Origin: an uncultured Massilimicrobiota sp.
GTDB lineage: Bacteria; Bacillota_I; Bacilli_A; Erysipelotrichales; Coprobacillaceae
Length of the DNA stretch: 64,000 nt
Direction of reading: 5' to 3'
Assembly: GCA_944325245.1 (NCBI GenBank)
Contig: CALUZM010000002.1
Coordinates: 5,082-69,081, forward strand
In this document: piece by piece, positions 1 through 64,000 of the stretch
How positions within the stretch are numbered: the stretch's first letter is position 1
Layout: every line of letters starts with the position of its first letter
Notes under the pieces: generated by a model
What the model was told of the DNA's origin: nothing
Seen by the model: only the letters and a program-made list of their open reading frames with translations
Database searches by the model: none
Program-made: the position numbers and the translations under genes

Positions 1-1
1 C

Positions 2-1666
2 GAATACAGAATGGTCAACAACGCACCATTGCAGGCATGGTTAAAAATCATTAAAGTGGATCAAGATGGACAAAAAATATCTTTATCTCATGCAACATTT
101 AAGTTGAAGGATAGTCAGGGAAATTATGTCAAACAAAAAGTTGGCATGATTTATAAGGATGAATGGACAACAGATGAAAAAGGTTATGTTGTTCTTGATA
201 ATATGCTTGAAGCAGGAGAATATACGATTGAAGAACTGAAAACTCCTGAAGGATTCCTTATTGGAGATGATATCAAAGTCAATATTTCTTCTGACAATAA
301 GGATATCATTTTTGATGAGGATCATCAGCCAGTCATTGAAGTTTCTTTTGTTGATGAAAAACCAACAGGACATCTGATTTTACATAAGGAATTTGAAAGA
401 GAGGAAGATACAGCTGTTGGCGGAGCACAGTTCAAGGTCACTGCTGATAGTGATATTGTTAATCCAGCAACAGGAAAAATGATTTATCATACAGGTGATA
501 TAGTCAGTATAGGCAATGCAACTGATGGTATCTATATGATTGATGAAAGTGGAAAACTGGAATTAACAGGTTTACCACTTGGAATAACTGGTGCCAGATA
601 CAAGGTTGAAGAGATTTCAACAGTGGATGGATATGTACTTTTAGATGAACCAGTTATCTTTGAATTTGATATCAAAGACAATACAACAAAGGAATATACA
701 GTGGAAAAGACAATTGAAAATAAATTAACAGAAACTTATTTCTCTAAACAGGATTTAAATGGTACAGAACTCAAAGGTGGAGAATATTCTGTCATTGATG
801 CGGAAAGTGACGAAATTATTGAACAATGGACAAGCGATGGAAGAACTCATTTGATTAAGGGGCTTGTTATTGGAAAAGATTATATCTATCGTGAAGATTT
901 GACACCACTTGGATATACTTATGCAAAAGATGTGAAGTTTACAATGTCAGAAAATAAACAGACAATTGTGATGAAAGATACACAGGTGGCTATCAATAAA
1001 TTAGATGAATCAGGAAATGTGGTTAAGGGAGCTATATTGCAGATTGTTGATGATCAAAAAAATGTGATTAACCAATGGACAACAGATGGCTCAGTTCATT
1101 ATGCTGAGGGGTTGCAAGTTGGAGAAATTTATATGATTGTTGAAATCAAGACTCCAGAAGGATACAAAACAGCTCCATCTGTGACATTCACTGTTGATGG
1201 AGAGCAGGATCTCTCAATAACTATGACAGATCATCGTATTTTGACTGACATTCTTGTTAATAAGATTGACAGCAAGACACATCAGAATATCATGCATAAT
1301 GATTTTGAATTTACCATTTATTCAGATGTTAAATGTCAAAATCCACTAAAGACAGTCAAAGCAGATACAACAAAGGGGACAGCAGTTTTTGAAGATTTAG
1401 AATATGGACAGACAGTCTATGTCAAAGAAACAAAAGCGCCTTTAGGCTATCAGTTATCTGATGAAGTCGTGAAGATTGTAATTGATGATCAGCTTGAAGG
1501 TATTGGGGATGTTTATAGCATAGAGTATGAAAATACAAGAATGCCTGTCAAAGTTGTACAAACAGATGATAATACGGCTATGATGGATGCATTTGTATTC
1601 GTTGGTGGTAGCTCTTTGTTGATTGCTGTTATGGCATATAGAATGAAGAAAAAGAAAGATGAATAG
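2..1666 (+). CDS. 5'-truncated cell-surface protein with tandem SpaA/Cna-B-like isopeptide domains and a C-terminal sortase-type anchor
   Basis: Frame is open from base 2, so the gene starts upstream of the window. Repeated E-box-like motifs (YTIEELKTPEGF, YMIVEIKTPEGY, YVKETKAPLGY), repeated WTTDG/WTSDG, and C-terminal VQTDD + hydrophobic helix + KKKK tail. Confidence 0.85.
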   Translation, partial: EYRMVNNAPLQAWLKIIKVDQDGQKISLSHATFKLKDSQGNYVKQKVGMIYKDEWTTDEKGYVVLDNMLEAGEYTIEELKTPEGFLIGDDIKVNISSDNKDIIFDEDHQPVIEVSFVDEKPTGHLILHKEFEREEDTAVGGAQFKVTADSDIVNPATGKMIYHTGDIVSIGNATDGIYMIDESGKLELTGLPLGITGARYKVEEISTVDGYVLLDEPVIFEFDIKDNTTKEYTVEKTIENKLTETYFSKQDLNGTELKGGEYSVIDAESDEIIEQWTSDGRTHLIKGLVIGKDYIYREDLTPLGYTYAKDVKFTMSENKQTIVMKDTQVAINKLDESGNVVKGAILQIVDDQKNVINQWTTDGSVHYAEGLQVGEIYMIVEIKTPEGYKTAPSVTFTVDGEQDLSITMTDHRILTDILVNKIDSKTHQNIMHNDFEFTIYSDVKCQNPLKTVKADTTKGTAVFEDLEYGQTVYVKETKAPLGYQLSDEVVKIVIDDQLEGIGDVYSIEYENTRMPVKVVQTDDNTAMMDAFVFVGGSSLLIAVMAYRMKKKKDE

Positions 1667-1872
1667 AAAGATAATGCATGTAATGGTGATTGCACTTTTT
1701 ATATTTTTATTAACATATTCAAGCGTATGGATGCTTTTAACAATCTTGTTTTTAAAGAATCATTGGAGAATCAAAAGAACATGATTGAAAGAGTATTGAA
1801 AAAGTGTTGTCGTTGAAATGTGATAGGGAATATATGAGTGATTGATAATGATAGTTTAAATGACTTGCAAAT

Positions 1873-1920
1873 GAAAAAGGGTTTTAACGAAATTACGATT
1901 TCGCTAAAACCCCTTTTTTC
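1873..1920. terminator. Bidirectional intrinsic terminator between convergent genes
   Basis: AAAAAGGGTTTT..CGAAAT..ATTTCG..AAAACCCCTTTTTT inverted repeat with A and T tracts on both sides. Confidence 0.8.
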
Positions 1921-1926
1921 ATCATT

Positions 1927-3117
1927 TTATAAATTCAATAAACGTTTTGTGTCTCTTGCAATAACAAGTTCTTCATTTGTAGGAATGACATAAACTTTGA
2001 TTTTTGATTCAGGTTTTGAAATTAAACGTTCACCTTCACCATTTTCATTAGCATCATCATCCACCACAATACCTAAAGCTTCACTGACAAGTGATAAGAT
2101 TTCTTTTCTTGCATAAGCAGAATTTTCACCAATTCCAGCAGTAAAGGCAATAGCATCACAACCACCTAATGCAATAAAGTATCTACCGATATAAGCAATA
2201 ACTCTTCTAAAGAAAATATCAATCGCAAGTTTTGCTCTTTCATTTCCTTCGTTTGCAGCATTTAAGACATCTCTAAAATCACTTGATACACCTGATACAC
2301 CAAGTAAACCAGATTCTTTGTTAAGCATATGAATAACTTCTTTCATATCCATACCGACTTGTTCAATAAGATAATCAATGATTGAAGGATCCAGATCCCC
2401 ACTACGAGTTCCCATCATGATACCAGCAAGAGGTGTGAATCCCATAGATGTATTGATAGATTTTCCATCTTTAATAGCTGTTAAAGAACCACCAGCTCCT
2501 AAATGAGCAACAATGATTTTAGAATGTTCTGGATTTCCTAGTTTTTCAATAACTTTTTGAGAAACATAGAAATGAGAAGTTCCGTGAGCTCCATATTTTC
2601 TTACTTTATAATCTGTATAGAAATGATATGGAATAGGATAGATATAACATCTAGGTTCAAGTGTCTGATGGAAAGCTGTATCGAATACAGCGACTGCACC
2701 TGCATTAGGAATTGCTTCTTTAAATGCATAATATCCTGTTAAGTGTGCAGGATTATGTAAAGGTGCTAAAGCTTTTAATTCATCAATTTTTTGAATAACA
2801 TCTTCATCAATAATAGCTGATTCTTTAAAATAAGAACCCCCTTGAACAACTCTGTGTCCAACACCTTTAATATCATCTAATGAAGAAACAATATTCTTCT
2901 CTAATAATGTATCTAATAATAAATGTACAGCTTCTTTATGTGTTGGAATAGGTAAAGTACGAACCTCTTTTTCTCCATTATATTTAATGGTAAAAATAGA
3001 ATCATCTAAACCAATTCTTTCAACAACACCAGAAGTAATGACAGATTCATCATCCATTTCAAATAACTGGAATTTTAATGATGAACTACCAGCATTCACT
3101 GCAATAATTTTTGCCAT
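1927..3117 (-). CDS. ackA: Acetate kinase
   Basis: N-terminal MAKIIAVNAGSSSLKFQLF, GHRVVQGG, APLHNP, FDTAFHQT, YGAHGTSH, TSMGFTPLAG, IPTNEE. Start moved to the ATG at 3117 behind a GGAGG RBS. Confidence 0.97.
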   Translation of the reverse strand: MAKIIAVNAGSSSLKFQLFEMDDESVITSGVVERIGLDDSIFTIKYNGEKEVRTLPIPTHKEAVHLLLDTLLEKNIVSSLDDIKGVGHRVVQGGSYFKESAIIDEDVIQKIDELKALAPLHNPAHLTGYYAFKEAIPNAGAVAVFDTAFHQTLEPRCYIYPIPYHFYTDYKVRKYGAHGTSHFYVSQKVIEKLGNPEHSKIIVAHLGAGGSLTAIKDGKSINTSMGFTPLAGIMMGTRSGDLDPSIIDYLIEQVGMDMKEVIHMLNKESGLLGVSGVSSDFRDVLNAANEGNERAKLAIDIFFRRVIAYIGRYFIALGGCDAIAFTAGIGENSAYARKEILSLVSEALGIVVDDDANENGEGERLISKPESKIKVYVIPTNEELVIARDTKRLLNL

Positions 3118-3249
3118 TTTCTTATCCTCCCTTAATTCATCTTTATTATAGCATTTATTTATAAAAAAACTAGAGAAAAATGTTACGTCCATCAATAAAC
3201 ACTATAAAAAAGGTTTGTATTTTTTCTAAAAAAGAATATAATAGATATG

Positions 3250-3330
3250 AGCCAGGGGCGCATTTGCTGAGAAAGGTGAAAGCCTTGTCCCTTATGATCT
3301 GAACTGGGTAATGCCAGCGTAGAGAGTGCA
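3250..3330 (+). ncRNA. TPP (THI-box) riboswitch
   Basis: GGGG..GCTGAGA..CCCTT..GATCTGAACTGGGTAATGCCAGCGTAG core, followed by a terminator hairpin at about 3347-3378 and a thiamine transporter gene. Confidence 0.92.
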
Positions 3331-3407
3331 AATAATGTTTTTTGTGACTTTTTTACGTGGGTAGAAAAGTCTTTTTTATTTGTGGCTTGAATGAAAGGAG
3401 AAGAGTT

Positions 3408-3956
3408 ATGAAAAAATTTTTAAAAGTTAATTTGACAGTGAAAAGCATGTGCCAGCTTGCCATGTTTATGGCCATTACACTTGTTTTGAGCTATGTCAAT
3501 GAAATCATTCCATCCCTTCCACAAGGAGGGACAATCTCCGTTGATGTCATTGCCATCATGCTGTGTGGATATCTTATGGGAGCTGGATATGGTGTTATTT
3601 GTGGGGTTGGAGTTTCTATTTTACAGTTTGTTTTAGGTTTGGCAACTTATTATGGGCCATGGTCAGTTTTACTTGATTATGTATTGCCACTTGCCGTATG
3701 TGGATTAACGCCATTGGTTAAGACAACAAAGATTGGTGGTGTTCCTATTTGTTGGGGTGTTTTATTTGTGATGGTTTTGAAATATTTATCACATTTTGCA
3801 TCAGGAGCTTTCTTATTTGCATCTTATGCACCAGAAGGAATGAATCCAATTGTTTATTCATTAGGATATAATATTATCTATGTGGCACCAACACTTGTGT
3901 TGTGTATGATTGCTGTTCCATTATTATATTCACGATTAAAAAGAGTTTTTGCATAA
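3408..3956 (+). CDS. thiT: Energy-coupling-factor thiamine transporter S component (ThiT family)
   Basis: LPQGGTIS motif, SVLLDY, HFASG and WIYS-like PIVYSLGYN; hydrophobic; lies below the TPP riboswitch. Start at ATG 3408 after an AAAGGAG RBS. Confidence 0.88.
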   Translation: MKKFLKVNLTVKSMCQLAMFMAITLVLSYVNEIIPSLPQGGTISVDVIAIMLCGYLMGAGYGVICGVGVSILQFVLGLATYYGPWSVLLDYVLPLAVCGLTPLVKTTKIGGVPICWGVLFVMVLKYLSHFASGAFLFASYAPEGMNPIVYSLGYNIIYVAPTLVLCMIAVPLLYSRLKRVFA

Positions 3957-3980
3957 TCTCTCTTCAATGAGAGATTTTTT
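3955..3980 (+). terminator. Intrinsic terminator after thiT
   Basis: AATCTCTC-TTCAAT-GAGAGATT followed by a T tract. Confidence 0.75.
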
Positions 3981-4085
3981 TATTTGATTAAAGATAAGAA
4001 ATGCATCTTCCATTCATTTATCAGGTAAAACTGCTTTAAAAAAAGCGCGAACTTGTGTATAATGTGAATGTTATAGAAAGAGGTT

Positions 4086-4655
4086 ATGATTATGAATAAG
4101 ACATTTGTTGGTCAAAACATTCTTATTCATTGTTATAAACATGATGGAAGTATTCATCGTTGTTGGGACAAAGGGCTTGTTTTAGAAGAAACACCACATC
4201 ATTTTATTGTTGTCAATAATAGAACGTTAGTTACAGAGTCTGATGGTCGTAAATGGTATACAAGAGAACCGGCCATCTGTTATTTTCCAAAAAGGAAATG
4301 GTATAATGTGATTTGTATGATTCGTAAAACAGGTGTTCATTTTTATTGTAATATTGCCTCTCCAACATTATACGATGGTGAAGCCTTGAAATATATTGAT
4401 TATGATTTAGATTTAAAGGTTTTTCCTGATTATAAATATAAGATTTTAGATGAAGAAGAGTATCGCCAACATAAGGCTATCATGCATTATAGTGATGAAT
4501 TAGATTATATTTTACATCAACAGTTGAGCCAGCTTATTGAAATGACCATGAATATGTCTGGACCATTTAGACCTGGTTTTGCACAGCATTGGTATCATTT
4601 TTATCAGAGCGGAGAATACAAAAAAAGGAGAGATCATAGTGGATTTTCAAAATGA
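4086..4655 (+). CDS. DUF402 family protein (nucleoside tri/diphosphate phosphatase Ntdp/YgaC-like)
   Basis: HCYKHDGSIHRCW, TREPAICYF, YCNIASP, YIDYDLDLKVFPD motifs. Confidence 0.85.
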   Translation: MIMNKTFVGQNILIHCYKHDGSIHRCWDKGLVLEETPHHFIVVNNRTLVTESDGRKWYTREPAICYFPKRKWYNVICMIRKTGVHFYCNIASPTLYDGEALKYIDYDLDLKVFPDYKYKILDEEEYRQHKAIMHYSDELDYILHQQLSQLIEMTMNMSGPFRPGFAQHWYHFYQSGEYKKRRDHSGFSK

Positions 4656-5088
4656 ACAGGAAATGATTGATTTTGGAGAAAAATTAGCTCAACATTTATT
4701 TCCAAATGCTATTATTACCTTGGAAGGTGATTTGGGCGTTGGGAAAACAACTTTTACAAAAGGTATTGGAAAAGGTTTGGGAGTTCAAAAGATTATTAAT
4801 TCACCGACTTTTACCATTGTTAAACAATATCAAGGGAAATGGCCACTTTATCATTTTGATGCCTATCGTCTAGAAGGACAGGATGATGAATTGGGATTTG
4901 AAGAAATGTTTGAAGCGGATGGTGTTTGTGTGATTGAATGGCCTGAATATATTCAGGATATTTTACCAGCTGAAAAATTGGAAATACATATGACAAAAAA
5001 TAAAGATCAGACACGCAGTCTAAAGTTTTTTCCACATGGAGAAAAATATCAGCAATTATTAAAGGAGATGGGAATATGTTACAACTGA
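4639..5088 (+). CDS. tsaE: tRNA threonylcarbamoyladenosine biosynthesis ATPase TsaE
   Basis: LEGDLGVGKTTF Walker A, NSPTFTIV, YHFDAYRL, IEW. GTG start at 4639 behind an AAGGAG RBS. Confidence 0.95.
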   Translation: MDFQNEQEMIDFGEKLAQHLFPNAIITLEGDLGVGKTTFTKGIGKGLGVQKIINSPTFTIVKQYQGKWPLYHFDAYRLEGQDDELGFEEMFEADGVCVIEWPEYIQDILPAEKLEIHMTKNKDQTRSLKFFPHGEKYQQLLKEMGICYN

Positions 5089-5681
5089 TCATGGATACAT
5101 CAAATCAGTATTTAGTAGTTGCTTTGTATGAAGATGAAAAATGTTTAGAATCTATTCAGGAACTGGGATCAAAACGTCAATCTGAAAATGCTATTCCTTA
5201 TTTAGAAAAGTTATTAAAAAAATACAATAAAGAATTATTAGATGTAGATGAAATGGTTGTGACAATAGGACCAGGATCATATACGGGAGAAAGAGTTGCT
5301 TTGACTATTGCGAAAACTTTAAGCGTCATTTCTTCTGTACGCATAAAAGCTATTTCATCATTGGCGGCTTATGCCGGGTTAGAAAAATGTGTCTCTGTCA
5401 TTGATGCACGCAGTCAAAAAGTTTTTGTTTCTACCTATAATCATGGCAAAGCGTTAATGCCAGAACAGATGATTGAAATTTCGCAATTTTCTCAATTGAT
5501 GAATGATTATCAAGGTTATCAGGTAGTTGGACAAAGTGAGGTTGTTGACTTTCCACTTCATGAAGTGAATTTAGCAGCTCATTTACATGAACTGGCAAAA
5601 TTACAAGATGCCGTTGATAATGTAGATGCACTGGTGCCACGATATCTCAAAGATGTAGAGGCCAAGAAAATATGTTTATAG
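5076..5681 (+). CDS. tsaB: t6A biosynthesis protein TsaB
   Basis: IMDTS, VTIGPGSYTG.R, VIDARS motifs; position between tsaE and tsaD. Confidence 0.93.
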   Translation: MLQLIMDTSNQYLVVALYEDEKCLESIQELGSKRQSENAIPYLEKLLKKYNKELLDVDEMVVTIGPGSYTGERVALTIAKTLSVISSVRIKAISSLAAYAGLEKCVSVIDARSQKVFVSTYNHGKALMPEQMIEISQFSQLMNDYQGYQVVGQSEVVDFPLHEVNLAAHLHELAKLQDAVDNVDALVPRYLKDVEAKKICL

Positions 5682-6121
5682 AGCCTTTAAAAAAAGAAGA
5701 TTTAAAGGAAATCACTGATATTGAAGAGTCATTGATAGAAACACCATGGCGATTAGAAGATTTTGATTATGAATTGAATCAGAATCCATTTGCTCATCTT
5801 TTTGTATTAAAAGATCAACAACAGATTTTTGGGTATGTTGATTTATGGATCATGTATGAACAGGCGCAGATTTCTACAATTGGTGTGCGTCGGGATAAGC
5901 AGTCTCAAGGATTTGGGCAGCAGTTACTGTCATATGCAATGAAAATAGCTGAACAATCAGGAGTTGAAGTTATGAGCCTTGAAGTGCGACAGTCCAATCA
6001 GCATGCAATTGCGCTTTATCAAAAAAATGGATTTCAGATTCAAAGTATACGAAAAAATTATTATCAGGATAATCATGAAGATGCCTATTTGATGGTTAAG
6101 GAAATGGAGGGAAAAAGATGA
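5672..6121 (+). CDS. rimI: Ribosomal protein S18-alanine N-acetyltransferase (GNAT)
   Basis: QGFGQQLL, LEVRQSNQHAIALY..GF, RKNYYQDNHEDAYLM; typical tsaB-rimI-tsaD order. Confidence 0.9.
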   Translation: MFIEPLKKEDLKEITDIEESLIETPWRLEDFDYELNQNPFAHLFVLKDQQQIFGYVDLWIMYEQAQISTIGVRRDKQSQGFGQQLLSYAMKIAEQSGVEVMSLEVRQSNQHAIALYQKNGFQIQSIRKNYYQDNHEDAYLMVKEMEGKR

Positions 6122-7128
6122 GTCTTATTTTAGCTATTGAATCAAGTTGTGATGAAATGGCTGTCGCCATTTTAAAAGATAAAAGAGAATTGTTATGTAA
6201 TGTTGTGGCTTCACAGATTGATACCCATCGTTTGTTTGGGGGCGTTGTACCTGAGATTGCCAGTCGTATGCATGTAGAGTGTGTCTCTACAGTTTTAAAA
6301 ACAGCCTTATCTCAGGCACAGATTGATATGCATGACATTGATGCTATAGCTGTGACGAAAGGTCCTGGACTGGTAGGTTCTTTGCATGTTGGTATGCAGG
6401 CTGCTAAAACTTTGGCTTTGGCCTATCATAAACCTTTGATAGGTGTTCATCACATTGCTGGACATATTTATGCTAATGAGCTGGTGGAAGATATTCAATA
6501 TCCATGTCTCTGTCTGGTTGTCAGTGGAGGGCATAGTGAACTTGTTTATATGGAACATGAATTCTCTTTTGAAGTCATTGGTCAAACATTGGATGATGCC
6601 ATTGGTGAAGCTTATGATAAAGTAGGACGTGTTTTACATTTGCCATATCCTGGAGGCCCAGTGATTGATCGTATGGCAGCACAAGGAAAACATAGTTATG
6701 CCTTGCCACTTCCGTTAAATGATGAAAGTTATAATTTTTCTTTTAGTGGATTAAAGTCAGCTGTGATTAATCTTTGCCATAATGCCAAACAACGTGGAGA
6801 AGACATTGTGCCAGAAGATTTAGCATGTTCTTTTCAGGAAGTTGCTGTAGATGTACTCGTTTCTAAAACAATTAAAGCTGCACAGGATTACCATGCTAAA
6901 CAGATTATTGTAGCGGGTGGAGTCAGTGCCAATCAGGGCTTAAGACAGGCCTTGACAAAACAAAGCCCTATACCTGTTTTATTCCCACCAATGCGTTATT
7001 GTACGGATAATGCAGCGATGATTGCATCAGCAGCCCGTATTATGTTTGAACATCAATGTTTTTCACCGCTTGACTTAATGGTAAAACCGTCATATGATTT
7101 AGAAGAGGAAAGTCTTGGTGAATCATAA
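6118..7128 (+). CDS. tsaD: t6A biosynthesis protein TsaD
   Basis: LAIESSCDE, GGVVPEIASRMH, GPGLVGSL, HHIAGH, VSGGHSE, DDAIGEAYDKV, FSFSGLKS, CTDNAAMIA. Confidence 0.97.
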   Translation: MSLILAIESSCDEMAVAILKDKRELLCNVVASQIDTHRLFGGVVPEIASRMHVECVSTVLKTALSQAQIDMHDIDAIAVTKGPGLVGSLHVGMQAAKTLALAYHKPLIGVHHIAGHIYANELVEDIQYPCLCLVVSGGHSELVYMEHEFSFEVIGQTLDDAIGEAYDKVGRVLHLPYPGGPVIDRMAAQGKHSYALPLPLNDESYNFSFSGLKSAVINLCHNAKQRGEDIVPEDLACSFQEVAVDVLVSKTIKAAQDYHAKQIIVAGGVSANQGLRQALTKQSPIPVLFPPMRYCTDNAAMIASAARIMFEHQCFSPLDLMVKPSYDLEEESLGES

Positions 7129-7766
7129 TGGAAAAAAAACAACATAAAATTTCAAAAGCAACAATGTCTCGTTTTCCTGTGTATTTAAAAGCATTGCGCA
7201 ATATGCAACATGAAGGGAAAAATAATTTCTTGTCAAGCGAATTGGCTGAAGCAACAGGTATCTTAGATACGACAATTCGTCGTGATTTTAGCTTTTTAAC
7301 AACAAAAGAATCTTTAGGAAAACGTGGTATCGGCTACGATACAAAAGATATTATAAATATTTTAAATAATGTTTTAGGATTAGGATTAGATGAACCTATT
7401 ATTTTGATTGGGGTAGGCAATTTGGGTAGTGCCATTTTAAAATATAATCGTTGGCAGTATACAGTGGGTAAAATTGTCTGTGGTTATGATTCTGATCAAA
7501 ATAAAGTTGGAGAACGTTTTGGTGTGAAAATTCAACATATTGATGATTTGGAAAAAACTTTCCCTGAAGGCTGTAAAATTGCTATATTGGCTATTAGTCA
7601 GGATGTTCAACAAACTGTTGATCGTTTGATGGATTTAGGGGTCAAAGGCATTGTTGATTTTACACATACTCATTTTACTGTTCATCCTGATGTTGTTGTT
7701 CAAACTGTGGATGTTGTTGTCGCTATTCAGGAGCTTGTTTTAAAAATGCATGCAAATGATGAATAA
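7128..7766 (+). CDS. rex: Redox-sensing transcriptional repressor Rex
   Basis: ATMSRFPVY, TIRRDFS, GKRGIGY wing, Rossmann GVGNLGSAI. Confidence 0.9.
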   Translation: MEKKQHKISKATMSRFPVYLKALRNMQHEGKNNFLSSELAEATGILDTTIRRDFSFLTTKESLGKRGIGYDTKDIINILNNVLGLGLDEPIILIGVGNLGSAILKYNRWQYTVGKIVCGYDSDQNKVGERFGVKIQHIDDLEKTFPEGCKIAILAISQDVQQTVDRLMDLGVKGIVDFTHTHFTVHPDVVVQTVDVVVAIQELVLKMHANDE

Positions 7767-7809
7767 AGTATTGAAATTTCATCAAAAAGATGGTAATAAT
7801 ATTTATAAA

Positions 7810-8032
7810 GTTATGATTTGAGAACACCTTATAAACATGTTTAAAAGCGACTTTTGGATGGTGAAAGCAAAAGAAACATATATAATGTGGAACACTCAAT
7901 GAACTGGATAGGAGAAATGTGAGTAGACTATCCCGCAAGACTGCGTTATGGTAAGAGAGCATGATCGTCAGATGATGAATGAGGATGGTACCGCGATATT
8001 TCAAGTCGTTCCTTTAAGGAATGACTTTTTTT
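7810..8032 (+). ncRNA. T-box leader (Asn specifier AAC at 7891-7893)
   Basis: Stem I TTGAG..CTCAA with GGTGAAA loop, specifier AAC, T-box GAGGATGGTACCGCG, terminator AAGTCGTTCC-TTTAA-GGAATGACTTTTTT; upstream of asnS. Confidence 0.88.
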
Positions 8033-8049
8033 GTTAGGAGGAGAAAACA

Positions 8050-9435
8050 ATGTTTGAGTTTATGACTGTAAGAGAATTATATGAAATGGTGTTAGCTGGA
8101 GAAGCCATGGAAACAGAAAGCCTGGAATATGTGGAATTAGATGGTTGGGTACGTACAAATCGTGATAATGGTAAAGTTGGTTTTATTGCATTAAATGATG
8201 GAACGTATTTTAGAAACTGTCAGATTGTATATTTACAGGAAAATTTATCTAATTATGATGAAGTAAAACATATCAGCACAGGAAGTGCTATACGTGTATT
8301 AGGAAAATTTAAATTGACACCTGATGCGAAACAGCCATTTGAAATTGAAGCAACCCAAGTTGTTGTAGAAGGTGCCTGTGACGATGATTTCCCATTACAA
8401 AAGAAGAGACACTCTTTTGAATATATGCGTGAAATCCCACATCTTCGTCCTCGTGCCAATACATTTTATGCGATTTTTAGATTAAGAAGTGTCTTGTCTA
8501 TGGCTATTCATGAATTTTTCCAGTCACAAGGATTCGTTTATGTTCATACACCTATTATTACAAGTAATGATGGTGAAGGTGCTGGCGAAATGTTTAGAGC
8601 CACAACAATTGATGATACAAATTTTGATAAAGATTTCTTTGGTAAAGAAGCTTTCTTAACAGTTACAGGACAGCTTCATGTTGAAGCTTTCTGTATGGCA
8701 TTTAGAGATGTCTATACATTTGGACCTGCTTTTAGAGCTGAAAATTCTAATACTTCACGTCATGCAAGTGAGTTTTGGATGATTGAACCAGAAATTGCTT
8801 TTGCCGATTTGGAAGATGATATGGATTTGATTGAAGACATGGTTAAATATTGTATTGATTACGTTTTAGAAAATGCACCTGAGGAAATGAAATTCTTTGA
8901 ACAGATGATTGATAAAGATTGTATTCAAAGAATTACACATGTCAAAAATAGTGAATTTAAACGTATGACTTATACTGAAGCTATTGAAATTCTTGAAAAA
9001 GCAGATGTTAAATTTGAGAATAAAGTTGAATGGGGTATGGATTTAAATAGTGAACATGAACGTTATATTTGTGAACAGATTGTTGGTGGACCAGTGTTCC
9101 TAACAGATTATCCAAAAGAAATCAAAGCCTTTTATATGCGTTTAAATGATGATGGAAAAACAGTGGCTGCATGTGATTTACTGGTTCCAGGTATTGGGGA
9201 ACTTGTTGGAGGAAGCCAACGTGAAGAAAGATATGAAGTTCTTGAAAAAATTATGGATGAAAAACAAATGTCTAAAGAAGGACTTCAATGGTATATGGAT
9301 TTAAGAAGATTTGGTGGATGTAAACATGCTGGTTTTGGTTTAGGATTTGATCGTTTCTTGATGTATTTAACTGGTATGCAAAACATTAGAGATGTTGAAC
9401 CATTCCCAAGAACACCAAGAAATTTAAAATTTTAA
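8050..9435 (+). CDS. asnS: Asparagine--tRNA ligase
   Basis: [78 protein letters not shown]. Confidence 0.97.
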
Positions 9436-9463
9436 AATATAACGGAAAACCGTTATATTTTTT
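9436..9463 (+). terminator. Intrinsic terminator after asnS
   Basis: AAATATAACGG-AAAA-CCGTTATATTT followed by Ts. Confidence 0.75.
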
Positions 9464-9516
9464 CATATTCATTCATTTTATTTTGTAGTATAATGAAAAC
9501 ACGAGGTGAAAAAATA

Positions 9517-11001
9517 GTGAATGAAATCATCTTTATCAATACTTTTTTCAATATTGTTTTTCGTAATGAATTAGCTTATATGCGAGATTTTATGATATCT
9601 TATCAATATATGCAAAATTTTATCCAATGGCTGGATAAACGTCAGATAGAATGTCCTGTTTTATGCTCTATTACTGAAGACGAATATGCTTTTTTATCTC
9701 GTTTGATGAAAGCAGAAGATGTTGACCATGTTTTGCATAAGCCTTTTTCTATAGAAATGGAAAACTTGGCACGGGAATATGAAGATGCAACACATATCTT
9801 ATATGTCCCTGGATTTCAAGAAGTCTCAAATGATTTTTTAGAAACAAATTCTTATAATCATATATATTTTTATCATATTCCAGGATATTTTCATCGCAGT
9901 GATCTGTCTTTCTTTGATCCTTTTCCTGCTTTTTTCTGTGCTTTACGTCATGTTGATTTATGGCCTGGATGTTTAATTTTTAAGGGACAGCAAGCTGTTT
10001 TTGCACCCATCCATAAGCAGGAAGATATGAAACAATTGTTTCATTATATTGAACAAGAAGTCAATCTTTTTGAAGTCTATAATAATTACTATCAAAGTGA
10101 TGCGTATTTTATTCAATTGAGTGATTTACATTTAGGAAAGGATAAACGTCAAAGGGGGCTCACGCGTCTTTATGCATCTTTGGATGAATTGATTCCGAGA
10201 TTACCATCTCCATGGCCTATTCAGATTTTGATTACAGGAGATTTGATGGAATCACCTAATCGAAAAAATATGTATATGGCGAATGATTTTATGAACAGTC
10301 TTAAAAAAAGATATAAAGCGAATGTGACTTTTATTTTGGGAAATCATGATGTTATTGTGCATGGCTTTAACTTTGCCAGAAACCAAAAAAGTAAGGTTAT
10401 CGCTTATCTGTTAGGAGAGAATATTAAAGTTCTGGAACAGGAGAAAATTATTATTATTAAGATGGATACAACCAGTGAAGGGAATCTGGCTAGAGGAAAA
10501 GTTGGAGAAAGACAATTGGCAGAAATTGATGATGAATTATCAGCAATTGACCATATTGAAGATTATACTTTACTGCTTATGCTGCATCATCATGTTTATC
10601 CAATTAACAAAGCAGAGTTTATTAAGACAAAATGGCATGAAAAAACATTTATCAATCGTATCATTGAAACTTCAAAGGTTTTAGTGGATGCACCATTATT
10701 GATTGATTGGATTCAAAAAAGACATATTCATTATGTTTTTCATGGACATAAACATCTTCCGTTTTTTAGAAAAGAAGATGATTGTTACTATATAGGAGCA
10801 GGTAGTGCAACTGGAGGATTGAAAGAAAGTCGCAGTCGTTATATTTCTTATAATATTATGAAATATGATATGCGTGAGAAAAAAATGAAAATCTGTATGA
10901 TTTTTTATGATGATAAAGCCAAAGCAGAAAGGCAGCGTGTTGAAGTTTATTTATTTGAAGGAGGAAATAATCATGAAACTTGTGGATCGCATGAAGGATG
11001 A
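9517..11001 (+). CDS. Calcineurin-like metallophosphoesterase (Icc/CpdA-type) with an unrecognised ~195-aa N-terminal domain
   Basis: All five motifs present: SDLHLG, TGDL, GNHD, HHH, GHKH. GTG start at 9517 behind GAGGTG and a TATAAT at 9489-9494. Confidence 0.85.
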   Translation: MNEIIFINTFFNIVFRNELAYMRDFMISYQYMQNFIQWLDKRQIECPVLCSITEDEYAFLSRLMKAEDVDHVLHKPFSIEMENLAREYEDATHILYVPGFQEVSNDFLETNSYNHIYFYHIPGYFHRSDLSFFDPFPAFFCALRHVDLWPGCLIFKGQQAVFAPIHKQEDMKQLFHYIEQEVNLFEVYNNYYQSDAYFIQLSDLHLGKDKRQRGLTRLYASLDELIPRLPSPWPIQILITGDLMESPNRKNMYMANDFMNSLKKRYKANVTFILGNHDVIVHGFNFARNQKSKVIAYLLGENIKVLEQEKIIIIKMDTTSEGNLARGKVGERQLAEIDDELSAIDHIEDYTLLLMLHHHVYPINKAEFIKTKWHEKTFINRIIETSKVLVDAPLLIDWIQKRHIHYVFHGHKHLPFFRKEDDCYYIGAGSATGGLKESRSRYISYNIMKYDMREKKMKICMIFYDDKAKAERQRVEVYLFEGGNNHETCGSHEG

Positions 11002-12364
11002 AGAATTAGGAACAGCTTTACTTTATAATTTTACAAAAGGTTATGGACAACCTGTTCCTATAGAACTTTATGATGTGGTTTTACCACTTCTTTATAATGA
11101 TTTTATAAGAGAACATATTTTATCTTTAACATCACTTCAGGAATGTATATATCAAGGTGTACAAAAAGATGAACATTTTAAACAACATATCTTAGAAGAT
11201 ATTGAAAATGATAAGACAATGACTTCAAAAGCTTTAGGTGTAGCTATGATTCAACGTATTTTAAAGTTTGAAATTGTTGATACAACTATGTGTGGCGTGG
11301 CTTTACCAACAGATATTTTAGATTTAAATGAAGCTATTCAATTAGGAAAGATGTTTCAAAATGTATCCTTGGAAGATTTTATGACTTTACTTCGTCAAGA
11401 AGATGTTCATATTGTTGTTTTACAGAGTGCTTCTGTTGGAAAGGATATAGATTTATCTCAAATTTGTTCGTTAGGACAAGTGACGATGTATGAAGATACC
11501 AAGCCTTCAGAAATAAGAGGACGTATCTTAGGAGCAGATATTGTCATTACCAATAAAAATCAAATGACAAAAGAAGTTCTGGAAGGTTTAAACCGTTTGA
11601 AATTGATATGTCTGTTTGCAACAGGAACAAATAATGTTGATTTAACATATTGTCGAGAACATGGTATTAAAGTTGCAAATGTTAAAGATTATTCAACAAC
11701 AACTGTGGCTCAACATACATTGGCTTTATTAATGCATTTGGTTGAAAAAAATGTAGCTTATGATCATTTTGTGAAATCAAAAGAGTACGCAAGAAGTGAA
11801 CGTTTTAGCTATTTTGATGATGTTTTCCACGATGTGTCATCTATGACATGGGGAATTGTTGGATTGGGTCATATTGGTCGACAGGTTGCAGGTATTGCGA
11901 CTGCTATGGGGGCTAAAGTGCAATATTATTCAACAAGTGGAAAAAATGCAACAAGTGATTATCAGCAGGTAGATTTTGATACTTTATTAAAAACATCTGA
12001 TATCATCACGATTCATGCACCGTTAAATGATCAGACACATTATTTATTTAATGAAGAAGCTTTAAGAAAAATGAAAAAGACAGCTTATCTGATTAATGTT
12101 GGACGCGGTGGCATTATTGAAGAAAAAGCTCTTGTTAAGGTATTAAATGAAGGACATCTATCAGGTGTTGGTTTAGATGTTTTTGAACATGAACCATTAT
12201 TAGAAGATGATGTGATTTATCAGATTCAAGATATGGATAAAGTGATTTTAACACCACATATTGCATGGGGATCTATTGAAGCTAGACAAAGATGTGTCAA
12301 TGAAGTTTATCAAAATATTTTGGCTTTTCTTAAAGGTGAAGATCGCAGTATTGTCAATCTATAA
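10973..12364 (+). CDS. Fusion: ~140-aa N-terminal domain (ABC-3C middle-component/DUF6521-like) + D-isomer-specific 2-hydroxyacid dehydrogenase (glycerate dehydrogenase-like)
   Basis: The C-terminal ~320 aa carry ATGTNNVDL, GIVGLGHIG, HAPLNDQT, INVGRGG, DVFEHEP, TPHIAWGS. The N-terminal domain is in frame and there is no Met at the junction. ATG 10973 has an AAGGAGG RBS and overlaps the upstream gene. Confidence 0.8.
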   Translation: MKLVDRMKDEELGTALLYNFTKGYGQPVPIELYDVVLPLLYNDFIREHILSLTSLQECIYQGVQKDEHFKQHILEDIENDKTMTSKALGVAMIQRILKFEIVDTTMCGVALPTDILDLNEAIQLGKMFQNVSLEDFMTLLRQEDVHIVVLQSASVGKDIDLSQICSLGQVTMYEDTKPSEIRGRILGADIVITNKNQMTKEVLEGLNRLKLICLFATGTNNVDLTYCREHGIKVANVKDYSTTTVAQHTLALLMHLVEKNVAYDHFVKSKEYARSERFSYFDDVFHDVSSMTWGIVGLGHIGRQVAGIATAMGAKVQYYSTSGKNATSDYQQVDFDTLLKTSDIITIHAPLNDQTHYLFNEEALRKMKKTAYLINVGRGGIIEEKALVKVLNEGHLSGVGLDVFEHEPLLEDDVIYQIQDMDKVILTPHIAWGSIEARQRCVNEVYQNILAFLKGEDRSIVNL

Positions 12365-12379
12365 GAAATGGTGTATGAT
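12351..12379 (+). promoter_or_regulatory. Sigma-A-type promoter for the FolT-like gene
   Basis: TTGTCA-N17-TATGAT, implying a leader of about 120 nt. Confidence 0.55.
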
Positions 12380-12509
12380 AGAAAAAATATAAAAAGAAGG
12401 AGGAGTCTACGTCAGTAGCAAAGCATGTACGGTCATCAGATCGGAATTAACGCCTGTGGACTAGAAATGAGGACGAAGCAGGAAAATTTGTTATCAGTAG
12501 CATAGTGTT

Positions 12510-13325
12510 ATGGAACAATTGATTATTGCAATAGTGATTATTGCCTTAGGTTTTTATGTGTTTAAGTTTTATCCTTTTGAAAAAGGAAATGTTATGAAAC
12601 TGGTTATTGGAGCCATTTTCATTATTTTAACGGCTATCTGTAAAAGATTAGCTATTATGATTCCATTATTTGGAGCAGAGAGTCTTAAGATTGGATTTGA
12701 ATATATTCCTTTAATGTTAGCAGGATATTTTTTATCACCCAGTTATGCCTTTGTAGTTGGTTTATGTAGTGATGTGATTGGTTTGATTTTGGTTCCTACT
12801 GGATTTCCATTTTTTGGATTTACTTTAGGAACAATTCTTGTCAGTGTTATTCCTTCACTGATTCGTGAACATTCTAAAAAAATCAGTCCACAGAATGTAC
12901 TACGTATTGTTGTGGGGTTGATTTTTGTTTTAGGGATAGGGGCTTCTATTTATATTGGACAGCTTGATTCCATAAGTATTTCAGAAACGACTTATCAGTT
13001 ACATTTTCAACAAAAAATCACATTGATTTCTTTGTGTTTATTATTGATGATGATATTTATTGTCATCATTTATATCATTAAACATAGGATTAATGTACAG
13101 GAAGCCAAAACTTTTTCAACATGGATATTATGTGTAGTTGCGACAGAAATTGTTGTCACACTTTGTTTAACACCATTATGGCTGGATATGATGTATCACA
13201 TTCCTTGGACAATTTCACTATGTATAAGAGTTGTGAAAGAATGTGCTGTATTACCAATTGAGATATTTATAGGATATTGTTTAATACCTCTCATACAAAG
13301 AATATGGATACGTTTAGAAAAATAA
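12510..13325 (+). CDS. ECF transporter S component, folate (FolT)-family-like, elongated
   Basis: LKIGFEYIPLMLAG..LSP..A..VG..SD.IG.....GFPFFGFTL pattern and C-terminal LTPLWL..MY...W.....IRV.KE typical of FolT-type S components. Confidence 0.75.
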   Translation: MEQLIIAIVIIALGFYVFKFYPFEKGNVMKLVIGAIFIILTAICKRLAIMIPLFGAESLKIGFEYIPLMLAGYFLSPSYAFVVGLCSDVIGLILVPTGFPFFGFTLGTILVSVIPSLIREHSKKISPQNVLRIVVGLIFVLGIGASIYIGQLDSISISETTYQLHFQQKITLISLCLLLMMIFIVIIYIIKHRINVQEAKTFSTWILCVVATEIVVTLCLTPLWLDMMYHIPWTISLCIRVVKECAVLPIEIFIGYCLIPLIQRIWIRLEK

Positions 13326-13380
13326 TACATTTTTTATGGCTTGTTTAGTAAATTGACACGCATTAAAAATAGAATATATA

Positions 13381-13421
13381 TCAAAAGCAACAAGAATATT
13401 AAGATTCCTGTTGCTTTTTGA
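13381..13421. terminator. Bidirectional terminator between the FolT-like gene and a small convergent ORF
   Basis: AAAAGCAACAAGAAT-ATTAAG-ATTCCTGTTGCTTTT. Confidence 0.7.
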
Positions 13422-13500
13422 TTTCATGACCATCTTCATCAACTTCAATAACTTCAAAAAAATATTCAAAAATACGAGTTAAAAGATTTTTTATTTTCAA
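13399..13500 (-). CDS. Small 33-aa protein MKIKNLLTRIFEYFFEVIEVDEDGHEIKKQQES (not in the ORF track)
   Basis: TTG start 9 nt after GAAAGGGA; stop lies in the terminator loop; divergent from spoVA. Confidence 0.55.
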   Translation of the reverse strand: MKIKNLLTRIFEYFFEVIEVDEDGHEIKKQQES

Positions 13501-13596
13501 TATTTTTCATCCCTTTCATTTATAGTTTATGTTTTTATGAAAAAAATCATGTTTGAAATATAAAAAAATGTAAACACTATGTAAGAGGTGAAAAAG

Positions 13597-14040
13597 ATGG
13601 ATCGTAAGGAATATGATCAGTTGGCTGATGAATTAAAGCCAGCAGGACATAAAATAAAAAATGCTTTTTATGCATTCTTATATGGTGGAGTGATTGGTAT
13701 TATTGCTCAAGGTGTTTTAGAATTTTTTATGAATTTTTATGACATTAGTCAGGAAGAAGCAACACCTATGATGATTATTACATTGGTATTAGCGAGCTGT
13801 TTGCTTACAGGATTGGGCATTTATGATAAATTGGCGCAAAGAGCAGGGGCTGGAACTTTTATTCCGATTACTGGTTTTGCAAATAGTATGACATCAAGTG
13901 CCTTAGATTGCAAAAGTGAAGGTCTTGTCATGGGCATTGGCAGTAATATGTTTAAATTGGGTGGCACTGTGATTACTTATGGAATTGTGAGTTCAGCATT
14001 GCTGGGAGTGATTCGTTATGTCATTACGCTTTTTGGGTAA
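13597..14040 (+). CDS. spoVAC: Stage V sporulation protein AC
   Basis: AFLYGGVIGII.Q, LTGLGIYDKL...AGAGT.IPITGFANS, GIGSNMFKLGG.VI.YG. Confidence 0.9.
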   Translation: MDRKEYDQLADELKPAGHKIKNAFYAFLYGGVIGIIAQGVLEFFMNFYDISQEEATPMMIITLVLASCLLTGLGIYDKLAQRAGAGTFIPITGFANSMTSSALDCKSEGLVMGIGSNMFKLGGTVITYGIVSSALLGVIRYVITLFG

Positions 14041-15025
14041 TTCATTAAAAATCAATCATGTATATATTAAATCATCGGGAACGGTCTGTGGACCATTGGA
14101 ACATCAGGGACCATTAGGTGCATGTTTTGATAAAAGTATACAGGATTATCATTATGGTGAAAAATCATTTGAAAAAGCTGAACGCAAAATGTTAAGGGAT
14201 GCCTTGGATATTTGTTTAAAAAGAGAACATCTGAAATATAAGGATATTGATTTGTATTTAGGTAGTGATTTGATGAATCAGATCACGACAGTTCATTATC
14301 TAGCTAGAGAATTACCACGACCATTTATTGGTGTTTATGGAGCTTGTTCGGGATTTGCTTTATCAATGGCAACTGCTGCCTTGTTTATTGAAGCTGGATT
14401 TATGGAAAAAGTGGTCACTATGGTTTCCAGTCATAATGCAACAGCTGAACGTCAATATCGCTATCCTGTAGAATATGGTGCTCAAAAAAGAGAGACAACA
14501 ACCTTTACTGCAACAGGTGCTGTTTCTACCTTATTAAGTTCACAACCACAGCCAGTCAGAGTCGAAGCTTTAACACTTGGCAGAGTGATTGATTACAGTC
14601 AAAATGATGTCAATGATATGGGACGTGCTATGGCACCAGCAGCTTTTGATACTTTAATGAATCATTTTCAAGATCTCAAAAGGTCTTTCCATGATTATGA
14701 TTTGGTAGTGACTGGAGATTTATCAATGTATGGGCACCAGATTTTAAAGGAAATGCTATTACGTCATAAGGTTGATGTTGTTCATTATAATGATTGTGGA
14801 TGTATGCTTTATGATTTATCTTCACAGGAAGTTTTTCAAGGTGGGAGTGGTTGTGCTTGTAGTGCTTTGGTGACAATGGGCTCACTTTATCCTCAATTAA
14901 GAGAAAAAAAGATGAAACGTATTCTTGTTGTGGCGACAGGAGCTTTGCTTTCTCCTATGATGACTTCACAAAAAGAAAGTATTCCCTGTGTTGCCCATGC
15001 CATAAGTTTGGAGGCGGTAGAATGA
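14018..15025 (+). CDS. spoVAD: Stage V sporulation protein AD (dipicolinate-binding)
   Basis: GPLE.QGPLG..FD, SFEKAE, GVYGACS, SSHNATAERQYRYP.EYG, MGRAMAPAA, TGDL, GGSGC.CSA, ATGALLSP. Confidence 0.95.
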   Translation: MSLRFLGNSLKINHVYIKSSGTVCGPLEHQGPLGACFDKSIQDYHYGEKSFEKAERKMLRDALDICLKREHLKYKDIDLYLGSDLMNQITTVHYLARELPRPFIGVYGACSGFALSMATAALFIEAGFMEKVVTMVSSHNATAERQYRYPVEYGAQKRETTTFTATGAVSTLLSSQPQPVRVEALTLGRVIDYSQNDVNDMGRAMAPAAFDTLMNHFQDLKRSFHDYDLVVTGDLSMYGHQILKEMLLRHKVDVVHYNDCGCMLYDLSSQEVFQGGSGCACSALVTMGSLYPQLREKKMKRILVVATGALLSPMMTSQKESIPCVAHAISLEAVE

Positions 15026-15372
15026 ATTATATCATGGCTTTTTTATTTAGTGGTCTTATATGTTTGATTGCTCAACTGATTTATGATCATAGCCATTTCA
15101 CCCCTGGACATATTACCAGCATGTTTGTTGTGTTAGGTTCTTTTTTAGATTTATTCCATATCTATGATCACTTGATTGAAATCTTTCATGCAGGGGCTTT
15201 GATACCTATTACCAGCTTTGGTCATTCTTTAATGCATGGCGCTATGGCTGCTACCAAAGAATATGGCATCTTTGGTATTGCTATGGGGATGTTTGATTTA
15301 ACAGCTGCTGGAATCACTGCAGCAATTCTGTTTGGTTTCCTTGTCGCTATTTTATTTAAACCACGCTCATGA
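15022..15372 (+). CDS. spoVAE: Stage V sporulation protein AE (SpoVAEb type)
   Basis: MNYIMAFLFSGLIC.IAQ, TPGH, AGA.IPITSFGHSL, FKP C-terminus. Confidence 0.9.
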   Translation: MNYIMAFLFSGLICLIAQLIYDHSHFTPGHITSMFVVLGSFLDLFHIYDHLIEIFHAGALIPITSFGHSLMHGAMAATKEYGIFGIAMGMFDLTAAGITAAILFGFLVAILFKPRS

Positions 15373-16667
15373 ATAATTCTTATGATTTAAAACATCGTAT
15401 TCTCAATTTTAAAGGACGCTTGCTTCATCTTTATTTTCTAGCAAGTTTATCAAACGATGTTTTAATTTCACGATTGGTTGAAGGCATTGAAAATAGACAA
15501 GGAAAAGATTTGGAGAACTGTTTAAATATGGGGGATGTGGAAATCGTTTCAACCAATAATATTCAAAGAATTCAACAGGCTTTATTGGGTGGGAATTGTG
15601 CATTATTTGATGGAGAAACAACCTATCTTATGGATTCAAAAAATTACCCAAATCGTTCCATTGAAGAACCAGAAACAGAAAAAAGTGTTCGTGGTGCCAA
15701 AGATGGATTTAATGAATCGATTTTAAATAATACAGGTTTGATTCGTCGTCGTATTAAATCTCCAGAATTATGCTTTCATTTGACAACTATGGGAACTGAA
15801 AATCCTATTGATATTGCTGTTGTGTATTTAGAAAATAAAGTTGATCAGCACATTTTAAAACAGCTTCTTAAACGTATAGAAGATGTTCAGGCCCAGGAAT
15901 TTATTATGAGTGATCGTGCTATTGAAGAAGTATTATTGAATCAGGGATACAATCCTTTTCCATTAGTACGGTATAGTGAAAGACCTGATATTGTTGCAAC
16001 ACATATCCAACATGGTTTTATCGCTATTTTATGTGATACATCTTCTTCCGTTGTGATGTTGCCAACGACTCTTTTTGAAATTTTAGAACATGTCGAAGAA
16101 CATCGTCAAACACCATTGATTGGGACTTTTATTCGTCTTATTCGTATGGCTGCAGTTTTTCTTTCTGTATATCTGGTTCCGCTATTTGCCTTGATTTCCT
16201 CTTTTATGGTTTGGGATTATTCATTTTTTATTCAAATCTTAATTATGGAATTGTCTATAGAACTTTTAAGAATAGCAACTGTTCATACCCCTCAATCTTT
16301 ATCAAATGCAATGGGATTGATAGCAGCCATATTATTAGGTGAGTTTGCGATTCAGTTAGGCTTTTTTTCGGAAGATATTTTAATGTTCTGTGCGATTGGT
16401 ACAGTAGGTGGTTTTGCAACACCGAATTATGAATTATCATTAACCAATAAATATATTAAAGTTATGATGCTGATAAGTATTATGTTTTTTAATATTTTTG
16501 GTTTTGTCATTTTTAATCTGATTTTATGGATAAGTCTATCAAGGATTAAGACATTTGGTGTTTCCTATCTTTATCCATTGTATCCTTATGATGGAAAAGC
16601 ACTTTTTCAATTCTTAATTAGACAATCTAAGAAAAATCAAGTCTCAAAAGAGTCCTCACAAATTTAA
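15369..16667 (+). CDS. spoVAF: SpoVAF/GerA-family spore germination protein
   Basis: YPNRSIEEPETEKSVRGAKDGF.E, PFPLVRYSERPD, ELLRIA..HTP..L..A.G.IA..LLG. Confidence 0.8.
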   Translation: MNNSYDLKHRILNFKGRLLHLYFLASLSNDVLISRLVEGIENRQGKDLENCLNMGDVEIVSTNNIQRIQQALLGGNCALFDGETTYLMDSKNYPNRSIEEPETEKSVRGAKDGFNESILNNTGLIRRRIKSPELCFHLTTMGTENPIDIAVVYLENKVDQHILKQLLKRIEDVQAQEFIMSDRAIEEVLLNQGYNPFPLVRYSERPDIVATHIQHGFIAILCDTSSSVVMLPTTLFEILEHVEEHRQTPLIGTFIRLIRMAAVFLSVYLVPLFALISSFMVWDYSFFIQILIMELSIELLRIATVHTPQSLSNAMGLIAAILLGEFAIQLGFFSEDILMFCAIGTVGGFATPNYELSLTNKYIKVMMLISIMFFNIFGFVIFNLILWISLSRIKTFGVSYLYPLYPYDGKALFQFLIRQSKKNQVSKESSQI

Positions 16668-16784
16668 AGTTGATTTTATCATTCTGTGCTCTCAAAAATT
16701 CACTAAGGACATAAAAATTGAAGAATTTTCTTTCTTGTTTAGATAAACAATGATACAATAGGAAAGAAATGGGGAGACAGAATT

Positions 16785-18053
16785 ATGAAAGAAAAAATCT
16801 ATCATCAATATATTCGCATTTTAAAAGAGGAACTGGTTCCAGCCATGGGGTGTACAGAACCTATTGCGCTGGCCTATTGTGCCAGTAAATGTCGTGATAT
16901 TTTAGATGATGACATTGTCAAAGCTGAAGTTCAAGTCAGCGGTAATATTCTTAAAAATGTGAAAAGTGTTGTTGTACCTAATACTGGAGGTCTTAAAGGT
17001 ATAGCGGCAAGTGTGGCAGCAGGCGTTGTTGCTGGAATTACTGAAAATGTTTTAGAAGTCATTGCTCATGTGCAGGAAGAACAAAAGCAACAGATGAAAC
17101 AATGGTTAGAACAGGTGCCTGTTGATATATCGCCAATGGAAAGTGAAAATGTATTAGACATGATGATTCATTTGATTGGTTCTCATCATGATGCAAAAGT
17201 GAGAATCGCAGGATATCATACACATATTGTTTATATTGAAAGAGATCAGCAAGTGCTTTATCATTGTGGTGTTGTATCTTCTAGTGATGAATCCTTGACT
17301 GATCGTAGTTTATTAAATATCCATGATATATATGAATTTGCTAATCAAGTGAAAATAGAGGATATCAAAGATATTCTACAGAGACAAATTGATTATAATT
17401 ATGCGATTGCCTGTGAAGGGTTAAAAAATTCTTGGGGTGCAAACATTGGTAAGATTTTATTAAAGACTTATGGTGATGATGTCAAAGTCAAGGCTAAAGC
17501 TTATGCGGCAGCAGGTAGTGATGCGAGAATGAGTGGTTGTGAACTTCCTGTAGTTATCAATTCAGGAAGTGGTAATCAGGGTATGAGTGCCTCTTTACCA
17601 GTCATTGTCTATGCCAAAGAATATCAGAAAAGCCAAGAAGACCTTTATCGTGCATTGATTGTATCAAATCTATGTACAATTCATCAAAAGACAGGTATTG
17701 GACGTTTATCAGCCTATTGTGGAGCTGTCAGTGCCGGTATTGGTGCAGGATGTGGGATTGCTTATTTATTAGGTGGCGATTATGAAGCCATCTGTCATAC
17801 TATGGTCAATGGTTTGGCCATTGTTTCAGGAATCGTTTGTGATGGTGCGAAGCCTTCATGTGCTGGGAAGATAGCCAGCAGTGTTGATGCCGGTATTTTA
17901 GGATATTACATGTATAAAAATGGTTGTGAATTCAAAGATGGAGAAGGTTTGGTTTTAAAAGGTGTAGAAAATACGATTCAAAATATTGGGCGATTGTCAC
18001 GTGATGGAATGAAAGAAACAGATAAAGAAATTATTAGATTGATGTGCCGTTAA
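16785..18053 (+). CDS. Serine dehydratase alpha-like / L-cysteine desulfidase family protein (UPF0597, YhaM/CdsB-like)
   Basis: PAMGCTEP, DARMSGC.LPV..NSGSGNQG, GRLSAYCG, CDGAKPSCA.K. Confidence 0.85.
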   Translation: MKEKIYHQYIRILKEELVPAMGCTEPIALAYCASKCRDILDDDIVKAEVQVSGNILKNVKSVVVPNTGGLKGIAASVAAGVVAGITENVLEVIAHVQEEQKQQMKQWLEQVPVDISPMESENVLDMMIHLIGSHHDAKVRIAGYHTHIVYIERDQQVLYHCGVVSSSDESLTDRSLLNIHDIYEFANQVKIEDIKDILQRQIDYNYAIACEGLKNSWGANIGKILLKTYGDDVKVKAKAYAAAGSDARMSGCELPVVINSGSGNQGMSASLPVIVYAKEYQKSQEDLYRALIVSNLCTIHQKTGIGRLSAYCGAVSAGIGAGCGIAYLLGGDYEAICHTMVNGLAIVSGIVCDGAKPSCAGKIASSVDAGILGYYMYKNGCEFKDGEGLVLKGVENTIQNIGRLSRDGMKETDKEIIRLMCR

Positions 18054-18142
18054 CAAGGATGATTTTCCTTGTTTTCTTTTTAAAAAATAGTAAAGTATTT
18101 TTGAATTTTTTATGCTATAATACAAAAGTTAGGGGTGAAAGT

Positions 18143-18871
18143 ATGGCATACGAAGTTGTTCTTGATGATTTTCAGGGTCCGTTAGATTTATTATTACATT
18201 TGATAAAAGAAAAGGAAATGGATTTAGAAACATTGGAAGTTTCAGTGATTACAGATCAATATTTAGCTTATATTGACCAGATGGATCCACAACAATTAGA
18301 AACAGTTTCAGAATATCTTGTAATGGCTGCCCAGCTCATTGAAATGAAGAGTAAAATGCTTTTACCTAGTGAAAAGGTTGAGTTAGAAGATGAATATCAA
18401 CCTGATCCACGTGAACAGTTAATTCAAAGATTGATTGAATATAAAAGATATAAAGATGTTTTGGAAGATTTTAAAGAGCAATATGAAAAACGTCAGCTCA
18501 TTCATACCAAGGCACCTGCTTTAATGGATGATTATGTGGTTGATACAAGTGAAATGATTCCTCAAAATCTTGAAGTTTATGATCTCATTCGTGCAATGCA
18601 AAAAATGTTTCAAAGAAAAGCTTTAATGGCACCTTTAGAATCAAAAATTGCACGTATTGAAATTTCTATTGATGAACGTAGTGATCAGATTAGACAATAT
18701 TTCCGTATACATAAAAATCAGAAAGTCAAATTAGAAGATCTATTTGATGAACCAACAAAGATATATTTTGTGATTACATTTTTATCAATATTGGTTCTGG
18801 TCAATAAAAATGAGTTGATCATAGAACAAAATGGTAATTTTGAAGATATCTATTTAAAGGAGCGAACTTGA
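18143..18871 (+). CDS. scpA: Segregation and condensation protein A (kleisin)
   Basis: FQGPLDLLLHLI, SEYLVMAAQLIEMKS..LLP, DPRE.L..RL.EY, V.TFL..L.L. Start moved to 18143. Confidence 0.95.
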   Translation: MAYEVVLDDFQGPLDLLLHLIKEKEMDLETLEVSVITDQYLAYIDQMDPQQLETVSEYLVMAAQLIEMKSKMLLPSEKVELEDEYQPDPREQLIQRLIEYKRYKDVLEDFKEQYEKRQLIHTKAPALMDDYVVDTSEMIPQNLEVYDLIRAMQKMFQRKALMAPLESKIARIEISIDERSDQIRQYFRIHKNQKVKLEDLFDEPTKIYFVITFLSILVLVNKNELIIEQNGNFEDIYLKERT

Positions 18872-19446
18872 TGGAAGATAAGGAAATCTTAAGTGTTATC
18901 GAAGGAATGTTGTTTTTGGCTGGAGATGATGGTTTAACAATCAAACAAATCAGTAATGTCTTACAGTTAAGTAAAAAAGAAGCAACACAGTATATGGATG
19001 AGTTAATGCAAATAGAACATCAAAGAGAAGTCAAAGGATTTGAGCTTGTCAACTTTGGAGGTGTCTATAAATTTGCGACACTACCACAACATCACGAATA
19101 TTATCAACGCATGATTGAACAGAGTGAAAATACATTGTCAAATGCTGCTTTAGAAACTTTAGCGATTATTGCTTATAATCAGCCTATTACACGTGTAGGT
19201 GTTGAAGAAATTAGAGGTGTTGGTTGTGATGCTATGATTAGAAAGCTGGTTGCTAAGGCATTGATTAAGGAAGTCGGAAGAGAAGATACACCGGGGAAAC
19301 CGATTTTATATGGTGTGACAGATGAATTTATGGATGCTTTTTCTTTGACATCTTTAGATGAGTTACCTGAACTGAAAGAAATGAAAGAAGATTTTGATCA
19401 GGAAGATATTTTTAATACAAAGTATACTGAGGATAAAGCACTTTAA
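18868..19446 (+). CDS. scpB: Segregation and condensation protein B
   Basis: IEGMLFLAG, LSNAALETLAIIAYNQPITR..VEEIRGV, GR..TPGKPILY..T..F...F.L.SL.ELP. Confidence 0.95.
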   Translation: MMEDKEILSVIEGMLFLAGDDGLTIKQISNVLQLSKKEATQYMDELMQIEHQREVKGFELVNFGGVYKFATLPQHHEYYQRMIEQSENTLSNAALETLAIIAYNQPITRVGVEEIRGVGCDAMIRKLVAKALIKEVGREDTPGKPILYGVTDEFMDAFSLTSLDELPELKEMKEDFDQEDIFNTKYTEDKAL

Positions 19447-19476
19447 TGTGCTTTTTTTAGAAATGAAGAAGAGAAA

Positions 19477-20283
19477 ATGTCTTATATTTATGCAATATCA
19501 GATATTCATGGTAGATATGATTTGTTAGAAGAAATGGTAAGAGAACGCCTACATTTTGAAATAGGAGATGTTCTTGTCTTATTAGGTGATTATGTGGATG
19601 GAGGAGATTCCTATACAACACTTGAAAAGATTTATCAGCTTCAAAAATTATATCCGCAACAGGTTATTGTACTGATGGGAAATCATGAAGAATGGCTATT
19701 ATCATTTTTACGAAATCGTCCAAGTCGTCTGTCAGTTCAGATACAGCAGAATTTTCAGACTTTAGAAAGTTTTATTGGGGAAGAAGAATTCACACGCATC
19801 TATCAACACTCAGCGCAACATTATCAGGAGCGTTATTCTCTTTTGGAAGATATGTATCAACAATGTCGAAAGCAAATTTGTCAAAAGTATGGTTATCTGA
19901 TTGAATGGCTGGAAAAACTGCCATATTATTATGAAAGTGCCTATCAACAGATATTTGTCCATGCAGGAATTGAGGTTGTTTTGGGATTTGAGGAGGCATG
20001 GAAAGATCTTTCTGATGAGAATATTTTTTGTATGAAGTATCCGCCAGAAAAGGGGAGTTTCTATAAAACAGTGATTGCTGGACATGTGGGAACACATCAG
20101 ATAGTCAATGATCCTACATTTCATCGTATTTGTCGCCTAGGAGACTTTATATATCTGGATTCTTCAGTTGCTCAGAGTCAGCATTTAAATTTACTGGCAT
20201 TTCATTGTCAAACATATCAATATCAAGGATGGATTAAAGAGAAGGGGCAGTGGATCAGTTATGATATTCCGTCTTTATTGTAA
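19477..20283 (+). CDS. Metallophosphoesterase (bacterial Ser/Thr phosphatase PrpA/ApaH-like)
   Basis: AISDIHG, GDYVDGG, MGNHE, FVHAGI, IAGH, LDS. Confidence 0.85.
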   Translation: MSYIYAISDIHGRYDLLEEMVRERLHFEIGDVLVLLGDYVDGGDSYTTLEKIYQLQKLYPQQVIVLMGNHEEWLLSFLRNRPSRLSVQIQQNFQTLESFIGEEEFTRIYQHSAQHYQERYSLLEDMYQQCRKQICQKYGYLIEWLEKLPYYYESAYQQIFVHAGIEVVLGFEEAWKDLSDENIFCMKYPPEKGSFYKTVIAGHVGTHQIVNDPTFHRICRLGDFIYLDSSVAQSQHLNLLAFHCQTYQYQGWIKEKGQWISYDIPSLL

Positions 20284-20285
20284 AG

Positions 20286-20313
20286 AAAGTGATCAAAGTG
20301 AATCACTTTTTTT
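20286..20313 (+). terminator. Intrinsic terminator
   Basis: AAAGTGAT..ATCACTTT followed by a long T tract. Confidence 0.65.
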
Positions 20314-20314
20314 A

Positions 20315-20374
20315 TTGACTTAAAAGTTACACTATGCTAACATTAAGAGGATTTTTTAGTTAGATAAAGCTAAC
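20315..20374 (+). promoter_or_regulatory. Promoter with two GTTA(C/G)-N6-CTAAC palindromic boxes
   Basis: TTGACT at about 20315; GTTACACTATGCTAAC at 20326-20341 and GTTAGATAAAGCTAAC at 20359-20374. Confidence 0.6.
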
Positions 20375-20391
20375 GACGAAGGGAGTAAAAT

Positions 20392-22113
20392 ATGTTTGAC
20401 AAAAGATTATTAAAAGAAATGCCAAACGCGAGACCATATATTTTTAAACAGGTATTTTGTCAATGGATTGCATTATTGATGAATATTCTGTTTACTTTAT
20501 TGATATGTTTTTTATTTATTCATTTGTATGAAAATCAGATAACCATGCAGATGATCATAAATGTTTTGATAAGCATGTTGATTTTATTAGTCATAAGAGC
20601 CTTGGTTTTAAAGAAGGTAACACATTATTCCTATTTAGGAGCTAGTGTTGTCAAAAAGACTTTGCGTCAACGTGTATTTGAAAAAGTTTTAGATTTAGGA
20701 AATCATTATCAGGATTATGTGAGAACGAGTGAGCTGGTGCAGCTTTCTGTTGAAGGAATTAATCAGTTAGAAACATACTTTTCTTTATATGTGCCACAGC
20801 TTTTTTATAGTGTTTTAGCTCCTTTGACATTATTTATCATAACAGCTTTTTGGGATTGGAAGAGTGCTGTACTTTTATTTATTTGCGTGCCTTTGATTCC
20901 TATATCCATTGTCCTTGTACAGAAATTTGCCAAAAGATTGCTGGCAAAATACTGGAATAGTTATACAACTCTTGGTGATAGCTTCTTAGAAAATCTTCAA
21001 GGATTAACGACTTTAAAGATTTATCAGAGTGATGGCTATAAACAACAACAGATGAATCAGGAAGCAGAAAATTTCCGTCGTGTCACAATGCGTGTTTTGA
21101 TTATGCAGTTAAACAGCATTAGTGTTATGGATATTGTAGCTTATGGTGGGGCTGGGTTAGGAAGCTTTCTAGCTATTTTCCATTATCAGCATCAAACCCT
21201 TTCTTTATTTGGTGCTTTATTTATTGTGCTGATGTCATTTGAGTTTTTCATTCCTTTAAGACAGCTTGGATCATTTTTCCATATTGCGATGAATGGTATT
21301 GCTGCTAGTGAGAAAATCTTTAAAATTTTAGATTTACCAGTTGAAAAACAAGGTCATTTGAAAATGGATTCTCATTTTGATATTTGTTTGGACCATCTTT
21401 CTTTCCAGTATGAGGAGGATCGTCCTATTTTAAAGGATGTCTCATTAAAAGTACAACCACATCAATTTATTGGGATTGTTGGGGAAAGTGGAAGTGGAAA
21501 GAGTACAATCGCTAAATTGATTATGGGTTATCATCATTATCAGCAGGGAAATTTATGGATTCAAGGAAAACAACGTTATGATATTGATGATCAAAATTTT
21601 ATGGAACATGTGATGTATGTAACCCATGATCCAATGATTTTTAAAGGAACATTAAGAGACTGTTTAGATATTTTTCATCAGTATCGTGATGAAGAGTTAT
21701 GGCAGGTTCTTAAAAAAGTTCATTTGGATCTTTTCTTTCAAGAACAGGATGGTTTAAAGACTTTCTTATTAGAAGGTGGAAGCAACCTTTCAGGTGGTCA
21801 AAAACAACGTTTAAATCTAGCAAGAGCTCTATTAAAAAATAGTGATCTTTATATTTTTGATGAAGCGACAAGTAATATTGATGTGGAAAGTGAAGAACAG
21901 ATTCTTAAAGTGATTCAGGAATTGTCCAAAACAAAAACTGTGATTTTCATAACACATCATTTAAAGACTGTCAAAGATTGTGATTGTATCTATGTGATGG
22001 ATAAAGGATGTTTAAGTGAAAGTGGAACACATGTAGAACTTTTCAATACTGGGGGAATTTATCACAAAATGTATCAAAAACAACAGGAATTGGAGGTGTA
22101 TGGTTGTGAGTAA
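20392..22113 (+). CDS. ABC exporter permease/ATPase, CydD-like subfamily
   Basis: TM domain with QLE.YF..Y.PQL and EFF.PLR.LGSFFH; Walker A GESGSGKST, LSGGQKQR, FDEATSNID. Confidence 0.88.
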   Translation: MFDKRLLKEMPNARPYIFKQVFCQWIALLMNILFTLLICFLFIHLYENQITMQMIINVLISMLILLVIRALVLKKVTHYSYLGASVVKKTLRQRVFEKVLDLGNHYQDYVRTSELVQLSVEGINQLETYFSLYVPQLFYSVLAPLTLFIITAFWDWKSAVLLFICVPLIPISIVLVQKFAKRLLAKYWNSYTTLGDSFLENLQGLTTLKIYQSDGYKQQQMNQEAENFRRVTMRVLIMQLNSISVMDIVAYGGAGLGSFLAIFHYQHQTLSLFGALFIVLMSFEFFIPLRQLGSFFHIAMNGIAASEKIFKILDLPVEKQGHLKMDSHFDICLDHLSFQYEEDRPILKDVSLKVQPHQFIGIVGESGSGKSTIAKLIMGYHHYQQGNLWIQGKQRYDIDDQNFMEHVMYVTHDPMIFKGTLRDCLDIFHQYRDEELWQVLKKVHLDLFFQEQDGLKTFLLEGGSNLSGGQKQRLNLARALLKNSDLYIFDEATSNIDVESEEQILKVIQELSKTKTVIFITHHLKTVKDCDCIYVMDKGCLSESGTHVELFNTGGIYHKMYQKQQELEVYGCE

Positions 22114-23755
22114 TGTCCAAGTGATTTTGAAGATGTTGAGACTTGTGAAGCCTTTAACATTGCCTATGTTATTAGCAATATTCATAGGAGTGCTTGGTTT
22201 TTTATGTGCTATTGGTATACCTGTTATTTCTGTGATGGCAATTTTACAAATCAGTGGTATGTATCCACATTTTCCTCTTGATTATTTATTGATGATACTA
22301 CTTTCTATGGCAATTTTAAGAGGTGTTTTGCATTATGGAGAACAGGCAGCCAATCATTATATTGCCTTTAAATTACTGGCTATCATTCGTGATCGTGTCT
22401 ATACGGCTTTAAGACGCCTTGCTCCTGCAAAATTAGATGGACAGGATAAAGGAAATTTGATTTCTTTGATTACAAATGATGTAGAATTGCTTGAAGTTTT
22501 CTATGCTCATACAATTTCACCGGTTGTCATTGCCTTTTTCACATCTCTTATTCTATTGAAATTTTTTGCACATTTACATCCTATCGCAATGCTGATTGCT
22601 CTTGTTGCCTACATTACAATGGCGATTGTCATTCCTTTTTATGTTCATCATCAGGGACATGATATTGGTCAGAAAAATCGTGATGAAATTGGTAACATGA
22701 GTAGTTTCTTACTAGAAAGCTATCGCGGATTATCTACTCTTTTTCAATATCATGCAGGTCAAAAAAGATTAGAAGATATGATGAAAAAGAGTGATGATAT
22801 AGAACAATTACAGGGTCGTATGAAAAAGATTGAAGCAAAGCAGACAGTTGTATCACAATTATTGATTTCATTCTCTGCCATGGTGATGTTTGTTGTCATG
22901 TTTATGTTATATAGCCAAGGTGAAATCAGTGTTTATCGTGTCATTATGGCCGTTGTTTTGATGCTTTCTAGCTTTGGGCCTGTTATGGCATTATCGAATT
23001 TGGCTAATAATTTATTATCAACACTTAGCAGTGGACGCCGTGTTATGTCTTTATTGGAAGAAGAAGCGTTGATTCCAGAAGTGACGCAGCAACCAGAAAC
23101 TCTTTTTGATACTATTCATGTTGATCATGTTTCATTTGATTATGATTCTCAAGATGAAATTATTCATGATTTGACTACTGATTTTCAAAAAGGGCAAGTC
23201 ACAGGAATTATTGGGAAAAGTGGTAGTGGAAAATCAACTTTGTTGAAACTTCTGATGCGTTTTTATGATCCAGTAGATGGTGTGATAAGAATTGGTGAAA
23301 AAGAGCTTCAGATGATTAATACTTTTGATATGCGACATATGTTTGCCTATGTCACACAAGAAACAGTCTTATTTCATGATTCTATTGAAAATAATTTGCG
23401 AATTGCCAGACTTGATGCCAGTTTAGAAGATATACAAAAAGCATGTCAAAAGGCAAGCATTCATGACTGGATTATGTCTTTACCTGATGGCTATGCCACA
23501 AAAGTCAGTGAGTTAGGAAGTTCATTATCAGGAGGCGAAAGACAGCGTCTTGGTCTAGCAAGAGCTTTTTTAAGTCAGGCAGAATGTATTTTATTAGATG
23601 AACCAACAAGTAATTTAGATGTATTAAATGAAGCTATTATTTTAAAAGCTTTGCAAAATGAAAAAGAAAGAACGATTATTTTGGTATCGCATCGTGAATC
23701 TACAATGAAAATCGCTCAAAAAGTCATGACAATGGATCAAGGAAGGATGAGTTAA
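22100..23755 (+). CDS. ABC exporter permease/ATPase, CydC-like subfamily
   Basis: RGVLHYGEQ..NH.IAF.LLA.IR..VY..L.RLAPA, D.ELLEVFYAHTISP; GKSGSGKST, LSGGERQR, LDEPTSNLD. Confidence 0.88.
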   Translation: MVVSNVQVILKMLRLVKPLTLPMLLAIFIGVLGFLCAIGIPVISVMAILQISGMYPHFPLDYLLMILLSMAILRGVLHYGEQAANHYIAFKLLAIIRDRVYTALRRLAPAKLDGQDKGNLISLITNDVELLEVFYAHTISPVVIAFFTSLILLKFFAHLHPIAMLIALVAYITMAIVIPFYVHHQGHDIGQKNRDEIGNMSSFLLESYRGLSTLFQYHAGQKRLEDMMKKSDDIEQLQGRMKKIEAKQTVVSQLLISFSAMVMFVVMFMLYSQGEISVYRVIMAVVLMLSSFGPVMALSNLANNLLSTLSSGRRVMSLLEEEALIPEVTQQPETLFDTIHVDHVSFDYDSQDEIIHDLTTDFQKGQVTGIIGKSGSGKSTLLKLLMRFYDPVDGVIRIGEKELQMINTFDMRHMFAYVTQETVLFHDSIENNLRIARLDASLEDIQKACQKASIHDWIMSLPDGYATKVSELGSSLSGGERQRLGLARAFLSQAECILLDEPTSNLDVLNEAIILKALQNEKERTIILVSHRESTMKIAQKVMTMDQGRMS

Positions 23756-24042
23756 TGAATTTAGATAAAAAAAGACAAAGAGAAATAGAGATTGTCACAC
23801 TCATGATTCATTTGTATTGTTTACATCATGATGATATTCAAGAGGAAAAATTATCACAATATGCTAGAGAGCGTATTCAAAAATGTCCAAGGATGGAAGA
23901 TAAGACTTTTTGTAGTCAATGTCAGATTCATTGTTATCGTCAAGATATGCAGGAACAAATCAAAAAAGTCATGCGATATAGCGGTCCTAGAATGATTTTG
24001 TATCATCCTATTATGGCTATCAGGCATGCTTTGAAAATTTAG
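23755..24042 (+). CDS. YgbA family ('nitrous oxide-stimulated promoter' family) protein
   Basis: RE...V..MI.LYC, YA..R..KCP....KTFCSQC.IHCY....QE.IK.VMRYSGPRM..YHP. Confidence 0.85.
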   Translation: MNLDKKRQREIEIVTLMIHLYCLHHDDIQEEKLSQYARERIQKCPRMEDKTFCSQCQIHCYRQDMQEQIKKVMRYSGPRMILYHPIMAIRHALKI

Positions 24043-24053
24043 GAGGAAACGAT

Positions 24054-24431
24054 ATGCGTTATATTTATTTATTCATTGGTATCATCAGTTTAGGATTTGG
24101 TGTTATCGGTATCGTATTACCTATTTTACCAACAACACCATTTCTTTTGTTAGCAGGTTTTTGTTTTGCAAGAAGTTCCAAGCGTGTTCACGAATGGTTT
24201 GTTTCTTCAAAGATTTATCAGAAACATCTTGATTCGTTTGTGAAAGAAAGAGCCATGACTTTGAAAACAAAAGTTTGTATTTTAAGTTTTGCAAGTTTCA
24301 TGTTGCTGTTTCCATTGATTTTCACTGATCATCTTCTATTAAAAATCTTTATTCTTTTTCTTTATGTTTTTAAATATTATTATTTCATTTTTAAAATTAA
24401 AACTGTCTCTGCTCCAAGAGAGAGAATATAA
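24054..24431 (+). CDS. YbaN/DUF454 family membrane protein
   Basis: G.IGIVLPILPTTPFLLLA.FCFARSSKR.H.W. Confidence 0.88.
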   Translation: MRYIYLFIGIISLGFGVIGIVLPILPTTPFLLLAGFCFARSSKRVHEWFVSSKIYQKHLDSFVKERAMTLKTKVCILSFASFMLLFPLIFTDHLLLKIFILFLYVFKYYYFIFKIKTVSAPRERI

Positions 24432-24473
24432 AAAAAGAAGCACATCATGTATCACATGATGGCTTCTTTTTGG
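24431..24473. terminator. Bidirectional terminator
   Basis: AAAAAAGAAGC.CATCATG-TAT-CACATGATGGCTTCTTTTT. Confidence 0.7.
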
Positions 24474-24474
24474 T

Positions 24475-24681
24475 TTAATCGATAACAGTTACATTAGTTG
24501 CTTGAGGTCCTCTATCTCCTTCAACGATATCGAATTCAACAGTTTGACCTTCCTCTAAAGTTTTAAATCCTTCAGCGTTGATTGAAGAAAAATGAACGAA
24601 AATGTCTTTTTCTTCACCTTCCATAGTAATGAAACCATAACCTTTATCAGATTTAAACCATTTGACTTTACCTGTACTCAT
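24475..24681 (-). CDS. Cold-shock protein (CspA family)
   Basis: [44 protein letters not shown]. Start at 24681 behind AAGGAGG. Confidence 0.95.
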
Positions 24682-24895
24682 TATGAAGTACCTCCTTAAG
24701 AAAATTCGCAAAAAACCAGTACTTCATTTTTAAACGACTAATAGATCTTTGGATTGAAGAATAACTAATACTTTTAAAAATACGTGCTATGTTCCTTTGC
24801 TATTTTATTATAACATAGACTTTTTTTTCGTACAAGTTCTTGTTGACTTTAGGTAGAATTAGGGTATCATTTGAATAAGAGAAAGGTGGATAATC

Positions 24896-26113
24896 ATGTT
24901 AGAAAAATATGCTGAACTTATTATCAAACAGGGAGTAAATTTACAAGTTGGACAGGAATTGCTGATTGATGCATCTATAGATAGTTATCAGTTAGTACGT
25001 TTACTTACAAAAAAAGCTTACGAAGTAGGCGCAAAAGATGTTATTGTCAATTATCGTGATGAAGAAGTTTCACGTTTAAGATATGAATATTGTCATCAGG
25101 AACATTTTGAAACAGTGCCTCTTTATATTCAGGAACTTCGCAACCAATATGCAGCAAGACATGCTGCTTTGGTTTCTATTGAATCATCTGATCCTGAATT
25201 ATTAAAAGACATTGATCCAATCAAGATTCAAACATGGAGTAAGGCGGTTCGTCAGGCTTGTCAGCCATTTTATGATGCCCTAGATTTAGGTGTGAATCGC
25301 TGGTGTATCGTTGCTGCTCCAAGTGTTGGTTGGGCGAATAAAGTCTTCCCTGAAATGAGTGATAAAGAGGCTGTTGAGGCTTTATGGAAGGCTATTTTCA
25401 AGGCGACTCGCTGTGACCAGGATGATCCTGTTGAAGCATGGAATGAACATCGTCGTTCTTTTGAAAGAAGAGTTCAAATATTAAATGAAAAGAAAATTCA
25501 ATCCTTACATTATCAAAATGGATTGGGAACGGATTTGACTATTGGTATGAATCCTCATTATCTGTTTGCCGGAGGAGGAAGTTATACAACAGATGGTATT
25601 TACTCTTTCCCTAATATGCCAACAGAAGAAATTTTTACATCACCTGATTTTCATCAGGTCAATGGAACAGTTTATAGCTCAATGCCTTTGCATTATCAGG
25701 GGCATATTGTTGATCAGTTTTACATGACATTTAAAGATGGTCGTATCATTGATTATGGAGCTCAACAGGGGGCAGATGTTTTAAAAAGTATTATTGAAAC
25801 GGATGAGGGAAGTCATTATTTAGGTGAGGTGGCCTTTGTGCCCTATGATTCTCCAATTCGTCGTATGAATCTGGTTTTCTATAATACACTTTTTGATGAA
25901 AATGCATCATGTCATCTGGCTATTGGAAAAGGTTTTGGTGAATGTATCAAAGATGGTCTTCAAATGAGTAAAGAAGAACTTTATCAACAAGGTATTAATG
26001 ATTCTTTGACACATGTTGATTTTATGATAGGAACAAAAGATTTATCGATTGAAGCCATTTTGGAAAATGGAGAAAAATTTGTGATTTTTAAAGATGGCAA
26101 CTTTGCATTTTAA
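24896..26113 (+). CDS. M29 family aminopeptidase (AmpS/PepS-like)
   Basis: LEKYAEL....GVNLQ.GQ, FPNMPTEEIFTSP, LGEVAFVP, FYNTLFDENASCHLAIG, NDSLTHVDFMIG. Confidence 0.92.
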   Translation: MLEKYAELIIKQGVNLQVGQELLIDASIDSYQLVRLLTKKAYEVGAKDVIVNYRDEEVSRLRYEYCHQEHFETVPLYIQELRNQYAARHAALVSIESSDPELLKDIDPIKIQTWSKAVRQACQPFYDALDLGVNRWCIVAAPSVGWANKVFPEMSDKEAVEALWKAIFKATRCDQDDPVEAWNEHRRSFERRVQILNEKKIQSLHYQNGLGTDLTIGMNPHYLFAGGGSYTTDGIYSFPNMPTEEIFTSPDFHQVNGTVYSSMPLHYQGHIVDQFYMTFKDGRIIDYGAQQGADVLKSIIETDEGSHYLGEVAFVPYDSPIRRMNLVFYNTLFDENASCHLAIGKGFGECIKDGLQMSKEELYQQGINDSLTHVDFMIGTKDLSIEAILENGEKFVIFKDGNFAF

Positions 26114-26174
26114 AATTGACAAATATTCAGATTTTCATTAATATGTTTTTCTGGAGACATAAAGGAGGGAAATC

Positions 26175-27764
26175 ATGTCAGAATTTAGAGAAGAAGTTCA
26201 AAAGCGTAGAACATTTGCAATTATTTCACATCCGGATGCTGGTAAGACAACTTTAACAGAAAAATTCCTTCTTTATGGAGGAGCTATCCAGGAAGCTGGG
26301 ATGGTTAAAGGAAAAAAACAGTCAAGACATGCTGTCAGTGACTGGATGGAAATTGAAAAACAAAGAGGAATTTCAGTCACATCATCAGTATTACAGTTTA
26401 ATTATGATGGTTTTTGTATCAATATTTTGGATACGCCAGGACACCAGGACTTCTCAGAAGATACATATCGTACTTTGATGGCAGCAGATAGTGCTGTGAT
26501 GGTTATAGATGGATCTAAAGGGGTCGAAGATCAGACACGTAAGTTGTTTAAAGTATGTGCCATGCGTCATATTCCTATTTTTACATTTATTAATAAAATG
26601 GATAGAGAAGCCAAAGATCCTTATGAATTAATGGAAGAAATTGAGCGTGAATTGGGAGTTGAAACATGTGCTATCAACTGGCCAATTGGATGCGGAAAAG
26701 AATTCAAGGGTGTCTATGAAAGACAAAAAGAAGAAGTGATTCGCTTTATTCCAGTTCAGGGTGGAAAAAAAGAAGTAGACGTAGAAATACGTAGTGCTCA
26801 CGATGAATCATTAAAAGAGCTTATTGGAGATAGCTTGTATCAGCAGTTACAGGATGATATTGAATTACTGGATGGAGCTGGAGCAGAATTTGATTTAGAT
26901 CGTGTACAAAAAGGAGAACTTTCACCAGTTTGTTTTGGATCAGCACTCACAAATTTTGGTGTTGAACCTTTCCTGAAGCACTTCTTAGCTATGACTACTG
27001 CACCATTACCACGCAAAAGTAATATTGGAGAAATTGATCCTTTTTCAGAAGAATTCAGTGCTTTTGTCTTTAAAATTCAGGCCAATATGAATAAGGCGCA
27101 TCGTGACCGTATGGCTTTTATGCGTATTTGTTCTGGAAAGTTTACCAAAGGGATGGAAGTTTTCCATTATCAGGGAAACAAAAAGATTAAGTTAAATCAG
27201 TCTAAACAATTAATGGCTGAAAATCGTGAAGAAGTTGAAGAGGCTTACTCAGGAGATATTATTGGTGTTTTTGATCCTGGTATCTTTTCAATTGGAGATA
27301 CGTTATGTACAGCCAAAAATAAATTTGCTTATGAAGGTATTCCAACATTTGCGCCAGAACATTTTGCGATGATTAGAAATAAAGACACAATGAAACGTAA
27401 GCAATTTGTTAAAGGTGTAGAACAGATTGCCCAAGAAGGTGCTATTCAGATTTTTACTGAATTAGGTGGTGGAATGGAAGAAATCATTGTTGGTGTTGTG
27501 GGTATCTTACAATTTGAGGTTTTAACATATCGTTTAAAAAATGAATATAATGTAGATATCATCAGTACACCACTTCCTTATCAATTTATACGTTGGATTA
27601 AAAATGATCAGGTGGATTTCAAGAAATTGAATTTATCTTCTGATACAAAGAAAGTTCAGGATCTCAAAGGACAATATTTGCTGTTGTTTTCTAATGAATG
27701 GGGTGTACGTTGGGCAACGGATAAGAACCCTGATTTACAGTTAGCAGAATTTTCACAAAATTAA
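26175..27764 (+). CDS. prfC: Peptide chain release factor 3
   Basis: RRTFAIISHPDAGKTTLTEK, SDWME.EKQRGISVTSSV, DTPGHQDFSEDTYR, NKMDR, GVVG.LQFEV. Confidence 0.97.
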   Translation: MSEFREEVQKRRTFAIISHPDAGKTTLTEKFLLYGGAIQEAGMVKGKKQSRHAVSDWMEIEKQRGISVTSSVLQFNYDGFCINILDTPGHQDFSEDTYRTLMAADSAVMVIDGSKGVEDQTRKLFKVCAMRHIPIFTFINKMDREAKDPYELMEEIERELGVETCAINWPIGCGKEFKGVYERQKEEVIRFIPVQGGKKEVDVEIRSAHDESLKELIGDSLYQQLQDDIELLDGAGAEFDLDRVQKGELSPVCFGSALTNFGVEPFLKHFLAMTTAPLPRKSNIGEIDPFSEEFSAFVFKIQANMNKAHRDRMAFMRICSGKFTKGMEVFHYQGNKKIKLNQSKQLMAENREEVEEAYSGDIIGVFDPGIFSIGDTLCTAKNKFAYEGIPTFAPEHFAMIRNKDTMKRKQFVKGVEQIAQEGAIQIFTELGGGMEEIIVGVVGILQFEVLTYRLKNEYNVDIISTPLPYQFIRWIKNDQVDFKKLNLSSDTKKVQDLKGQYLLLFSNEWGVRWATDKNPDLQLAEFSQN

Positions 27765-27893
27765 TGATCATAAAAGAAATGAATCATCATGATTGATTTC
27801 TTTTTTTTATGATTTTTTTAGATAACATTCAAAATGATTTCTCTTTTGTAGACATTTCAAAAGTGATAGAATAATGACAAGGAGGTGTCATCT

Positions 27894-28139
27894 GTGGCTA
27901 ATGAAGGAAAACGATGTTATTGTCGTTGTATTCAGGATATGCATATGGTTGTTGGCAAAGAAGATTTGATTATTTTTCAAAAAAATCAGATTTATTCTTG
28001 CGTGATTCGTACAGGTGACACGGAAGTTACTTTTTATAAAATTTATGGTGAGGAGTTTTCATTGAGTTGTAGTGAAGCAGAATTTAAAGAATATTTTCAT
28101 ATTGTCAAACATAGTCAATCCTATGATAAATCATGCTGA
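27894..28139 (+). CDS. Hypothetical 81-aa Cys-containing protein
   Basis: GTG start at 27894 behind AAGGAGGTG; flanked by a terminator upstream (27772-27808). Confidence 0.7.
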   Translation: MANEGKRCYCRCIQDMHMVVGKEDLIIFQKNQIYSCVIRTGDTEVTFYKIYGEEFSLSCSEAEFKEYFHIVKHSQSYDKSC

Positions 28140-28183
28140 CTCTTTGTTTTTTATAAAAAATATGTTATGATGTCGTAGAAAGG

Positions 28184-30139
28184 GTGATTGTTTTGACAAA
28201 AAAGACTTTTGAAATCTCAAATATTCAATCAACTGAAGAATTAAATCATTTAAGTTTAAAGTTAAATGAGAAAGAACAGGTTTCTCATATTAAAATAGGT
28301 AAAGATAGTATTGTTTTTTATTGTCTTGATATTGATGCTTTATTAAGTTTGATTCAAAGTATCAATAAAGATCTCATTGTCAAAGAAGTCGTTGATGGTA
28401 AAAAACGTCAATATGATTTTGCACAAAAAAAAGAACGATCATATTATTTTATGTTTAAAAATATGATTACAGAAGATGATATATATGTTTTGATTGAAAG
28501 AATTGAAAAAGATGATCGTTATCAAAATGTGCGTTATGATGCTCAAAATAAACTTCTTTTATTAACATCAAGTCAACGTGATGTATTAAGTTTGTTGCGT
28601 AAAGAATTATTTAAAATCAATCCATCTATTGAAATTATTGAACATCATCGTCCTATTCGTTCACAAGATGTATTTAATGAAAAATATCTTCATACATATA
28701 TTCGTATTGGGATTTTACTGGTTGTTATTGCTTTGGCATTGGTAACATCTAGAGATCAAAGTTTTATGACACCTTTTTTATGGCTGTTAACTGTTATTTT
28801 GTTAGGAATTCCACTTTTAAGAAATGCTTGGCGTGATATCATGTCTAAAAAGATTTTGAGTGAATCTCTATTGATTTTTATTGCTATGGTCTTTGGTGTT
28901 ATTTCTGGAGCGTATATTGAAACATGTATTGCTTTAGGGATTTATGAACTTTCAACACCATTCTTAAATAAAGTTTTAGAACATTCATTACATAAGATTG
29001 ATACAGCAGTCGAAATGCCTGAAACAGGAATTCGTATCAAAGATGAAGAAGAAGAGGAAGTTTCACTTTATGATGTGGAAATTGGTGATATTTTATTAGT
29101 GCGCCCAGGAGATACAGTTTCCATACCGGGAATTGTAGAAAAAGGTGTTTCAGAGATGAGTACTTATACAAATACAAGTACTTATACCCCTGTTGTTGTC
29201 AAAAAAGGTAGTTTATTACATAGTGGTGATGTCAATGTTGGTGAAATGCCTCTTTTTGTGAAAGTGAATGAAACTTATAAAAGTTCAAATTATATGAATT
29301 TAATGAATATTGCCAGTGTTGCGCCTGTTTATGAGTCAAAAACAGAAAAATACACGAAGATTTTAGCAAAGTTTTATACACCTGTGATGGTTGTCTTAGG
29401 TTTATTTTTAGGTATTGTCTTACCAATTATTAATTTTGAAGATTATAGTTCTTTTATTCATGTTGGGGCTATTTTACTCATTATTTCTGGAGCACTTTCT
29501 AGTGATCAGGCAACGTCTTTAGGGATGTTGGCAGGTTTTGCGAAGGCATTTCAAAATGGTATTGTTGTGGAATCTTCTTTAGGTTTGGATTCAATCAATG
29601 CTGCTCAGACAATTGTTTATGATCGTTTTGATGGTGTTGAAGTGACAAATGAAGAGTTGAATCTTTTTAAGAAACTTTCGCATATGGGAAGAACTTTTGT
29701 TATTTATAATGATGGACCTGTTGCTTTGGAAGATGATCAGTATCAGATTTATAATAATTTAACAAATGAAGAAAAAATGCAAAAGATGGATGAGATGGTT
29801 TCTCCAGTTGTTTATATTGGAGATACATTCAAAGATATTGAATTATTACAAAAGAGTTATGTAGGTATTTCACGTGGAGGATTGGCTGATCCTAAAGTTG
29901 TTGAAAACAGTGATATTGTTTTGATTGATGCCAACTTAAATAGAGTTTATGAGACATTTGTCATTGCTAGAAAAATGCGAACAATAGCTATTGCCAATAA
30001 TATTTTGACGGTATCAATGAAAGTCATTATGTTGATTGTCGCATTGAGCTGGCATTTGGTTCCTTTATGGCTGATTGTCTTGATTGAAATCTTATTGAAA
30101 GCTTTTGTGATTAGAAATTCAACATGTATTTTAGAGTAG
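28184..30139 (+). CDS. Degenerate P1B (CadA/ZntA-like) P-type ATPase homologue lacking catalytic and metal-binding motifs
   Basis: CadA-like TM layout and A-domain (V.IGD..LVRPGD.V...G.V..G), but CPC reads GAL, TGE is absent, DKTGT reads DRFDG, GDGIND reads GDTFKD, and the N-domain is missing. Confidence 0.8.
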   Translation: MIVLTKKTFEISNIQSTEELNHLSLKLNEKEQVSHIKIGKDSIVFYCLDIDALLSLIQSINKDLIVKEVVDGKKRQYDFAQKKERSYYFMFKNMITEDDIYVLIERIEKDDRYQNVRYDAQNKLLLLTSSQRDVLSLLRKELFKINPSIEIIEHHRPIRSQDVFNEKYLHTYIRIGILLVVIALALVTSRDQSFMTPFLWLLTVILLGIPLLRNAWRDIMSKKILSESLLIFIAMVFGVISGAYIETCIALGIYELSTPFLNKVLEHSLHKIDTAVEMPETGIRIKDEEEEEVSLYDVEIGDILLVRPGDTVSIPGIVEKGVSEMSTYTNTSTYTPVVVKKGSLLHSGDVNVGEMPLFVKVNETYKSSNYMNLMNIASVAPVYESKTEKYTKILAKFYTPVMVVLGLFLGIVLPIINFEDYSSFIHVGAILLIISGALSSDQATSLGMLAGFAKAFQNGIVVESSLGLDSINAAQTIVYDRFDGVEVTNEELNLFKKLSHMGRTFVIYNDGPVALEDDQYQIYNNLTNEEKMQKMDEMVSPVVYIGDTFKDIELLQKSYVGISRGGLADPKVVENSDIVLIDANLNRVYETFVIARKMRTIAIANNILTVSMKVIMLIVALSWHLVPLWLIVLIEILLKAFVIRNSTCILE

Positions 30140-30170
30140 AGATATCTACTCTTTTTTTGGAGGTGAAGTT

Positions 30171-31292
30171 ATGAAAATTCTTATTGCACCAGATTCTTTT
30201 AAAGAAAGCATGAGCGCTTTAGAAGCAAGTTTACAAATAGAAGAAGCCATTCATCATTATGATGCAACCATATCAACAAAATGTATTCCTTTGGCCGATG
30301 GTGGTGAAGGGACACTGGATACTTTGATATCTTCCATGGGTGGAAGGATTGAAGAATTTGAGGTAACTGATGTGAGATTTCGTAAAAGAAAAGTTCCAAT
30401 AGGAATTGTTAAGGATACAGCAATTATTGAATGTGCTAAAGTTTGTGGATTAGAATTGTTGAATGATAATGAAAAAGATCCAGCACAGACAACAACTTAT
30501 GGTCTAGGGGAACTGATTTTAAAAGCTTTAGACCTTGCTGTATCACGTATTTTGATTTGCCTAGGTGGAAGTGCCACAAATGATGGTGGTATAGGGATGT
30601 TATCAGCATTAGGTGTTTCTTTTTTAGATGAGCATCAGCAAAGTGTAACTCTGACAATGGCAGGACTGCAGGATTTAAAAATGATTGACTGGTCTCATTT
30701 GGATCAACGATTAAAGCATGTTCATTTGATTGGTGTCTGTGATGTCAGCAATCCACTTTGTGGGCAGCAAGGAGCTACTTATGTTTATGGACGACAAAAA
30801 GGTCTTCAAAAAGAGGATTGTCAGCAAGTTGATCAAAATATGCATCATTATGCTAAACTTGTAGAAGAACATTTTGGTAGGGCTTTTCATCATCAAGCAG
30901 GAGCAGGCGCGGCTGGTGGACTAGGTTTTGCCTTATTAATATGCCATGGTGTTCTTCAGCGTGGCTTTGATGTTGTCAGTCAAATGACAGATTTAGAAAA
31001 AGCTATTTTGGAATGCGACTGCGTAATTGTTGGAGAAGGTAAAATGGATTATCAGACACAATATGGTAAGACACCTTATGGTGTTTTGTTGTTGGCTCAA
31101 AAATATCACAAGAAGGTTTATGCTTTTGCTGGGAAAGTTGAGGATCGTGATGTTTTAAAAAAATTGGGATTTCAAAATGTCTGGGCGATTACACCACCTT
31201 CAATGGAACTTTCTCAAGCTTTAAAAGAAGGAAAAGAAAATATCAAAAAATGTGTTTTCAACCATATGGAGGATATGATTCATGGCATATAA
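30171..31292 (+). CDS. glxK: Glycerate kinase (GlxK/GarK family)
   Basis: KILIAPDSFKESMSA, PLADGGEGT, TTYGLGELI, GGSATNDGG, GAGAAGGLG, GEG.MD.QT.YGK. Confidence 0.9.
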   Translation: MKILIAPDSFKESMSALEASLQIEEAIHHYDATISTKCIPLADGGEGTLDTLISSMGGRIEEFEVTDVRFRKRKVPIGIVKDTAIIECAKVCGLELLNDNEKDPAQTTTYGLGELILKALDLAVSRILICLGGSATNDGGIGMLSALGVSFLDEHQQSVTLTMAGLQDLKMIDWSHLDQRLKHVHLIGVCDVSNPLCGQQGATYVYGRQKGLQKEDCQQVDQNMHHYAKLVEEHFGRAFHHQAGAGAAGGLGFALLICHGVLQRGFDVVSQMTDLEKAILECDCVIVGEGKMDYQTQYGKTPYGVLLLAQKYHKKVYAFAGKVEDRDVLKKLGFQNVWAITPPSMELSQALKEGKENIKKCVFNHMEDMIHGI

Positions 31293-32121
31293 AGTAGACA
31301 ATGAGACAACGTTAATGACTTTTTTGTTGGAGAAAACTTCTTATAAACGTGCTGATATTAAAAACTTTTTAAAATATGAACGTATTTTTGTTGATGGTCA
31401 TATTCAGACGCATTACGCATATCCTTTAAAGAAGGGACAAAGCGTTGAGATTGGCAAGAAAAAAGAAAGTTTACCTTTTCCAATTCTTTATGAAGATAAA
31501 GAATTGATTGTCATTGATAAACCATGTGGACTTTTAAGTGAAGCAACAGCCAATGAAAAACAGAAAACAGCTTTTGCGATTGTTAAAAATTATTTATCTT
31601 TAAAAAAGGAAAATACTTTTTTAGTGCATCGTTTGGATCAATATACATCAGGTGTATTGATGTTTGTCAAATCAAAAAAGCTTTATGAAATACTGACAAG
31701 TGATTGGAATCATTATGTTAAGACGCGTGGCTATATAGCTGTTGTTGAAGGAAGGATGACCAAAAAGAAGGGAACAATTGAAAATTATCTAGCTGAATCT
31801 AAAACACAGACCGTTTATATCACCAGTAAGCAAAAAGGCAAAAAGGCCATTACACATTATCAGGTCATTGCTTCTACACCACAATATAGTCTTTTAAAAA
31901 TTAATTTAGATACAGGTCGTAAAAATCAGATTCGTGTTCATCTGTCTTCATTACATCATCCTATTGTGGGAGATGATAAATATCATGCCACAACAAATCC
32001 TTTAAAACGACTAGGGTTACATGCCAATGAATTGATGTTTATTCATCCATTAACAAAAAGACAAATGCGTTTTGTATCACAAACGCCACAATCATTTGAA
32101 AAACTATTTAAAAATCATTGA
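31282..32121 (+). CDS. RluA/RluD family pseudouridine synthase
   Basis: VIDKPCGLL, VHRLDQYTSGV, TGRKNQIRVHL, HPIVGD.KY, LHA..L.F.HP. Confidence 0.92.
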   Translation: MAYKVDNETTLMTFLLEKTSYKRADIKNFLKYERIFVDGHIQTHYAYPLKKGQSVEIGKKKESLPFPILYEDKELIVIDKPCGLLSEATANEKQKTAFAIVKNYLSLKKENTFLVHRLDQYTSGVLMFVKSKKLYEILTSDWNHYVKTRGYIAVVEGRMTKKKGTIENYLAESKTQTVYITSKQKGKKAITHYQVIASTPQYSLLKINLDTGRKNQIRVHLSSLHHPIVGDDKYHATTNPLKRLGLHANELMFIHPLTKRQMRFVSQTPQSFEKLFKNH

Positions 32122-32146
32122 CATATGGAAAAAAATCTATTATGAT
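32118..32146 (+). promoter_or_regulatory. Sigma-A promoter of the infC-rpmI-rplT operon
   Basis: TTGACA-N17-TATGAT. Confidence 0.8.
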
Positions 32147-32171
32147 ATAGCAGTAAATGAAAAGTAGTGGA

Positions 32172-32280
32172 AAGAAGAAGTGCCTACTTCTCGCCTGAGT
32201 GTCAAGGATGCTAGGCTTATGTCACTAAGATTAATATCTTAATGTCAATTTGTGGGTGCTTTATGTACTCACTTTTTATT
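32172..32280 (+). ncRNA. L20 leader (ribosomal protein autoregulatory leader)
   Basis: GAAGTGCCTACTTCTCGCCTGA..TGTGGGTGC..ACTCACTTTTT resembles the Bacillus infC leader (GAAGCACCCGCTTCTCACCTGA..GTGGGTG); upstream of infC. Confidence 0.8.
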
Positions 32281-32311
32281 TAAACTACACAATTTATAGG
32301 AGGTGTCTATT

Positions 32312-32842
32312 ATTAGCAAGTATAACAATCAATCAAATGAGGATTTAGTTAATGAAAAGATTCGTTTCAAAGAAGTTTTAGTGATTGATCAAAACGGAGA
32401 CCAATTAGGTGTTATGTCACGTAATCAGGCAATTAACACAGCTTATGATCAAGATTTAGATTTGGTATGTGTTGCACCAAAGGCTAAAACACCTGTATGT
32501 CGTATTATGGATTATGGTAAGTATCGTTTTGAACAACAAAAGAAACAAAAGGAAATGAAGAAAAATTCAAAAACAGTTTCTTTGAAAGAAACGCAGTTAT
32601 CACCAACAATTGATGTTCATGATAAAAATGTCAAATTAAAAAGAACATTAAAATGGTTAGAAGCTGGTGACAAAGTCAAAATTGCGGTTCGTTTTAGAGG
32701 AAGACAACTTGCTCATATTGATATTGGTCAAAAGATACTAGATGATTTCGTCGCTGAATGTGCAGATTATTGTGTGATTGAAAAACCTGCTAAATTAGAG
32801 GGACGAACATTAACTGCTATATTAGCGCCAAAGAAAAAATAA
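32312..32842 (+). CDS. infC: Translation initiation factor IF-3 (probable ATT start at 32312 or 32309)
   Basis: VNEKIRF.EV.VIDQNG.QLG, DLDLV.VAP.AK.PVCRIMDYGKYRFE, GDKVK..VRFRGRQ. The track's GTG lies inside the AGGAGGTG RBS. Confidence 0.95.
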   Translation: MSKYNNQSNEDLVNEKIRFKEVLVIDQNGDQLGVMSRNQAINTAYDQDLDLVCVAPKAKTPVCRIMDYGKYRFEQQKKQKEMKKNSKTVSLKETQLSPTIDVHDKNVKLKRTLKWLEAGDKVKIAVRFRGRQLAHIDIGQKILDDFVAECADYCVIEKPAKLEGRTLTAILAPKKK

Positions 32843-32858
32843 ACAGGAGGATTATATT

Positions 32859-33052
32859 ATGCCAAAAATGAATCTCACAGTGGACTTAAAAAACGTTTAA
32901 AAAGAACTGGTTCAGGAAAATATAAACGTGGACATGCGTATGTTTCACATTTGTCTCATAACAAGACTCATAAACAAAAGAAACATTTAGCAAAAGCAAC
33001 TTTAGTACACCCTTCAGATATGAAACGTATTAAATCAAGATTACAAGGGTAA
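32859..33052 (+). pseudogene. rpmI: 50S ribosomal protein L35 with a -1 frameshift in this sequence (real or sequencing error)
   Basis: ATGCCAAAAATG-AA-TCTCACAGT; adding one A restores [41 protein letters not shown] (64 aa). Confidence 0.9.
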
Positions 33053-33070
33053 TGAATAGGAGGATAAAAA

Positions 33071-33430
33071 ATGGCAAGAGTTAAAGGTGGATATACAACA
33101 AGACGTAGAAGAAAGAAAGTCTTAAAATTAGCCAAAGGATATTTTGGTTCTAAACATGCATTATATAAAACTGCTCATGAACAAGTCATGAACTCTTTAG
33201 AATATGCATATAGAGATAGAAGAAATTTAAAACGTGAAATGAGAAAATTATGGATTGCACGTATTAATGCAGCTGCAAGAATGAATGATATTTCTTATTC
33301 AAAATTAATGCACGGTTTAAAATTAGCTAATGTTGATATCAACAGAAAAATGTTATCTGAAATTGCAATCGCTGATCCTCAAGGATTTACAGCTATTGTA
33401 GATACAGCTAAAAAAGCATTAGCACAGTAA
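33071..33430 (+). CDS. rplT: 50S ribosomal protein L20
   Basis: [48 protein letters not shown]. Confidence 0.98.
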
Positions 33431-33452
33431 AAGAGGGATAACCTCTTTTTTA
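33429..33452 (+). terminator. Terminator of the infC operon
   Basis: AAAAGAGG-GATAA-CCTCTTTT followed by Ts. Confidence 0.75.
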
Positions 33453-33528
33453 TTTATCATGTTTTATGGTTGTTAAAAATGGGAATAATTTTTAAAACTC
33501 CTATCATAAAACAAGGAGGAATGGAATA

Positions 33529-34590
33529 ATGATTGATTTAGAAATGTTAGAAAAGTTAAGTCTTGCAAAAGGTGTTTCAGGTTATGAAAAACAAGTCACA
33601 AGACTGATGAAATCTTATCTTGAAGAGAGTGTTGATGAATTTTCATATGATGGATTAGGAAGTTTAATTGCCATGAAACAGGGACAAAATCCTTTTAAGA
33701 TTTTGTTGACTGCTCATGTTGATGAAATTGGCTTTTTGGTCAAAGATATTGATGAAAATGGATTTATCAAAGTTCAGCCAGTGGGAGGCTGGAATGTACA
33801 GAATTTACCATCTTCACTCATGACCATAACGACAAGAGAGGGAAAAGAAGTAAAGGGTGTCTTTGCTTTACTTTCTTCTCATCATGATAAAGGTCATACT
33901 TTATCGATGCAGGATATTTATCTGGATGTGGGTGCTCTAACAAAAAATGAAGCACTTGATATGGGCATCAACAAAGGTGATCCTATCACACCATCTTCCC
34001 AGATGCATGTTTTATCTAATGGGAAATGCCTATGTTCAAAAGCATGGGATGATCGTATTGGTGTTGCTGTTATGATTGAAGTCATGAAACGCTTAAAAAA
34101 TGAGACAATTTATCCTACACTTTATGTAGCTGGAACAGTGCAGGAAGAAGTTGGACTGCGTGGGGCTAAAACGGTTGCTCAGATGATTCAACCTGATTTG
34201 GCTTTGGCTATTGATGTGACTTTTTCCTATGATTTACCATCTGGTGATAAGGGAGATGTCAGATTGGGCAATGGCGTTGCCTTATGTGTGATGGATGGTA
34301 GTGTTATCGCACACACAGGTTTATTAAAACAAATGGAAAGTATTTGTCAAAAGCATCAGATTCCTTATCAGTTAGATATGGATTTGGCAGGAGGCACAGA
34401 TTCAGGTGAACTCAGCAAAGCTGGGGCTGGTATTATGAATTTAACAATTTCTATTCCGACACGATATATGCATTCCCATTACACAATGGTTCACATGGAT
34501 GATTTTGAAGCAACTGTTGAGATGCTTGTTTCTTTTTTAAGGGAATTTAATGAGGATATGTATATAGCTATGCTGGAGGAGAAAAGATAA
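33529..34590 (+). CDS. M42 family metallopeptidase (glutamyl aminopeptidase/endoglucanase-like)
   Basis: GVSGYE, AHVDEIG, KAWDDRIG, TVQEEVGLRGA, AIDVT, GGTDSG, PTRYMHS. Confidence 0.92.
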   Translation: MIDLEMLEKLSLAKGVSGYEKQVTRLMKSYLEESVDEFSYDGLGSLIAMKQGQNPFKILLTAHVDEIGFLVKDIDENGFIKVQPVGGWNVQNLPSSLMTITTREGKEVKGVFALLSSHHDKGHTLSMQDIYLDVGALTKNEALDMGINKGDPITPSSQMHVLSNGKCLCSKAWDDRIGVAVMIEVMKRLKNETIYPTLYVAGTVQEEVGLRGAKTVAQMIQPDLALAIDVTFSYDLPSGDKGDVRLGNGVALCVMDGSVIAHTGLLKQMESICQKHQIPYQLDMDLAGGTDSGELSKAGAGIMNLTISIPTRYMHSHYTMVHMDDFEATVEMLVSFLREFNEDMYIAMLEEKR

Positions 34591-35432
34591 TGGGTGCACT
34601 GATTTTAGAAGGTGGAACTTTTCGTCCGATTTTTTCTAGTGGTGTGATGGATGCTTTGAATGATTATGGTGTTGAATTCCCGTATGTCATTGGGGTATCA
34701 GCAGGCATTACTGATGGATTTTCTTATGTTTCTAAACAACCTCAACGTAATTATGATATTTTGATGAATCATCGCCATGATAAAAGATATGTTGGTATTC
34801 GAAATTATCTTCATGATCGTAGTCTGTTTGGATTAAAATTTGCATATGAAACAATTCCTCAAGAACTTTATCCCTTTGATTGGAAAACTTTTCTTGAAAG
34901 TCCTACAGATATTCGTGTTGGTGTAACGAATGCAGAAACGGGACAATGTGAATATTTAGACGGAAAGAAATTAGATCAGCAATGTACAATGTTGAAGGCA
35001 ACATGTGCGATTCCGTTTGTTTTTCCTGTTATTTCTTTGGATGGAAAGAAATATTATGATGGTGGTATCTGTGATCCCATACCTGTTAGAAAAGCTCAAC
35101 AGGATGGTCATGACAAAATGTTAATTGTTTTAACAAGACCAAAAGGATATCGCAAGACGTTATCGAGGGCTAATGTTATCGCAAGTCGTCTATTAAAAAA
35201 GAAATATCCACATTTGGTTGAACCACTGCTGACAAGACATCTTTTATATAATGAAACTTTGGATTACTGTGAAGAATTAGAAAAAAGTGGAAAAGCTATT
35301 ATTTTAAGACCAAGTGAAGATATTCAAATTGAATCACTGGAAAAAGATTTACAAAAAATTGATCGTATTTATCATTATGGCTATCAATTAGCATTAGAGC
35401 ATATGGATGATATCAAAGCGTTACTGAAATAG
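34590..35432 (+). CDS. Patatin-like phospholipase (YjjU/DUF6363 type)
   Basis: LILEGGTFR..FSSGV, GVSAG nucleophile elbow, DGG.CDPIP. Confidence 0.9.
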   Translation: MGALILEGGTFRPIFSSGVMDALNDYGVEFPYVIGVSAGITDGFSYVSKQPQRNYDILMNHRHDKRYVGIRNYLHDRSLFGLKFAYETIPQELYPFDWKTFLESPTDIRVGVTNAETGQCEYLDGKKLDQQCTMLKATCAIPFVFPVISLDGKKYYDGGICDPIPVRKAQQDGHDKMLIVLTRPKGYRKTLSRANVIASRLLKKKYPHLVEPLLTRHLLYNETLDYCEELEKSGKAIILRPSEDIQIESLEKDLQKIDRIYHYGYQLALEHMDDIKALLK

Positions 35433-35542
35433 ACATTTTTTTGATATTTTCACATATTTTTAAAATAATGTTTTGGTATTTATATACTATTATGAAAATA
35501 TAAAAAGAAATCATCATCTGATGATGGAAAGGAAAGATAAAT

Positions 35543-36652
35543 ATGAAACATATAAACAAAAATAAATTGTTTAAAATTGTTGTTGTACTTTTATTGATTG
35601 TCTCACTAGGGTGTAATGGATTTTTGTTATATACAATTTTTGGTAATCAGCAAAGTTCAACATCATCTTCATCTCATACAACAGTTCAGACTGTCAACTA
35701 TGATGTCCAATCAAATTTAACAGATGTTATTGAAAGTGCCAAAAAATCTACAGTAGGGGTTGCAGTATATCAAAACAATCAGCTTGCTGGTAGTGGAAGT
35801 GGTGTTATCTATAAAGTAGATGGAAAAACTGTTTATGTGATTACGAATCATCACGTTATTGAAAATGCGCAATCTATTGAAGTCATCTATTCTAATGGTG
35901 AATCTGTTCGTGCTGAATGTTTAGGTAGTGATGAATATGGAGATATCGCAGTTTTGAAAATGACAGTTGATTTTGAAGTTTCTGCTTTTAAAGTAGGGGA
36001 TTCTGATTTATTGGAAGCTGGGGAACCTGTATTAGCAGTGGGAAGTCCTTTAGGTATTGAATATGCTGGAACAGTCACACAAGGTATTGTATCTGCTCCA
36101 TCTCGTACAGTTTCTGTTGATTTAAATGATGATGGAACTGAAGATTGGGATATGAATGTTATTCAGACAGATGCAGCTATCAATCCTGGTAATAGTGGTG
36201 GTGCTCTTGTTAATGCGGCAGGAGAACTGGTTGGTATTACATCTATGAAGCTTGCTTCAGAAGAAGTTGAAGGTATGGGATTTGCAATTCCAATTAATGA
36301 TGCAGTAGATTTAGTTGAAGAAATTATTGAAACTGGAAAAGTCAGTCGACCTACCATTGGTATTTCAGCTGTTTCATTAGATAGTTATTCATCATATGAA
36401 CTTTATATGTATCGTATTCAGACAAATTTAAATAAAGGAATCTATGTTGCAGATGTTCAAAGTAATTCACCAGCAAGTCAGGCGGGTATTAGAGCAGGAG
36501 ATGTCATTACACAGGTTGAAGGAGAGGACATTGAATCTTATAAAGATTTCTTAACTCAGCTTTATTCTAAAAATCCTGGAGATACGATCAAATTAACGAT
36601 TAATCGTAATGGTTCGACATCTACAGTCAATGTGACATTAGGTTCTTCATAA
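35543..36652 (+). CDS. htrA: HtrA/DegP-family serine protease with PDZ domain
   Basis: N-terminal TM, GSGSGVIY, TNHHV, DIAVLK, IQTDAAINPGNSGGAL, GMGFAIP, PDZ (SPA..AG...GDVI). Confidence 0.93.
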   Translation: MKHINKNKLFKIVVVLLLIVSLGCNGFLLYTIFGNQQSSTSSSSHTTVQTVNYDVQSNLTDVIESAKKSTVGVAVYQNNQLAGSGSGVIYKVDGKTVYVITNHHVIENAQSIEVIYSNGESVRAECLGSDEYGDIAVLKMTVDFEVSAFKVGDSDLLEAGEPVLAVGSPLGIEYAGTVTQGIVSAPSRTVSVDLNDDGTEDWDMNVIQTDAAINPGNSGGALVNAAGELVGITSMKLASEEVEGMGFAIPINDAVDLVEEIIETGKVSRPTIGISAVSLDSYSSYELYMYRIQTNLNKGIYVADVQSNSPASQAGIRAGDVITQVEGEDIESYKDFLTQLYSKNPGDTIKLTINRNGSTSTVNVTLGSS

Positions 36653-36713
36653 GGAAAGACAAAAGCTCTTTCCTTTTTTTTCTAAAAAATATATAATGGT
36701 TGATGGTGATGAT

Positions 36714-37556
36714 ATGAATAAAGAAGTCAAAAAACAGTTAATCTTATCATTCGTTTTGCTGGCTTTATTGATGACGACACTTTTTTTCTGGTATCCTAAT
36801 TTTGTATTTCATACATATGTGGAAACATTGGATTATCAATATTGTTTAAGTGGTACGAATGATGAACTGGCTATTGATGGCTATGAAATTTATCAAGATG
36901 GAAAAACACAGGGATATGGACATGCTCGTATGATATCTTTGAAACCAGATTTTTTTCAAAAGGGTGATGATATTACATTGACTCTTGTTTTATCTGATGA
37001 TGTTCAGTTGGCACAATCAATGACTGTTGAAAATGATCATGATGTAATCATAATGCAAGAACAAAAAACAGATCAAATCTTACAGGAAGATGATATTCAA
37101 AAGGCACAGTTACAGGTTGAAATTGTTCGAGATCAAAAAGAGATATACTCACAATCTATAACGATGAAAAATCAGGATATGTTAACTTATACAGGTGCGA
37201 ATAAAGATTATTCACTGACAAATGTCTATGTGACTTCTTCATGGTTAAAGACAGGGATTTTTTCAAGTAAGAATGAAGATATTGCAAAAGAATATCCTTA
37301 TATGATTGTGGATTATCTTTATTTGAAAGATCAAGATGGAAGTGAAGATATTAATGATTATGAACGTTTTGTTTATATGAATGGGAAAACTGAGGATTTT
37401 TTAACAAACCAGATGAAAAATATCGGATATTATGATGGAGAAGAATCATTATTAGATATGAATTTATGTTGTGTCATTACATTAATGAAAGAAGAAAATG
37501 ATACAAATCCTTATACATTTATCTTACCTTTAAATCCTGTTCAAAAAGGAGAATAA
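36714..37556 (+). CDS. Hypothetical protein with a single N-terminal membrane anchor
   Basis: Long ORF; hydrophobic LILSFVLLALLMTTLFFW then an acidic soluble region. Confidence 0.7.
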   Translation: MNKEVKKQLILSFVLLALLMTTLFFWYPNFVFHTYVETLDYQYCLSGTNDELAIDGYEIYQDGKTQGYGHARMISLKPDFFQKGDDITLTLVLSDDVQLAQSMTVENDHDVIIMQEQKTDQILQEDDIQKAQLQVEIVRDQKEIYSQSITMKNQDMLTYTGANKDYSLTNVYVTSSWLKTGIFSSKNEDIAKEYPYMIVDYLYLKDQDGSEDINDYERFVYMNGKTEDFLTNQMKNIGYYDGEESLLDMNLCCVITLMKEENDTNPYTFILPLNPVQKGE

Positions 37557-37557
37557 C

Positions 37558-37959
37558 ATGCAAACAAAAAGAAAAGATTTAATGACTATATATATGCTAA
37601 GAAATGCTTTTTCTACATTATTCATTGCTTTGATTTCCTTTATTATTTCTTTGATTGCTTATTATCATTGTACATGGATTGAAGCTTTACAACGTTTATT
37701 TTTAGTGAATATTTACACCACATTGTATTTTTTATTGATTTGGCTTTTGAATTATATGATTTTTGAAATCTCAAAAATCATATATGATACTTATGAAAAA
37801 TTATTAAGTTATAAATTATGTATTGTTTTATTATTGATGGCTATTATTGTCTTTTGGATTCCAATGCGTGATCTTTTTCAATGGAATTTCTCACTCCTTT
37901 TTGTTTTGATTGCATTAAGACAAGTTAAACAATTATGGATTCATAAAAAAAGACCATAG
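37558..37959 (+). CDS. Hypothetical integral membrane protein (about 4 TM)
   Basis: Hydrophobic ORF 1 nt after the previous stop, RBS AAAGGAG. Confidence 0.7.
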   Translation: MQTKRKDLMTIYMLRNAFSTLFIALISFIISLIAYYHCTWIEALQRLFLVNIYTTLYFLLIWLLNYMIFEISKIIYDTYEKLLSYKLCIVLLLMAIIVFWIPMRDLFQWNFSLLFVLIALRQVKQLWIHKKRP

Positions 37960-37965
37960 AATGGT

Positions 37966-38157
37966 CTATAAAAGAGAGCTCAGTTTTTCGAGAAATTGTT
38001 GTTTTGTAGAGGAATCTAGAGAATTATAATATTCTTCAAACAGAACACCTAATCCTACAAGGATTGTTTCTTCTTGAGATGCAATGCCTTCATCAATTGT
38101 CTGCTGTAGCTGTAAAGGAGAAAAACCTTTGAGATTTGTTAGTAGTGCTTCACGCAT
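37966..38157 (-). CDS. sspI: Small acid-soluble spore protein I
   Basis: R.A...N..G....QL..TI...I.S.EE..L.GLGVLFE matches the SspI pattern; sigma-G-type promoter upstream. Confidence 0.85.
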   Translation of the reverse strand: MREALLTNLKGFSPLQLQQTIDEGIASQEETILVGLGVLFEEYYNSLDSSTKQQFLEKLSSLL

Positions 38158-38177
38158 TTTATCAGTCCTTTCTTATA

Positions 38178-38206
38178 TAATATGGGATAAATAATTATTT
38201 TTATAC
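38178..38206 (-). promoter_or_regulatory. Sigma-G-type forespore promoter for sspI
   Basis: Minus strand GTATA-N17-CATATTA, matching the Bacillus sigma-G consensus GHATR / CATWHTA. Confidence 0.75.
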
Positions 38207-38216
38207 AAGGAGTTTT

Positions 38217-38882
38217 ATGAAAGAATTACAAATTCAATTAGATCAGGAAATTGTGACTTATCAGTTGACGTATAAACATATGCAAAATATAAGGATGCGT
38301 GTGAAAGATGGTGTTTTACATGTGAGTGCACCTTATGGAACTTCACAGGTATTGATAGAGACAGTTATACAGAATTATCAGCAACGTTTATTGAAACAAA
38401 TCAAAGCTTATCAACCCTATGTTCAATACAGTGACGGAGGATTTATCCTGATTTTCAATCAACGTTATGATATTGTTTTAAGAGATATTGGGATTAAAAA
38501 ATGTCAATTTCATGGACAATGCATTTATGTGTATCATCAAAACATCAAAGAGTGTCTGGAAAAATTGTGTCAAAAGATTTTATTAGATTATATTGAAGAA
38601 AAGGTCATTGGATATTTGGCGCATGATTTTGATTTAGAAATGCCACGCATTGAAATCAAAAAATATAAAAGTCGATGGGGAAGCTGTTATTATAAAGAAC
38701 ATCTTATCACTTTTCATTTGGGGCTTGTTCATCTAGAAAAAGAACTGATTGATTATGTGATTATTCATGAATTAACACACTTTTTACATCCTGATCATTC
38801 TCGATTATTTTATGCAGAAATTCAAAAGAGAATGCCTCATTATAAAGAATTACAAAAACGTTTAAAGGAGAAGCATACATGA
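38217..38882 (+). CDS. M48/YgjP (DUF45, SprT-like) zinc metalloprotease family protein
   Basis: KSRWGSC, IDYVIIHELTH..HPDHS..FY. Confidence 0.88.
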   Translation: MKELQIQLDQEIVTYQLTYKHMQNIRMRVKDGVLHVSAPYGTSQVLIETVIQNYQQRLLKQIKAYQPYVQYSDGGFILIFNQRYDIVLRDIGIKKCQFHGQCIYVYHQNIKECLEKLCQKILLDYIEEKVIGYLAHDFDLEMPRIEIKKYKSRWGSCYYKEHLITFHLGLVHLEKELIDYVIIHELTHFLHPDHSRLFYAEIQKRMPHYKELQKRLKEKHT

Positions 38883-39604
38883 TTACATCAGTACAAAATG
38901 AAACAATTAAAAAGATAATGAAATTGAAACAAAAAAAATATCGTGATGAAGAAAACCTTTTTTTAGTTGAAGGATTTCATTTAGTTGAAGAAGCAAAGAA
39001 GGCTGGTTGTATACAAAGAGTCATCGCAACATCTGAAAATCTTTTAGATCAGGATGGTCTTTTGGTATCACAAAAAGTGATGGAAAAACTAGCTTTTACA
39101 AAAACTCCCCAGCCCATTATGGCCATTTGTCGTAAACCATCACATACATCTTTTCAACCTTCTTTAGAACGTTATCTATTGTTAGATGGAATTCAGGATC
39201 CTGGGAATCTAGGAACAATCATTCGAACAGCATTAGCTTTTGGATATGATCAAATGATTCTTTCTCCAGAATGTGTAGATTTATATAATGATAAAGTAAT
39301 ACGTGCAACACAGGGAGCATTATTTCAAATGAAAATTTGTCAGATGGATTTGTTAGAAGCGATTTCTCTTTTACAGGAAAATCATGTTCCAATCTATGCA
39401 ACTTCATTGCATCATGCTTTATCTATTGAACAATATCCAATCCAAAAACAGATGGCTTTTGTTTTAGGAAATGAAGGGCAAGGTGTTTCAAATGAAGTCT
39501 TAAAGCAATGTGATCATGCCTTATATATTCCTATTCAATCTATTGATTCATTAAATGTTGCGATAGCTGGGGCTATTGTGATGTATCATTTTCCTAAAGT
39601 TTAA
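38879..39604 (+). CDS. TrmH/SpoU family RNA methyltransferase
   Basis: ITS.QN..IK, FLVEG.HLV.EA, DGIQDPGNLGTIIRTA, GNEGQGVS, SLNVAIAG. Confidence 0.92.
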   Translation: MITSVQNETIKKIMKLKQKKYRDEENLFLVEGFHLVEEAKKAGCIQRVIATSENLLDQDGLLVSQKVMEKLAFTKTPQPIMAICRKPSHTSFQPSLERYLLLDGIQDPGNLGTIIRTALAFGYDQMILSPECVDLYNDKVIRATQGALFQMKICQMDLLEAISLLQENHVPIYATSLHHALSIEQYPIQKQMAFVLGNEGQGVSNEVLKQCDHALYIPIQSIDSLNVAIAGAIVMYHFPKV

Positions 39605-39654
39605 GAAAAGATTTGCAAAATAATAAAGATATGATATAATATCTTGTGTTTAGA

Positions 39655-39870
39655 ATCGATGAAAAGGAGTAGTAGTTGTTGATACTTTTTAGAGAGTCTA
39701 TGGGTGGTGAAAATAGACAGGTTAGGCAATGAACTCGCCTTGGAGATACAAAGATGAAAAGAGTAGTTTTTGTCGTTAACTGCGTTAAAGTTTTGAGAGC
39801 ATATATGGATGTCATATATGAACTAAGGTGGTATCGCGATCAAGTCGTCCTTAGAGGGGCGACTTTTTAT
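39655..39870 (+). ncRNA. T-box leader (Leu specifier CTC at 39734-39736)
   Basis: AGTA box, AGAGA bulge, GGTGAAA loop, GAA-CTC specifier, AACTAAGGTGGTATCGCG, terminator AAGTCGTCC..GGGGCGACTTTTT. Confidence 0.9.
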
Positions 39871-39887
39871 ATTATAAGGAGGGATAA

Positions 39888-42287
39888 ATGATGCCATTTG
39901 ATCATCAAGCCATTGAAAAGAAGTGGCAAAAATATTGGGATGAACATCAGACTTTTTATACAGATGTTTGGGATTTTTCAAAACCAAAATACTATGCGTT
40001 AGATATGTTTCCATATCCATCAGGACAAGGTTTACATGTCGGGCATCCTGAAGGATATACAGCAACAGATATTATGTCACGTATGAAAAGAATGCAGGGA
40101 TATAATGTTTTACATCCAATGGGATTTGATGCTTTTGGATTGCCAGCAGAACAATATGCGATTAAAACAGGAAATCATCCTGAAGGATTTACACGCCATA
40201 ATATTGAAACTTTTACACATCAATTAAAAATGTTAGGTTTTTCATTTGATTGGGATAAATGTATTTCAACATGTGATCCTGATTATTATCATTGGACACA
40301 ATGGATTTTTAAACAGCTTTATGAAGATGGCTTGGCTAAAAATGTAGATATTCCAGTGAACTGGTGTGAAGAATTGGGAACAGTTTTAGCAAATGATGAA
40401 ATCATTGATGGAAAAAGTGAACGTGGAGGATATCCAGTTATTAGAAAAAATATGAAACAGTGGGTTATTGATATTCCAGCTTATGCTGAAAAATTATTGG
40501 CTGGATTAGAGGATATTGACTGGCCTGAATCTACAAAAGAAATTCAAAGAAACTGGATTGGAAAATCAATTGGTGCTCATGTCCATTTTAAAGTTGATGG
40601 ACACGATGAACAGTTTACTGTTTTTACAACACGCTGTGATACATTGTTTGGTGCCACTTACTGTGTTTTGGCTCCTGAACATGAACTGGTAGCTCAAATT
40701 ACAACACCAGAACAAAAAGAGGCTGTGGAAGCCTATGTGAAAGTCTGTGCAACAAAATCAGAATTAGAACGTACAGAATTAAATAAAGAAAAAACAGGTG
40801 TCTTTACTGGTGCCTATGCAATTAATCCAGTGAACCAAAAGAAAGTGCCTATTTGGATTTCTGATTATGTTTTAGCTGGCTATGGTACAGGAGCTATCAT
40901 GGCTGTACCTGCTCATGATGAACGTGACTGGGAATTTGCAACTAAATTTGGTCTTGATATTATTCCTGTTCTTGAAGGTGGAGATGTCACGAAAGAAGCA
41001 TGGACACAGGATGGAACACATATCAATTCTGATTTCTTAAATGGAATGAATAAAGAAGAAGCTATTGACACAATGATTCAATGGTTAACGGATCATCATT
41101 GTGGTGAAAAGAAAGTAAACTATCGTTTAAGAGAATGGATTTTTGCGCGTCAGAGATACTGGGGAGAACCTATTCCAATTATTAATTTTGATGATGGTAC
41201 TTCTGTTGCGTTATCAGATGATGAATTGCCATTACTTTTACCACCACTAGAAGATTATTCACCTTCTAAAAGTGGCGCATCACCACTAGATAAAGCCACT
41301 GACTGGGTCAATGTGACAGTCAATGGAAAAGCTGGAAAGCGTGAAACAAGTACAATGCCAGGAAGTGCGGGAAGCAGCTGGTATTATATGCGATATATTG
41401 ATCCACATAATGATCATGAGATTGCCGATAGAAAGTTATTAGATCACTGGTTACCAGTTGACTTATATGTGGGCGGACCTGAACATGCTGTTGGACACTT
41501 ATTATATTCTCGTATGTGGAATCGTTATTTATATGATAAAGGATATTTATCACATCCAGAACCATTCCAAAAATTATATCATCAAGGTATGATTTTAGGA
41601 ACAAATGGAGAAAAGATGAGTAAGTCTAAAGGTAATGTCATTAATCCTGATGATATTGTGAAAACTTATGGAGCTGACACTTTAAGAGTTTATGAAATGT
41701 TTATGGGACCTTTAGAGGCAAGTAAACCATGGAGTGAAACTGGTGTTGATGGAGCTAGAAAATGGCTGGATCGTGTCTATCGTTTGATTGTAGAATCTGG
41801 TAAGATCAGTGATGATAATGATCATTCATTAGATTATATTTATCATTTTACTGTGAAAAAAGTGACTCATGATTATGAAACATTAGGATTCAATACAGCT
41901 ATTTCACAAATGATGATTTTCGTTAATGAAGCTTATAAAACCAAAACACTTTATCGTCCATATGCTGAAAACTTAGTCAAAATGTTAAGTTGTGTTGCTC
42001 CACATGTCTGTGAAGAAATGTGGCAGTTATTAGGTCATGATGAATCTTTAGCTTATGAACCATGGCCAACATATGATGAAGCTATGCTTGAACAGGCAAC
42101 AATTGAAATGGCTGTTCAGGTTAATGGAAAACTTCGTGCGAAAATCACTGTTAATAAGGATGAAGATGATGAAGTGGTTAAACAGGAAGCTTTAGCTCAA
42201 GATAATGTGAAAACACATACTGATGGAAAGAATATTGTGAAAATTATTGTTGTGAAAAATAAGATTGTCAATATTGTTGTGAAGTAA
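39888..42287 (+). CDS. leuS: Leucine--tRNA ligase
   Basis: MFPYPSG.GLHVGH (HIGH), [48 protein letters not shown]. Confidence 0.98.
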
Positions 42288-42346
42288 TATCTATATAGAA
42301 AATAAATATTGATTTCAATCAGCTGATATTTACAAATCAATCATAA

Positions 42347-42395
42347 AGTGAAATTTTCAAAACGGAAATATTTCGTTTTGAAAATTTACTTTTTT
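42347..42395. terminator. Terminator after leuS
   Basis: AAGTGAAATTTTCAAAACGG-AAATATT-TCGTTTTGAAAATTTACTTTTTT long inverted repeat. Confidence 0.75.
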
Positions 42396-42555
42396 TATTC
42401 GTTATTAATAGAAAAACACGTCAACTGATTTGTTAACGTATTTATAATCTTATGAATCTCTTGATTGAAAATTATCTTTATCATATCTGTTCCTGTGAAG
42501 AATCAAAATATTATTGAAGTCTTATACAAAATGATCTATCTTAAGATGATCTTTA

Positions 42556-42786
42556 TTAGTCTTGAATGTTTTTTAAAGTATAGATGAGATAATCAAGATG
42601 ATCAATCTTTTTTTGTTTTTGATGAACTTCATCTAGAATTTCAAATCTTTTCTTTTGTAGATAACGAAAGAGAAATTGAAATTGATGATTTTCAAAGTCA
42701 TCAACAAGTTCCTGAATTTGTTTGGGCGAGCATCCTAAATCCTGTAAGCTTTTTTGAATATCATCCTTAGTCAGTGTTTGAATCAT
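42556..42786 (-). CDS. Hypothetical 76-aa helical protein
   Basis: RBS AAGGAGG upstream; L.D.GC....I and LDEVH.KQKKID.LDYLIY pattern seen in small conserved Bacillota proteins. Confidence 0.7.
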   Translation of the reverse strand: MIQTLTKDDIQKSLQDLGCSPKQIQELVDDFENHQFQFLFRYLQKKRFEILDEVHQKQKKIDHLDYLIYTLKNIQD

Positions 42787-42873
42787 ATGGAAACCTCCTT
42801 AATATTATTTTATAAATAAAAGGAGTCAATATCCAATACTTATAATGGATGATGAATTATGCTTTTTGGGTAT

Positions 42874-43434
42874 TTATATAGAGATATGTTGTGTAACTAT
42901 TTCTTTTTTGAGATGTTCATAAAGTTCATAAGTCGATATGCAGTCAGCCAAAGAGCGGTGTTCATTGGTTGAAAGATGAAGGAATTCTACCATATCAGAT
43001 AAACGATGATGAGGTAAGGCAGGGTAGACTTTCTTGGAAAATTGCACAGTATCTATATATGCGTTTTTTAAATCTACTTGAAAATGATTGGCAATGAAAT
43101 TCAAATCAAAAGCTGTATTATGTCCAATGATAATATCTTGCCCTAGAAACTGTAAAACTTCATCTTGTATAGAAGATAGAATGGGCATATCTGCTATCAT
43201 TTGGTTATCAATGCCTGTTAATTGTGTAATAAAAGAACTGATATGTTGCTGAGGATTGATCAGCTGGCTATAACGATCAATAATTTGTTTGTTTCTTACT
43301 TTTAATAATCCAATTTCAATAATTTTATCTTGACGCCAAGATAAACCAGTTGTTTCAATATCCAAAACACAATAGTCATCAATCAGTTTTTTAATATAGT
43401 GTCCTCTTTTGTAGTATTTTCTTTGATCATCCAT
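42874..43434 (-). CDS. Stand-alone DEDDh 3'-5' exonuclease (DnaQ/PolC-exonuclease-like)
   Basis: VLDIETTGL, IIEIG, LTGI, IGHNTAFDL.F, IDT, HRSLADC. Start at 43434 behind GAGGTG. Confidence 0.9.
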   Translation of the reverse strand: MDDQRKYYKRGHYIKKLIDDYCVLDIETTGLSWRQDKIIEIGLLKVRNKQIIDRYSQLINPQQHISSFITQLTGIDNQMIADMPILSSIQDEVLQFLGQDIIIGHNTAFDLNFIANHFQVDLKNAYIDTVQFSKKVYPALPHHRLSDMVEFLHLSTNEHRSLADCISTYELYEHLKKEIVTQHISI

Positions 43435-43563
43435 GTATATCACCTCATTTATATATATATTTAAATTCATTTGAGATAAAAATGCAAATAAATTGATAAA
43501 AAGTATAATAATTGAAGATATCGTGATATAATGTTGTCCTAAATCAATAACAGGGAGGTTATT

Positions 43564-43917
43564 ATGAAGTATATACATCAGTTTTTGATTATTATTCTGA
43601 TTTCATTTTTAGGAGAATTATTAAGTTTTTTACCTTTACCTATTCCTGCAAGTGTTTATGGATTGCTCATAATGCTGATTGTACTTTATACAGGGGTTCT
43701 AAAATTATCAGACGTTGAGGATGTAGCTGACTGGTTTATTTTGATTATGCCCGTTTTATTTGTACCTTCAGCAGTAAGTTTAATGAATGTTCAAAATGAG
43801 CTGATGGAAAATCTTGTGACAATTATGATTGTATTAGTCATCAGTACAGTGATCGTAATGGTTGTAACAGGAAAAGTTGCCCAATATATGATTGAAAGGA
43901 AAGAGAATCATGAATAA
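43564..43917 (+). CDS. CidA/LrgA family holin-like protein
   Basis: Q..II..ISFLGE, PIPASVYGL, MPVLFVP.AV.L. Confidence 0.9.
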   Translation: MKYIHQFLIIILISFLGELLSFLPLPIPASVYGLLIMLIVLYTGVLKLSDVEDVADWFILIMPVLFVPSAVSLMNVQNELMENLVTIMIVLVISTVIVMVVTGKVAQYMIERKENHE

Positions 43918-44605
43918 TTTATTAATTGAAACAACTTATTTTGGAATTGTATTAAGTTTATCTACTTATTGGCTGGCTGTTCAAATCAGAAAACGTTGGT
44001 CATATCCTATTTTTAATCCTTTATTGATGAGTGCTCTTTTTTCAATTATGATTTTGTATGTTTTGAATATTGATTTTCAAACATATAATCAGGGAGCCCA
44101 AATGATTACCTATTTATTAACTCCTGCAACTGTTTGCTTAGCTATTCCTTTATATAAACAAACACAAATCTTGATGAAGCATTTTTCAGCCATTTTGATA
44201 AGTTTGTTATGTGGTTGTTTTATGGGACTCATCAGTATTGTTATTCTTTGCTTTTTATTGAAAGCAAGTGAAACGTTATTGTGCTCTTTGATGCCTAAGT
44301 CCATTACAACAGCAATAGCAATTGGTGTATCTGAATTGATTGGTGGTCAATCAACGATTACTGTTGGTGTTGTCATCTTAACAGGAATTTTTGGGGCAAT
44401 GATTGCAAAATCTATTTTTAAAATTTTTCACATTCATCATCCAGTTGCGCGTGGATTGGCGTTAGGAAACAGTGCCCATGCGATTGGAACTGCAAAAGCC
44501 ATTGAGTTTGGAGAAATTGAAGCAGCAATGAGTAGTTTATCTATAGTGATTTCTGGTGTATTGACTGTCTTTTTGGTACCAATGATCATTCAATTGATTG
44601 TATAA
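43910..44605 (+). CDS. LrgB/CidB family membrane protein
   Basis: FNPLL, LTPATV.LAIPLY, PKSITTAIA, GLALG.SAHAIGTAKA. Confidence 0.92.
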   Translation: MNNLLIETTYFGIVLSLSTYWLAVQIRKRWSYPIFNPLLMSALFSIMILYVLNIDFQTYNQGAQMITYLLTPATVCLAIPLYKQTQILMKHFSAILISLLCGCFMGLISIVILCFLLKASETLLCSLMPKSITTAIAIGVSELIGGQSTITVGVVILTGIFGAMIAKSIFKIFHIHHPVARGLALGNSAHAIGTAKAIEFGEIEAAMSSLSIVISGVLTVFLVPMIIQLIV

Positions 44606-44639
44606 AAATAGTTCTATGCTTTTGGCATAGAACTATTTG
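44604..44639. terminator. Bidirectional terminator
   Basis: AAATAGTTCTATGC-TTTTG-GCATAGAACTATTT. Confidence 0.8.
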
Positions 44640-45586
44640 TCTAAAAGATTGTAAAAAGATCTTAGGCGTTGACAAGATTGATTAAACTCTTCTTGTTCCT
44701 GCTCTGTCATATGTAATTCAACAATTTCTCTGACACCACTGCGATCAATAATAGAAGGAACACTAATGAAAAGATTTTCTTGTCCATATTCACCATTTAA
44801 TAAAGTTGAGACAGGGAGTATCTTATTTTCATTATGTAAAATAGTTTTGACAATACCAACAACGCTTGAAGCAATACCATAACATGTATTACCTTTGCGA
44901 TTGAAAATTTCCCATCCTGCTTGAATCGTATCCATTTTCATTTGCTCGTAAGGATTTTCACCTAAACGATCTTGATTATCCTTAACAACACTATAAATGT
45001 CTTTACCACCAATGCGCACTGTTGACCATGGAATCATTTCACTATCACCATGTTCCCCAATAACCATAGCATGGACACTGCGTGGATCAACCTGAATTTT
45101 CTGTGCGATAAAATATTTCAGACGAGCAGTATCGAGGGTTGTTCCAGTACCAATAACCTGATTAGATGGTAATCCTGAAAGACGATAGGCATAATAGCTC
45201 ATCAAATCCACAGGATTAGAGACAATGATAAGATGACCATCAAAATGATGTGCCATGACTTCTGTAATAATAGATTTCATAACTTTTAAGGTTGGCTCTA
45301 ACATCTTTAAACGATCATTACCACTTTGTGGAGTTGGCACACTTGCAGTAACAATGACGATTTGCGCATCTTCACAATCTGCATAATGACCTAATTTCAC
45401 ATGGGTATTACGATTCATATATTCTATACTTTGCGATAAGTCTAAAACTTCACCAAAAGCTTTTTCTTCATTTAAATCGATCAAGGCAATTTCATCACAT
45501 AATCCTTGATTAATAAGGCAAAAGGCCGTACTTACACCGACATTGCCACTACCAATAATCACAACTTTTCTTTTTTCTAGTTTCAT
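44633..45586 (-). CDS. L-lactate/malate dehydrogenase superfamily enzyme
   Basis: IIGSGNVG, VSNPVD, GTGTTLDTAR, GEHGDS, KG.T.YGIA. Substrate loop is non-canonical, so ldh is not assigned. Confidence 0.88.
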   Translation of the reverse strand: MKLEKRKVVIIGSGNVGVSTAFCLINQGLCDEIALIDLNEEKAFGEVLDLSQSIEYMNRNTHVKLGHYADCEDAQIVIVTASVPTPQSGNDRLKMLEPTLKVMKSIITEVMAHHFDGHLIIVSNPVDLMSYYAYRLSGLPSNQVIGTGTTLDTARLKYFIAQKIQVDPRSVHAMVIGEHGDSEMIPWSTVRIGGKDIYSVVKDNQDRLGENPYEQMKMDTIQAGWEIFNRKGNTCYGIASSVVGIVKTILHNENKILPVSTLLNGEYGQENLFISVPSIIDRSGVREIVELHMTEQEQEEFNQSCQRLRSFYNLLDK

Positions 45587-45731
45587 TCATTTTTCTCCTT
45601 ATTTATGATGCCTAGATTATAGCATAAATTTCTTTTTTCTTATCAGGAAATACATAAAAAGTTTTCTATTATTGAAAATGAAATGAATTTATGAAAAAAA
45701 TGAGTATACTATATGGGAAAAGAGGGAAAAT

Positions 45732-46661
45732 ATGGAATTAAGTATTTTGTTGGCTCAAGAAATTTTGGGATTGTTTATCATCATTTTTATTGGATATTTA
45801 TCGGTGAAATGGAGAATATTGACAGAAGCTGATAGTAAAGTTATTTCTAAAATTGTTTTGTATATTGTGTGTCCATGTACAATTTTAAATGCGTTTCAAA
45901 TTGATTTTACACAAGAAAAATTCATGGGACTTGTTCTTTCATTTGTGGCAGCTATCATTGTTCATATCGTTTTTATACCACTGACAAAACTTTTGGGTTC
46001 TTTTTTTCATTTGATGCCAGTAGAAAAAGCAACTTTAATCTATTCTAATGCCGGCAATCTGATTATACCATTAGTATCTTCAGTTTTGGGAGCAGAATGG
46101 GTATTATATACAAGTGGTTATATGGTTGTTCAAACAATATTGATTTGGACACATGGTAAAAATCTGGTTTGTAATGAAAAAAGTTATGATTTGAAGAAAA
46201 TTATAGGGAATATCAATGTCATAGCGATTGGGATAGGCATTATAATGTTTATTGGCAGATGGCAATTACCAGGTCTATTACAGGAAACTGTTGGCAATAT
46301 TGGGAGTATGGTAGGACCGTTAAGTATGCTGGTTATTGGTATGCTTTTAGGAAATATGGATCTTCTGGCTATATTTAAAGAAAAAAGAGTTTATCTGATT
46401 TGCTTATTAAGATTGATTGTTTATCCATTATTGATAATTGTTGTTTTTCAATTGATTGGACTAGAAAATTGGCATCATGATGCTAACCAGATTCTTTTGA
46501 TTAGTCTTTTGGCTGCCAGTGCACCAGCTGCAGCCACGATTACTCAGTTTGCGCAGTTATATGATAAACATCCTGGTTATACGAGTATTATGAATGTGAT
46601 GTCAGTTATCTTTTGCATTGTGACAATGCCGATGATTGTTTATATTTATCAAATTCTATAA
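45732..46661 (+). CDS. AEC (auxin efflux carrier/malate permease) family transporter
   Basis: About 10 TM; YSNAG....PL, PLSML.IG, A.PAAA internal-repeat motifs. Confidence 0.85.
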   Translation: MELSILLAQEILGLFIIIFIGYLSVKWRILTEADSKVISKIVLYIVCPCTILNAFQIDFTQEKFMGLVLSFVAAIIVHIVFIPLTKLLGSFFHLMPVEKATLIYSNAGNLIIPLVSSVLGAEWVLYTSGYMVVQTILIWTHGKNLVCNEKSYDLKKIIGNINVIAIGIGIIMFIGRWQLPGLLQETVGNIGSMVGPLSMLVIGMLLGNMDLLAIFKEKRVYLICLLRLIVYPLLIIVVFQLIGLENWHHDANQILLISLLAASAPAAATITQFAQLYDKHPGYTSIMNVMSVIFCIVTMPMIVYIYQIL

Positions 46662-46721
46662 AAATTCATATACAAGACATCTTGATTTATGATAATATGT
46701 TCATGTTGGAGGAAAAGTGAT

Positions 46722-47243
46722 ATGAAGAGAATTCAAATAGGACGTAATATTGTTGATGAAACTTTGTTGAAAGAAGTTAAAAAATATATGATTGCACCAT
46801 GGCAAAGAAATTTATTAATCATAGCCGGGATTATAGCATTGATTATTGGAGCTTTCAATTTGGTTAATCAACAGCTATTGCAAGGTGTCATTTTGGTGAT
46901 TTTAGGTGGTGTTTGTATTGGGGAAATCTTTTTTCTCAAACATAGCCGTTATAAAGAAATGCTAAAATTAATGGATGAGGAAATTGATGCACGCCAAGTC
47001 ACATATACCATGATTTTTGGAAATGATGGCGTTGTTGTCCATAATTGTCAGACAGCCATTGATAATAAAATTCCTTATTCACATCTCAAATCTTTTTATA
47101 AAACACCAAATGCATATGTGTTGCTTGCTAAGGGAAATGAACTGATTATTATTCGTAAAGAATGTTTAAAAGTGACTCTTGCAAATTTTGTTAATTTTTT
47201 AAAGACAATATATACCATAATTAAACTTTTTATTCAAGATTAG
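46722..47243 (+). CDS. YcxB-like membrane protein
   Basis: Two TM helices then a PH-like C-terminus (F..DGV.V.....IPY......Y.T..AYVL....II.KE). Start behind GGAGG. Confidence 0.65.
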   Translation: MKRIQIGRNIVDETLLKEVKKYMIAPWQRNLLIIAGIIALIIGAFNLVNQQLLQGVILVILGGVCIGEIFFLKHSRYKEMLKLMDEEIDARQVTYTMIFGNDGVVVHNCQTAIDNKIPYSHLKSFYKTPNAYVLLAKGNELIIIRKECLKVTLANFVNFLKTIYTIIKLFIQD

Positions 47244-47297
47244 TCATTATGTTTATAATGGCTTTTTTTGTTATAATAGGTATAGGTAGGTGAGAAT

Positions 47298-47795
47298 ATG
47301 GAAATAAAGGTTTTCAAAGGTGATATTACGAAGATCAAATGCGATGCTATAGTGAATGCTGCCAATAATAGCTTGCTAGGTGGAGGAGGTGTTGATGGGG
47401 CTATTCATCGCGCAGCAGGACCTGAATTATTACAGGAATGTCGTTTATTACATGGTTGTGCAACAGGTGAGGCCAAAGTGACGAAGGCATATCATTTGCC
47501 TGCACAGTTTGTTATTCATACTGTTGGACCAGTTTATCGTGATGGTCAACATCATGAGGCAGAGTTGTTGGCATCATGCTATCAAAAATGTCTGGAAAAG
47601 GCTGATGAGTATCATTGTCATCACATTGCTTTTCCATCAATCAGCACGGGAGCCTATCACTATCCTGTGTCACAAGCAGCTCAAATTGCTTTACAAACAA
47701 TACAACAATATCAAAGTGATATGATTCAACAGGTGGATATCATCTGTTTTGATGATTATACATATCAGGTTTATATTGATTTATTAAAAAAATAA
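47298..47795 (+). CDS. Macro-domain O-acetyl-ADP-ribose deacetylase (YmdB-like)
   Basis: GDITKI.CDAIVNAANNSLLGGGGVDGAIHRAAG, VIHTVGP, IAFPSISTGAY.YP. Confidence 0.93.
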   Translation: MEIKVFKGDITKIKCDAIVNAANNSLLGGGGVDGAIHRAAGPELLQECRLLHGCATGEAKVTKAYHLPAQFVIHTVGPVYRDGQHHEAELLASCYQKCLEKADEYHCHHIAFPSISTGAYHYPVSQAAQIALQTIQQYQSDMIQQVDIICFDDYTYQVYIDLLKK

Positions 47796-47868
47796 TAATA
47801 GTGCATATGATTGGCTATAATAAATAAGACGTGGTAGAATAAACTTGTAAATGAAAGGAGTTAAGATT

Positions 47869-48249
47869 ATGAAATTATATGTATGTCCAGTATGTGGAAA
47901 TGTTGTAGAAAAGATTGTCGATAAAGGAGTACCAGTTGTTTGCTGTGGAAAACCAATGGTAGAGTTAACAGCCAATACAACTGATGGAGCTTTAGAAAAA
48001 CATGTTCCTGTTTTATCTGTTGAAGGAGATAAACTTCATGTCAAAGTTGGAGAAGTGGCTCATCCTATGACTGAAGAACATTTGATTACAACAATTATTG
48101 CAGTGGCAGGAAATCAGGTTTTATGTGCTGATTTAACTGCTGAAGATGCACCTGAAGCAACTTTTGCTTTAGGAGAATATAAAGGAACTGTGGAAGTTTA
48201 TGAATACTGTAACTTACATGGTTTATGGAAAGCAACAATTGAAGCATAA
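47869..48249 (+). CDS. dfx: Desulfoferrodoxin / superoxide reductase
   Basis: C..CGN..E and CCGKPM centre I; EKHVP, HPM.EEH, CNLHGLW centre II. Confidence 0.92.
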   Translation: MKLYVCPVCGNVVEKIVDKGVPVVCCGKPMVELTANTTDGALEKHVPVLSVEGDKLHVKVGEVAHPMTEEHLITTIIAVAGNQVLCADLTAEDAPEATFALGEYKGTVEVYEYCNLHGLWKATIEA

Positions 48250-48321
48250 TGTATAAAAGATATTGATAGATTTCAATATCTTTTTTTATGTGATAAAAAG
48301 TGAAAAAATGGCGAAAAAGAT

Positions 48322-48350
48322 TAGACAAAACTACAGACGTTTGTTACAAT
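48322..48350 (+). promoter_or_regulatory. Sigma-A promoter upstream of the purine riboswitch
   Basis: TAGACA ... TACAAT, about 17 nt apart. Confidence 0.6.
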
Positions 48351-48357
48351 AGGCGTG

Positions 48358-48428
48358 GTTATCATATATGTCTGGGAATTGGCTCAGTCGTTTCTACCCC
48401 GTTACCGTAAATAATGGGACTATGATAG
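48358..48428 (+). ncRNA. Purine riboswitch, guanine/hypoxanthine type (discriminator C at 48420)
   Basis: TCATA-TAT-P2(L2 GAATTGG)-GTTTCTAC-P3(L3 CCGTAAA)-GAC-TATGA; terminator GTCTATC-GCAG-GATAGAC-TTTTTTT at about 48442-48467. Confidence 0.92.
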
Positions 48429-48484
48429 ATGCTTTTGATGTGTCTATCGCAGGATAGACTTTTTTTATTGGAGGAGGGACTATA

Positions 48485-49318
48485 GTGAAGAAAAAAATGC
48501 ATTATCTTCTTTTGGTACCTTGTTTGGTTTTATTGATTGTTTTTTTGGTCATGCCATTAATTCAAATCATTTTTCCAACTTTGTTTCCTGAAGGAAGTGG
48601 CTTTAGTTTTGCAAATTATCTGGCTTTTTTTCAAGATGAGTATTATATGACAATTTTTATTAGAACAGTAAGAATTGCTTTGATTTCATCTATTGTCTGT
48701 ATGATTTTGGGGGTGCCAACAGCCTATTTTATTTCTCGATGTGATAAAAAATGGCGTGGTATTTTAATGGCTGTTTCTATTTTCCCCATGTTAACAAATT
48801 CAGTAGTTAGAAGTTTTGCATGGATTAATATTTTAGGAAAAAATGGTGTCATTAATAATATCTTGATGTCTATTGGGATTATTAAGGAACCTATTACAAT
48901 GTTATATACAGAGTTTTCAGTTTTGATTGGTACCATTTATTTGTTTTTACCATTAATGATTATTACTTTGGTTGGTGTTATGGAAAACATTGATAATGAT
49001 ATGATGGAAGCAGCTGAAAGTTTAGGAGCTAGTCGTGTCAAAGCATTTTTAAAAGTGGTATTACCATTGAGTATACCAGGAATTATTGTCGGATGCGTTT
49101 TGGTTTTCACAGGTTCACTCAGTGCCTATACGACACCTCAATTATTAGGAGGACCAAAAAATTTAGTTTTAGCAACATTTATTTCTCAGCAGGCTTTGAG
49201 TTTAAATAACTGGACAGCAGCGAGCGTATTTGCAGTCATTATGATTATTACAACATTAATTGTTATGAAACTTTTAAATGCTATTGCTGCAAAATTAGAT
49301 AAGCGAGGTGAAGTCTAA
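48485..49318 (+). CDS. ABC transporter permease (PotB-like)
   Basis: P.LTNSVVRSFAW..ILG.NG.IN, EAAESLGA EAA motif, PLS.PGI..G. Confidence 0.9.
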   Translation: MKKKMHYLLLVPCLVLLIVFLVMPLIQIIFPTLFPEGSGFSFANYLAFFQDEYYMTIFIRTVRIALISSIVCMILGVPTAYFISRCDKKWRGILMAVSIFPMLTNSVVRSFAWINILGKNGVINNILMSIGIIKEPITMLYTEFSVLIGTIYLFLPLMIITLVGVMENIDNDMMEAAESLGASRVKAFLKVVLPLSIPGIIVGCVLVFTGSLSAYTTPQLLGGPKNLVLATFISQQALSLNNWTAASVFAVIMIITTLIVMKLLNAIAAKLDKRGEV

Positions 49319-50100
49319 TGCGTAAACATAAAGGATTAATGATAATTTCTATTTTGGTATTTGCATTTTTGTTTATACCTTTAATTATTATTGCAGTTAC
49401 AGCTTTTGGATCAGAAGCGACAATTACTTTCCCTATCCATGGTTTTTCATTGCAGTGGTTTGTGAATGTTTTTGAATCAGAAAGCTTTATGAGTTCTTTA
49501 TTGTTGAGTGGTGAAATTGCCTTATTAGCAACTTTATTGGCATTGCTGGTTGGTGTTCCGGCAGCTTATGCATTAGCAAGATATAGTGTAGTGGGGAAAA
49601 AACTTTTGAAAAGTTTCTTCTTATCACCAACGATTATTCCTGGAATTGTTGTCGGGTATGCACTCTATCAATATTTAGTCCTCTCACTGGGATTCCCGGT
49701 TTTTGAAAGTTTACTGTTAGGACATTTCTTAGTTGTTTTACCTTATGTCATTCGTATTGTTGGTTCTTCATTGGATCAGTTTGATTTTGCCATTGAAGAA
49801 GCTGCATTGAGTTTAGGGTGTCAAAAAGGACAAGCTTTCTTTAAAGTGGTTTTACCAAATATTACATCTGGTATCAGTGCTGCTTTTATGTTGTCATTTA
49901 TTAATTCATTTAATAATATTCCTGTATCTATGTTCTTAACAGGACCTGGTGTCACAACTTTACCAACAACACTGATGAATTATATTGAATATAATTATGA
50001 TCCAACGGTTTCAGCCGTTTCTGTATTATTAATGTTAGCAACAATTGTTATTATGTTTATTGTTGAAAAAACATTAGGTATATCAGCACTTGCTAAATAG
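49318..50100 (+). CDS. ABC transporter permease (PotC-like)
   Basis: FP..GFSLQWF, SP.IIPGIV.G, EEAALSLG, TTLP. Confidence 0.9.
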   Translation: MRKHKGLMIISILVFAFLFIPLIIIAVTAFGSEATITFPIHGFSLQWFVNVFESESFMSSLLLSGEIALLATLLALLVGVPAAYALARYSVVGKKLLKSFFLSPTIIPGIVVGYALYQYLVLSLGFPVFESLLLGHFLVVLPYVIRIVGSSLDQFDFAIEEAALSLGCQKGQAFFKVVLPNITSGISAAFMLSFINSFNNIPVSMFLTGPGVTTLPTTLMNYIEYNYDPTVSAVSVLLMLATIVIMFIVEKTLGISALAK

Positions 50101-50111
50101 GAGGAACAATC

Positions 50112-51149
50112 ATGGCATTTTTAAGCTTGAAAGATATAGCAGTCGCATATCATCAAAAAAATTATATTTTACAGGGATTGAATCTTGATATTGAAAAAGG
50201 AGAACTGGTTTCTCTTTTAGGACCATCTGGTTGTGGAAAAACAACAACTTTACGTGTTGTTGCAGGATTTATTGATCCTCAGGAAGGAAACTTCATTTTA
50301 GATGGTGAAGATATGACAAAAGTTCCTGTTCACAAAAGAAATTTTGGATTGGTTTTCCAAAGTTATGCTTTATTTCCACATTTAACAGTTAAAGAAAATA
50401 TTGCATTTGGTTTGAAAATGAGAAAAATGGATAAAGCACAGATGGAAGAAAAAATCAATGAAGTTGTTGAAGTTTGTGATTTAAAAGGATTGACAGATCG
50501 CTTGCCTAAACAATTATCTGGTGGACAACGTCAACGTGTTGCTTTAGCAAGAGCTCTTGTTATTGAACCAAAATTGTTGTTATTAGATGAACCATTAAGT
50601 AATCTAGACGCAAAATTACGTATTCAGATGCGAGTAGAAATCAAAAGATTACAGAAGAAGTTAGGAATCACAACGATTTTTGTAACTCATGATCAGGAAG
50701 AATGTTTTTCAATTTCTGATAAAGTTGCAGTTATGAATAATGGTGTTATTGAACAATATGATACACCTGAAAATATTTACTCAAGACCAAAAACTGAATT
50801 TGTTGCCAGATTTATTGGATTTGAGAACTTCTTTGATTTAACAAAAGTTGAAGAACATCAATACAAAAATCAAAATGGTGATATAGTAAAGGTAGACAAT
50901 GATGACGATTTACAAACATGTAAGGGAACAATTCGTCCTGATGATATTGAAATCGTGACATCTGCTGATAAATATGAAAATCTGATTAGTGGAGAGGTGA
51001 CTGTGAGAACTTTTCTTGGAAAGAGTTATCAATATGAAGTAGATACTTCTATTGGTAAACTTGTAGTAAGCAGTAGTAGTGAGGAAGTTTATAAGCAGGG
51101 AGATAGCATTCAGATGTATTTACCAGCAAATAAAATTGTCTTAGTTTAG
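50112..51149 (+). CDS. ABC transporter ATPase (PotA-like) with TOBE domain
   Basis: GPSGCGKTTTLR, VFQSYALFPHL, LSGGQRQRVALARA, LLDEPLSNLDAKLR, VTHDQEE. Confidence 0.93.
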   Translation: MAFLSLKDIAVAYHQKNYILQGLNLDIEKGELVSLLGPSGCGKTTTLRVVAGFIDPQEGNFILDGEDMTKVPVHKRNFGLVFQSYALFPHLTVKENIAFGLKMRKMDKAQMEEKINEVVEVCDLKGLTDRLPKQLSGGQRQRVALARALVIEPKLLLLDEPLSNLDAKLRIQMRVEIKRLQKKLGITTIFVTHDQEECFSISDKVAVMNNGVIEQYDTPENIYSRPKTEFVARFIGFENFFDLTKVEEHQYKNQNGDIVKVDNDDDLQTCKGTIRPDDIEIVTSADKYENLISGEVTVRTFLGKSYQYEVDTSIGKLVVSSSSEEVYKQGDSIQMYLPANKIVLV

Positions 51150-51167
51150 GAAAGGAAGGTAGAGAAA

Positions 51168-52211
51168 GTGAAGAAATTGTTAGTTGGTTTAATGGCGGGA
51201 GCCATGGTATTAGTTGGTTGTTCTAGTAACAGCGGTAGTGACACAAAAAAATTAGTTGTTTCTACATGGGGATTAAATGCTGATATTGTAAAAAAAGATG
51301 TTTATGAACCGTTTGAAGAGGCTAATGATTGTGAAATTGTTGTTGAAGAAGGAGGAACTTCTGATCGTTATACGAAGTTTGCAAATAATCCTAATTCAGA
51401 TGTAGATATTATTGAATTATCTCAGGCAGAAGCACAAAAAGGATATGCAGCTGACTTGTTTGAAAAATTAGATTATTCTAAAATTGGTAATGCAAAAGAT
51501 TTGATTGATGCTGCTGCTCAATTAAAAGATGAAAATGGTTATGGTGTACCTTATACATTAAACAGTATTGGTATTATCTATGATAAAGAAGCTGTAGGAT
51601 TTGAAATTAAAGAATGGAATGATTTATGGGATACACGTTTAAAAGGACAAATCTCTATTCCAGAAATCACAACAACTTTTGGTCCTGCTATGGTACATAT
51701 TGCAAGTGATTATAAAGGCGTAGATATTACGACAGATGACGGAAAAGCAGCTTTTGAAGCATTAGAAGAATTAAAGCCAAATATTGTCAAAACATATACA
51801 AAATCTTCAGATTTAACAAATATGTTTAGTGCTGGCGAGATATCAGTAGCGGTTGTTGCAGATTTTGGTGTTAGCTTAATTCAAAGTAATAATAAAAACT
51901 GTGAATATGTTGTACCTGCTTCTGGAACATATGCTAATTTTAATACAATTGAAGTCAATAAAAATTCTGATAATAAAGATTTGGCTTACAAATATATTGA
52001 TTGGCGATTAAGTAAAGATTTACAATATAAAGATGCTGTATCTGATTTAAATGAAGCTCCTACAAACAAAACTGTAGAATTAAATGAAGAGGAAGCTTTA
52101 AATAAAACTTATGGTGATGTAGCAGCACGTGCAAAAGTTATTGATTTTAAATTTGTAAACCCATTGTTAGAAGACTGGGTTGATCAATGGACACGTATTT
52201 TAAATAGTTAG
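51168..52211 (+). CDS. ABC substrate-binding lipoprotein (PotD/SBP_bac_6-8 class)
   Basis: Lipobox LVGC, V.TWG, P...N..GIIY, W.DLW, YIDWRLS...Q. Confidence 0.85.
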   Translation: MKKLLVGLMAGAMVLVGCSSNSGSDTKKLVVSTWGLNADIVKKDVYEPFEEANDCEIVVEEGGTSDRYTKFANNPNSDVDIIELSQAEAQKGYAADLFEKLDYSKIGNAKDLIDAAAQLKDENGYGVPYTLNSIGIIYDKEAVGFEIKEWNDLWDTRLKGQISIPEITTTFGPAMVHIASDYKGVDITTDDGKAAFEALEELKPNIVKTYTKSSDLTNMFSAGEISVAVVADFGVSLIQSNNKNCEYVVPASGTYANFNTIEVNKNSDNKDLAYKYIDWRLSKDLQYKDAVSDLNEAPTNKTVELNEEEALNKTYGDVAARAKVIDFKFVNPLLEDWVDQWTRILNS

Positions 52212-52222
52212 GAGATATCATA

Positions 52223-53929
52223 ATGGATCAGCTCATAAAAAATGTGCATGTCTATAATACTTTTACACAGAGTTTTGAAAAGAAGAATGTTTATATCAAA
52301 GAAGATAAGTTTTATTACATTTGTGATGATGAATCTCTCTCTGTTCATAAAGTGATTGATGGCGAAGGAAAGTACATGATTCCTGGGTTGATTGACATCC
52401 ATATGCATATTGAAAGTTCTATGACAATTCCAAGCGAATTTTCACAAGCGGTTTTACCTCATGGGGTCACAACAGTTGTTGCTGACCCACATGAGATAGC
52501 AAATGTTTTTGGAATTCGTGGCATTGAAACAATGATATCCAATGAAACAACATTGGATATTTTTTATGGAATTCCTTCTTCAGTTCCTTCAACAAATACA
52601 TGTTTGGAAACAACTGGAGGAAAAATTGATGTAGAGGATGTTAAACAACTCTTGAAAAATCCACGTATCATGTGTTTAGGTGAAGTTATGAATTTTAAAG
52701 ATTTGATTGGTGGTGAAGAGACTCTCATTAATCAGATTATTCGTACATGTCATCAGGAAAGATGGCAGTTGCCTATAGAGGGGCATTGTCCTAAAATATC
52801 TGGTTTAGATTTGGCACAATATATTTATCAAGGGGTTGATGCGGATCATACGCAACAAACTCCAGAATCTATTGTTGAAAAAATTAAAAATGGAATGTTT
52901 TTAGAAATTCAAAGAAAATCAATGTCTCAAGAGACCATTCAAACATTAGTCAATCATCAGTTCTATGAATATTTTGCATTTGTGACAGATGATGTGATGG
53001 CGGATCAGTTACAGCAGGGTCATCTTAATTTGTTGGTTAAATTAGCATATGATTTAGGTATGCCAATAGAAAAAGCTATTTATTGTGCAACATATACCCC
53101 AGCAAGACGTATGCATATGATTGATCGTGGATGTATCGCACCAGGCAAACTGGCAGATTTTATCTTATTAGATGATTTGTATGATTTTCAAATTCATAGT
53201 GTTTATAAAAAAGGAAAATGTGTCTATCATTGTCATCAAGATATTGTTATTGACGATCAAAAACCTGTTTTTCCACCGGATTTTTATCACTCACTTTATG
53301 CAAAAGAAGCGTCTTTTGAAGATTTTCAGATTGCAGCGTCACAAAAAGAAGTTTTATGCAATGTCATGGAAGTCCAGCCACATTCTACTTTCACAAAACA
53401 TATTCAGATGAAATTACCTGTTAAAGACGGCTATGTTGATTATCAAAGTGCTGGATTATGTTTGCTGACAGTTTTTGAGAGGTATAATAAAAATGGACAT
53501 ATTGCACATGCATTTGTTAAAAACACATTAAAGATGAAAGGTGCTATCGCCACAAGCTGGGCTCATGACCATCATAATATAATGGTTTTAGGAAATTGTG
53601 TAGAAGATATGATTGTTGCACAACATCAGCTGTTAAAGCAACAAGGTGGTTACCTCGTTGTGGAAAATCAACAGATTCAAGCTAATGCATTATTAAATGT
53701 AGGGGGTATTATCAGTGATCAGCCCCTAGCACAATTATCACATGATTTATGTCTTGTGAGAGACGCTATGGAAAAATTAGGCTATGAACATGATAATGGG
53801 ATTATGTCATTGTCGACACTTTCTTTACCCGTTTCTCCAGAATTGAAAATGACAGATTATGGAATGATGGATACATATCATCAGAAGATGATTCCATTGA
53901 TGGAGGAAAATCATGAAGACACTGATTAA
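52223..53929 (+). CDS. ade: Adenine deaminase family amidohydrolase (divergent)
   Basis: PGLIDIHMHIESSM, DPHEIANV.G, LGEVMN, EGH, VTDD, AHDHHN C-terminal domain. Confidence 0.85.
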   Translation: MDQLIKNVHVYNTFTQSFEKKNVYIKEDKFYYICDDESLSVHKVIDGEGKYMIPGLIDIHMHIESSMTIPSEFSQAVLPHGVTTVVADPHEIANVFGIRGIETMISNETTLDIFYGIPSSVPSTNTCLETTGGKIDVEDVKQLLKNPRIMCLGEVMNFKDLIGGEETLINQIIRTCHQERWQLPIEGHCPKISGLDLAQYIYQGVDADHTQQTPESIVEKIKNGMFLEIQRKSMSQETIQTLVNHQFYEYFAFVTDDVMADQLQQGHLNLLVKLAYDLGMPIEKAIYCATYTPARRMHMIDRGCIAPGKLADFILLDDLYDFQIHSVYKKGKCVYHCHQDIVIDDQKPVFPPDFYHSLYAKEASFEDFQIAASQKEVLCNVMEVQPHSTFTKHIQMKLPVKDGYVDYQSAGLCLLTVFERYNKNGHIAHAFVKNTLKMKGAIATSWAHDHHNIMVLGNCVEDMIVAQHQLLKQQGGYLVVENQQIQANALLNVGGIISDQPLAQLSHDLCLVRDAMEKLGYEHDNGIMSLSTLSLPVSPELKMTDYGMMDTYHQKMIPLMEENHEDTD

Positions 53930-55232
53930 AAATGTAACAATTTTAACAATGAATGAACAATTTGATGTTTTTGAAAATGGTCAAATGATTATTGAAGATG
54001 AAAATATCATAGAAATTGGACAAGTTTGTTCTGGGGACTATGATCAATGTATTGATGGGCATCAGGGTATATTATTACCGGGAATGATTAATACACATAC
54101 ACATTTAGGAATGGTACCATTTCGTGGCCTAGGAGATGATTGTCCGGATCGTTTGCGTCGTTTCTTATTTCCACTAGAATCAAAATATATGAGCGCCGAT
54201 CTTGTTTATCATAGTTCATTATATGCTATGGCAGAGATGTTATTGTCAGGTATCACAACTTTTATGGATATGTATTATTTCGAAGATGAAGTTGCTAAAG
54301 CTGCAGATGAAATGAAAATGCGTGCTTTTGTCGGTGAGACAATTGTTGATTTTGCCAGCTGTGACAGTGAGAAACCCTATGGCGGTCTAGACTATTGTGA
54401 ATGGTTTATTCCTAAATGGAAAAATCATCCATTGATTGTTCCTTTTGTAGCGCCTCATGCGACGAATACAAATGATTTGAAACATTTACAGAAGGCTCAT
54501 CAATTGGCTGAAAAATTTGATGTTCCCCTTTCATTTCATGTCAGTGAACTCGATTATGAAATGGATTATTTTCAAAAGACATACCAAATGACACCGATTG
54601 AATTTTTAAATCATTACGGTCTTTTGGATCATCGTCTGGTGGCAGCTCATTGTATTCATATCAATGAACATGATATACAGTTACTTAAAGAAAAGCAAAG
54701 CGCAGTAGCACATTGCTTGGTTTCTAATTTAAAGGCGGGAAAAGGGGTAATGCCGTTACAAGCATTATTAAATCATCATGTACTGGTTGGTCTTGGTACA
54801 GATGGACCTTCCAGTGGTAATACATTAGAATTGTTTTCTATGTTAAAAATGATTGCCTGTGTTCATAAGACTGTTAATCATGATCGTAGTGCTTTTCCAG
54901 CAAGAGATATTCTTGCTTTAGCAACGATTCAAGGCGCAAAAGCTTTACATATTGATCATATGGTGGGCTCTTTGGAAGTCAATAAAAAAGCTGATTTTAT
55001 CATTGTAGAAACAAATTCAGTCAATATGTACCCACTTTATGATCCTTACTCAGCTCTTGTTTATAGTGCCAATGCAAGTCAGGTTGATACAGTCTATGTC
55101 AATGGACAATGTCTGGTTCGTCATAAAAGTCTGCAAAATACATCATTAGATTTATTAAAGAATCATCTCATGACGGCTTCTTTGACTTTCTCTCAAAAAG
55201 CTTTAGAGTATGCTAAAAAAGAGAATATCTAA
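53913..55232 (+). CDS. Amidohydrolase, MTA/SAH deaminase (MtaD)/chlorohydrolase family
   Basis: PGMINTHTH, PHA, HVSE, AAHC, GLGTDG..S, GSLEVNKKAD. Confidence 0.85.
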   Translation: MKTLIKNVTILTMNEQFDVFENGQMIIEDENIIEIGQVCSGDYDQCIDGHQGILLPGMINTHTHLGMVPFRGLGDDCPDRLRRFLFPLESKYMSADLVYHSSLYAMAEMLLSGITTFMDMYYFEDEVAKAADEMKMRAFVGETIVDFASCDSEKPYGGLDYCEWFIPKWKNHPLIVPFVAPHATNTNDLKHLQKAHQLAEKFDVPLSFHVSELDYEMDYFQKTYQMTPIEFLNHYGLLDHRLVAAHCIHINEHDIQLLKEKQSAVAHCLVSNLKAGKGVMPLQALLNHHVLVGLGTDGPSSGNTLELFSMLKMIACVHKTVNHDRSAFPARDILALATIQGAKALHIDHMVGSLEVNKKADFIIVETNSVNMYPLYDPYSALVYSANASQVDTVYVNGQCLVRHKSLQNTSLDLLKNHLMTASLTFSQKALEYAKKENI

Positions 55233-55696
55233 TGATTTATTATTATCAATATTCATCACCATTAGGTGATATGATGCTTGCATCTTTAGACCAGACAATT
55301 GTCTATTGTGGGCAGCCACTTGCTAATGATGAAGGTATCAAAGAGGAAACACCTTATTTACGTCATATAGCAAGACAGCTAGATGAATACTTTCAGGGAA
55401 AAAGAACTTGTTTTGACGTCACTTTTCAATTTTTAAATGGAACTGCTTTTCAACAGAAGGTATGGCAGGCAGTTATCCAGATTCCATATGGAGAAACGCG
55501 AAGTTATCAGGAAATTGCTCAGGCGATTGGACATCCTCGTGCCTATCGAGCAGTAGGGAGTGCTTTACGTGAGTGTCCCATATCTATTTTGATTCCCTGT
55601 CATAGAGTCATCAGTGCTTCAGGGCGTTTAGGTGGATATGGAAATGAAATAGATAAAAAGCTCTTTTTACTTCGTTTAGAGCAGCACTTGTGTTGA
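55232..55696 (+). CDS. ogt: Methylated-DNA--protein-cysteine methyltransferase
   Basis: SPLG, GT.FQ.KVW....IPYGETRSY..IA..IG.PRA.RAVG, IPCHRVI, GGYG. Confidence 0.93.
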   Translation: MIYYYQYSSPLGDMMLASLDQTIVYCGQPLANDEGIKEETPYLRHIARQLDEYFQGKRTCFDVTFQFLNGTAFQQKVWQAVIQIPYGETRSYQEIAQAIGHPRAYRAVGSALRECPISILIPCHRVISASGRLGGYGNEIDKKLFLLRLEQHLC

Positions 55697-55737
55697 TTGC
55701 TTTGATTATGGTAGAATGAAACAAAGGTGGTGTCAGT

Positions 55738-56259
55738 GTGAAAAAAATCAGTATTGAACAATTTGATGAAGTTTATCATTTGTTTCAACAATCTTTCATT
55801 CCAGCAGAGTTAAGACCTTATCAACAGATGAAAGAACTTTTTGAAAAAGATATGTTCACTATTTATGCGCAATATGAAAAAGATGCCTTATTAGGAGCAA
55901 TGATTGTCTGGGAATTAAAGAGTTGTATATATTTAGAAAACTTTGCTGTTGATAGTCAAATGAGAGGAAAAGGATTGGGTAGCCAGTTTCTTAAAGAATT
56001 TTGTTGTTTATACAAAGATGATTTCTTGTTTTTAGAAGTTGAAGAACCACATGATGAAATTTCTAAAAGAAGAATACAATTTTATGAAAAATGGAAGTTT
56101 GTTTTAAATCCATATCATTATCTTCAGCCAACATTTAGAGGTCAGGATCAGCCAGTCTCTTTAACAATGATGACTTATCCACATATCATGAGTGAAGAAC
56201 AATATAAAAAAGTAAAGAAAGAAATATTTGAAGTTGTATATCAAAAGGGAGAATTATGA
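55738..56259 (+). CDS. GNAT family N-acetyltransferase
   Basis: F.PAELR, LENFAVD..MRGKGLGS, LEVE.P, RRI.FYE. Confidence 0.85.
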   Translation: MKKISIEQFDEVYHLFQQSFIPAELRPYQQMKELFEKDMFTIYAQYEKDALLGAMIVWELKSCIYLENFAVDSQMRGKGLGSQFLKEFCCLYKDDFLFLEVEEPHDEISKRRIQFYEKWKFVLNPYHYLQPTFRGQDQPVSLTMMTYPHIMSEEQYKKVKKEIFEVVYQKGEL

Positions 56260-56840
56260 AAGCATTAGAAGAAAAAATAATTAGAGAAGGTATTGTTAAA
56301 AAAGGTAATATTTTAAAAGTAGATAGTTTTTTAAATCATCAGATTGATGTGGCGTTTTTAGATGAGATGGGGAAAGAATTTCAAATGCTTTTTGCTAAGC
56401 ATCCTATCAATAAAATTTTAACGATAGAAGCAAGTGGTATTGGAGTGGCTGTTATGACCGCAAGACATTTTCAAAATGTACCAGTAGTCTTTGCAAAAAA
56501 ATCAAAATCATCTAATATTTCTGATGATTTATATCATACAAAAGTTGATTCATTTACACATCAGAAAACAAATGATGTTGTGATTTCTAAACAATATTTA
56601 AATCAGGATGATCATGTTTTAATTGTTGATGATTTCTTAGCTAATGGATGTGCTGTTTTAGGCTTGATTGATTTGATTCATCAAGCAGGTGCGACTGTTG
56701 AAGGAATTGGTATTGTGATTGAAAAAGGATATCAAAGTGGTGGAAAGAAAATTAGAGAATTAGGTTATCATCTTGAGTCTTTAGCCATTATTGAACACAT
56801 GGATGATGTCAAAGGCGAAATTGTGTTTAGAAAACAATAG
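56256..56840 (+). CDS. xpt: Xanthine phosphoribosyltransferase
   Basis: L.EKI..EG.V..GNILKVDSFLNHQID, TIEASGI, VLIVDDFLANG PRPP motif. Confidence 0.93.
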   Translation: MKALEEKIIREGIVKKGNILKVDSFLNHQIDVAFLDEMGKEFQMLFAKHPINKILTIEASGIGVAVMTARHFQNVPVVFAKKSKSSNISDDLYHTKVDSFTHQKTNDVVISKQYLNQDDHVLIVDDFLANGCAVLGLIDLIHQAGATVEGIGIVIEKGYQSGGKKIRELGYHLESLAIIEHMDDVKGEIVFRKQ

Positions 56841-56876
56841 AAATATCTCGGTGAATCCGAGATATTTTGTTTTTTC
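56840..56876 (+). terminator. Terminator after xpt
   Basis: AAATATCTCGG-TGAAT-CCGAGATATTT followed by Ts. Confidence 0.8.
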
Positions 56877-56933
56877 ATATTGAATAAATAGGCAGAATCA
56901 TGTATTCTATTTATATTAATGGAGGAGAGAACC

Positions 56934-58268
56934 ATGAGTAAAGTAGTTAAGTTTGGAGGAACATCATTAGCTGATGCGACTCAATTTCAAAAAGTCTATG
57001 ATATTATAAAAAGTGATCCTGAAAGACATTTTGTCGTGCCTAGTGCACCAGGAAAAAGATTTAAAGACGATACCAAAGTGACAGACCTTTTATATAAGGT
57101 TTTTTATGCACCAACAAAGAATGAATTTCATTTGATTTTTGATCAGATCAAAGAACGTTTTCAGGAGATTATTGATAGTCTGCATATTGATATATCATTG
57201 GATGATGATTTTGAATTGATTCAAAGAGCATTAGAAGAAGGAGCAAGTGAAGATTTTATAGTGAGTCGTGGAGAATATTTAAATGGAAAGATTTTAGCGG
57301 CTTATCTCGGTTTTGAATTTATTGATGCGAAAGATGTCATATTTATTGATGAATATGGAAATTATGATGCTAAAAAAACTGATCCTGTTTTATCACAAAA
57401 ATTGGAACAGACACCTTATGCTGTTATTCCAGGGTTTTATGGATCATTAAATGATGATAGTGGAAAAATCAAAGCCTTTTCTAGAGGTGGTTCAGATGTG
57501 ACTGGTTCTATAGTTGCAAAAAATGGAAAAGTGGATCTTTATGAAAACTGGACTGATGTATCAGGATTTTTGATTGCAGATCCACGTATTGTGAAAAATC
57601 CAGATGTTATTGAAACGATTACATATAAGGAATTACGAGAATTATCTTATATGGGAGCGTCTGTTTTACATGAAAATTCAGTGTTCCCTGTTCGTAAAGA
57701 GGGAATACCAATCAATATCAAAAATACAAATCGTCCTGAAGATCCAGGAACTTTGATTGTTGAAAGTACTTGTCATAAACCAGCTCACGTGATTACAGGT
57801 ATTGCTGGGACTCAGGGCTTTGCGACAGTTATGATAGAAAAAGATATGATGAATTCAGAAATTGGATTTGGACGTAAGGTTTTGCAGGTTTTTGAAGATT
57901 ATCATCTCTCTTTTGAACATATGCCTTCTGGTATTGATACAATGACTGTAATTGTAAATACTGAAGAGTTTATTGACAAGGAACAAGATATTTTAGCAGG
58001 TCTTCATCGTAGTGTTCATCCTGATTCTATTGTTTTAGAATCAGATTTGGCATTGATTGCAGTTGTTGGTAGAGGTATGAAGGCGAGTCGTGGAACAGCT
58101 GCACGTGTCTTTAAAGCACTTGCGAAAGAAAATATCAATATTAAAATGATTGATCAGGGATCAAGTGAATTAAATATTATTATTGGAGTTCGTAACTGTT
58201 ATTTTAAACCAGCCATTAAAGCTATTTATAAAGAATTCATTGAAAACGATCAACAGGTGAATTCATGA
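56934..58268 (+). CDS. Aspartate kinase with ACT domains
   Basis: VVKFGGTSLAD, VPSAPGK, SRGEYL, FSRGGSD.TG, WTDVSG...ADPRIV, RELSY.GA.VLH, QG.SE.NI. Start at 56934 behind GGAGGAG. Confidence 0.93.
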   Translation: MSKVVKFGGTSLADATQFQKVYDIIKSDPERHFVVPSAPGKRFKDDTKVTDLLYKVFYAPTKNEFHLIFDQIKERFQEIIDSLHIDISLDDDFELIQRALEEGASEDFIVSRGEYLNGKILAAYLGFEFIDAKDVIFIDEYGNYDAKKTDPVLSQKLEQTPYAVIPGFYGSLNDDSGKIKAFSRGGSDVTGSIVAKNGKVDLYENWTDVSGFLIADPRIVKNPDVIETITYKELRELSYMGASVLHENSVFPVRKEGIPINIKNTNRPEDPGTLIVESTCHKPAHVITGIAGTQGFATVMIEKDMMNSEIGFGRKVLQVFEDYHLSFEHMPSGIDTMTVIVNTEEFIDKEQDILAGLHRSVHPDSIVLESDLALIAVVGRGMKASRGTAARVFKALAKENINIKMIDQGSSELNIIIGVRNCYFKPAIKAIYKEFIENDQQVNS

Positions 58269-59233
58269 ATATTTTAATGTTGGCACCTTTACAAAAAGAA
58301 CAGTTTCAAATGATTGAAGAAACATTTTTGGAAGATCATTTTATCTATTCAACAACAAAAGATGTGACTCAGGATATGATTGATAACTGCGATGTTATTA
58401 TAGGAAATCCACCACTTTCCTTGCATTTGAATCAGAGTCATATTCAAGCAATCTTGTTAAATAGTGCAGGAAGTGATGAATATGTTCAAGAGGGTGTTTT
58501 ATCTTCAGAAACATTATTAGCGAATGCTTCGGGAACATATGGCTGTGCTATTGCAGAACATGCTTTAGGGATGATTTTAACGATAAATAAGAATTTCAAA
58601 ACATATATTTTGAATATGAAAGAGGGTTTGTGGAAACCTGAACAAACAGGTTTGGAACTTTATCGCAAGACAGTTGTGATTGTTGGATTAGGTGACTTGG
58701 GATATACGATTGCCAAAAGATTAAAAGCTTTTGAATGCTATAACATTGGTGTAAAACGTCGAGTTTCTGCTTGCCCACCATGTATTGATGAATTATATGT
58801 AACAGAAGATTTGGATAAAGTCTTACCTCGCGCTGATTTTGTAGTTTTGGCATTACCACAATCGCCACAGACTTACCATTTATTTGATGAACGTAAATTA
58901 CAACTGATGAAAAAAGATGCGGTTTTGATTAATGTGGGAAGAGGCAGTGCGATTGATACGGAGGCACTTGTCAAAGTTTTAAAAAGTGGTCATCTTTATG
59001 GAGTAGGATTAGATGTTTTAGAAGAAGAACCATTACCATCACATCATATTCTCTGGCAAATGGGTAATGTTTTGATTACACCTCATGCTTCAGGAGGATA
59101 TGTATGGGAAAGCGCAAGAACTGCTTTTGCTAATCTTGTTATCCGCAATCTTCATCATTTAAAAGCTCATGAAGAATTAGAAAATCTTGTTGATTTTCAA
59201 ACGGGTTATCGAAAGAAAACGATTATTTTGTAA
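58265..59233 (+). CDS. D-2-hydroxyacid dehydrogenase
   Basis: SAGSD, IAEH, VGLGDLG, LPQSPQT, INVGRG, DV.EEEPL, TPHASG. Confidence 0.9.
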   Translation: MNILMLAPLQKEQFQMIEETFLEDHFIYSTTKDVTQDMIDNCDVIIGNPPLSLHLNQSHIQAILLNSAGSDEYVQEGVLSSETLLANASGTYGCAIAEHALGMILTINKNFKTYILNMKEGLWKPEQTGLELYRKTVVIVGLGDLGYTIAKRLKAFECYNIGVKRRVSACPPCIDELYVTEDLDKVLPRADFVVLALPQSPQTYHLFDERKLQLMKKDAVLINVGRGSAIDTEALVKVLKSGHLYGVGLDVLEEEPLPSHHILWQMGNVLITPHASGGYVWESARTAFANLVIRNLHHLKAHEELENLVDFQTGYRKKTIIL

Positions 59234-59271
59234 ACTATATCAGAAATGGTATAGTTTTTTTATCATTATAT

Positions 59272-59323
59272 TTGCATTCTAGAAAAGGATGAGTATAATA
59301 ATAGTATACCCCACAGGGGTGTA
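59272..59323 (+). promoter_or_regulatory. copA promoter with CsoR-type operator
   Basis: TTGCAT..TATAAT (59294-59299); ATACCCC-ACA-GGGGTGT at 59306-59322 resembles the Bacillus CsoR operator (TACCC-n-GGGGGTA). Confidence 0.8.
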
Positions 59324-59334
59324 GGAGGTGTATT

Positions 59335-61824
59335 ATGAAACAAAAATATGATGTTATGGGTATGACATGTAGTGCATGCAGTGCCCATGTAGATAAAGCA
59401 GTCAGGCATCTTGATGGTGTCAAAGATGTTAACGTCAATTTACTAAGTAATAGTATGGTTGTTGATTATGATGAAAAAATGGTTGGGCCTGAAGCCATAG
59501 AAAAGGCTGTTGAAGATGCTGGATATAAAGCATCTTTAGAACAAGAAACCATTCAGGCAAAAAAACAGGAAGAAACTGTTGATCATCAAAAACGATCATT
59601 GATTTTATCATTTGTCTTTTTGATTCCATTATTTTATATTTCAATGGGACATATGATGGGTGCGCCATTACCTGCCTTTTTAACGGGTGAAGAGAATATG
59701 ATGGTCTTTGCTTTAACCCAGCTCTTTTTAACTTTACCTGTCATGTATATAAATCGTGGATATTTTCAAAGAGGCTTTAAATCTTTGTGGCATCGCAGTC
59801 CCAATATGGATACGTTAATCGCCATGGGGTCAACAGCAGCTGCAGTTTATAGTATCTATGCTATTTTTATGATGGGATATTGTCTTGGCCATGGACAAAT
59901 GCAAGAAGCCCATCGATATATGATGCAATTGTATTTTGAGTCAGCTGCTATGATTTTAACTTTAATATCTTTAGGAAAATATTTAGAATCACGTTCTAAA
60001 AAGAAAACGACGGAAGCTATTGAAAAACTGATTGGTCTGATGCCTTCATCAGCGACAGTCTTAAAAGATGGGCAGGAAGTGAGTATGCCTATTGAAAAAG
60101 TCCAGGTAGGAGATATTGTCATTGTCAAATCAGGACAAAGTATTCCTCTTGATGGAACGATTGTTAAGGGGCAGACTTCTATTGATGAATCTATGATTAC
60201 TGGAGAGAGTTTACCAGTGGATAAAACTGTCAATGATCAGGTTATTGGAGCGACGATGAATATTGAAGGTTATATTCAAGTTCAAGTGACACGTATGAGC
60301 CAGGAAGCCACATTATCACAGATTATTGAACTGGTAGAGGAAGCAAGTTCATCAAAGGCACCTATCGCCAAACTGGCTGATCAGATTAGTGGTGTTTTTG
60401 TTCCTATTGTGATGACAATTTCTTTAGTGACCTTTATTTTGTGGTTAACTTTAGGACAACAGACATTCCATTTTGCCTTAACATGCGCCATAGCAGTTTT
60501 GGTTATTTCATGTCCATGTGCTTTGGGATTAGCCACACCTACTGCTATTATGGTAGGAACAGGAAAAGGAGCTCAATTGGGTATTCTGATTAAATCAGCT
60601 GAAAATCTAGAATTGTTATCCAAAGCAAAAAGTATTGTTTTGGATAAGACAGGGACTATCACAATAGGAAAACCACAGGTCACAGAAGTTTATCCGGTTG
60701 ATATGAGTGAAGATGAATTATTAAGCTTAGCTGCGACAATCGAAAACTCATCGCAACATCCTTTGGCGAAAGCTGTTGTGGATTATGCGCAATCAAAAAA
60801 TATGGAAATGAAGGATTTAGAGTCTTTTGAGATGTTATCTGGAAAAGGTCTTGTTGGTTTCATTGATGGAAATCAGATTCTTTCAGGAAATCAGCGTTTA
60901 ATGGCAGAATATGATATCGATTTATCACCAGTGCAACAAAAAGCACAGGCATTAGCGGCACAAGGAAAAACACCTTTATATTATGCATATGCAAAGCGTG
61001 TTATTGGTCTGATTGTTGTGAGTGATGTTTTAAAAGAAACAAGTCAAAGCGCTATTGAACAATTGAAGAATATGGGATTATCTATCTATATGTTAACTGG
61101 TGATAATCAACTCACAGCACAGCATATTGGAGAGCAGCTAGGTATTCAGGTGATTGCGGAAGTTTTACCACAAGATAAGGAAAAACATATTCGTCAATTG
61201 CAAACGCAAGGTGAGCGTGTTATTATGGTTGGAGATGGTATTAATGATGCCCCTGCATTAATGCGAGCTGATGTGGGAATTGCGATGACATCGGGAACTG
61301 ATATTGCGATGGATTCTGCAGATATTGTGTTGATGAAAAATGATCTACAGGATGTTGTCAATGCCATTGAATTAAGTCATGCTGTTTTAAAGAATATTAA
61401 AGAAAACTTATTTTGGGCTTTCTTCTATAATGTAATTGGTATTCCTATTGCTGCAGGTGTCTTCTATCCTCTTTTTGGATGGTTATTAGATCCAATGTTT
61501 GGAGCAGCAGCTATGAGCTTAAGTTCTGTCTTTGTTGTCAGCAATGCTTTAAGATTAAGATTTTTTAAACCAAAACATGCTTATCATCAAATAGAAAAGA
61601 AACAGGAGGAAAAGAAAATGGAAAAAACAATGAATATTGAAGGTATGATGTGTCAAAATTGTCAAAAACATGTGGACAAAGCTTTAAATAGTATTGATGG
61701 TGTAGAAGCAACAGTTGATTTAAAAAATAACTGTGCTTACTTGAAATTAAGTCATGATGTTGATGAAAGCATCTTAGTGAAAGCGGTCGAAGATGCTGGA
61801 TATACTGTTAAAGGATTTGAATAA
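59335..61824 (+). CDS. copA: Copper-translocating P1B-type ATPase with N- and C-terminal HMA domains
   Basis: GMTCSAC, TGES, CPCALGLATP, DKTGT, HP, GDGINDAPA, YN..., MSLSS, C-terminal GMMCQNC. Confidence 0.97.
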   Translation: MKQKYDVMGMTCSACSAHVDKAVRHLDGVKDVNVNLLSNSMVVDYDEKMVGPEAIEKAVEDAGYKASLEQETIQAKKQEETVDHQKRSLILSFVFLIPLFYISMGHMMGAPLPAFLTGEENMMVFALTQLFLTLPVMYINRGYFQRGFKSLWHRSPNMDTLIAMGSTAAAVYSIYAIFMMGYCLGHGQMQEAHRYMMQLYFESAAMILTLISLGKYLESRSKKKTTEAIEKLIGLMPSSATVLKDGQEVSMPIEKVQVGDIVIVKSGQSIPLDGTIVKGQTSIDESMITGESLPVDKTVNDQVIGATMNIEGYIQVQVTRMSQEATLSQIIELVEEASSSKAPIAKLADQISGVFVPIVMTISLVTFILWLTLGQQTFHFALTCAIAVLVISCPCALGLATPTAIMVGTGKGAQLGILIKSAENLELLSKAKSIVLDKTGTITIGKPQVTEVYPVDMSEDELLSLAATIENSSQHPLAKAVVDYAQSKNMEMKDLESFEMLSGKGLVGFIDGNQILSGNQRLMAEYDIDLSPVQQKAQALAAQGKTPLYYAYAKRVIGLIVVSDVLKETSQSAIEQLKNMGLSIYMLTGDNQLTAQHIGEQLGIQVIAEVLPQDKEKHIRQLQTQGERVIMVGDGINDAPALMRADVGIAMTSGTDIAMDSADIVLMKNDLQDVVNAIELSHAVLKNIKENLFWAFFYNVIGIPIAAGVFYPLFGWLLDPMFGAAAMSLSSVFVVSNALRLRFFKPKHAYHQIEKKQEEKKMEKTMNIEGMMCQNCQKHVDKALNSIDGVEATVDLKNNCAYLKLSHDVDESILVKAVEDAGYTVKGFE

Positions 61825-62087
61825 TGCAAGCTGATCAAAAACAAGTGACACGTTTATTGAAAACAGCTCGTGGGCAGATTGATGGTATTTTAAAAATGAT
61901 TGATGATGATCGTTATTGTATTGATATATCTAATCAGATTATGGCCACACAAGCTATTTTGAAGCGTGCGAACAAAGAAATTATAGCTGCACATATGGAA
62001 CATTGTGTTCATGATGCGATTGGCAGTGAAGATGCAGATGTTAAAATTCAGGAAATGAAAGATATTATTAATCAATTAATGAAATAA
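61824..62087 (+). CDS. csoR: CsoR-family copper-sensing repressor
   Basis: RL..ARGQ.DGI.KM..DDRYC.DI..Q, HMEHCV; coupled to copA. Confidence 0.9.
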   Translation: MQADQKQVTRLLKTARGQIDGILKMIDDDRYCIDISNQIMATQAILKRANKEIIAAHMEHCVHDAIGSEDADVKIQEMKDIINQLMK

Positions 62088-62168
62088 AGCAAAGGAAAGT
62101 CAAGATTGTTATGATGTCATTGCAGTCTTTGACTTTTTTCTTTATACTCATAAGTATAGAGGTGATGA

Positions 62169-63611
62169 ATGATGAAACAGGGTGTTATGATGCAATATTT
62201 TGAATGGTATTTACCTAATCAACCCTATCTTTTTCAAAAAATTCAAGAAGATGCCAAACATCTTTCTCAAATCGGAATAACAGCTGTCTGGCTACCACCT
62301 GCATTTAAAGGTATTGGTGGACAACAGGATGTAGGCTATGGAGTTTATGATTTGTATGATTTAGGTGAATTTGATCAAAAGGGAAGTATTCCAACCAAAT
62401 ATGGAACAAAAGATGATTATTTAAAGGCTATTCAATGTTTACATGAAGTCCATCTTGATGTTTATGCAGATATTGTTTTGAATCATAAAATGGGTGGTGA
62501 CGAATATGAAAATGTAAAAGCATCAGAAGTGAATGTTCATAATACCAATCATATTGTCAAACAGGATGAATGGATTCGTGTTCCAACACGTTTTACTTTT
62601 CCTGGCCGTCAACACAAATACAGTTCTTTTATTTGGGATTGGACATGTTTTGATGGCATTGATTATGATGCAAACTCAAAAAGACATGCTACATTTCTGT
62701 TTCAAGATAAACAATGGGATGCTCAAGTCGATAATGAAAATGGAAATTATGATTATCTGATGGGTGCAGACTTAGATTTTTCTCAACCCAATGTTGTTAA
62801 AGAGTTAGAGCATTGGGGCAAATGGTATCTAGATTTGACACAGGTTGATGGTTTGAGATTAGATGCTGTAAAACATATCAGTGCTTCATTTTATAAAGAA
62901 TGGTTGTTAAAAATGCGTCAATATTCTCAAAAAGAATTATTTACTGTAGGTGAATATTGGCATGGAGATGTAGAGAAATTACTTTCTTATTTAAGGATGG
63001 TTGATTTCTCATTATCACTTTTTGATGTTCCTTTACATTATCATTTTTATGAAGCTTCACATAGCTTTGGACAATATGATATGTCCAAAATATTTGACGG
63101 AACGTTAGTTCAAAGATCATGTGTTCATGCCGTGACTTTTGTAGATAATCATGATACACAACCACAGCAGGGCTTGCAGTCTTGGATATTAGATTGGTTC
63201 AAACCATTGGCATATGCTTTGATATTATTAAGAAAAGATGGATATCCTTGCATTTTTTATGGTGACTATTATGGAATTGCTCAACCTCATATAACTGGTC
63301 ATGCAAAAGTCATTGATCAGCTACTATATTTACGTCAACATTTTGCTTATGGAAAACAAAATGATTATTTTCAAGATCGTCATATCATTGGATGGACTCG
63401 TGAGGAAAAAGGTTTGGCCTGTATACTGACAAACAATACTGGTGGAAGTTTATATATGTATGTCGGAAAACAGTATCAGAATCAGGTATTTCATGATTAT
63501 TTAGGAAATATCATGGAAGATGTAATTATTGATGAAAATGGCTGTGGTTTATTTCATGTAAAAGATGGAAGTGTGAGTGTATACATACCTAAAAAAGAAG
63601 TGGTGATTTGA
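62169..63611 (+). CDS. Cytoplasmic alpha-amylase (GH13, AmyA/AmyS-like)
   Basis: MMQYFEWY, WLPPAFKG, GYG.YDLYDLGEFDQKG, DIVLNH, GNYDYLMG.D, RLDAVKH, GEYW, FVDNHDTQP; no signal peptide. Confidence 0.95.
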   Translation: MMKQGVMMQYFEWYLPNQPYLFQKIQEDAKHLSQIGITAVWLPPAFKGIGGQQDVGYGVYDLYDLGEFDQKGSIPTKYGTKDDYLKAIQCLHEVHLDVYADIVLNHKMGGDEYENVKASEVNVHNTNHIVKQDEWIRVPTRFTFPGRQHKYSSFIWDWTCFDGIDYDANSKRHATFLFQDKQWDAQVDNENGNYDYLMGADLDFSQPNVVKELEHWGKWYLDLTQVDGLRLDAVKHISASFYKEWLLKMRQYSQKELFTVGEYWHGDVEKLLSYLRMVDFSLSLFDVPLHYHFYEASHSFGQYDMSKIFDGTLVQRSCVHAVTFVDNHDTQPQQGLQSWILDWFKPLAYALILLRKDGYPCIFYGDYYGIAQPHITGHAKVIDQLLYLRQHFAYGKQNDYFQDRHIIGWTREEKGLACILTNNTGGSLYMYVGKQYQNQVFHDYLGNIMEDVIIDENGCGLFHVKDGSVSVYIPKKEVVI

Positions 63612-63614
63612 TAA

Positions 63615-63854
63615 TCACCACTGAAAACTTAAATAAAAAATTGTAAATAATAATGTGAACATAATGGCTGTCTGGAAAATACCGGACAGTATTTTATATT
63701 GTGATTGAGGTAATTCATAGTTTTTTGCTTTTTGCATACACTGATAGGCAATTAATAATGGGATGAGATTAACGATACTCAGCAATGAACCTATTAAGGC
63801 GATGCATGACATCATAATACCAGAGTAAAAATAGTCTTTATATGTCTCATTCAT
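63615..63854 (-). CDS. Hypothetical small membrane protein
   Basis: Hydrophobic 79-aa ORF with RBS AAGGAAGTG; convergent with the amylase. Confidence 0.6.
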   Translation of the reverse strand: MNETYKDYFYSGIMMSCIALIGSLLSIVNLIPLLIAYQCMQKAKNYELPQSQYKILSGIFQTAIMFTLLFTIFYLSFQW

Positions 63855-64000
63855 TGATATCACTTCCTTATTTTTATTATAGAAAAAAAGAAAGTGGAAT
63901 AAGTGAAGATTTGGTTAATTTTTATTTAAGATTATAAAAAAATATCTTCGATTGAAGATAAATTTTTAAGCTTTTTTTAATTTTCTTTTTTTAAGAATAA

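What the first reader, a model, noticed from the sequence alone, without database searches (positions are those of the whole stretch)
9517..12364. Overlapping phosphoesterase + middle-component::dehydrogenase gene pair: a candidate repurposed ABC-3C/Lamassu-like module without its ATPase
Seen: two genes with their own promoter (TATAAT 9489-9494) after the asnS terminator overlap by 29 nt (10973-11001). Both have unusual architectures. Established: ABC three-component conflict systems (Lamassu/DdmABC type) are effector + middle component + SMC-like ABC ATPase, and calcineurin-like phosphoesterases occur among conflict-system effectors. Inference: this locus keeps an effector-like gene and a middle-component-like domain in the expected order, but an NAD-dependent dehydrogenase sits where the ATPase should be. 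It is either a defence remnant captured into metabolism or a new two-gene system in which a redox enzyme is tethered to or gates a phosphoesterase. Best candidate for an undescribed system in this window.
Basis: partly seen in the sequence, partly recalled or inferred. Interest (0 to 1): 0.8.

Follow-up and report, generated by a model that had tools for sequence, protein, structure and literature searches.

The report
Phosphoesterase plus Lamassu-adaptor–dehydrogenase gene pair
A two-gene operon kept by nearly a whole family of gut Firmicutes pairs a defence-type phosphodiesterase with an ordinary-looking dehydrogenase that carries the small adaptor subunit (LmuC) of the Lamassu anti-phage system, without the rest of that system; its function is untested.

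Summary
Two genes overlap by 29 nt. Gene A (9517-11001) is a metallophosphoesterase. Gene B (10973-12364) is an N-terminal domain fused to a D-2-hydroxyacid dehydrogenase.

The N-domain of gene B is a real Lamassu LmuC / ABC-3C MC3 homologue. Its orthologues pass the Pfam cut-off. hhalign to an MC3 protein from a canonical LmuA-LmuC-LmuB operon gives 95.9%. The AF2 model's only good PDB matches are three LmuC chains (TM 0.71-0.75).

Gene A is not a Lamassu effector, because it has no CTD docking domain. Its catalytic domain is related to DS-9A, a validated anti-phage phosphatase. No LmuB ATPase lies within 6-8 kb of the pair at any of about 150 loci.

The pair is not a mobile island. It sits after asnS in conserved synteny across Coprobacillaceae, follows the genus phylogeny and is under purifying selection. 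The MC3 domain was lost at least twice, with the A-dehydrogenase pair kept.

My reading is an exapted Lamassu adaptor that tethers two active enzymes. Whether its role today is immune or metabolic is open. Interest is moderate to high.

The parts
9434..9461 (+). Terminator-like hairpin that ends the asnS unit, upstream of gene A
   Evidence: 12-pair stem, 4-nt loop, T-run.
9489..9494 (+). TATAAT hexamer, a possible -10 element with a poor -35
   Evidence: Sequence. Not called by the promoter scan.
9517..11001 (+). Gene A: 494-aa metallophosphoesterase (GTG start, GAGGTG at 9503-9508)
   Evidence: The AF2 model has pLDDT 83.
9517..9783 (+). Gene A residues 1-89: all-helical N-terminal subdomain. 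It has no family match and was found only in Coprobacillaceae orthologues.
9784..10101 (+). Gene A residues 90-195: alpha/beta 'WPG' subdomain (DLSFxDPFxxFxxALxxxDxWPGxLIF). It is shared with the single-gene Bacteroidota relative L071.
   Evidence: hhalign 98.2% to L071.
10102..10956 (+). Gene A residues 196-480: calcineurin-like phosphoesterase domain. All five metal and catalytic motifs are invariant (D203, H205, D242, N276-H277, H357-359, H409, H411). It is of the DS-9A type.
10973..11001 (+). 29-nt overlap of gene A's end with gene B's start (GGAGG at 10960-10964), an arrangement typical of translational coupling
   Evidence: The junction is an overlap or a gap of at most about 27 nt in the fused orthologous loci, as read from the coordinates.
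10973..12364 (+). Gene B: 463-aa fusion protein
10973..11407 (+). Gene B residues 1-145: LmuC / MC3-like adaptor domain
11408..12361 (+). Gene B residues 146-463: D-isomer-specific 2-hydroxyacid dehydrogenase. GxGxxG, R378, D402, E407 and H429 are invariant in 35 sequences.

Best explanation
This is a vertically inherited two-gene operon of the family Coprobacillaceae. The window is closest to Massilimicrobiota and matches chicken-gut metagenomes.

Gene A is a catalytically intact phosphodiesterase. Its catalytic domain is of the DS-9A type, with structural similarity to GpdQ, Rv0805 and SMPDL3A. It carries its own two-part N-terminal domain.

Gene B is a catalytically intact D-2-hydroxyacid dehydrogenase. 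Its N-terminus is an exapted Lamassu middle component (LmuC, MC3 family).

Shown:
- the homologies;
- the intact active sites;
- the tight, conserved coupling of the two genes;
- purifying selection on every domain;
- the absence of LmuB and of an LmuA CTD.

Inferred:
- The two proteins form one complex, probably A2B2 built on the obligate dehydrogenase dimer.
- In that complex the LmuC-like domain does what LmuC does in Lamassu: it holds an enzyme subunit through protein-protein contacts. Here it docks the phosphodiesterase onto the dehydrogenase instead of docking LmuA onto LmuB.
- DNA sensing has been dropped, because the three basic DNA-contact residues of Salmonella LmuC are S, S and G here.
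- The module is now a domesticated, constitutively kept function rather than a mobile immune system.
- It most likely hydrolyses a small phosphodiester, either nucleotide-derived or glycerophosphodiester-like.
- The dehydrogenase either processes the released hydroxy compound or gates the hydrolase according to NAD(P)(H) or substrate occupancy.
For: MC3 / LmuC identity:
- The window scores 22.7 bits against Pfam MC3; orthologues score 28.5-34.6 bits against a gathering score of 23.2.
- An exhaustive HMM search of 1.84 billion proteins found only 50 hits. The only full-length hits without a dehydrogenase part that I followed (P0179, P0180) lie in CTD7-LmuA / MC3 / LmuB-type operons; the ATPase carries DUF3732 in L078 and is cut by the contig end in L079.
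- hhalign gives 95.9%.
- P0179 matches LmuC of PDB 9hqu at 4.6e-17.
- The AF2 model (pLDDT 92.4) matches LmuC chains 9hqu_D, 9uxh_D and 9ny5_C at TM 0.71-0.75, and the next hit has TM 0.18.

Gene A:
- All metallophosphoesterase motifs are invariant in 47 orthologues.
- hhalign to DS-9A gives 98.4%, and NCBIfam DS9_1 scores 72 bits.
- Foldseek finds GpdQ, Rv0805 and SMPDL3A.

Coupling and inheritance:
- By my count from the tables, 58 species-representative loci are informative. Of these, 48 have A followed by the fused B, 4 have A followed by a dehydrogenase without MC3, 5 have A alone and 1 is decayed.
- In metagenomes, 65 of 68 informative loci are fused.
- The order ackA-thiT-DUF402-tsaE-tsaB-rimI-tsaD-rex-asnS-A-B is kept down to 44% identity.
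- The gene A tree groups sequences by genus.
- GC content matches the flanks.

Selection: omega is 0.05-0.12 for the A catalytic domain, 0.16-0.43 for the A N-domain, 0.14-0.29 for MC3 and 0.05-0.18 for the dehydrogenase.

Dehydrogenase active site: invariant in 35 sequences.

LmuC's role as a contact hub, and its DNA contacts R59, K62 and K72, come from bioRxiv 10.1101/2025.03.14.643221. Those residues map to S51, S54 and G62 in the window protein.
Against: - No direct evidence of an A-B complex. No multimer prediction or co-purification was possible.
- A mirror-tree test showed that all domains co-vary (partial r 0.67-0.86), with no specific MC3-to-gene A signal.
- Gene A keeps its whole N-terminal domain in lineages without MC3 or without gene B. 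So that domain is not solely an MC3 dock, and gene A can work alone.
- Both non-housekeeping parts have immune relatives (Lamassu, DS-9). That fits a live defence role as well as it fits domestication.
- The substrate is unknown.
- The residue mapping onto LmuC rests on a roughly 25%-identity alignment.
- dS is near saturation (about 1), so the omega values are rough.
Confidence: 0.45

Rival explanations
1. The pair is a live, non-canonical immune module fixed in the core genome. It would be a DS-9-like two-enzyme system in which the HAD phosphatase partner is replaced by a dehydrogenase. A Lamassu-derived LmuC domain would sequester the phosphodiesterase until infection changes the dehydrogenase's ligand or redox state.
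For: - Two independent immune homologies sit in one operon: LmuC / MC3 and a DS-9A-type catalytic domain.
- DS-9A catalytic mutants lose defence (bioRxiv 10.1101/2025.01.08.631726).
- DS-9 lies between a restriction enzyme and Hachiman on a Klebsiella plasmid, and also on prophage contigs.
- The other relatives of gene A outside the family are single genes in mobile or viral contexts (L071, L073, L160).
- Repeated loss of MC3 or of gene B, and faster evolution of the two non-catalytic domains, resemble the turnover seen in accessory immune genes.
- In Lamassu, LmuC helps sequester the effector.
Against: - Family-wide synteny next to asnS and tsaD, inheritance that follows the genera and host-like GC content are atypical for defence genes.
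- There is no LmuB, no CTD, no PUA-like domain and no HAD partner.
- PADLOC gives no hit for gene B and only a weak candidate hit (PDC-S10) for gene A.
- In Thomasclavelia, gene A abuts asnS, which suggests housekeeping-type transcription.
Confidence: 0.3
2. The pair is a purely metabolic enzyme pair, for example a phosphoester hydrolase feeding a glycerate, glycolate or hydroxypyruvate-type dehydrogenase. The MC3 domain would be a structurally tolerated relic with no role in linking the two proteins.
For: - The dehydrogenase passes the NCBIfam equivalog cut-off for D-2-hydroxyacid dehydrogenase.
- Its nearest solved relatives are glycerate, glyoxylate and phosphoglycerate dehydrogenases.
- The A-dehydrogenase linkage persists where MC3 is cleanly deleted (Kandleria L032, L038, L063, L065).
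- The top fold match of gene A is a glycerophosphodiesterase.
Against: - The MC3 domain is under purifying selection (omega 0.14-0.29).
- Its N-terminal 45 residues are nearly invariant across the family.
- It is retained in about 48 of 58 informative species loci, which is unlikely for an inert relic over family-level divergence.
- Gene A's specific relatives are immune or mobile, not metabolic.
Confidence: 0.15
3. The MC3 similarity is a chance match of a small helical domain, and the gene pair is a fortuitous neighbourhood.
For: - The window protein alone scores just under the Pfam gathering score (22.7 against 23.2).
- PADLOC's LmuC models do not hit it.
Against: Four independent lines agree. 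The three LmuC chains are the only structural matches above TM 0.3 among those listed. tblastn of a true LmuC hits the window at 10988-11401, covering residues 8-156 of its 157. Co-occurrence is about 90% across species.
Confidence: 0.02

Closest known systems
Lamassu / ABC-3C / DdmABC systems of the Cap4-CTD7 + MC3 class (Salmonella LmuACB, PDB 9hqu; V. cholerae DdmABC)
   Same: The N-domain of gene B is a homologue of the LmuC (MC3) subunit in sequence profile and fold. As in those operons, it is encoded directly after, and overlapping, an enzyme-encoding gene (L078 and L079 show the canonical order).
   Different: - There is no LmuB (DUF3732 SMC-like ATPase) within 6-8 kb of the pair at any locus.
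- The upstream enzyme has no CTD7 and is not a nuclease.
- The LmuC-like domain is covalently fused to a dehydrogenase.
- The LmuC DNA-contact residues are not conserved.
- The locus is core and syntenic rather than patchy and mobile.
DS-9 (DefensePredictor; NCBIfam NF053862 'anti-phage phosphoesterase' plus a HAD-IA phosphatase)
   Same: It is a two-gene operon whose first gene is a roughly 490-550-aa protein with an N-terminal accessory domain and a C-terminal metallophosphatase. That phosphatase belongs to the same subfamily, sharing the LARG-x-VG-x-RQL and LVDA...W...Y..HGHxH inserts. The second gene encodes a small-molecule enzyme.
   Different: - Gene A scores 72 bits against a cut-off of 420.
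- Its N-domain is not the PUA-like domain of DS-9A.
- The partner is an MC3-dehydrogenase, not a HAD phosphatase.
- DS-9 is carried on plasmids and prophages, whereas this pair is chromosomal and vertically inherited.
Stand-alone D-2-hydroxyacid dehydrogenases (PRK08410/HprA-like; PDB 5tx7) and CtBP-type NAD(H)-sensing scaffolds
   Same: Residues 146-463 of gene B form a complete, apparently active member with an invariant catalytic triad and an invariant Rossmann motif. From my own knowledge, CtBP shows that this fold can act as an NAD(H)-dependent protein-interaction switch.
   Different: No described member carries a Lamassu LmuC domain; a literature search found nothing on this. A sensing role here is only an inference.
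Single-gene mobile relatives of gene A: L071 (Chitinophagaceae) and L073 (Tangfeifania) in Bacteroidota, and L160 (a viral contig)
   Same: L071 and L073 share the 'WPG' subdomain plus Metallophos architecture at 29-31% identity, and hhalign confirms the WPG subdomain for L071. L160 matches residues 123-450 at 24% identity.
   Different: They have a different N-terminal helical part and no MC3 or dehydrogenase partner. They are flanked by transposases and integrases or by HigBA-like genes, or lie on a viral contig.

Membership tests
Lamassu / ABC-3C (LmuACB) | SMC/Rad50-like ABC ATPase LmuB (DUF3732 / LmuB_C) encoded in the operon | tested here: not met
   tblastn with a true LmuB (L078) found nothing in the 64-kb window or in any of the roughly 150 Coprobacillaceae loci, each with 6-8 kb of flank. 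The gene tables show none. The rest of the genome could not be searched.
Lamassu / ABC-3C (LmuACB) | Middle component of one of the MC1-MC8 families | tested here: met
   Pfam MC3 scores 22.7 bits in the window and 28.5-34.6 bits in orthologues. hhalign gives 95.9%. Foldseek matches LmuC chains at TM 0.71-0.75.
Lamassu / ABC-3C (LmuACB) | Effector (LmuA) with an N-terminal enzyme domain and a C-terminal CTD1-12 docking/oligomerisation domain (CTD7 pairs with MC3) | tested here: not met
   No CTD family was found in gene A or in any of 47 orthologues at E<=1. hhalign against a CTD7 LmuA gives 0.3%. The enzyme domain is C-terminal.
Lamassu / ABC-3C (LmuACB) | Patchy distribution in mobile or defence-island contexts | tested here: not met
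   Synteny after asnS is conserved across the family and the gene tree follows the genera. Canonical L078 sits beside an integrase, a reverse transcriptase and an HNH gene.
Lamassu / ABC-3C (LmuACB) | Anti-phage or anti-plasmid activity | not testable with these tools
   This needs an experiment.
LmuC (MC3) as characterised in Salmonella LmuACB | Basic DNA-contact residues R59, K62 and K72 | tested here: not met
   They map to S51, S54 and G62 through P0179. These columns vary among orthologues. The alignment has about 25% identity, so confidence is moderate.
DS-9 (NF053862 DS9_1 plus a HAD phosphatase) | Equivalog-level match to DS-9A | tested here: not met
   71.9 bits against a cut-off of 420. 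The catalytic domain is homologous nonetheless (hhalign 98.4%).
DS-9 (NF053862 DS9_1 plus a HAD phosphatase) | PUA-like N-terminal domain and a downstream HAD-IA phosphatase | tested here: not met
   DS-9A has PF24405 at residues 5-179. The gene A N-domain against it gives hhalign 0.1%. The downstream gene is the MC3-dehydrogenase.
Calcineurin-like metallophosphoesterase (PF00149) | Five metal-binding and catalytic motifs (DxH, GD, GNH[DE], H, GHxH) | tested here: met
   PF00149 scores 40.8 bits against a gathering score of 21.5. D203, H205, D242, N276, H277, H357-359, H409 and H411 are invariant in 47 sequences.
D-isomer-specific 2-hydroxyacid dehydrogenase | Family profile above the cut-off; GxGxxG and the catalytic Arg-Glu-His | tested here: met
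   NF006263 scores 394.9 bits against a cut-off of 389, and PF02826 scores 182.6 bits. G297, G299, G302, R378, E407 and H429 are invariant in 35 sequences.

The most novel reading that the evidence does not exclude
This could be an ATPase-independent descendant of Lamassu. In it, an NAD(P)(H)-binding dehydrogenase has taken over the sensor role of LmuB. The fused LmuC domain would keep a DS-9A-type phosphodiesterase sequestered. An infection-induced shift in NAD(H) or in a 2-hydroxy/2-oxo-acid metabolite would then release or activate it. That would make the pair a new class of metabolite-gated immune module, fixed in the core genome of a whole bacterial family.
Probability: 0.15. Interest if true: 0.85.

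Novelty: new variant of a known kind. Interest (0 to 1): 0.6.

Why it matters
Lamassu middle components have been described only as subunits of the LmuA-LmuC-LmuB machine. This locus shows one of them surviving for family-level evolutionary time without the SMC-like ATPase and without its cognate effector tail. It is covalently attached to a metabolic enzyme and coupled to a phosphodiesterase whose nearest characterised relative is an anti-phage protein.

Two outcomes would both be informative:
- It could be a clean case of an immune component being domesticated into core physiology.
- It could be a minimal, ATPase-free way of gating an effector.

It also offers a natural experiment. Sister lineages have the domain (Sharpea, Catenibacterium) or lack it (Kandleria), so they can show what LmuC-type adaptors contribute on their own.

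Tried and rejected
- **Gene A as a Lamassu effector: rejected.** No CTD was found in 47 orthologues and hhalign to a CTD7 LmuA gave 0.3%.
- **Gene A's N-domain as the PUA-like domain of DS-9A: rejected**.
- **Other architectures for gene A's N-domain.** A profile search of 5.8 billion proteins returned only Coprobacillaceae fragments.
- **Homologues of the MC3 domain on plasmids:** none found. Gene A matched one unannotated phage record weakly.
- **Sequence search of PDB with the MC3 profile:** only noise. The link to LmuC needed the intermediate P0179 or the fold comparison.
- **Expression and co-transcription.** No RNA runs hold this sequence. The runs found are DNA metagenome contigs and gave nothing on transcripts.
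- **Mirror-tree test for which gene A domain co-evolves with MC3: uninformative.** All parts co-vary.
- **The 'split' MC3 | dehydrogenase variant (P0006; L001-L004, L101) as proof that the domains work apart: weakened.** It is a 1-nt deletion in an A9 run relative to Faecalibacillus faecis. The called downstream ORF lacks the first beta-strand, so slippage may restore the fusion.
- **Metagenome scan for distant gene A relatives next to MC3 or LmuB.** The 80 loci returned were all Coprobacillaceae-type, and the 71 weaker ones were cut off.
- **The ABC-3C source paper (Krishnan et al. 2020)** is not held in the library.
- **The YydB-YydD lead from Foldseek (9a6c_B)** could not be followed in the literature.
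Full report
**1. The observation**

The region holds two same-strand genes. Gene A runs 9517-11001. It starts at GTG, with GAGGTG seven bases upstream. The in-frame ATG at 9493 lies inside the putative -10 element and would add eight residues that orthologues lack. Gene B runs 10973-12364, with its ATG preceded by GGAGG at 10960-10964. The two genes overlap by 29 nt.

A terminator-like hairpin closes asnS at 9434-9461. TATAAT is present at 9489-9494. The -35 is poor, however, and promoter-like sites here are no commoner than in shuffled sequence. An own promoter is therefore plausible but not shown.

Pfam and NCBIfam give the following:
- Gene A has a calcineurin-like phosphoesterase domain at residues 198-443, behind about 195 residues with no family.
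- Gene B has a marginal MC3 hit (residues 14-100; 22.7 bits against a gathering score of 23.2). This is followed by a complete D-2-hydroxyacid dehydrogenase (NF006263, 394.9 bits against a cut-off of 389).

The description is correct.

**2. Is the N-domain of gene B really a Lamassu / ABC-3C middle component?**

Yes. Four lines of evidence agree.

- *Orthologues pass the Pfam threshold.* They score 34.6, 32.8 and 28.5 bits.
- *Its nearest stand-alone relatives sit in canonical Lamassu operons.*
  - An exhaustive HMMER pass over 1.84 billion representative proteins, using the domain profile, found only 50 hits.
  - Nearly all are Coprobacillaceae-type fusions or fragments. Two others, P0179 and P0180, are proteins of 157 and 163 aa.
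  - Both sit in textbook Lamassu operons. A CTD7-bearing effector that PADLOC calls LmuA comes first, then MC3, which PADLOC calls LmuC.
  - Third is an LmuB-type ATPase. It carries DUF3732 in L078. In L079 it is cut by the contig end but matches the L078 LmuB at 2e-31.
  - The L078 operon lies beside an integrase, a reverse transcriptase and an HNH gene.
- *Profile and sequence links reach a solved LmuC.* hhalign of the domain profile against P0179 gives 95.9% over 133 columns. P0179 in turn matches the LmuC chain of the Salmonella LmuACB structure 9hqu at 4.6e-17. Its neighbouring ATPase matches LmuB of the same entry at 3e-153.
- *The fold matches LmuC and nothing else.* An AF2 model of residues 1-145 (pLDDT 92.4) finds three LmuC chains as its only good PDB matches: 9hqu_D, 9uxh_D and 9ny5_C, at TM 0.71-0.75. 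The fourth hit has TM 0.18.

The Gruber-lab preprint (bioRxiv 10.1101/2025.03.14.643221) places V. cholerae DdmABC and Salmonella LmuACB in the Cap4-CTD7 / MC3 class. It describes LmuC as a central contact hub that ties the C-terminal domain of LmuA to the LmuB coiled coils and head. It also contacts DNA through R59, K62 and K72. Mapped through P0179, those residues are S51, S54 and G62 in the window protein and vary among orthologues. DNA binding of the Salmonella kind is therefore probably not retained.

**3. What gene A is**

All five metallophosphoesterase motifs are invariant in 47 orthologues. The AF2 model (pLDDT 83) resembles GpdQ, Rv0805, Lmo2642, SMPDL3A and B. subtilis YydB.

Its specific sequence relative is DS-9A. 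NCBIfam's 'anti-phage phosphoesterase' model scores 72 bits, far below the equivalog cut-off of 420. hhalign nonetheless gives 98.4% across the catalytic domain, including its characteristic inserts.

DS-9 comes from the DefensePredictor study. It is a metallophosphatase plus a HAD phosphatase, and catalytic mutants of DS-9A lose defence. On a Klebsiella plasmid it lies between a restriction enzyme and Hachiman, and it also occurs on prophage contigs.

Gene A is not a Lamassu effector:
- No CTD family hits it or any of 47 orthologues.
- hhalign to a CTD7 LmuA gives 0.3%.
- Its enzyme domain is C-terminal rather than N-terminal.

Its N-terminal region has two parts. Residues 1-89 form a helical part that was found only in Coprobacillaceae. 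Residues 90-195 form an alpha/beta 'WPG' module. This module is shared with single-gene relatives in Bacteroidota, which lie among transposases and integrases or beside a HigBA-like pair. It is unrelated to the PUA-like domain of DS-9A.

**4. Distribution**

A scan of one genome per species found 65 loci, 61 of them Coprobacillaceae orthologues. The genera include Massilimicrobiota (closest, 79-82%), Longibaculum, Stoquefichus, Coprobacillus, Catenibacterium, Sharpea, Kandleria, Eggerthia, Thomasclavelia, Faecalibacillus, Beduini and Fimiplasma.

By my count from the tables, 58 loci are informative:

| State | Loci |
|---|---|
| A followed by fused MC3-dehydrogenase | 48 |
| A followed by a dehydrogenase with the MC3 domain cleanly absent (Kandleria clade; L063/L065) | 4 |
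| A alone (Beduini clade; L064) | 5 |
| Decayed (L074) | 1 |

In 80 metagenomic loci, 65 of 68 informative ones are fused. The A-B junction in the fused loci is an overlap or a gap of at most about 27 nt, as read from the coordinates.

Upstream synteny (ackA, thiT, DUF402, tsaE, tsaB, rimI, tsaD, rex, asnS) holds down to 44% identity, while the downstream genes vary. A neighbour-joining tree of gene A groups sequences by genus. It implies that the fusion is ancestral, that MC3 was lost at least twice and that gene B was lost at least twice (the tree is rough). GC content matches the flanks. No LmuA or LmuB homologue occurs in the window or within 6-8 kb of the pair at any locus.

**5. Selection**

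Nei-Gojobori estimates on five close pairs gave these ranges. dS is about 1, so the values are approximate.

| Region | omega |
|---|---|
| Gene A catalytic domain | 0.05-0.12 |
| Gene A N-domain | 0.16-0.43 |
| MC3 domain | 0.14-0.29 |
| Dehydrogenase | 0.05-0.18 |
| asnS | 0.03-0.05 |

All parts are constrained, the two non-catalytic domains less so. The first 45 residues of the MC3 domain are almost invariant across the family. The dehydrogenase Rossmann motif and its catalytic Arg, Glu and His are invariant in 35 sequences, including the MC3-less ones.

**6. Interpretation**

The homologies, the intact active sites, the tight coupling, the vertical inheritance and the absence of LmuB and of a CTD are shown. 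The rest is inference.

The most economical model has three elements:
- A Lamassu LmuC gene was captured and fused to a dehydrogenase.
- That dehydrogenase is, or became, the partner of a DS-9A-type phosphodiesterase.
- The fused domain acts as a protein-protein adaptor holding the two enzymes together, probably as A2B2 on the dehydrogenase dimer.

The A-dehydrogenase linkage outlives loss of MC3, and gene A outlives loss of gene B. So A is the core, the dehydrogenase is its usual partner, and MC3 is an accessory tether or regulator.

Family-wide synteny argues that the module is domesticated. The immune ancestry of both unusual parts, and their repeated loss, keep a live defence role open. 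I put that at about 0.3. A purely metabolic pair with an inert MC3 relic is less likely, at about 0.15, given the constraint on that domain. Chance similarity is excluded.

**7. Comparison and novelty**

The locus works partly like Lamassu, in that an LmuC-type adaptor sits next to an enzyme gene. It also works partly like DS-9, in that a phosphatase of the same subfamily is paired with a small-molecule enzyme. It is a member of neither, because defining features of both were tested and not met.

I found no description of an LmuC-dehydrogenase fusion. I class it as a new variant of a known kind.

**8. Limits**

- No multimer prediction, expression data or whole-genome search was possible.
- The substrate is unknown.
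- The 'split' variant is a homopolymer frameshift of uncertain meaning.

Noticed in passing
window 12396-12509 (+), upstream of the 271-aa membrane-protein gene 12510-13325: A roughly 115-nt intergenic element is nearly invariant across Massilimicrobiota, Longibaculum, Stoquefichus, Coprobacillus MAGs and Catenibacterium, while its flanks differ. Its core is GGAGGAGTCTACG..AGTAGCAAAG.ATGTACGGTC-(variable loop)-GATCGGAATTAACGCCTGTGGACTAGAAATGAGG..GAAGCAGGAAA. It travels with the membrane gene where other genes are inserted (L005, L014). RNAalifold gives 4 helices and 21 pairs, 2 of them with compensatory changes. No Rfam family reaches threshold; the only match is RAGATH-18 at 23 bits, E 0.039. 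It is a candidate undescribed riboswitch or leader.
   Followed up: partly
L001-L004 8001-9382; L101; protein P0006: In a Faecalibacillus faecis-like lineage the MC3 domain and the dehydrogenase are separate ORFs. The cause is a 1-nt deletion in an A9 run at the domain junction. The variant is seen on at least 43 contigs from many samples. The called downstream ORF lacks the first beta-strand, so transcriptional or translational slippage may restore the fusion.
   Followed up: partly
L074 (CP139560.1, Coprobacillaceae bacterium CR2/5/TPMF4, complete genome) 7900-9570: Here both genes appear decayed. Only fragments of gene A (residues 296-423), of MC3 and of the dehydrogenase remain in separate short ORFs. 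This looks like a natural loss of the whole module in one isolate.
   Followed up: no
L005 11146-14133 and L014 (Longibaculum-like), between gene B and the conserved RNA element: A 482-aa protein with no family, a DUF3791 protein that matches the PADLOC candidate PDC-M13A at 1e-27, and a 70-aa ORF are inserted here. The spot downstream of gene B accepts accessory genes.
   Followed up: no
Foldseek hit 9a6c_B: Gene A's model matches B. subtilis YydB in an integrative model of a YydD-YydB complex (TM 0.40 over 332 columns). I could not establish whether yydBCD is an ABC-3C-type system with a phosphoesterase effector. No usable literature was held.
   Followed up: partly
L008/L036 (Thomasclavelia) 7985-8001: Gene A starts 15 nt after the asnS stop, with no room for a terminator or promoter. 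There the pair is probably co-transcribed with the T-box-controlled asnS, unlike in the window.
   Followed up: no
window 7804-8016, 39650-39855, 48342-48442, 32166-32286, 3244-3343: Rfam finds T-box leaders (one of them before asnS), a purine riboswitch, an L20 leader and a TPP riboswitch. This is an ordinary housekeeping context.
   Followed up: no
gene B residue S320 (window about 11930-11932): The residue after beta-strand 2 of the Rossmann fold is an invariant Ser in 35 orthologues, rather than the acidic residue usual in strictly NAD-dependent members. This hints at NADP(H) or dual cofactor use. The inference rests on general knowledge.
   Followed up: no
L072 4717-5598 (Coprobacillaceae MAG): A 293-aa paralogue consists of the catalytic domain only (40% identity to gene A residues 196-480). 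It lies in an unrelated context after a gene that looks like a dephospho-CoA kinase (my reading of its N-terminus; not checked).
   Followed up: no
L076 (Klebsiella plasmid NZ_AP021931) and L161, L165, L168 (IMG/VR contigs): DS-9 (a PUA-like metallophosphatase plus a HAD-IA hydrolase) sits between a restriction endonuclease and Hachiman on an IncFIA plasmid. It also occurs on viral contigs; on L168 it lies next to what looks like an integrase.
   Followed up: partly

What the first reader, a model, noticed from the sequence alone, without database searches (positions are those of the whole stretch)
10973..11400. N-terminal ~140-aa domain resembling ABC-3C middle component 3 (DUF6521-like) fused in frame to a D-2-hydroxyacid dehydrogenase
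Seen: GTALLYNFTKGYGQPVPIELYDVVLPLLY..FIREHI..TSL..TSKALGVAM..IL..AIQLGKMF..LL, then directly VHIVVLQSASVGKDIDLS, which matches the usual start of glycerate-dehydrogenase-like enzymes but has no Met or RBS. From recalled consensus, LL..F.KGY....P..L...VLPL...R, T..AL..A...LL and A..LG..F...LL are the signature blocks of the MC3/DUF6521 family. I know of no described fusion of this domain to a metabolic enzyme. The family match is by eye only.
Basis: partly seen in the sequence, partly recalled or inferred. Interest (0 to 1): 0.75.

Follow-up and report, generated by a model that had tools for sequence, protein, structure and literature searches.

The report
Lamassu LmuC domain fused to dehydrogenase
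A small adaptor domain so far reported only in the Lamassu anti-phage system (LmuC) is permanently fused to an ordinary-looking NAD-dependent dehydrogenase and paired with a phosphoesterase gene across a group of gut bacteria, with no Lamassu sensor gene nearby, so a defence part seems to have been re-used in a new two-enzyme module.

Summary
ORF 10973-12364 (463 aa, good RBS) has three parts. Residues 1-142 form an LmuC/MC3 domain: Pfam PF20131 scores above its cutoff, and an AlphaFold model (pLDDT 90.8) has solved LmuC chains as its only real PDB matches (TM 0.70-0.75). A 3-residue link follows. Residues 146-463 are a complete, catalytically intact D-2-hydroxyacid dehydrogenase (NCBIfam NF006263) with no start codon of its own.

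The fusion is neither an artefact nor strain-specific. The identical protein lies on 19 independent contigs. 29 species-representative genomes of Erysipelotrichales (Massilimicrobiota, Longibaculum, Coprobacillus, Faecalibacillus, Thomasclavelia and others) all encode it, 28 as complete 457-466 aa ORFs and one cut by a contig end. Both halves are under purifying selection. Wherever upstream sequence exists it follows a ~490-aa metallophosphoesterase gene, with one divergent exception. That gene's stop lies within -29 to +15 nt of the fusion's start, usually in a housekeeping neighbourhood after asnS. No LmuB/SMC gene is adjacent or anywhere in the window.

The nearest standalone relatives sit in canonical LmuA-LmuC-LmuB operons. 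The phosphoesterase is distantly related to the anti-phage DS-9A enzyme.

Best reading: an exapted Lamassu adaptor that docks the phosphoesterase onto the dehydrogenase dimer. The binding and the physiological role are inferred, not shown.

The parts
9434..9461 (+). Terminator-like hairpin right after asnS. It suggests the phosphoesterase/fusion pair is a transcription unit separate from asnS.
   Evidence: Pattern scan only: 12 pairs, 3 of them G-C, followed by a T run. Weak evidence.
9493..11001 (+). Metallophosphoesterase (MPE) gene, 502 aa; the conserved upstream partner of the fusion.
   Evidence: Pfam Metallophos E 4.5e-10. All five metallophosphoesterase motifs are invariant in 52 orthologues: D211-x-H213, G249-D250, G283-N-H-D286, H365-367, G418-H-x-H421. 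The gene lies directly upstream in 28 of 29 species loci; the other locus has no upstream sequence.
9493..10092 (+). N-terminal ~200-aa orphan domain of the MPE: a helical bundle (residues 4-97) followed by a small beta/alpha unit with a conserved D-P-F...W-P-G patch.
   Evidence: AlphaFold secondary structure. No Pfam hit in 52 members, no PDB sequence hit, no hhalign match to LmuA CTD7 proteins. It is the fastest-evolving part of the cassette, with dN/dS 0.08-0.31.
10099..10953 (+). Catalytic metallophosphoesterase domain (residues ~203-487).
   Evidence: Foldseek top hits are GpdQ, Rv0805 and SMPDL3A-type phosphodiesterases; Mre11/SbcD rank lower. The profile hits Mre11/SbcD over motifs I-III at E about 1e-6. 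hhalign to a DS-9A-like plasmid protein gives probability 98.4% and E 7e-15. dN/dS 0.02-0.06.
10960..10964 (+). Shine-Dalgarno sequence (GGAGG) of the fusion gene, lying inside the 3' end of the MPE gene.
   Evidence: Read directly. A GGAG-type motif stands at the same place in 31 loci.
10973..11001 (+). 29-nt overlap of the MPE stop region with the fusion's start; a translational-coupling arrangement.
   Evidence: The distance from the MPE stop to the fusion ATG is -29 to +15 nt in 31 loci.
10973..12364 (+). Fusion ORF, 463 aa: LmuC/MC3-like domain plus D-2-hydroxyacid dehydrogenase.
10973..11398 (+). LmuC (MC3)-like domain, residues 1-142.
   Evidence: Pfam PF20131. The orthologue profile's best PDB sequence hit is LmuC 9hqu_D over its full length, at only E 0.023. 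Fold matches three solved LmuC chains. dN/dS 0.07-0.28. Acidic, pI 4.3-6.4, whereas three standalone LmuC relatives have pI 8.8-9.8.
11399..11407 (+). Three-residue junction (Q-E-D) between the last helix of the LmuC-like domain and the first strand of the dehydrogenase. It has no start codon and no RBS.
   Evidence: last helix 133-141; dehydrogenase model starts at residue 146.
11408..12361 (+). D-isomer-specific 2-hydroxyacid dehydrogenase, residues 146-463. The NAD-binding domain is residues 250-431 (11720-12265).
   Evidence: Pfam 2-Hacid_dh_C E 5.6e-54 and 2-Hacid_dh E 1e-27. NCBIfam NF006263 scores 394.9 bits against a cutoff of 389. G297-x-G299-x-x-G302, R378, E407 and H429 are invariant in 29 sequences. 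Closest solved structure is 5tx7, E 5.7e-54.

Best explanation
The cassette is an exapted, SMC-less descendant of a short (type II) Lamassu-like module. Shown: the N-terminal 142 residues are a true LmuC/MC3-fold domain joined by a 3-residue link to a catalytically intact D-2-hydroxyacid dehydrogenase. The fusion is old, mostly at one chromosomal position and under purifying selection. It is almost always translationally coupled to an active-looking metallophosphoesterase. No LmuB gene accompanies it. Inferred: the LmuC-like domain keeps the one job it has in Lamassu, gluing an enzyme subunit to a dimeric scaffold, but here the scaffold is the dehydrogenase dimer instead of the LmuB dimer. In this enzyme family the N-termini sit on the substrate-binding domains at the outer ends of the dimer (established structural knowledge, not tested here). 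Each LmuC-like domain could therefore hold one phosphoesterase, giving an (MPE : LmuC-DH)2 complex made in 1:1 amounts through coupled translation. The short rigid link could pass the substrate- and NAD(H)-dependent closure of the dehydrogenase on to the bound phosphoesterase, or the two enzymes could act in succession on a phosphorylated hydroxy-acid. The DNA contact that LmuC makes in Lamassu has probably been lost, because the domain has become acidic. I lean slightly towards a core regulatory or metabolic role rather than classical phage defence, because the locus sits at a fixed housekeeping position.
For: LmuC identity rests. The nearest standalone relatives (P0297, P0299) lie in LmuA(CTD7)-LmuC(MC3)-LmuB operons, and the third gene of L050 matches solved LmuB at E 1e-152. 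In Lamassu, LmuC contacts the C-terminal domain of LmuA, the LmuB coiled coils and head, and DNA (bioRxiv 10.1101/2025.03.14.643221 read; 10.1101/2025.06.23.660979). The fusion is conserved in 29 of 29 species loci and in more divergent lineages with 46-55% G+C. The MPE is adjacent in 28 of 29 species loci, the other lacking upstream sequence, and also in L048, L049 and L011. The stop-to-start distance is -29 to +15 nt with the RBS inside the MPE gene. dN/dS is 0.07-0.28 for MC3, 0.05-0.18 for the dehydrogenase and 0.02-0.06 for the MPE catalytic domain. Catalytic residues of both enzymes are invariant. With asnS divergence and the dehydrogenase held constant, MC3 divergence tracks MPE catalytic-domain divergence (partial r 0.55). 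With asnS and MC3 held constant, dehydrogenase divergence does so too (partial r 0.63). MC3 against the dehydrogenase, with asnS and both MPE segments held constant, is about 0 (weak evidence). The lineage without an adjacent MPE (L047) has the most degenerate LmuC-like domain. No SMC/LmuB-like ORF lies in the 64-kb window. Metatranscriptome contigs run across the junction.
Against: No direct evidence shows that the LmuC-like domain binds the MPE; no complex could be modelled. The MPE has no recognisable LmuA-type C-terminal docking domain, and its domain order differs from LmuA: an orphan domain first, the enzyme last. The MPE N-terminal domain does not co-vary with MC3 (74% against 97% identity in one Faecalibacillus pair). 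One lineage keeps the fusion without an adjacent MPE. An LmuB gene elsewhere in these genomes was not excluded. Substrates of both enzymes are unknown. Rate correlations among neighbouring genes can arise without physical contact.
Confidence: 0.5

Rival explanations
1. The cassette is still an anti-phage system: a Lamassu derivative without LmuB, or a DS-9-like two-enzyme system. The metallophosphoesterase would be the effector. The LmuC-dehydrogenase would hold it in check and release or activate it when infection perturbs NAD(H) or a 2-oxo/2-hydroxy acid.
For: The nearest characterised relatives of both genes are defence proteins. The N-terminal domain matches LmuC. The MPE's best NCBIfam family is DS9_1 'anti-phage phosphoesterase' at E 5e-20, and hhalign gives probability 98.4% to a Klebsiella plasmid MPE that overlaps a HAD hydrolase gene inside a restriction/Hachiman island. 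DS-9 is an experimentally validated two-gene system of a metallophosphatase plus a second small-molecule enzyme (PMC13092281). The two non-catalytic domains evolve fast; the MPE N-terminal domain is only 18-28% identical between genera whose asnS is about 87% identical. One species pair hints at allelic exchange in it.
Against: The locus keeps one housekeeping position (tsaEBD-rimI-rex-asnS upstream) in most of the genera sampled and is not in a defence island. PADLOC finds nothing for the fusion and only a marginal hit for the MPE. The DS9_1 score is 71.8 bits against a cutoff of 420, and the second gene is not a HAD. No dN/dS value approaches 1.
Confidence: 0.25
2. The LmuC-like domain works only in cis on the dehydrogenase, for example as an oligomerisation, localisation or ligand-binding module. 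The phosphoesterase would then be merely an operon neighbour.
For: A divergent lineage (L047) keeps the fusion without any MPE within 9.2 kb. The MPE has no detectable LmuA docking domain. Other members of this dehydrogenase family carry regulatory add-on domains (general knowledge).
Against: The coupled MPE is adjacent in 31 loci, at -29 to +15 nt. MC3 divergence follows MPE divergence rather than dehydrogenase divergence once the other segments are held constant. In L047 the LmuC-like domain has lost most of the family's invariant residues, as expected if its partner is gone.
Confidence: 0.17
3. The fusion is a neutral scar. A deletion removed LmuB and joined the end of lmuC to the neighbouring dehydrogenase gene, and the N-terminal domain is dead weight.
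For: The order MPE - LmuC - (missing LmuB) mimics a Lamassu operon whose third gene has been lost. The junction has no linker.
Against: The reading frame is intact in all 28 complete ORFs of the 29 species loci. Twenty residues of the domain are invariant and dN/dS is 0.07-0.28, across lineages whose genomes range from 28 to 55% G+C. The AlphaFold model is confident. The only split allele is a recent single-base change.
Confidence: 0.03

Closest known systems
LmuC / DdmB, the MC3-type 'middle component' of short (type II) Lamassu / ABC-3C systems (Pfam PF20131; PDB 9hqu_D, 9uxh_D, 9ny5_C)
   Same: Same Pfam family and same fold over the whole ~145-residue domain. It is encoded directly after, and coupled to, a gene for an enzyme.
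   Different: It is not a free 160-aa protein but the N-terminus of a 463-aa enzyme. No LmuB follows. The upstream protein has no CTD7. The domain is acidic instead of basic. The locus is at a fixed core-genome position, not in a defence island.
DS-9 (DefensePredictor): metallophosphatase DS-9A plus a HAD phosphatase, a validated two-gene anti-phage system
   Same: A ~500-aa protein with a ~200-aa N-terminal region followed by a metallophosphatase domain. The next gene overlaps it and encodes a second small-molecule enzyme. The metallophosphatase domains are homologous.
   Different: The relationship is remote (71.8 bits against a cutoff of 420). The N-terminal regions do not align. The second gene is an LmuC-dehydrogenase, not a HAD. 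The genomic context differs.
D-isomer-specific 2-hydroxyacid dehydrogenases (NCBIfam NF006263/PRK08410; glycerate dehydrogenase / glyoxylate-hydroxypyruvate reductase type; PDB 5tx7)
   Same: Residues 146-463 are a full-length member with all cofactor and catalytic residues.
   Different: It has no initiator Met of its own and carries an N-terminal protein-interaction domain from a defence system. As far as I know, add-on domains in this family are C-terminal and unrelated to LmuC (for example ACT in SerA).
SbcD/Mre11 (metallophosphoesterase nuclease with a C-terminal Rad50/SbcC-binding domain) and MC1-type 'long' LmuC
   Same: The order 'metallophosphoesterase, then an LmuC-type module' recalls SbcD, whose C-terminal region is proposed to be the ancestor of long LmuC (bioRxiv 10.1101/2025.04.02.646746). 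The MPE profile's best PDB sequence hits are Mre11/SbcD over motifs I-III.
   Different: The domain here is MC3 (short type), not MC1. By structure the MPE is closer to GpdQ/Rv0805/SMPDL3A phosphodiesterases. There is no SbcC/Rad50 partner. The resemblance may be coincidental.

Membership tests
Pfam PF20131 MC3 / LmuC | Sequence match to the family profile at or above the gathering score | tested here: met
   27.1 bits against a cutoff of 23.2 for residues 1-145 alone, and 22.7 bits within the full protein. 24 of 25 orthologues match, best E 1.2e-9.
Pfam PF20131 MC3 / LmuC | LmuC fold as seen in solved Lamassu complexes | tested here: met
   The AF2 model (pLDDT 90.8) matches 9hqu_D, 9uxh_D and 9ny5_C at TMq 0.70-0.75 and probability 1.0. 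The next hit has TM 0.19.
Pfam PF20131 MC3 / LmuC | Small free-standing protein encoded between lmuA and lmuB | tested here: not met
   It is fused to a 318-residue dehydrogenase in all 29 species loci, and no lmuB follows.
Pfam PF20131 MC3 / LmuC | Basic surface that contacts DNA (R59/K62/K72 in Salmonella LmuC) | tested here: inconclusive
   The aligned positions are S51/S54/C58 in a weak alignment. The domain's pI is 4.3-6.4, against 8.8-9.8 in three standalone relatives. This suggests loss, but the alignment is not reliable at residue level.
Lamassu / ABC-3C system | SMC-like ABC ATPase LmuB in the operon | tested here: not met
   None lies beside the cassette in any locus. None is found among the ten long ORFs of the 64-kb window that were scanned, including all of at least 500 aa. 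The rest of the genome was not searched.
Lamassu / ABC-3C system | LmuA effector with a C-terminal docking domain (CTD7 pairs with MC3) | tested here: not met
   No CTD family hit in 52 MPE orthologues at E <= 1. hhalign against two CTD7 LmuA proteins gives probability 0.2%. A structural comparison of the MPE N-terminal domain alone could not be run.
Lamassu / ABC-3C system | Patchy, mobile, defence-island distribution | tested here: not met
   The synteny tsaE-tsaB-rimI-tsaD-rex-asnS-MPE-fusion recurs in most loci, across genera and G+C contents.
D-isomer-specific 2-hydroxyacid dehydrogenase (PF00389 + PF02826; NF006263) | Both domains present above curated cutoffs | tested here: met
   182.6 and 96.9 bits in Pfam. 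NF006263 scores 394.9 bits against 389, covering model positions 2-310 of 311.
D-isomer-specific 2-hydroxyacid dehydrogenase (PF00389 + PF02826; NF006263) | GxGxxG NAD motif and the Arg/Glu/His catalytic residues | tested here: met
   G297/G299/G302, R378, E407 and H429 are invariant in 29 fusions.
D-isomer-specific 2-hydroxyacid dehydrogenase (PF00389 + PF02826; NF006263) | NAD(P)H-dependent 2-oxoacid reduction; substrate identity | not testable with these tools
   Needs an enzyme assay.
DS-9 anti-phage system (NCBIfam NF053862 DS9_1) | Equivalog-level match of the phosphoesterase | tested here: not met
   71.8 bits against a cutoff of 420. Homology is confined to the metallophosphatase domain.
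DS-9 anti-phage system (NCBIfam NF053862 DS9_1) | Second gene encodes a HAD phosphatase | tested here: not met
   The second gene is the LmuC-dehydrogenase. hhalign of the MC3 profile against the plasmid HAD protein gives probability 0.2%.

The most novel reading that the evidence does not exclude
A core-genome, SMC-less offshoot of Lamassu in which an NAD-dependent dehydrogenase has replaced LmuB as the sensor and scaffold. The LmuC-like domain sequesters a DS-9-like phosphoesterase effector on the dehydrogenase dimer. A shift in NAD(H) or 2-oxoacid state, for example on phage infection, releases or activates it. This would be an immune or stress switch that reads metabolism rather than DNA ends.
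Probability: 0.2. Interest if true: 0.85.

Novelty: new variant of a known kind. Interest (0 to 1): 0.62.

Why it matters
LmuC is the least understood Lamassu subunit. A 2025 evolutionary study reported no LmuC homologues outside Lamassu. This clade is a counter-example: LmuC domains have been kept under selection for a long time without LmuB, welded to a soluble and easily assayed enzyme, and paired with a phosphoesterase related to a validated anti-phage enzyme.

That gives a simple system for asking what an LmuC domain binds and how it transmits a signal. It documents the re-use of a defence adaptor in a core two-enzyme module. Alternatively, if the cassette still defends, it points to a Lamassu-derived system that works without an SMC sensor.

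It also corrects annotation: more than a hundred protein clusters named plain 'D-2-hydroxyacid dehydrogenase' carry an unremarked extra domain. The carriers include human- and animal-gut genera (Thomasclavelia, Faecalibacillus, Coprobacillus).

Tried and rejected
- PADLOC models gave nothing for the fusion or its N-terminal domain, and only a marginal PDC-S10 hit for the MPE.
- I looked for an LmuA-type docking domain in the MPE. Pfam on 52 orthologues at E <= 1 found none. hhalign against two CTD7 LmuA proteins found none. A PDB sequence search with an N-terminal-domain profile returned only a chance hit to arginine kinase.
- Foldseek of the full MPE model is dominated by metallophosphatase hits. 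No LmuA chain appears in the 50 rows shown.
- The B. subtilis YydB-YydD model 9a6c_B appeared as a structural hit. A link to Lamassu could not be confirmed: no paper was found, and LmuB of L050 does not hit YydD. The lead was dropped.
- tblastn of the MPE against plasmids found only distant metallophosphatase-domain matches, none with an LmuC or LmuB neighbour.
- Krishnan et al. 2020 (PMC7544218) is not held. I therefore could not check whether its 'double-Rossmann dehydrogenase' LmuA effector, cited, is related. I suspect it is the flavin-monooxygenase type, but that is a recollection only.
- The spacer 12365-12509 was tested as a possible riboswitch. There is no Rfam match at E <= 1 and the folding z-score is 0.46.
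- The idea that the long ORF from ATG 10907 is the gene was rejected, because orthologues start at the MKLVD Met behind a conserved RBS.
Full report
**What is there.** The + strand encodes a 463-aa protein from ATG 10973 to the stop at 12362-12364. GGAGG lies 8 nt upstream of the start. The mechanical ORF list extends it to an ATG at 10907, but every orthologue begins MK[LI]VD behind a conserved RBS, so 10973 is the start. The gene overlaps the last 29 nt of a 502-aa gene at 9493-11001. The dehydrogenase part starts at V146 (11408) with no in-frame start codon and no RBS.

**The N-terminal domain is an LmuC/MC3 domain.**
- Alone, residues 1-145 hit Pfam PF20131 (ABC-3C middle component 3) at E 3.3e-6 and 27.1 bits, above the 23.2-bit cutoff. 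Within the full protein the score is 22.7 bits.
- 24 of 25 orthologous domains from other species hit the same family and nothing else, best E 1.2e-9.
- A profile of the orthologues finds LmuC of Salmonella (9hqu_D) as the best PDB sequence, aligned end to end, though at only E 0.023.
- An AlphaFold2 model of residues 1-145 is confident (pLDDT 90.8, pTM 0.86).
- Its only significant PDB matches are the LmuC chains of three independent Lamassu structures: 9hqu_D, 9uxh_D and 9ny5_C, with TMq 0.70-0.75 and probability 1.0. The fourth hit has TM 0.19.
- V. cholerae LmuC (DdmB) is the MC3 type and pairs with LmuA domain CTD7 (bioRxiv 10.1101/2025.06.23.660979).

**The C-terminal part is a complete, active-looking dehydrogenase.** Pfam 2-Hacid_dh_C scores E 5.6e-54 and 2-Hacid_dh E 1e-27. 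NCBIfam NF006263 'D-2-hydroxyacid dehydrogenase' scores 394.9 bits against a cutoff of 389 and covers model positions 2-310 of 311 from residue 146. Only the initiator Met is replaced by the fusion. G297-x-G299-x-x-G302, R378, E407 and H429 are invariant in 29 fusions. The closest solved structure is 5tx7.

**The fusion is real, old and selected.**
- The identical 463-aa protein is called on 19 contigs from independent metagenomes, always in the same context.
- Contigs from two chicken-gut DNA runs cover the junction with at most one difference, and a metatranscriptome contig spans 11350-11500.
- More than 120 clusters at 90% identity hold full-length fusions of about 460 aa.
- A scan of one genome per GTDB species returned 29 loci in Erysipelotrichales, by NCBI's families Coprobacillaceae and Erysipelotrichaceae. 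The genera are Massilimicrobiota (the window's genus, 83-85% identity), Longibaculum, Stoquefichus, Coprobacillus, Faecalibacillus, Thomasclavelia and Fimiplasma.
- 28 of the 29 encode an uninterrupted 457-466 aa fusion; the other ORF (L026) is intact but cut by the contig end.
- An exhaustive profile search of 1.84 billion representative proteins found only 49 hits. The full-length ones are fusions of 440-463 aa.
- These include lineages with 46% and 55% G+C, the latter keeping the same synteny.
- dN/dS in unsaturated pairs is 0.07-0.28 for the LmuC-like domain and 0.05-0.18 for the dehydrogenase.
- The only 'two separate ORFs' form is a Faecalibacillus allele widespread in metagenomes. It differs from the fused reference genomes by one A in an A9 run (A8 gives MC3 of 148 aa plus a 298-aa dehydrogenase). 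Two isolate runs and two RNA-type runs carry A9. It is a derived frameshift, not an ancestral two-gene state.

**Context.** Directly upstream lies a ~490-aa metallophosphoesterase (MPE).
- It is present in 28 of 29 species loci; the other has no upstream sequence. It is also present in L011, L048 and L049.
- Its stop is -29 to +15 nt from the fusion's ATG, and the RBS is embedded in its 3' end.
- All five metallophosphoesterase motifs are invariant, and its catalytic domain is as constrained as asnS (dN/dS 0.02-0.06).
- Its first ~200 residues form an orphan domain with no Pfam, PDB-sequence or LmuA-CTD7 match. This is the fastest-evolving part of the cassette.
- By structure the catalytic domain resembles GpdQ, Rv0805 and SMPDL3A phosphodiesterases. 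By profile its best PDB sequence hits are Mre11/SbcD over motifs I-III.
- Its best NCBIfam family is DS9_1 'anti-phage phosphoesterase' at E 5e-20, far below that family's cutoff.
- A Klebsiella plasmid homologue overlaps a HAD hydrolase gene inside a restriction/Hachiman island, and aligns at hhalign probability 98.4% over the enzyme domain only. DS-9 is a validated two-gene defence system (PMC13092281).
- The neighbourhood is housekeeping: ackA, thiT, tsaE, tsaB, rimI, tsaD, rex and a T-box-controlled asnS upstream, with scpAB and spoVA downstream.
- No SMC/LmuB-like gene lies beside the cassette in any locus. None is among the ten long ORFs of the window that I scanned, which include every ORF of at least 500 aa; the only ABC proteins there are membrane exporters.

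**Relation to true Lamassu.** The first standalone proteins in the exhaustive search are 157-165 aa long (E 3e-5 to 4e-4). Two were looked up, and both sit in LmuA(CTD7)-LmuC(MC3)-LmuB operons, one next to a Gabija-like pair. The third gene of one operon matches solved LmuB at E 1e-152. No intermediate form was found, such as an MPE with a free LmuC and an LmuB.

In Lamassu, LmuC sits centrally. It glues the C-terminal domain of LmuA to the LmuB coiled coils and head, and it contacts DNA through basic residues (bioRxiv 10.1101/2025.03.14.643221). The fused domains are acidic (pI 4.3-6.4), whereas the three standalone relatives are basic (pI 8.8-9.8). This suggests the DNA contact has been lost.

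**Mechanism.**
- Shown: the domain identities, the intact catalytic sites, the coupling of the two genes, the absence of an adjacent LmuB, and purifying selection on every part.
- Inferred: the LmuC-like domain still acts as a protein-protein adaptor and docks the co-translated MPE onto the dehydrogenase dimer, which takes the place of the LmuB dimer.
- The 3-residue link to the first strand of the substrate-binding domain makes mechanical coupling to domain closure plausible.

Weak support comes from rate correlations. With asnS and the dehydrogenase held constant, LmuC-domain divergence tracks MPE catalytic-domain divergence (partial r 0.55). With asnS and MC3 held constant, dehydrogenase divergence does so too (partial r 0.63). 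The LmuC domain and the dehydrogenase are uncorrelated once asnS and both MPE segments are held constant. Further support comes from the one lineage lacking an MPE (L047), whose LmuC-like domain is the most degenerate.

Against the model, no interface was modelled, no LmuA-like docking domain is detectable, and the MPE N-terminal domain does not co-vary with MC3.

Whether the complex serves metabolism or regulation (my slight preference, because of the fixed core position) or is still an immune module cannot be decided here. The case for the immune reading is that both genes have their closest characterised relatives in defence systems and that the non-catalytic domains evolve fast. A neutral deletion scar is effectively excluded.

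**Novelty.** Three paper searches found nothing describing an LmuC-enzyme fusion or an LmuB-less LmuC. A 2025 preprint explicitly recovered no LmuC homologues outside Lamassu. Databases already carry the Pfam MC3 hit on many of these proteins, but they are named only 'D-2-hydroxyacid dehydrogenase'. The primary ABC-3C paper could not be read. I therefore rate this a new variant of a known kind: a known domain family in a new architecture, partnership and genomic setting.

**Limits.** Whole genomes were not searched for LmuB. How many species of the order carry the cassette is unknown, because the locus scan used two peptide patterns. Binding, substrates and phenotype are untested.

Noticed in passing
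L011 8417-8424 (also L013, L015) versus L029 10417-10425, L027, L030: A Faecalibacillus allele found in many metagenome assemblies (77 index blocks) has A8 instead of A9 at the MC3/dehydrogenase junction. It splits the fusion into a 148-aa LmuC-like protein and a 298-aa N-terminally truncated dehydrogenase. Reference genomes, two isolate runs and two RNA-type runs carry A9. The run (A AAA AAA AG) is a slippery sequence, so phase variation or frameshifting or transcriptional slippage is conceivable but untested.
   Followed up: partly
L027 and L029, MPE gene N-terminal 600 nt (L027 5282-5881; L029 8551-9150): Between two closely related Faecalibacillus species the MPE N-terminal domain is only 74% identical (dS 0.56). 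The adjacent LmuC-like domain is 97% (dS 0.17) and asnS 99% (dS 0.18). This hints at allelic exchange or diversification confined to that orphan domain.
   Followed up: partly
L047 1615-3878: The most divergent LmuC-dehydrogenase fusion (440 aa, 28.5% G+C contig) has no metallophosphoesterase within 9.2 kb. It is followed, with abutting stop and start, by a GFO_IDH_MocA oxidoreductase. Its LmuC-like domain has lost most of the family's invariant residues.
   Followed up: partly
window 13326-13587, compared with L001/L004/L005/L007 10368-13333: Strain-level indel. Some contigs carrying the identical fusion protein have an HTH_6/SIS regulator and a 639-aa Oxidored_FMN/Pyr_redox enzyme inserted between the ECF S-component gene and spoVAC. 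The window, L002 and L003 lack them.
   Followed up: no
window 12510-13325: A 271-aa membrane protein with weak, sub-threshold matches to ECF-transporter S components (ECF-ribofla_trS at 25.5 bits against a cutoff of 26.7). It follows the fusion in the Massilimicrobiota/Longibaculum/Coprobacillus group and in the 55% G+C lineage, but not in Faecalibacillus or Thomasclavelia. The 145-nt leader (12365-12509) has no Rfam match and no unusual fold.
   Followed up: partly
window 7804-8016, 39650-39855, 3244-3343, 32166-32286, 48342-48442: Rfam matches at gathering score: T-box leaders before asnS and before a leucyl-tRNA synthetase gene, a TPP riboswitch, an L20 leader and a purine riboswitch. All are ordinary.
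   Followed up: no
window 19477-20283: A second, small (268-aa) metallophosphoesterase gene directly after scpA/scpB, conserved at that place in related contigs (L002, L003). It is unrelated in length and architecture to the 502-aa MPE.
   Followed up: no
L028 (CAVESC010000087.1): This contig is labelled 'Bacteroidaceae bacterium', but it carries the Erysipelotrichales cassette with a Faecalibacillus-like asnS (87% identity to the window). It is probably a mis-binned contig in that MAG.
   Followed up: no
window 11-1666: A 551-aa ORF made of five SpaA/prealbumin-like repeats (Pfam PF17802, E 1.7e-57), typical of Gram-positive surface adhesins or pilins. It may be truncated by the window start.
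   Followed up: no

What the first reader, a model, noticed from the sequence alone, without database searches (positions are those of the whole stretch)
28184..30139. Intact but catalytically dismantled P1B-type ATPase (pseudo-pump) with the N-domain deleted
Seen, by comparison with the canonical CopA in this window (59335-61824): TM metal site ISCPCAL becomes ISGALSS (about 29486-29500); DESM.TGES becomes MSTYTNTS (about 29157-29180); DKTGT becomes DRFDG (29621-29635, Asp kept); only about 10 residues separate it from the next P-domain helix, so the ATP-binding N-domain with its HP motif is absent; TGD becomes NDG; GDGIND becomes GDTFKD. The N-terminus has two HMA-like segments without CxxC (NIQSTEE, NMITEDD). 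The 651-codon ORF is uninterrupted, with its own -10 and terminator, which argues against simple decay. Inference: a pseudoenzyme repurposed as scaffold, sensor, passive carrier or regulatory partner of another pump.
Basis: partly seen in the sequence, partly recalled or inferred. Interest (0 to 1): 0.75.

Follow-up and report, generated by a model that had tools for sequence, protein, structure and literature searches.

The report
Conserved pump-like protein without ATP domain
A gut bacterium (Erysipelotrichaceae) carries an intact, evolutionarily maintained relative of zinc/cadmium pumps that has lost its ATP-binding domain and metal sites yet keeps a highly conserved phosphorylation-domain core, so it cannot work as a normal ATP-driven pump and has probably taken on another, still unknown, job.

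Summary
ORF 28184..30139 (likely start TTG 28193) encodes a homologue of CadA/ZntA-type P1B ATPases with the P1B fold. It has two HMA-like domains, 8 TM helices, an A domain and a P domain. It lacks the N (ATP-binding) domain, CPC, TGES, most of DKTGT and both CxxC motifs.

It is not decay. About 85 full-length relatives (27-100% identity, 640-673 aa) form one monophyletic, Erysipelotrichaceae-restricted family at a fixed chromosomal slot. dN/dS is 0.11-0.12, like the neighbouring enzymes.

Constraint has moved. In canonical pumps M4 and M6, which carry the ion site, are the most conserved regions. Here M6 is the least conserved and the N-domain-less P domain the most. Its phosphorylation-site Asp, a Lys and two Asp of the HAD core are invariant.

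A conserved 80-aa protein with four invariant cysteines lies directly upstream in 55 of 62 loci, and an RluA-family gene lies downstream.

Best reading: a selected derivative that cannot run the ATP cycle on its own, whose working part is the cytoplasmic head. It is probably a membrane-anchored sensor or switch. 'Dead enzyme' is not proven. No description was found. New variant of a known kind; interest about 0.65.

The parts
27863..27872 (+). Extended -10-like promoter element (GTGATAGAAT) upstream of the small gene
   Evidence: Read in the sequence. A TGnTA(G/A/T)AAT-type element stands at the same distance before the small gene in orthologous loci L001-L004, L015, L016, L019-L021. Consensus match and conservation only; not tested experimentally.
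27894..28139 (+). Small gene, 81 aa (start GTG 27894 after RBS AGGAGG; MANEGKRCYCRC...). The protein has four invariant cysteines (CxC at 9/11, C35, C58) and matches no known family.
   Evidence: Directly upstream of the pump gene in 55 of 62 loci where the upstream side is covered. Its homologues form only 22 clusters, several with the same longest-contig length as pump clusters. Invariant residues are listed. No Pfam, NCBIfam or PADLOC hit. dN/dS 0.16-0.21. The AF2 model is poor (pLDDT 53).
28163..28171 (+). Extended -10-like element TGTTATGAT in the 54-nt spacer between the small gene and the pump gene
   Evidence: ATATG(T/A/G)TATGATG is conserved in the same spacer in L001, L002, L003, L012, L015, L019, L021 and L074, whose pump proteins are 61-85% identical. 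No terminator stands between the two genes.
28193..30139 (+). Coding sequence of the N-domain-less P1B-ATPase homologue (648 aa from TTG 28193; the mechanical ORF starts at GTG 28184, and residue numbers in this report count from 28184)
   Evidence: TTG start after RBS GAAAGGG, conserved in orthologues.
28196..28411 (+). HMA1-like domain (aa 5-76), beta-alpha-beta-beta-alpha-beta, with CxxC replaced by S16-x-(D/E)-E19
   Evidence: Secondary structure of the model. It aligns to the first HMA of P0091, P0092 and P0120. No Pfam HMA hit.
28436..28648 (+). HMA2-like domain (aa 85-155), with CxxC replaced by T96-E-D-D99 (D99 in 78 of 80)
   Evidence: Together with HMA1 it has low dN (0.07-0.09) and dN/dS 0.10-0.12.
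28661..29011 (+). Helices MA, MB, M1 and M2 (aa 160-276)
   Evidence: Helices H160-191, H196-220, H227-240 and H244-276 in the model. Aligned with MA-M2 of ZntA.
29012..29338 (+). A (actuator) domain (aa 277-385). The TGES loop is replaced by N330-T-S-T333, with no Glu in register.
   Evidence: Pfam PF00122. Column counts. It is the least constrained soluble domain (dN/dS 0.19-0.21).
29339..29554 (+). M3-M4 (aa 386-457). The CPC metal site is replaced by G436-A437-L438. The M4 C-terminal half that links to the P domain is conserved (L449, G451, A455, F456, G459, I460).
   Evidence: In the model the helix is still broken at 435-439.
29555..29938 (+). P domain without the N-domain insertion (aa 458-585). 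D480-R-F-D-G lies at 29621-29635. Other conserved elements are N508-D509, K531, Y-I-G-D547-x-x-K550-D551 and R564-G-G. It is the most conserved region of the protein.
   Evidence: Entropy 0.81 against 1.3-1.7 elsewhere, with 41% of positions at least 90% conserved. dN/dS 0.04-0.07. Invariant D480, K531, D547 and D551, also in the distant members. The two-piece match to 2iye skips 108 residues.
29939..30124 (+). M5-M6 (aa 586-647). N605 and K613 of M5 are mostly kept. The M6 Asp of the canonical ADTG motif aligns with E634 in several members shown and with Tyr in the distant clade. M6 is the least conserved region.
   Evidence: Alignment. Relative entropy of M6 is 1.30x in the family and 0.64x in canonical pumps.
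30133..30152 (+). Terminator-like hairpin plus T-run overlapping the stop codon
   Evidence: The only terminator-like site in 27600-30400; sequence.
31282..32121 (+). RluA-family pseudouridine synthase gene, the conserved downstream neighbour. In this window it is separated from the pump gene by an inserted glycerate kinase gene (30171-31292). A functional link is unproven.
   Evidence: TIGR00005, 193.5 bits. Downstream of the pump gene in 71 of 73 loci, most often 45 nt after the stop. The trio is kept where the outer flanks differ (L068).

Best explanation
What it is. The gene encodes a functional, selected derivative of a Zn/Cd-type (P1B, CadA/ZntA-like) P-type ATPase that cannot run the canonical ATP-driven pumping cycle on its own.

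Shown:
1. It descends from CadA/ZntA-like pumps and keeps their architecture: two HMA-like domains, 8 TM helices, an A domain and a P domain.
2. The N (ATP-binding) domain is cleanly excised. The TGES glutamate, the CPC metal site with the M4 proline, and both CxxC motifs are gone.
3. The family is monophyletic, confined to Erysipelotrichaceae as far as named members show, and vertically inherited at one locus. It is under purifying selection as strong as on the neighbouring enzymes.
4. Constraint has moved from the membrane ion site (M4 and M6 in real pumps) to the cytoplasmic P domain and, secondarily, the HMA-like domains.
5. It forms a conserved gene pair with an 80-aa protein that has four invariant cysteines.

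Inferred mechanism. The membrane domain now serves mainly as an anchor and transmission element, and the cytoplasmic head is the working part. The P domain, now without its inserted N domain, keeps the Asp480/Lys531/Asp547/Asp551 pocket. In P-type ATPases and HAD enzymes this pocket binds Mg2+ and the phosphoryl group (established knowledge of the family). The family has also gained conserved charged residues around it: D483, D509, K550 and R564.

I therefore propose that the pocket is still occupied. It may hold a small phosphorylated ligand, or Asp480 may be phosphorylated from a non-ATP donor such as acetyl phosphate or Pi. Classical P-type ATPases accept such donors without using the N domain (established knowledge). 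With no TGES glutamate, that state would be long-lived. The protein would then act as a membrane-anchored switch, sensor or scaffold, probably together with the 4-Cys protein, rather than as a transporter.

Rough split of belief:
- Selected derivative that cannot run the ATP cycle by itself: about 0.9.
- Regulatory, sensor or scaffold role centred on the cytoplasmic head: about 0.5.
- The Asp pocket still binds or transfers a phosphoryl group: about 0.4.
For: - Homology and fold: TIGR01525/TIGR01512 E about 1e-36. AF2 pLDDT 81.6. Top Foldseek hits are ZntA 4umw/4umv, ATP7B, and CopA 4bbj and 7r0g, at probability 1.00.
- Losses conserved in 80 of 80 members. N domain missing. No stand-alone N-domain gene in the window.
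- Family: about 85 full-length members of 645-673 aa. More distant representatives of 640-652 aa reach down to 27% identity.
- Monophyly in 100 of 100 NJ bootstraps, on a long stem inside CadA-like pumps.
- Same slot (M29 peptidase - prfC - [small gene] - pump - rluA - infC - rpmI - rplT) even for the 27% member.
- Selection: dN/dS 0.11-0.12 (dS about 0.9), against pepS 0.10-0.11, rluA 0.12-0.16 and glxK 0.07-0.14. Protein identity to Massilimicrobiota orthologues is 83-85%, higher than glxK (69-71%) and rluA (76-78%).
- Shift of constraint: relative entropy in canonical pumps is 0.65 for M4 and 0.64 for M6. In the family it is 0.94 for M4, 1.30 for M6 and 0.77-0.79 for the P domain. P-domain dN/dS is 0.04-0.07. 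41% of P-domain positions are at least 90% conserved.
- HAD-core residues D480, K531, D547 and D551 are invariant, also in the 27-33% members.
- Gene pair: 55 of 62 loci. The small protein has four invariant Cys.
- No ArsR/CadC-type regulator next to it, unlike the unrelated N-domain-less CadA P0266.
Against: - There is no experimental or expression evidence. No RNA run holds the sequence.
- The mechanism rests on conservation patterns. I could not inspect model coordinates. The invariant K550 (Asn in real pumps) or R564 might simply fill the Mg2+/phosphate pocket by a salt bridge with D480 or D547. That would make the site structurally conserved but chemically dead.
- Motif I lacks the Thr at D+2 (F or I in nearly all members). 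The motif II Thr is Asn in most members.
- The small protein is absent from some lineages (L007, L008, L009, L010, L022, L026, L029), so it is not an obligatory partner.
- Many of the 90 loci come from the same few species and are not independent.
- dS near 0.9-1 approaches saturation, so the ratios are approximate.
- M5 keeps N605 and K613 in most members, so some ion-related role of the membrane domain is not excluded.
Confidence: 0.5

Rival explanations
1. Neo-enzyme. Removal of the N domain (the large insertion in the P domain) leaves the P-domain site without its cover. The protein is then a membrane-anchored HAD-type phosphatase or phosphotransferase acting on a large or membrane-bound phospho-substrate, as known capless HAD phosphatases do with proteins and nucleic acids (established knowledge of the HAD superfamily).
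For: - The nucleophile Asp480, Lys531, Asp547 and Asp551 are invariant.
- The motif II position holds Asn in most members and Ser in the 27% member.
- A new, nearly invariant acidic residue stands at D+3: D483 in 79 of 80, and His in P0154. It could serve as a general acid/base.
- The P domain is the most constrained region.
Against: - The canonical HAD general acid/base at D+2 is missing (Phe or Ile).
- There is no Pfam Hydrolase or HAD hit, even at E<=1.
- No substrate-related gene lies in the neighbourhood.
- This reading does not explain why the A domain, the two HMA-like domains and 8 TM helices are all retained.
Confidence: 0.18
2. It still moves an ion, but passively. It would be a channel or uniporter for a hard cation (Mg2+, Mn2+, Ca2+), using the P1B membrane domain with oxygen ligands in place of the cysteines and gated by the cytoplasmic head.
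For: - All 8 TM helices are kept, and M4 is still predicted to be broken at 435-439.
- The Ser/Asp/Gln-rich stretch S435-G-A-L-S-S-D-Q442 replaces SCPCAL.
- N605 and K613 (M5) are mostly kept.
- The cysteines of the HMA loops are replaced by conserved acidic residues.
Against: - M6 is the least conserved region and M5 is above average. In real pumps M4 and M6 are the most conserved.
- The M4 proline, reported as highly conserved among P-type ATPases, is absent in all members counted.
- No acidic residue is invariant in M4-M6. The residue aligned with the M6 Asp is Glu in several members and Tyr in the distant clade.
Confidence: 0.12
3. It is a non-catalytic subunit or regulator of a canonical P-type pump of the same cell (for example CopA at 59335..61824, or a CadA elsewhere in the genome). 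It would pair through the membrane domain and modulate the pump or deliver metal to it, with the 4-Cys protein acting as a chaperone.
For: - The MA-MB region is relatively more conserved than in canonical pumps (1.05x against 1.57x). In P1B pumps this region is the chaperone-docking platform (established knowledge).
- A Cys-rich small partner is co-encoded.
- A canonical CopA exists in the same window.
Against: - It is not linked to any pump gene in any of the 90 loci. CopA lies 29 kb away among unrelated genes.
- No heteromeric P1B pump is known to me.
- Nothing tested here bears on physical interaction.
Confidence: 0.1
4. It is a decaying pseudogene, or an annotation or assembly artefact.
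For: - All catalytic signatures are lost.
- 10 of 90 loci show split ORFs.
Against: - The ORF is intact at a constant length of 640-673 aa across 27-100% identity.
- dN/dS is 0.11-0.12 overall and 0.04-0.21 in every region.
- It is more conserved than the neighbouring glxK and rluA.
- The promoter element, RBS and TTG start are conserved.
- Of the 10 split loci, the 7 whose contig names give coverage are at 0.9-4x.
Confidence: 0.02

Closest known systems
Zn(II)/Cd(II)/Pb(II) P1B-2-type ATPases (ZntA, CadA; structures 4umv/4umw, 7qbz)
   Same: - Common ancestry and overall fold, with ZntA among the top Foldseek matches and the best PDB profile hit.
- N-terminal HMA-type domains, 8 TM helices (MA, MB, M1-M6), an A domain and a P-domain Rossmann core.
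- M5 Asn and Lys mostly kept.
- The family nests inside CadA-like sequences in the tree.
   Different: - No N domain.
- DKTGT reduced to its Asp; TGES, CPC (including the proline) and CxxC lost.
- HMM scores reach only about a third of the family cut-offs.
- Constraint shifted from M4/M6 to the P domain.
- No metal-responsive regulator next to it.
P4-ATPase-like domains of alveolate/stramenopile guanylate cyclases (P4GC), some with a degenerate or missing DKTGT (PMC13466520)
   Same: A P-type ATPase module kept under selection although the phosphorylation motif is altered or lost in some lineages. It is presumed to have a regulatory or sensing role rather than to pump.
   Different: - Eukaryotic, derived from the P4 (lipid flippase) type, and fused to a cyclase.
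- The N domain is retained (only partly truncated in Cryptosporidium).
- No relation to metal pumps. The case here is bacterial, stand-alone and lacks the whole N domain.
Transporter-derived sensors (for example UhpC of E. coli, Snf3/Rgt2 of yeast); from my own knowledge, not tested here
   Same: The concept is the same. A transporter homologue keeps its fold in the membrane but has given up transport for signalling.
   Different: They belong to other superfamilies (MFS). Their signalling partners are known, whereas none is known here.
Capless (C0) HAD phosphatases; from my own knowledge of the HAD superfamily
   Same: A Rossmann-like HAD core with nucleophile Asp, Lys and two Asp, and no large inserted domain over the active site.
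   Different: - Those enzymes have DxDx(T/V) with an Asp at D+2. Here the motif is D-R-F-D-G.
- They are soluble. Here the core is embedded in a full P-type ATPase scaffold.
P0266, an unrelated N-domain-less CadA homologue from a metagenome
   Same: A P1B homologue with the N domain deleted and DKTGT destroyed (EKNST).
   Different: - It keeps CPC, the CxxC of its HMA and the M6 ADAG motif.
- It sits behind an ArsR/HTH_5 regulator, like a normal cadCA operon.
- It branches among canonical pumps (family plus P0266 monophyletic in 1 of 100 bootstraps).
- Only this one cluster representative appeared among the listed hits. It looks like a separate, possibly recent, deletion.

Membership tests
P-type ATPase, P1B subfamily (functional heavy-metal pump; TIGR01525/TIGR01512) | Homology and overall fold (A and P domains, 8-TM P1B topology) | tested here: met
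   TIGR01525 E=1.2e-36. Foldseek probability 1.00 to ZntA, CopA and ATP7B. Helices and domains in the model.
P-type ATPase, P1B subfamily (functional heavy-metal pump; TIGR01525/TIGR01512) | Score above the curated family cut-off | tested here: not met
   126.7 bits against 346.25 (TIGR01525); 126.3 against 313.5 (TIGR01512).
P-type ATPase, P1B subfamily (functional heavy-metal pump; TIGR01525/TIGR01512) | DKTGT phosphorylation motif | tested here: not met
   D-R-F-D-G. Only the Asp is kept (80 of 80). K has become R, T has become F or I, G has become D, and T has become G.
P-type ATPase, P1B subfamily (functional heavy-metal pump; TIGR01525/TIGR01512) | Nucleotide-binding (N) domain inserted in the P domain | tested here: not met
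   50 residues lie between D480 and K531. No inserted domain appears in the model. The profile skips 108 residues of 2iye.
P-type ATPase, P1B subfamily (functional heavy-metal pump; TIGR01525/TIGR01512) | TGES dephosphorylation loop in the A domain | tested here: not met
   The position of the Glu holds T/S/V/Q in most members and K, S or N in the distant members shown. No member counted or shown has Glu in register.
P-type ATPase, P1B subfamily (functional heavy-metal pump; TIGR01525/TIGR01512) | M4 CPC (xPx) transmembrane metal site | tested here: not met
   G-A-L, with no Pro among the residues counted at position 437.
P-type ATPase, P1B subfamily (functional heavy-metal pump; TIGR01525/TIGR01512) | GDGxND hinge motif | tested here: inconclusive
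   G-D-(T/S)-x-K-D. Both Asp are invariant; Gly has become T or S and Asn has become Lys.
P-type ATPase, P1B subfamily (functional heavy-metal pump; TIGR01525/TIGR01512) | ATP-dependent phosphoenzyme formation and metal transport | not testable with these tools
   Needs biochemistry.
HAD superfamily catalytic core | Motif I nucleophile Asp | tested here: met
   D480 invariant.
HAD superfamily catalytic core | Motif I D+2 residue (Asp in phosphatases, Thr in P-type ATPases) | tested here: not met
   Phe in 74 and Ile in 6 of 80. Thr only in the most distant member, P0154.
HAD superfamily catalytic core | Motif II Ser/Thr | tested here: inconclusive
   Asn508 in nearly all members. Ser in P0154.
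HAD superfamily catalytic core | Motif III Lys and motif IV acidic pair | tested here: met
   K531, D547 and D551 invariant.
HMA domain (PF00403) | Beta-alpha-beta-beta-alpha-beta ferredoxin-like fold | tested here: met
   E7-12 H17-29 E33-38 E42-47 H50-60 E65-70, and E85-92 H98-109 E113-119 E124-129 H134-145 E150-154.
HMA domain (PF00403) | CxxC metal-binding loop and a Pfam score above threshold | tested here: not met
   No HMA hit at E<=1. S..E and T..D stand in place of C..C.
Pseudogene | Disrupted frame or neutral evolution (dN/dS near 1) | tested here: not met
   Intact in the window and in 80 of 90 loci. dN/dS 0.11-0.12.

The most novel reading that the evidence does not exclude
This would be the first bacterial 'P-type module without ATP'. 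The P domain, stripped of its N domain, would still form or bind an aspartyl-phosphate-type state using a non-ATP donor or ligand. Because the TGES glutamate is gone, that state would be long-lived. The whole P1B scaffold would then work like a membrane-embedded receiver-type switch, possibly reading the metal or redox state of the co-encoded 4-Cys protein. It would be a new signalling use of the P-type ATPase fold.
Probability: 0.2. Interest if true: 0.85.

Novelty: new variant of a known kind. Interest (0 to 1): 0.65.

Why it matters
- All characterised P-type ATPases depend on the N domain, DKTGT and TGES. A family that has kept the rest of the machine under purifying selection, down to 27% identity between members, shows that the scaffold has a use beyond ATP-driven pumping.
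- It offers a natural 'minimal' system. One can ask what the P domain, the A domain and the M4 linkage do without nucleotide, and whether aspartyl-phosphate chemistry can be driven by other donors.
- Some sources label members 'Cation transport ATPase' or 'P-type ATPase'. This would overstate the metal-resistance repertoire of gut Erysipelotrichaceae. The family deserves its own model and name.
- Members are frequent in the human, mouse and chicken gut metagenome contigs recovered here. They look like part of the conserved gene set of this lineage, so the unknown function may matter for its physiology.

Tried and rejected
- Pseudogene or decay: rejected on family size, constant length, dN/dS and conserved expression signals.
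- Horizontal or mobile origin: nothing suggests it. GC in the 28001-30000 bin is 0.30 against 0.29-0.36 across the window, and the gene sits in a fixed syntenic slot among housekeeping genes.
- Anti-phage defence link: no PADLOC hit for the pump homologue or the small protein.
- Riboswitch or leader upstream: Rfam finds only the L20 leader further downstream and two sub-threshold hits.
- Conserved operator upstream of the small gene: the ATGACA-N6-TGTCAT palindrome around the RBS in the window is not conserved in orthologues, so it was dropped.
- N domain supplied in trans from a nearby gene: tblastn with six canonical N domains finds only CopA's own N domain in the window.
- Structure of the small protein: the AF2 model is too poor (pLDDT 53), so no fold search was run on it.
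- Expression evidence: no RNA run holds the sequence.
- Literature: six full-text searches found no description of an N-domain-less bacterial P-type ATPase family. The library does not include most subscription journals, so absence is not proof.
- I spent the single genome-contig scan on the single protein rather than on an alignment, which returned only 4 loci. The metagenome scan with alignment A2 made up for this.


Full report
**1. The observation**

The 651-codon ORF at 28184..30139 (+) exists and is uninterrupted. Pfam recognises only the A domain (PF00122, residues 281-433, E=5.7e-15). It finds no HAD/Hydrolase domain and no HMA domain. The CopA of the same window (59335..61824) gives strong hits to all three. 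NCBIfam places the protein nearest to the heavy-metal P1B models TIGR01525 and TIGR01512 (E about 1e-36). At 127 bits it reaches only about a third of their cut-offs.

BLASTP against the window's CopA aligns M1 through the phosphorylation site, then resumes at the GDGxND region. Nothing aligns in between.

I aligned the protein with canonical CadA-like pumps and 79 relatives.
- CPC has become G-A-L, with no proline at the middle position.
- TGE(S) has become T-S-T.
- DKTGT has become D-R-F-D-G, with the Asp present in 80 of 80.
- TGD has become N-D-G.
- GDGIND has become G-D-T-F-K-D.
- The two CxxC loops have become S..E and T..D.

A profile of the family's P domain alone still finds P-type ATPase P domains in the PDB, but in two pieces. 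It skips 108 residues of the CopB fragment 2iye against 12 family positions. That is the N domain.

The AlphaFold2 model built on a 62-sequence alignment is confident (pLDDT 81.6). It shows two beta-alpha-beta-beta-alpha-beta units, eight long helices, an A domain and a compact alpha/beta P domain. Its best structural matches are ZntA, CopA and ATP7B.

The terminator-like hairpin at 30133-30152 is the only such site in the region. One correction: the start is most likely TTG 28193. It follows the RBS GAAAGGG and is conserved in orthologues.

**2. It is a family, not an accident**

The homology search returned about 85 full-length proteins of 645-673 aa, from 100% down to 38% identity. After these there is a gap, and then ordinary P1B pumps at 22-26%.

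Reading every protein of the 1.84-billion representative library added deeper members at 33%, 30% and 27% identity. All are 640-652 aa and match in one stretch, so all lack the N domain.

Named members come from Massilimicrobiota, Allocoprobacillus, Coprobacillus and Candidatus Stoquefichus. The two genera I looked up, Massilimicrobiota and Ca. Stoquefichus, are classified in Erysipelotrichaceae. The window itself matches chicken-gut and mouse-gut metagenomes, and its closest named relatives are Massilimicrobiota.

Sources call these proteins 'hypothetical protein', 'P-type ATPase A domain...', 'P-type ATPase' or 'Cation transport ATPase'.

In a neighbour-joining tree the family is monophyletic in 100 of 100 bootstraps. 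It sits on a long stem inside CadA/ZntA-like sequences.

**3. Selection**

Against three Massilimicrobiota orthologues, dN/dS is 0.11-0.12 at dS about 0.9. This is indistinguishable from the neighbouring M29 aminopeptidase (0.10-0.11), the RluA-family synthase (0.12-0.16) and glycerate kinase (0.07-0.14). The protein is also more conserved (83-85%) than the latter two (69-78%).

Every region is under purifying selection. dN/dS is 0.04-0.07 for the P domain, 0.10-0.12 for the HMA-like domains and 0.19-0.21 for the A domain.

Ten of 90 loci show a split ORF. The seven of these whose contig names state coverage are at 0.9-4x, so I read them as assembly errors. It is not met.

**4. Where the constraint lies**

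Within the family the P domain is by far the most conserved part. Its mean column entropy is 0.81 against 1.3-1.7 elsewhere, and 41% of its positions are at least 90% conserved.

I compared the same alignment columns in canonical CadA-like pumps of similar diversity:
- Canonical pumps are most conserved in M4 (0.65x the mean entropy) and M6 (0.64x), the helices that build the ion site.
- In the family, M6 is the least conserved region (1.30x), M4 is average (0.94x), and the P domain is the most conserved (0.77-0.79x).

The residues that never change are D480, E491, D509, K531, D547, D551 and R564-G565. The motif Y-I-G-D-x-x-K-D is invariant or nearly so. D480, K531, D547 and D551 correspond to the nucleophile, the motif III lysine and the motif IV aspartates of the HAD core. 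In P-type ATPases these hold Mg2+ and the phosphoryl group (established knowledge; SERCA D351, K684, D703, D707).

These four are kept even in the 27% member. That member also has Ser at the motif II position and Thr at D+2.

New conserved charges surround the site: D483, D509, K550 and R564. This is not the pattern of a site that has been abandoned. It does not prove chemistry either. K550 or R564 could simply plug the pocket, and I could not inspect coordinates.

**5. Genomic context**

I recovered the gene in 90 loci and classified the neighbours by BLASTP.

The ancestral arrangement is M29 peptidase - prfC - small gene - pump homologue - RluA-family gene - infC - rpmI - rplT. It holds even for the 27% member, apart from the small gene. 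This implies long vertical inheritance at one slot. In this window a glycerate kinase gene is inserted after the pump homologue.

Two neighbours stay with it when the outer flanks change (L003, L068):
- A small gene lies directly upstream in 55 of 62 loci, usually about 50-70 nt away.
- The RluA-family gene lies downstream in 71 of 73 loci, usually 45 nt away.

These counts include many loci from the same species, so they are not independent.

The small protein is about 80 aa and begins MANEGKRCYCRC. Its gene runs from 27894 to 28139. It has four invariant cysteines: CxC, C35 and C58. It matches no Pfam, NCBIfam or PADLOC model. It has only 22 homologue clusters, several with the same longest-contig length as pump clusters, and its dN/dS is 0.16-0.21. 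Its model was too poor to use.

Some lineages lack it. Some carry a GNAT acetyltransferase gene in that place, or between the small gene and the pump homologue.

Extended -10-like elements are conserved both before the small gene and in the spacer before the pump homologue. There is no conserved operator and no metal-responsive regulator. No stand-alone N domain is encoded in the window.

**6. What it most likely does**

Shown: this is a selected derivative of a Zn/Cd-type pump. By the established mechanism of P-type ATPases it cannot run the ATP cycle alone, because three things are missing:
- No N domain, so no ATP binding.
- No TGES glutamate, so no catalysed dephosphorylation.
- No CPC or M4 proline, so no soft-metal site.

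Inferred: the membrane domain has become mainly an anchor and transmission element. The cytoplasmic head is the functional part. I commit to a membrane-anchored sensor, switch or scaffold whose conserved Asp pocket is still occupied. The occupant could be a phosphorylated small ligand, or a phosphoryl group taken from a non-ATP donor. Classical pumps can be phosphorylated by acetyl phosphate or Pi without the N domain (established knowledge). The protein probably works with the 4-Cys protein. Confidence is about 0.5 for the general statement and about 0.4 for pocket occupancy.

Rivals:
- A membrane-anchored HAD-type phosphatase without a covering domain (0.18).
- A passive carrier for a hard cation (0.12), disfavoured by the poor conservation of M5 and M6.
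- A subunit or regulator of a real pump (0.10), with no linkage evidence.
- A pseudogene (0.02).

**7. Comparison with what is known**

By descent it belongs to the P1B-2-like (CadA/ZntA) branch. It fails five of the defining features of a functional P-type ATPase, as listed in the membership table. It should therefore not be filed as a heavy-metal-translocating ATPase.

The only precedent I found for a maintained P-type module with a degenerate phosphorylation motif is eukaryotic: the P4-ATPase domain of alveolate guanylate cyclases. That domain still has its N domain (PMC13466520).

Six literature searches found no bacterial case. The library is incomplete, so this is weak negative evidence.

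A separate metagenomic protein, P0266, shows that the N domain can also be deleted from an otherwise ordinary CadA. It keeps CPC and CxxC, sits behind an ArsR-type regulator, and branches among canonical pumps. This contrast makes the long-maintained Erysipelotrichaceae family stand out.

**8. Verdict**

It is a new variant of a known kind. Interest is about 0.65.

Noticed in passing
window 27894-28139 (+): A conserved 81-aa protein with four invariant cysteines (CxC, C35, C58) and an invariant N-terminus ANxGKR. It matches no known family and is found only with this pump-like gene, in the same lineage. Candidate partner, or a metal- or redox-binding protein.
   Followed up: yes
P0266 / locus L011 4533-6308, with an ArsR/HTH_5 regulator gene at 4144-4512: An unrelated metagenomic CadA homologue (591 aa) that has also lost the N domain (DKTGT has become EKNST and GDGIND has become GVGLND). 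It keeps CPC and the CxxC of its HMA, and sits in a cadC-cadA-like pair. It is an independent deletion, and I did not check whether it has relatives.
   Followed up: partly
window 59335-61824 (+): The canonical CopA carries a second HMA/CopZ-like domain at its C-terminus (residues about 765-825, MxCxxC) in addition to the N-terminal one. A C-terminal HMA is unusual for bacterial CopA.
   Followed up: no
window 31282-32121 (+); loci L005-L091: An RluA-family pseudouridine synthase gene follows the pump-like gene in 71 of 73 loci, usually 45 nt downstream and overlapping it in L009. It stays with the pump-like gene when the outer flanks change. Whether this is an operon with a functional meaning or only conserved gene order is open. 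In this window a glycerate kinase gene (30171-31292) is inserted between them.
   Followed up: partly
L005 5326-5853, L007 5484-6020, L026, L027: In some lineages a GNAT acetyltransferase gene (175-178 aa) lies immediately upstream of the pump-like gene. It sits either between the small gene and the pump-like gene or in place of the small gene.
   Followed up: no
window 32166-32286 (+): Ribosomal protein L20 leader (RF00558, 64 bits, above the gathering score) upstream of infC-rpmI-rplT, as expected for Bacillota.
   Followed up: no
window 24434-24733 (-): A sub-threshold match to the cspA thermoregulator (RF01766, 42.8 bits against a gathering score of 78). Orthologous loci L007 and L009 have a cold-shock protein gene on the minus strand upstream of the M29 peptidase gene, so a csp gene with its 5' UTR may lie here.
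   Followed up: no
window 27877-27894: A perfect inverted repeat ATGACA-AGGAGG-TGTCAT surrounds the RBS of the small gene. The left arm is not conserved in orthologues, so it is probably chance.
   Followed up: yes
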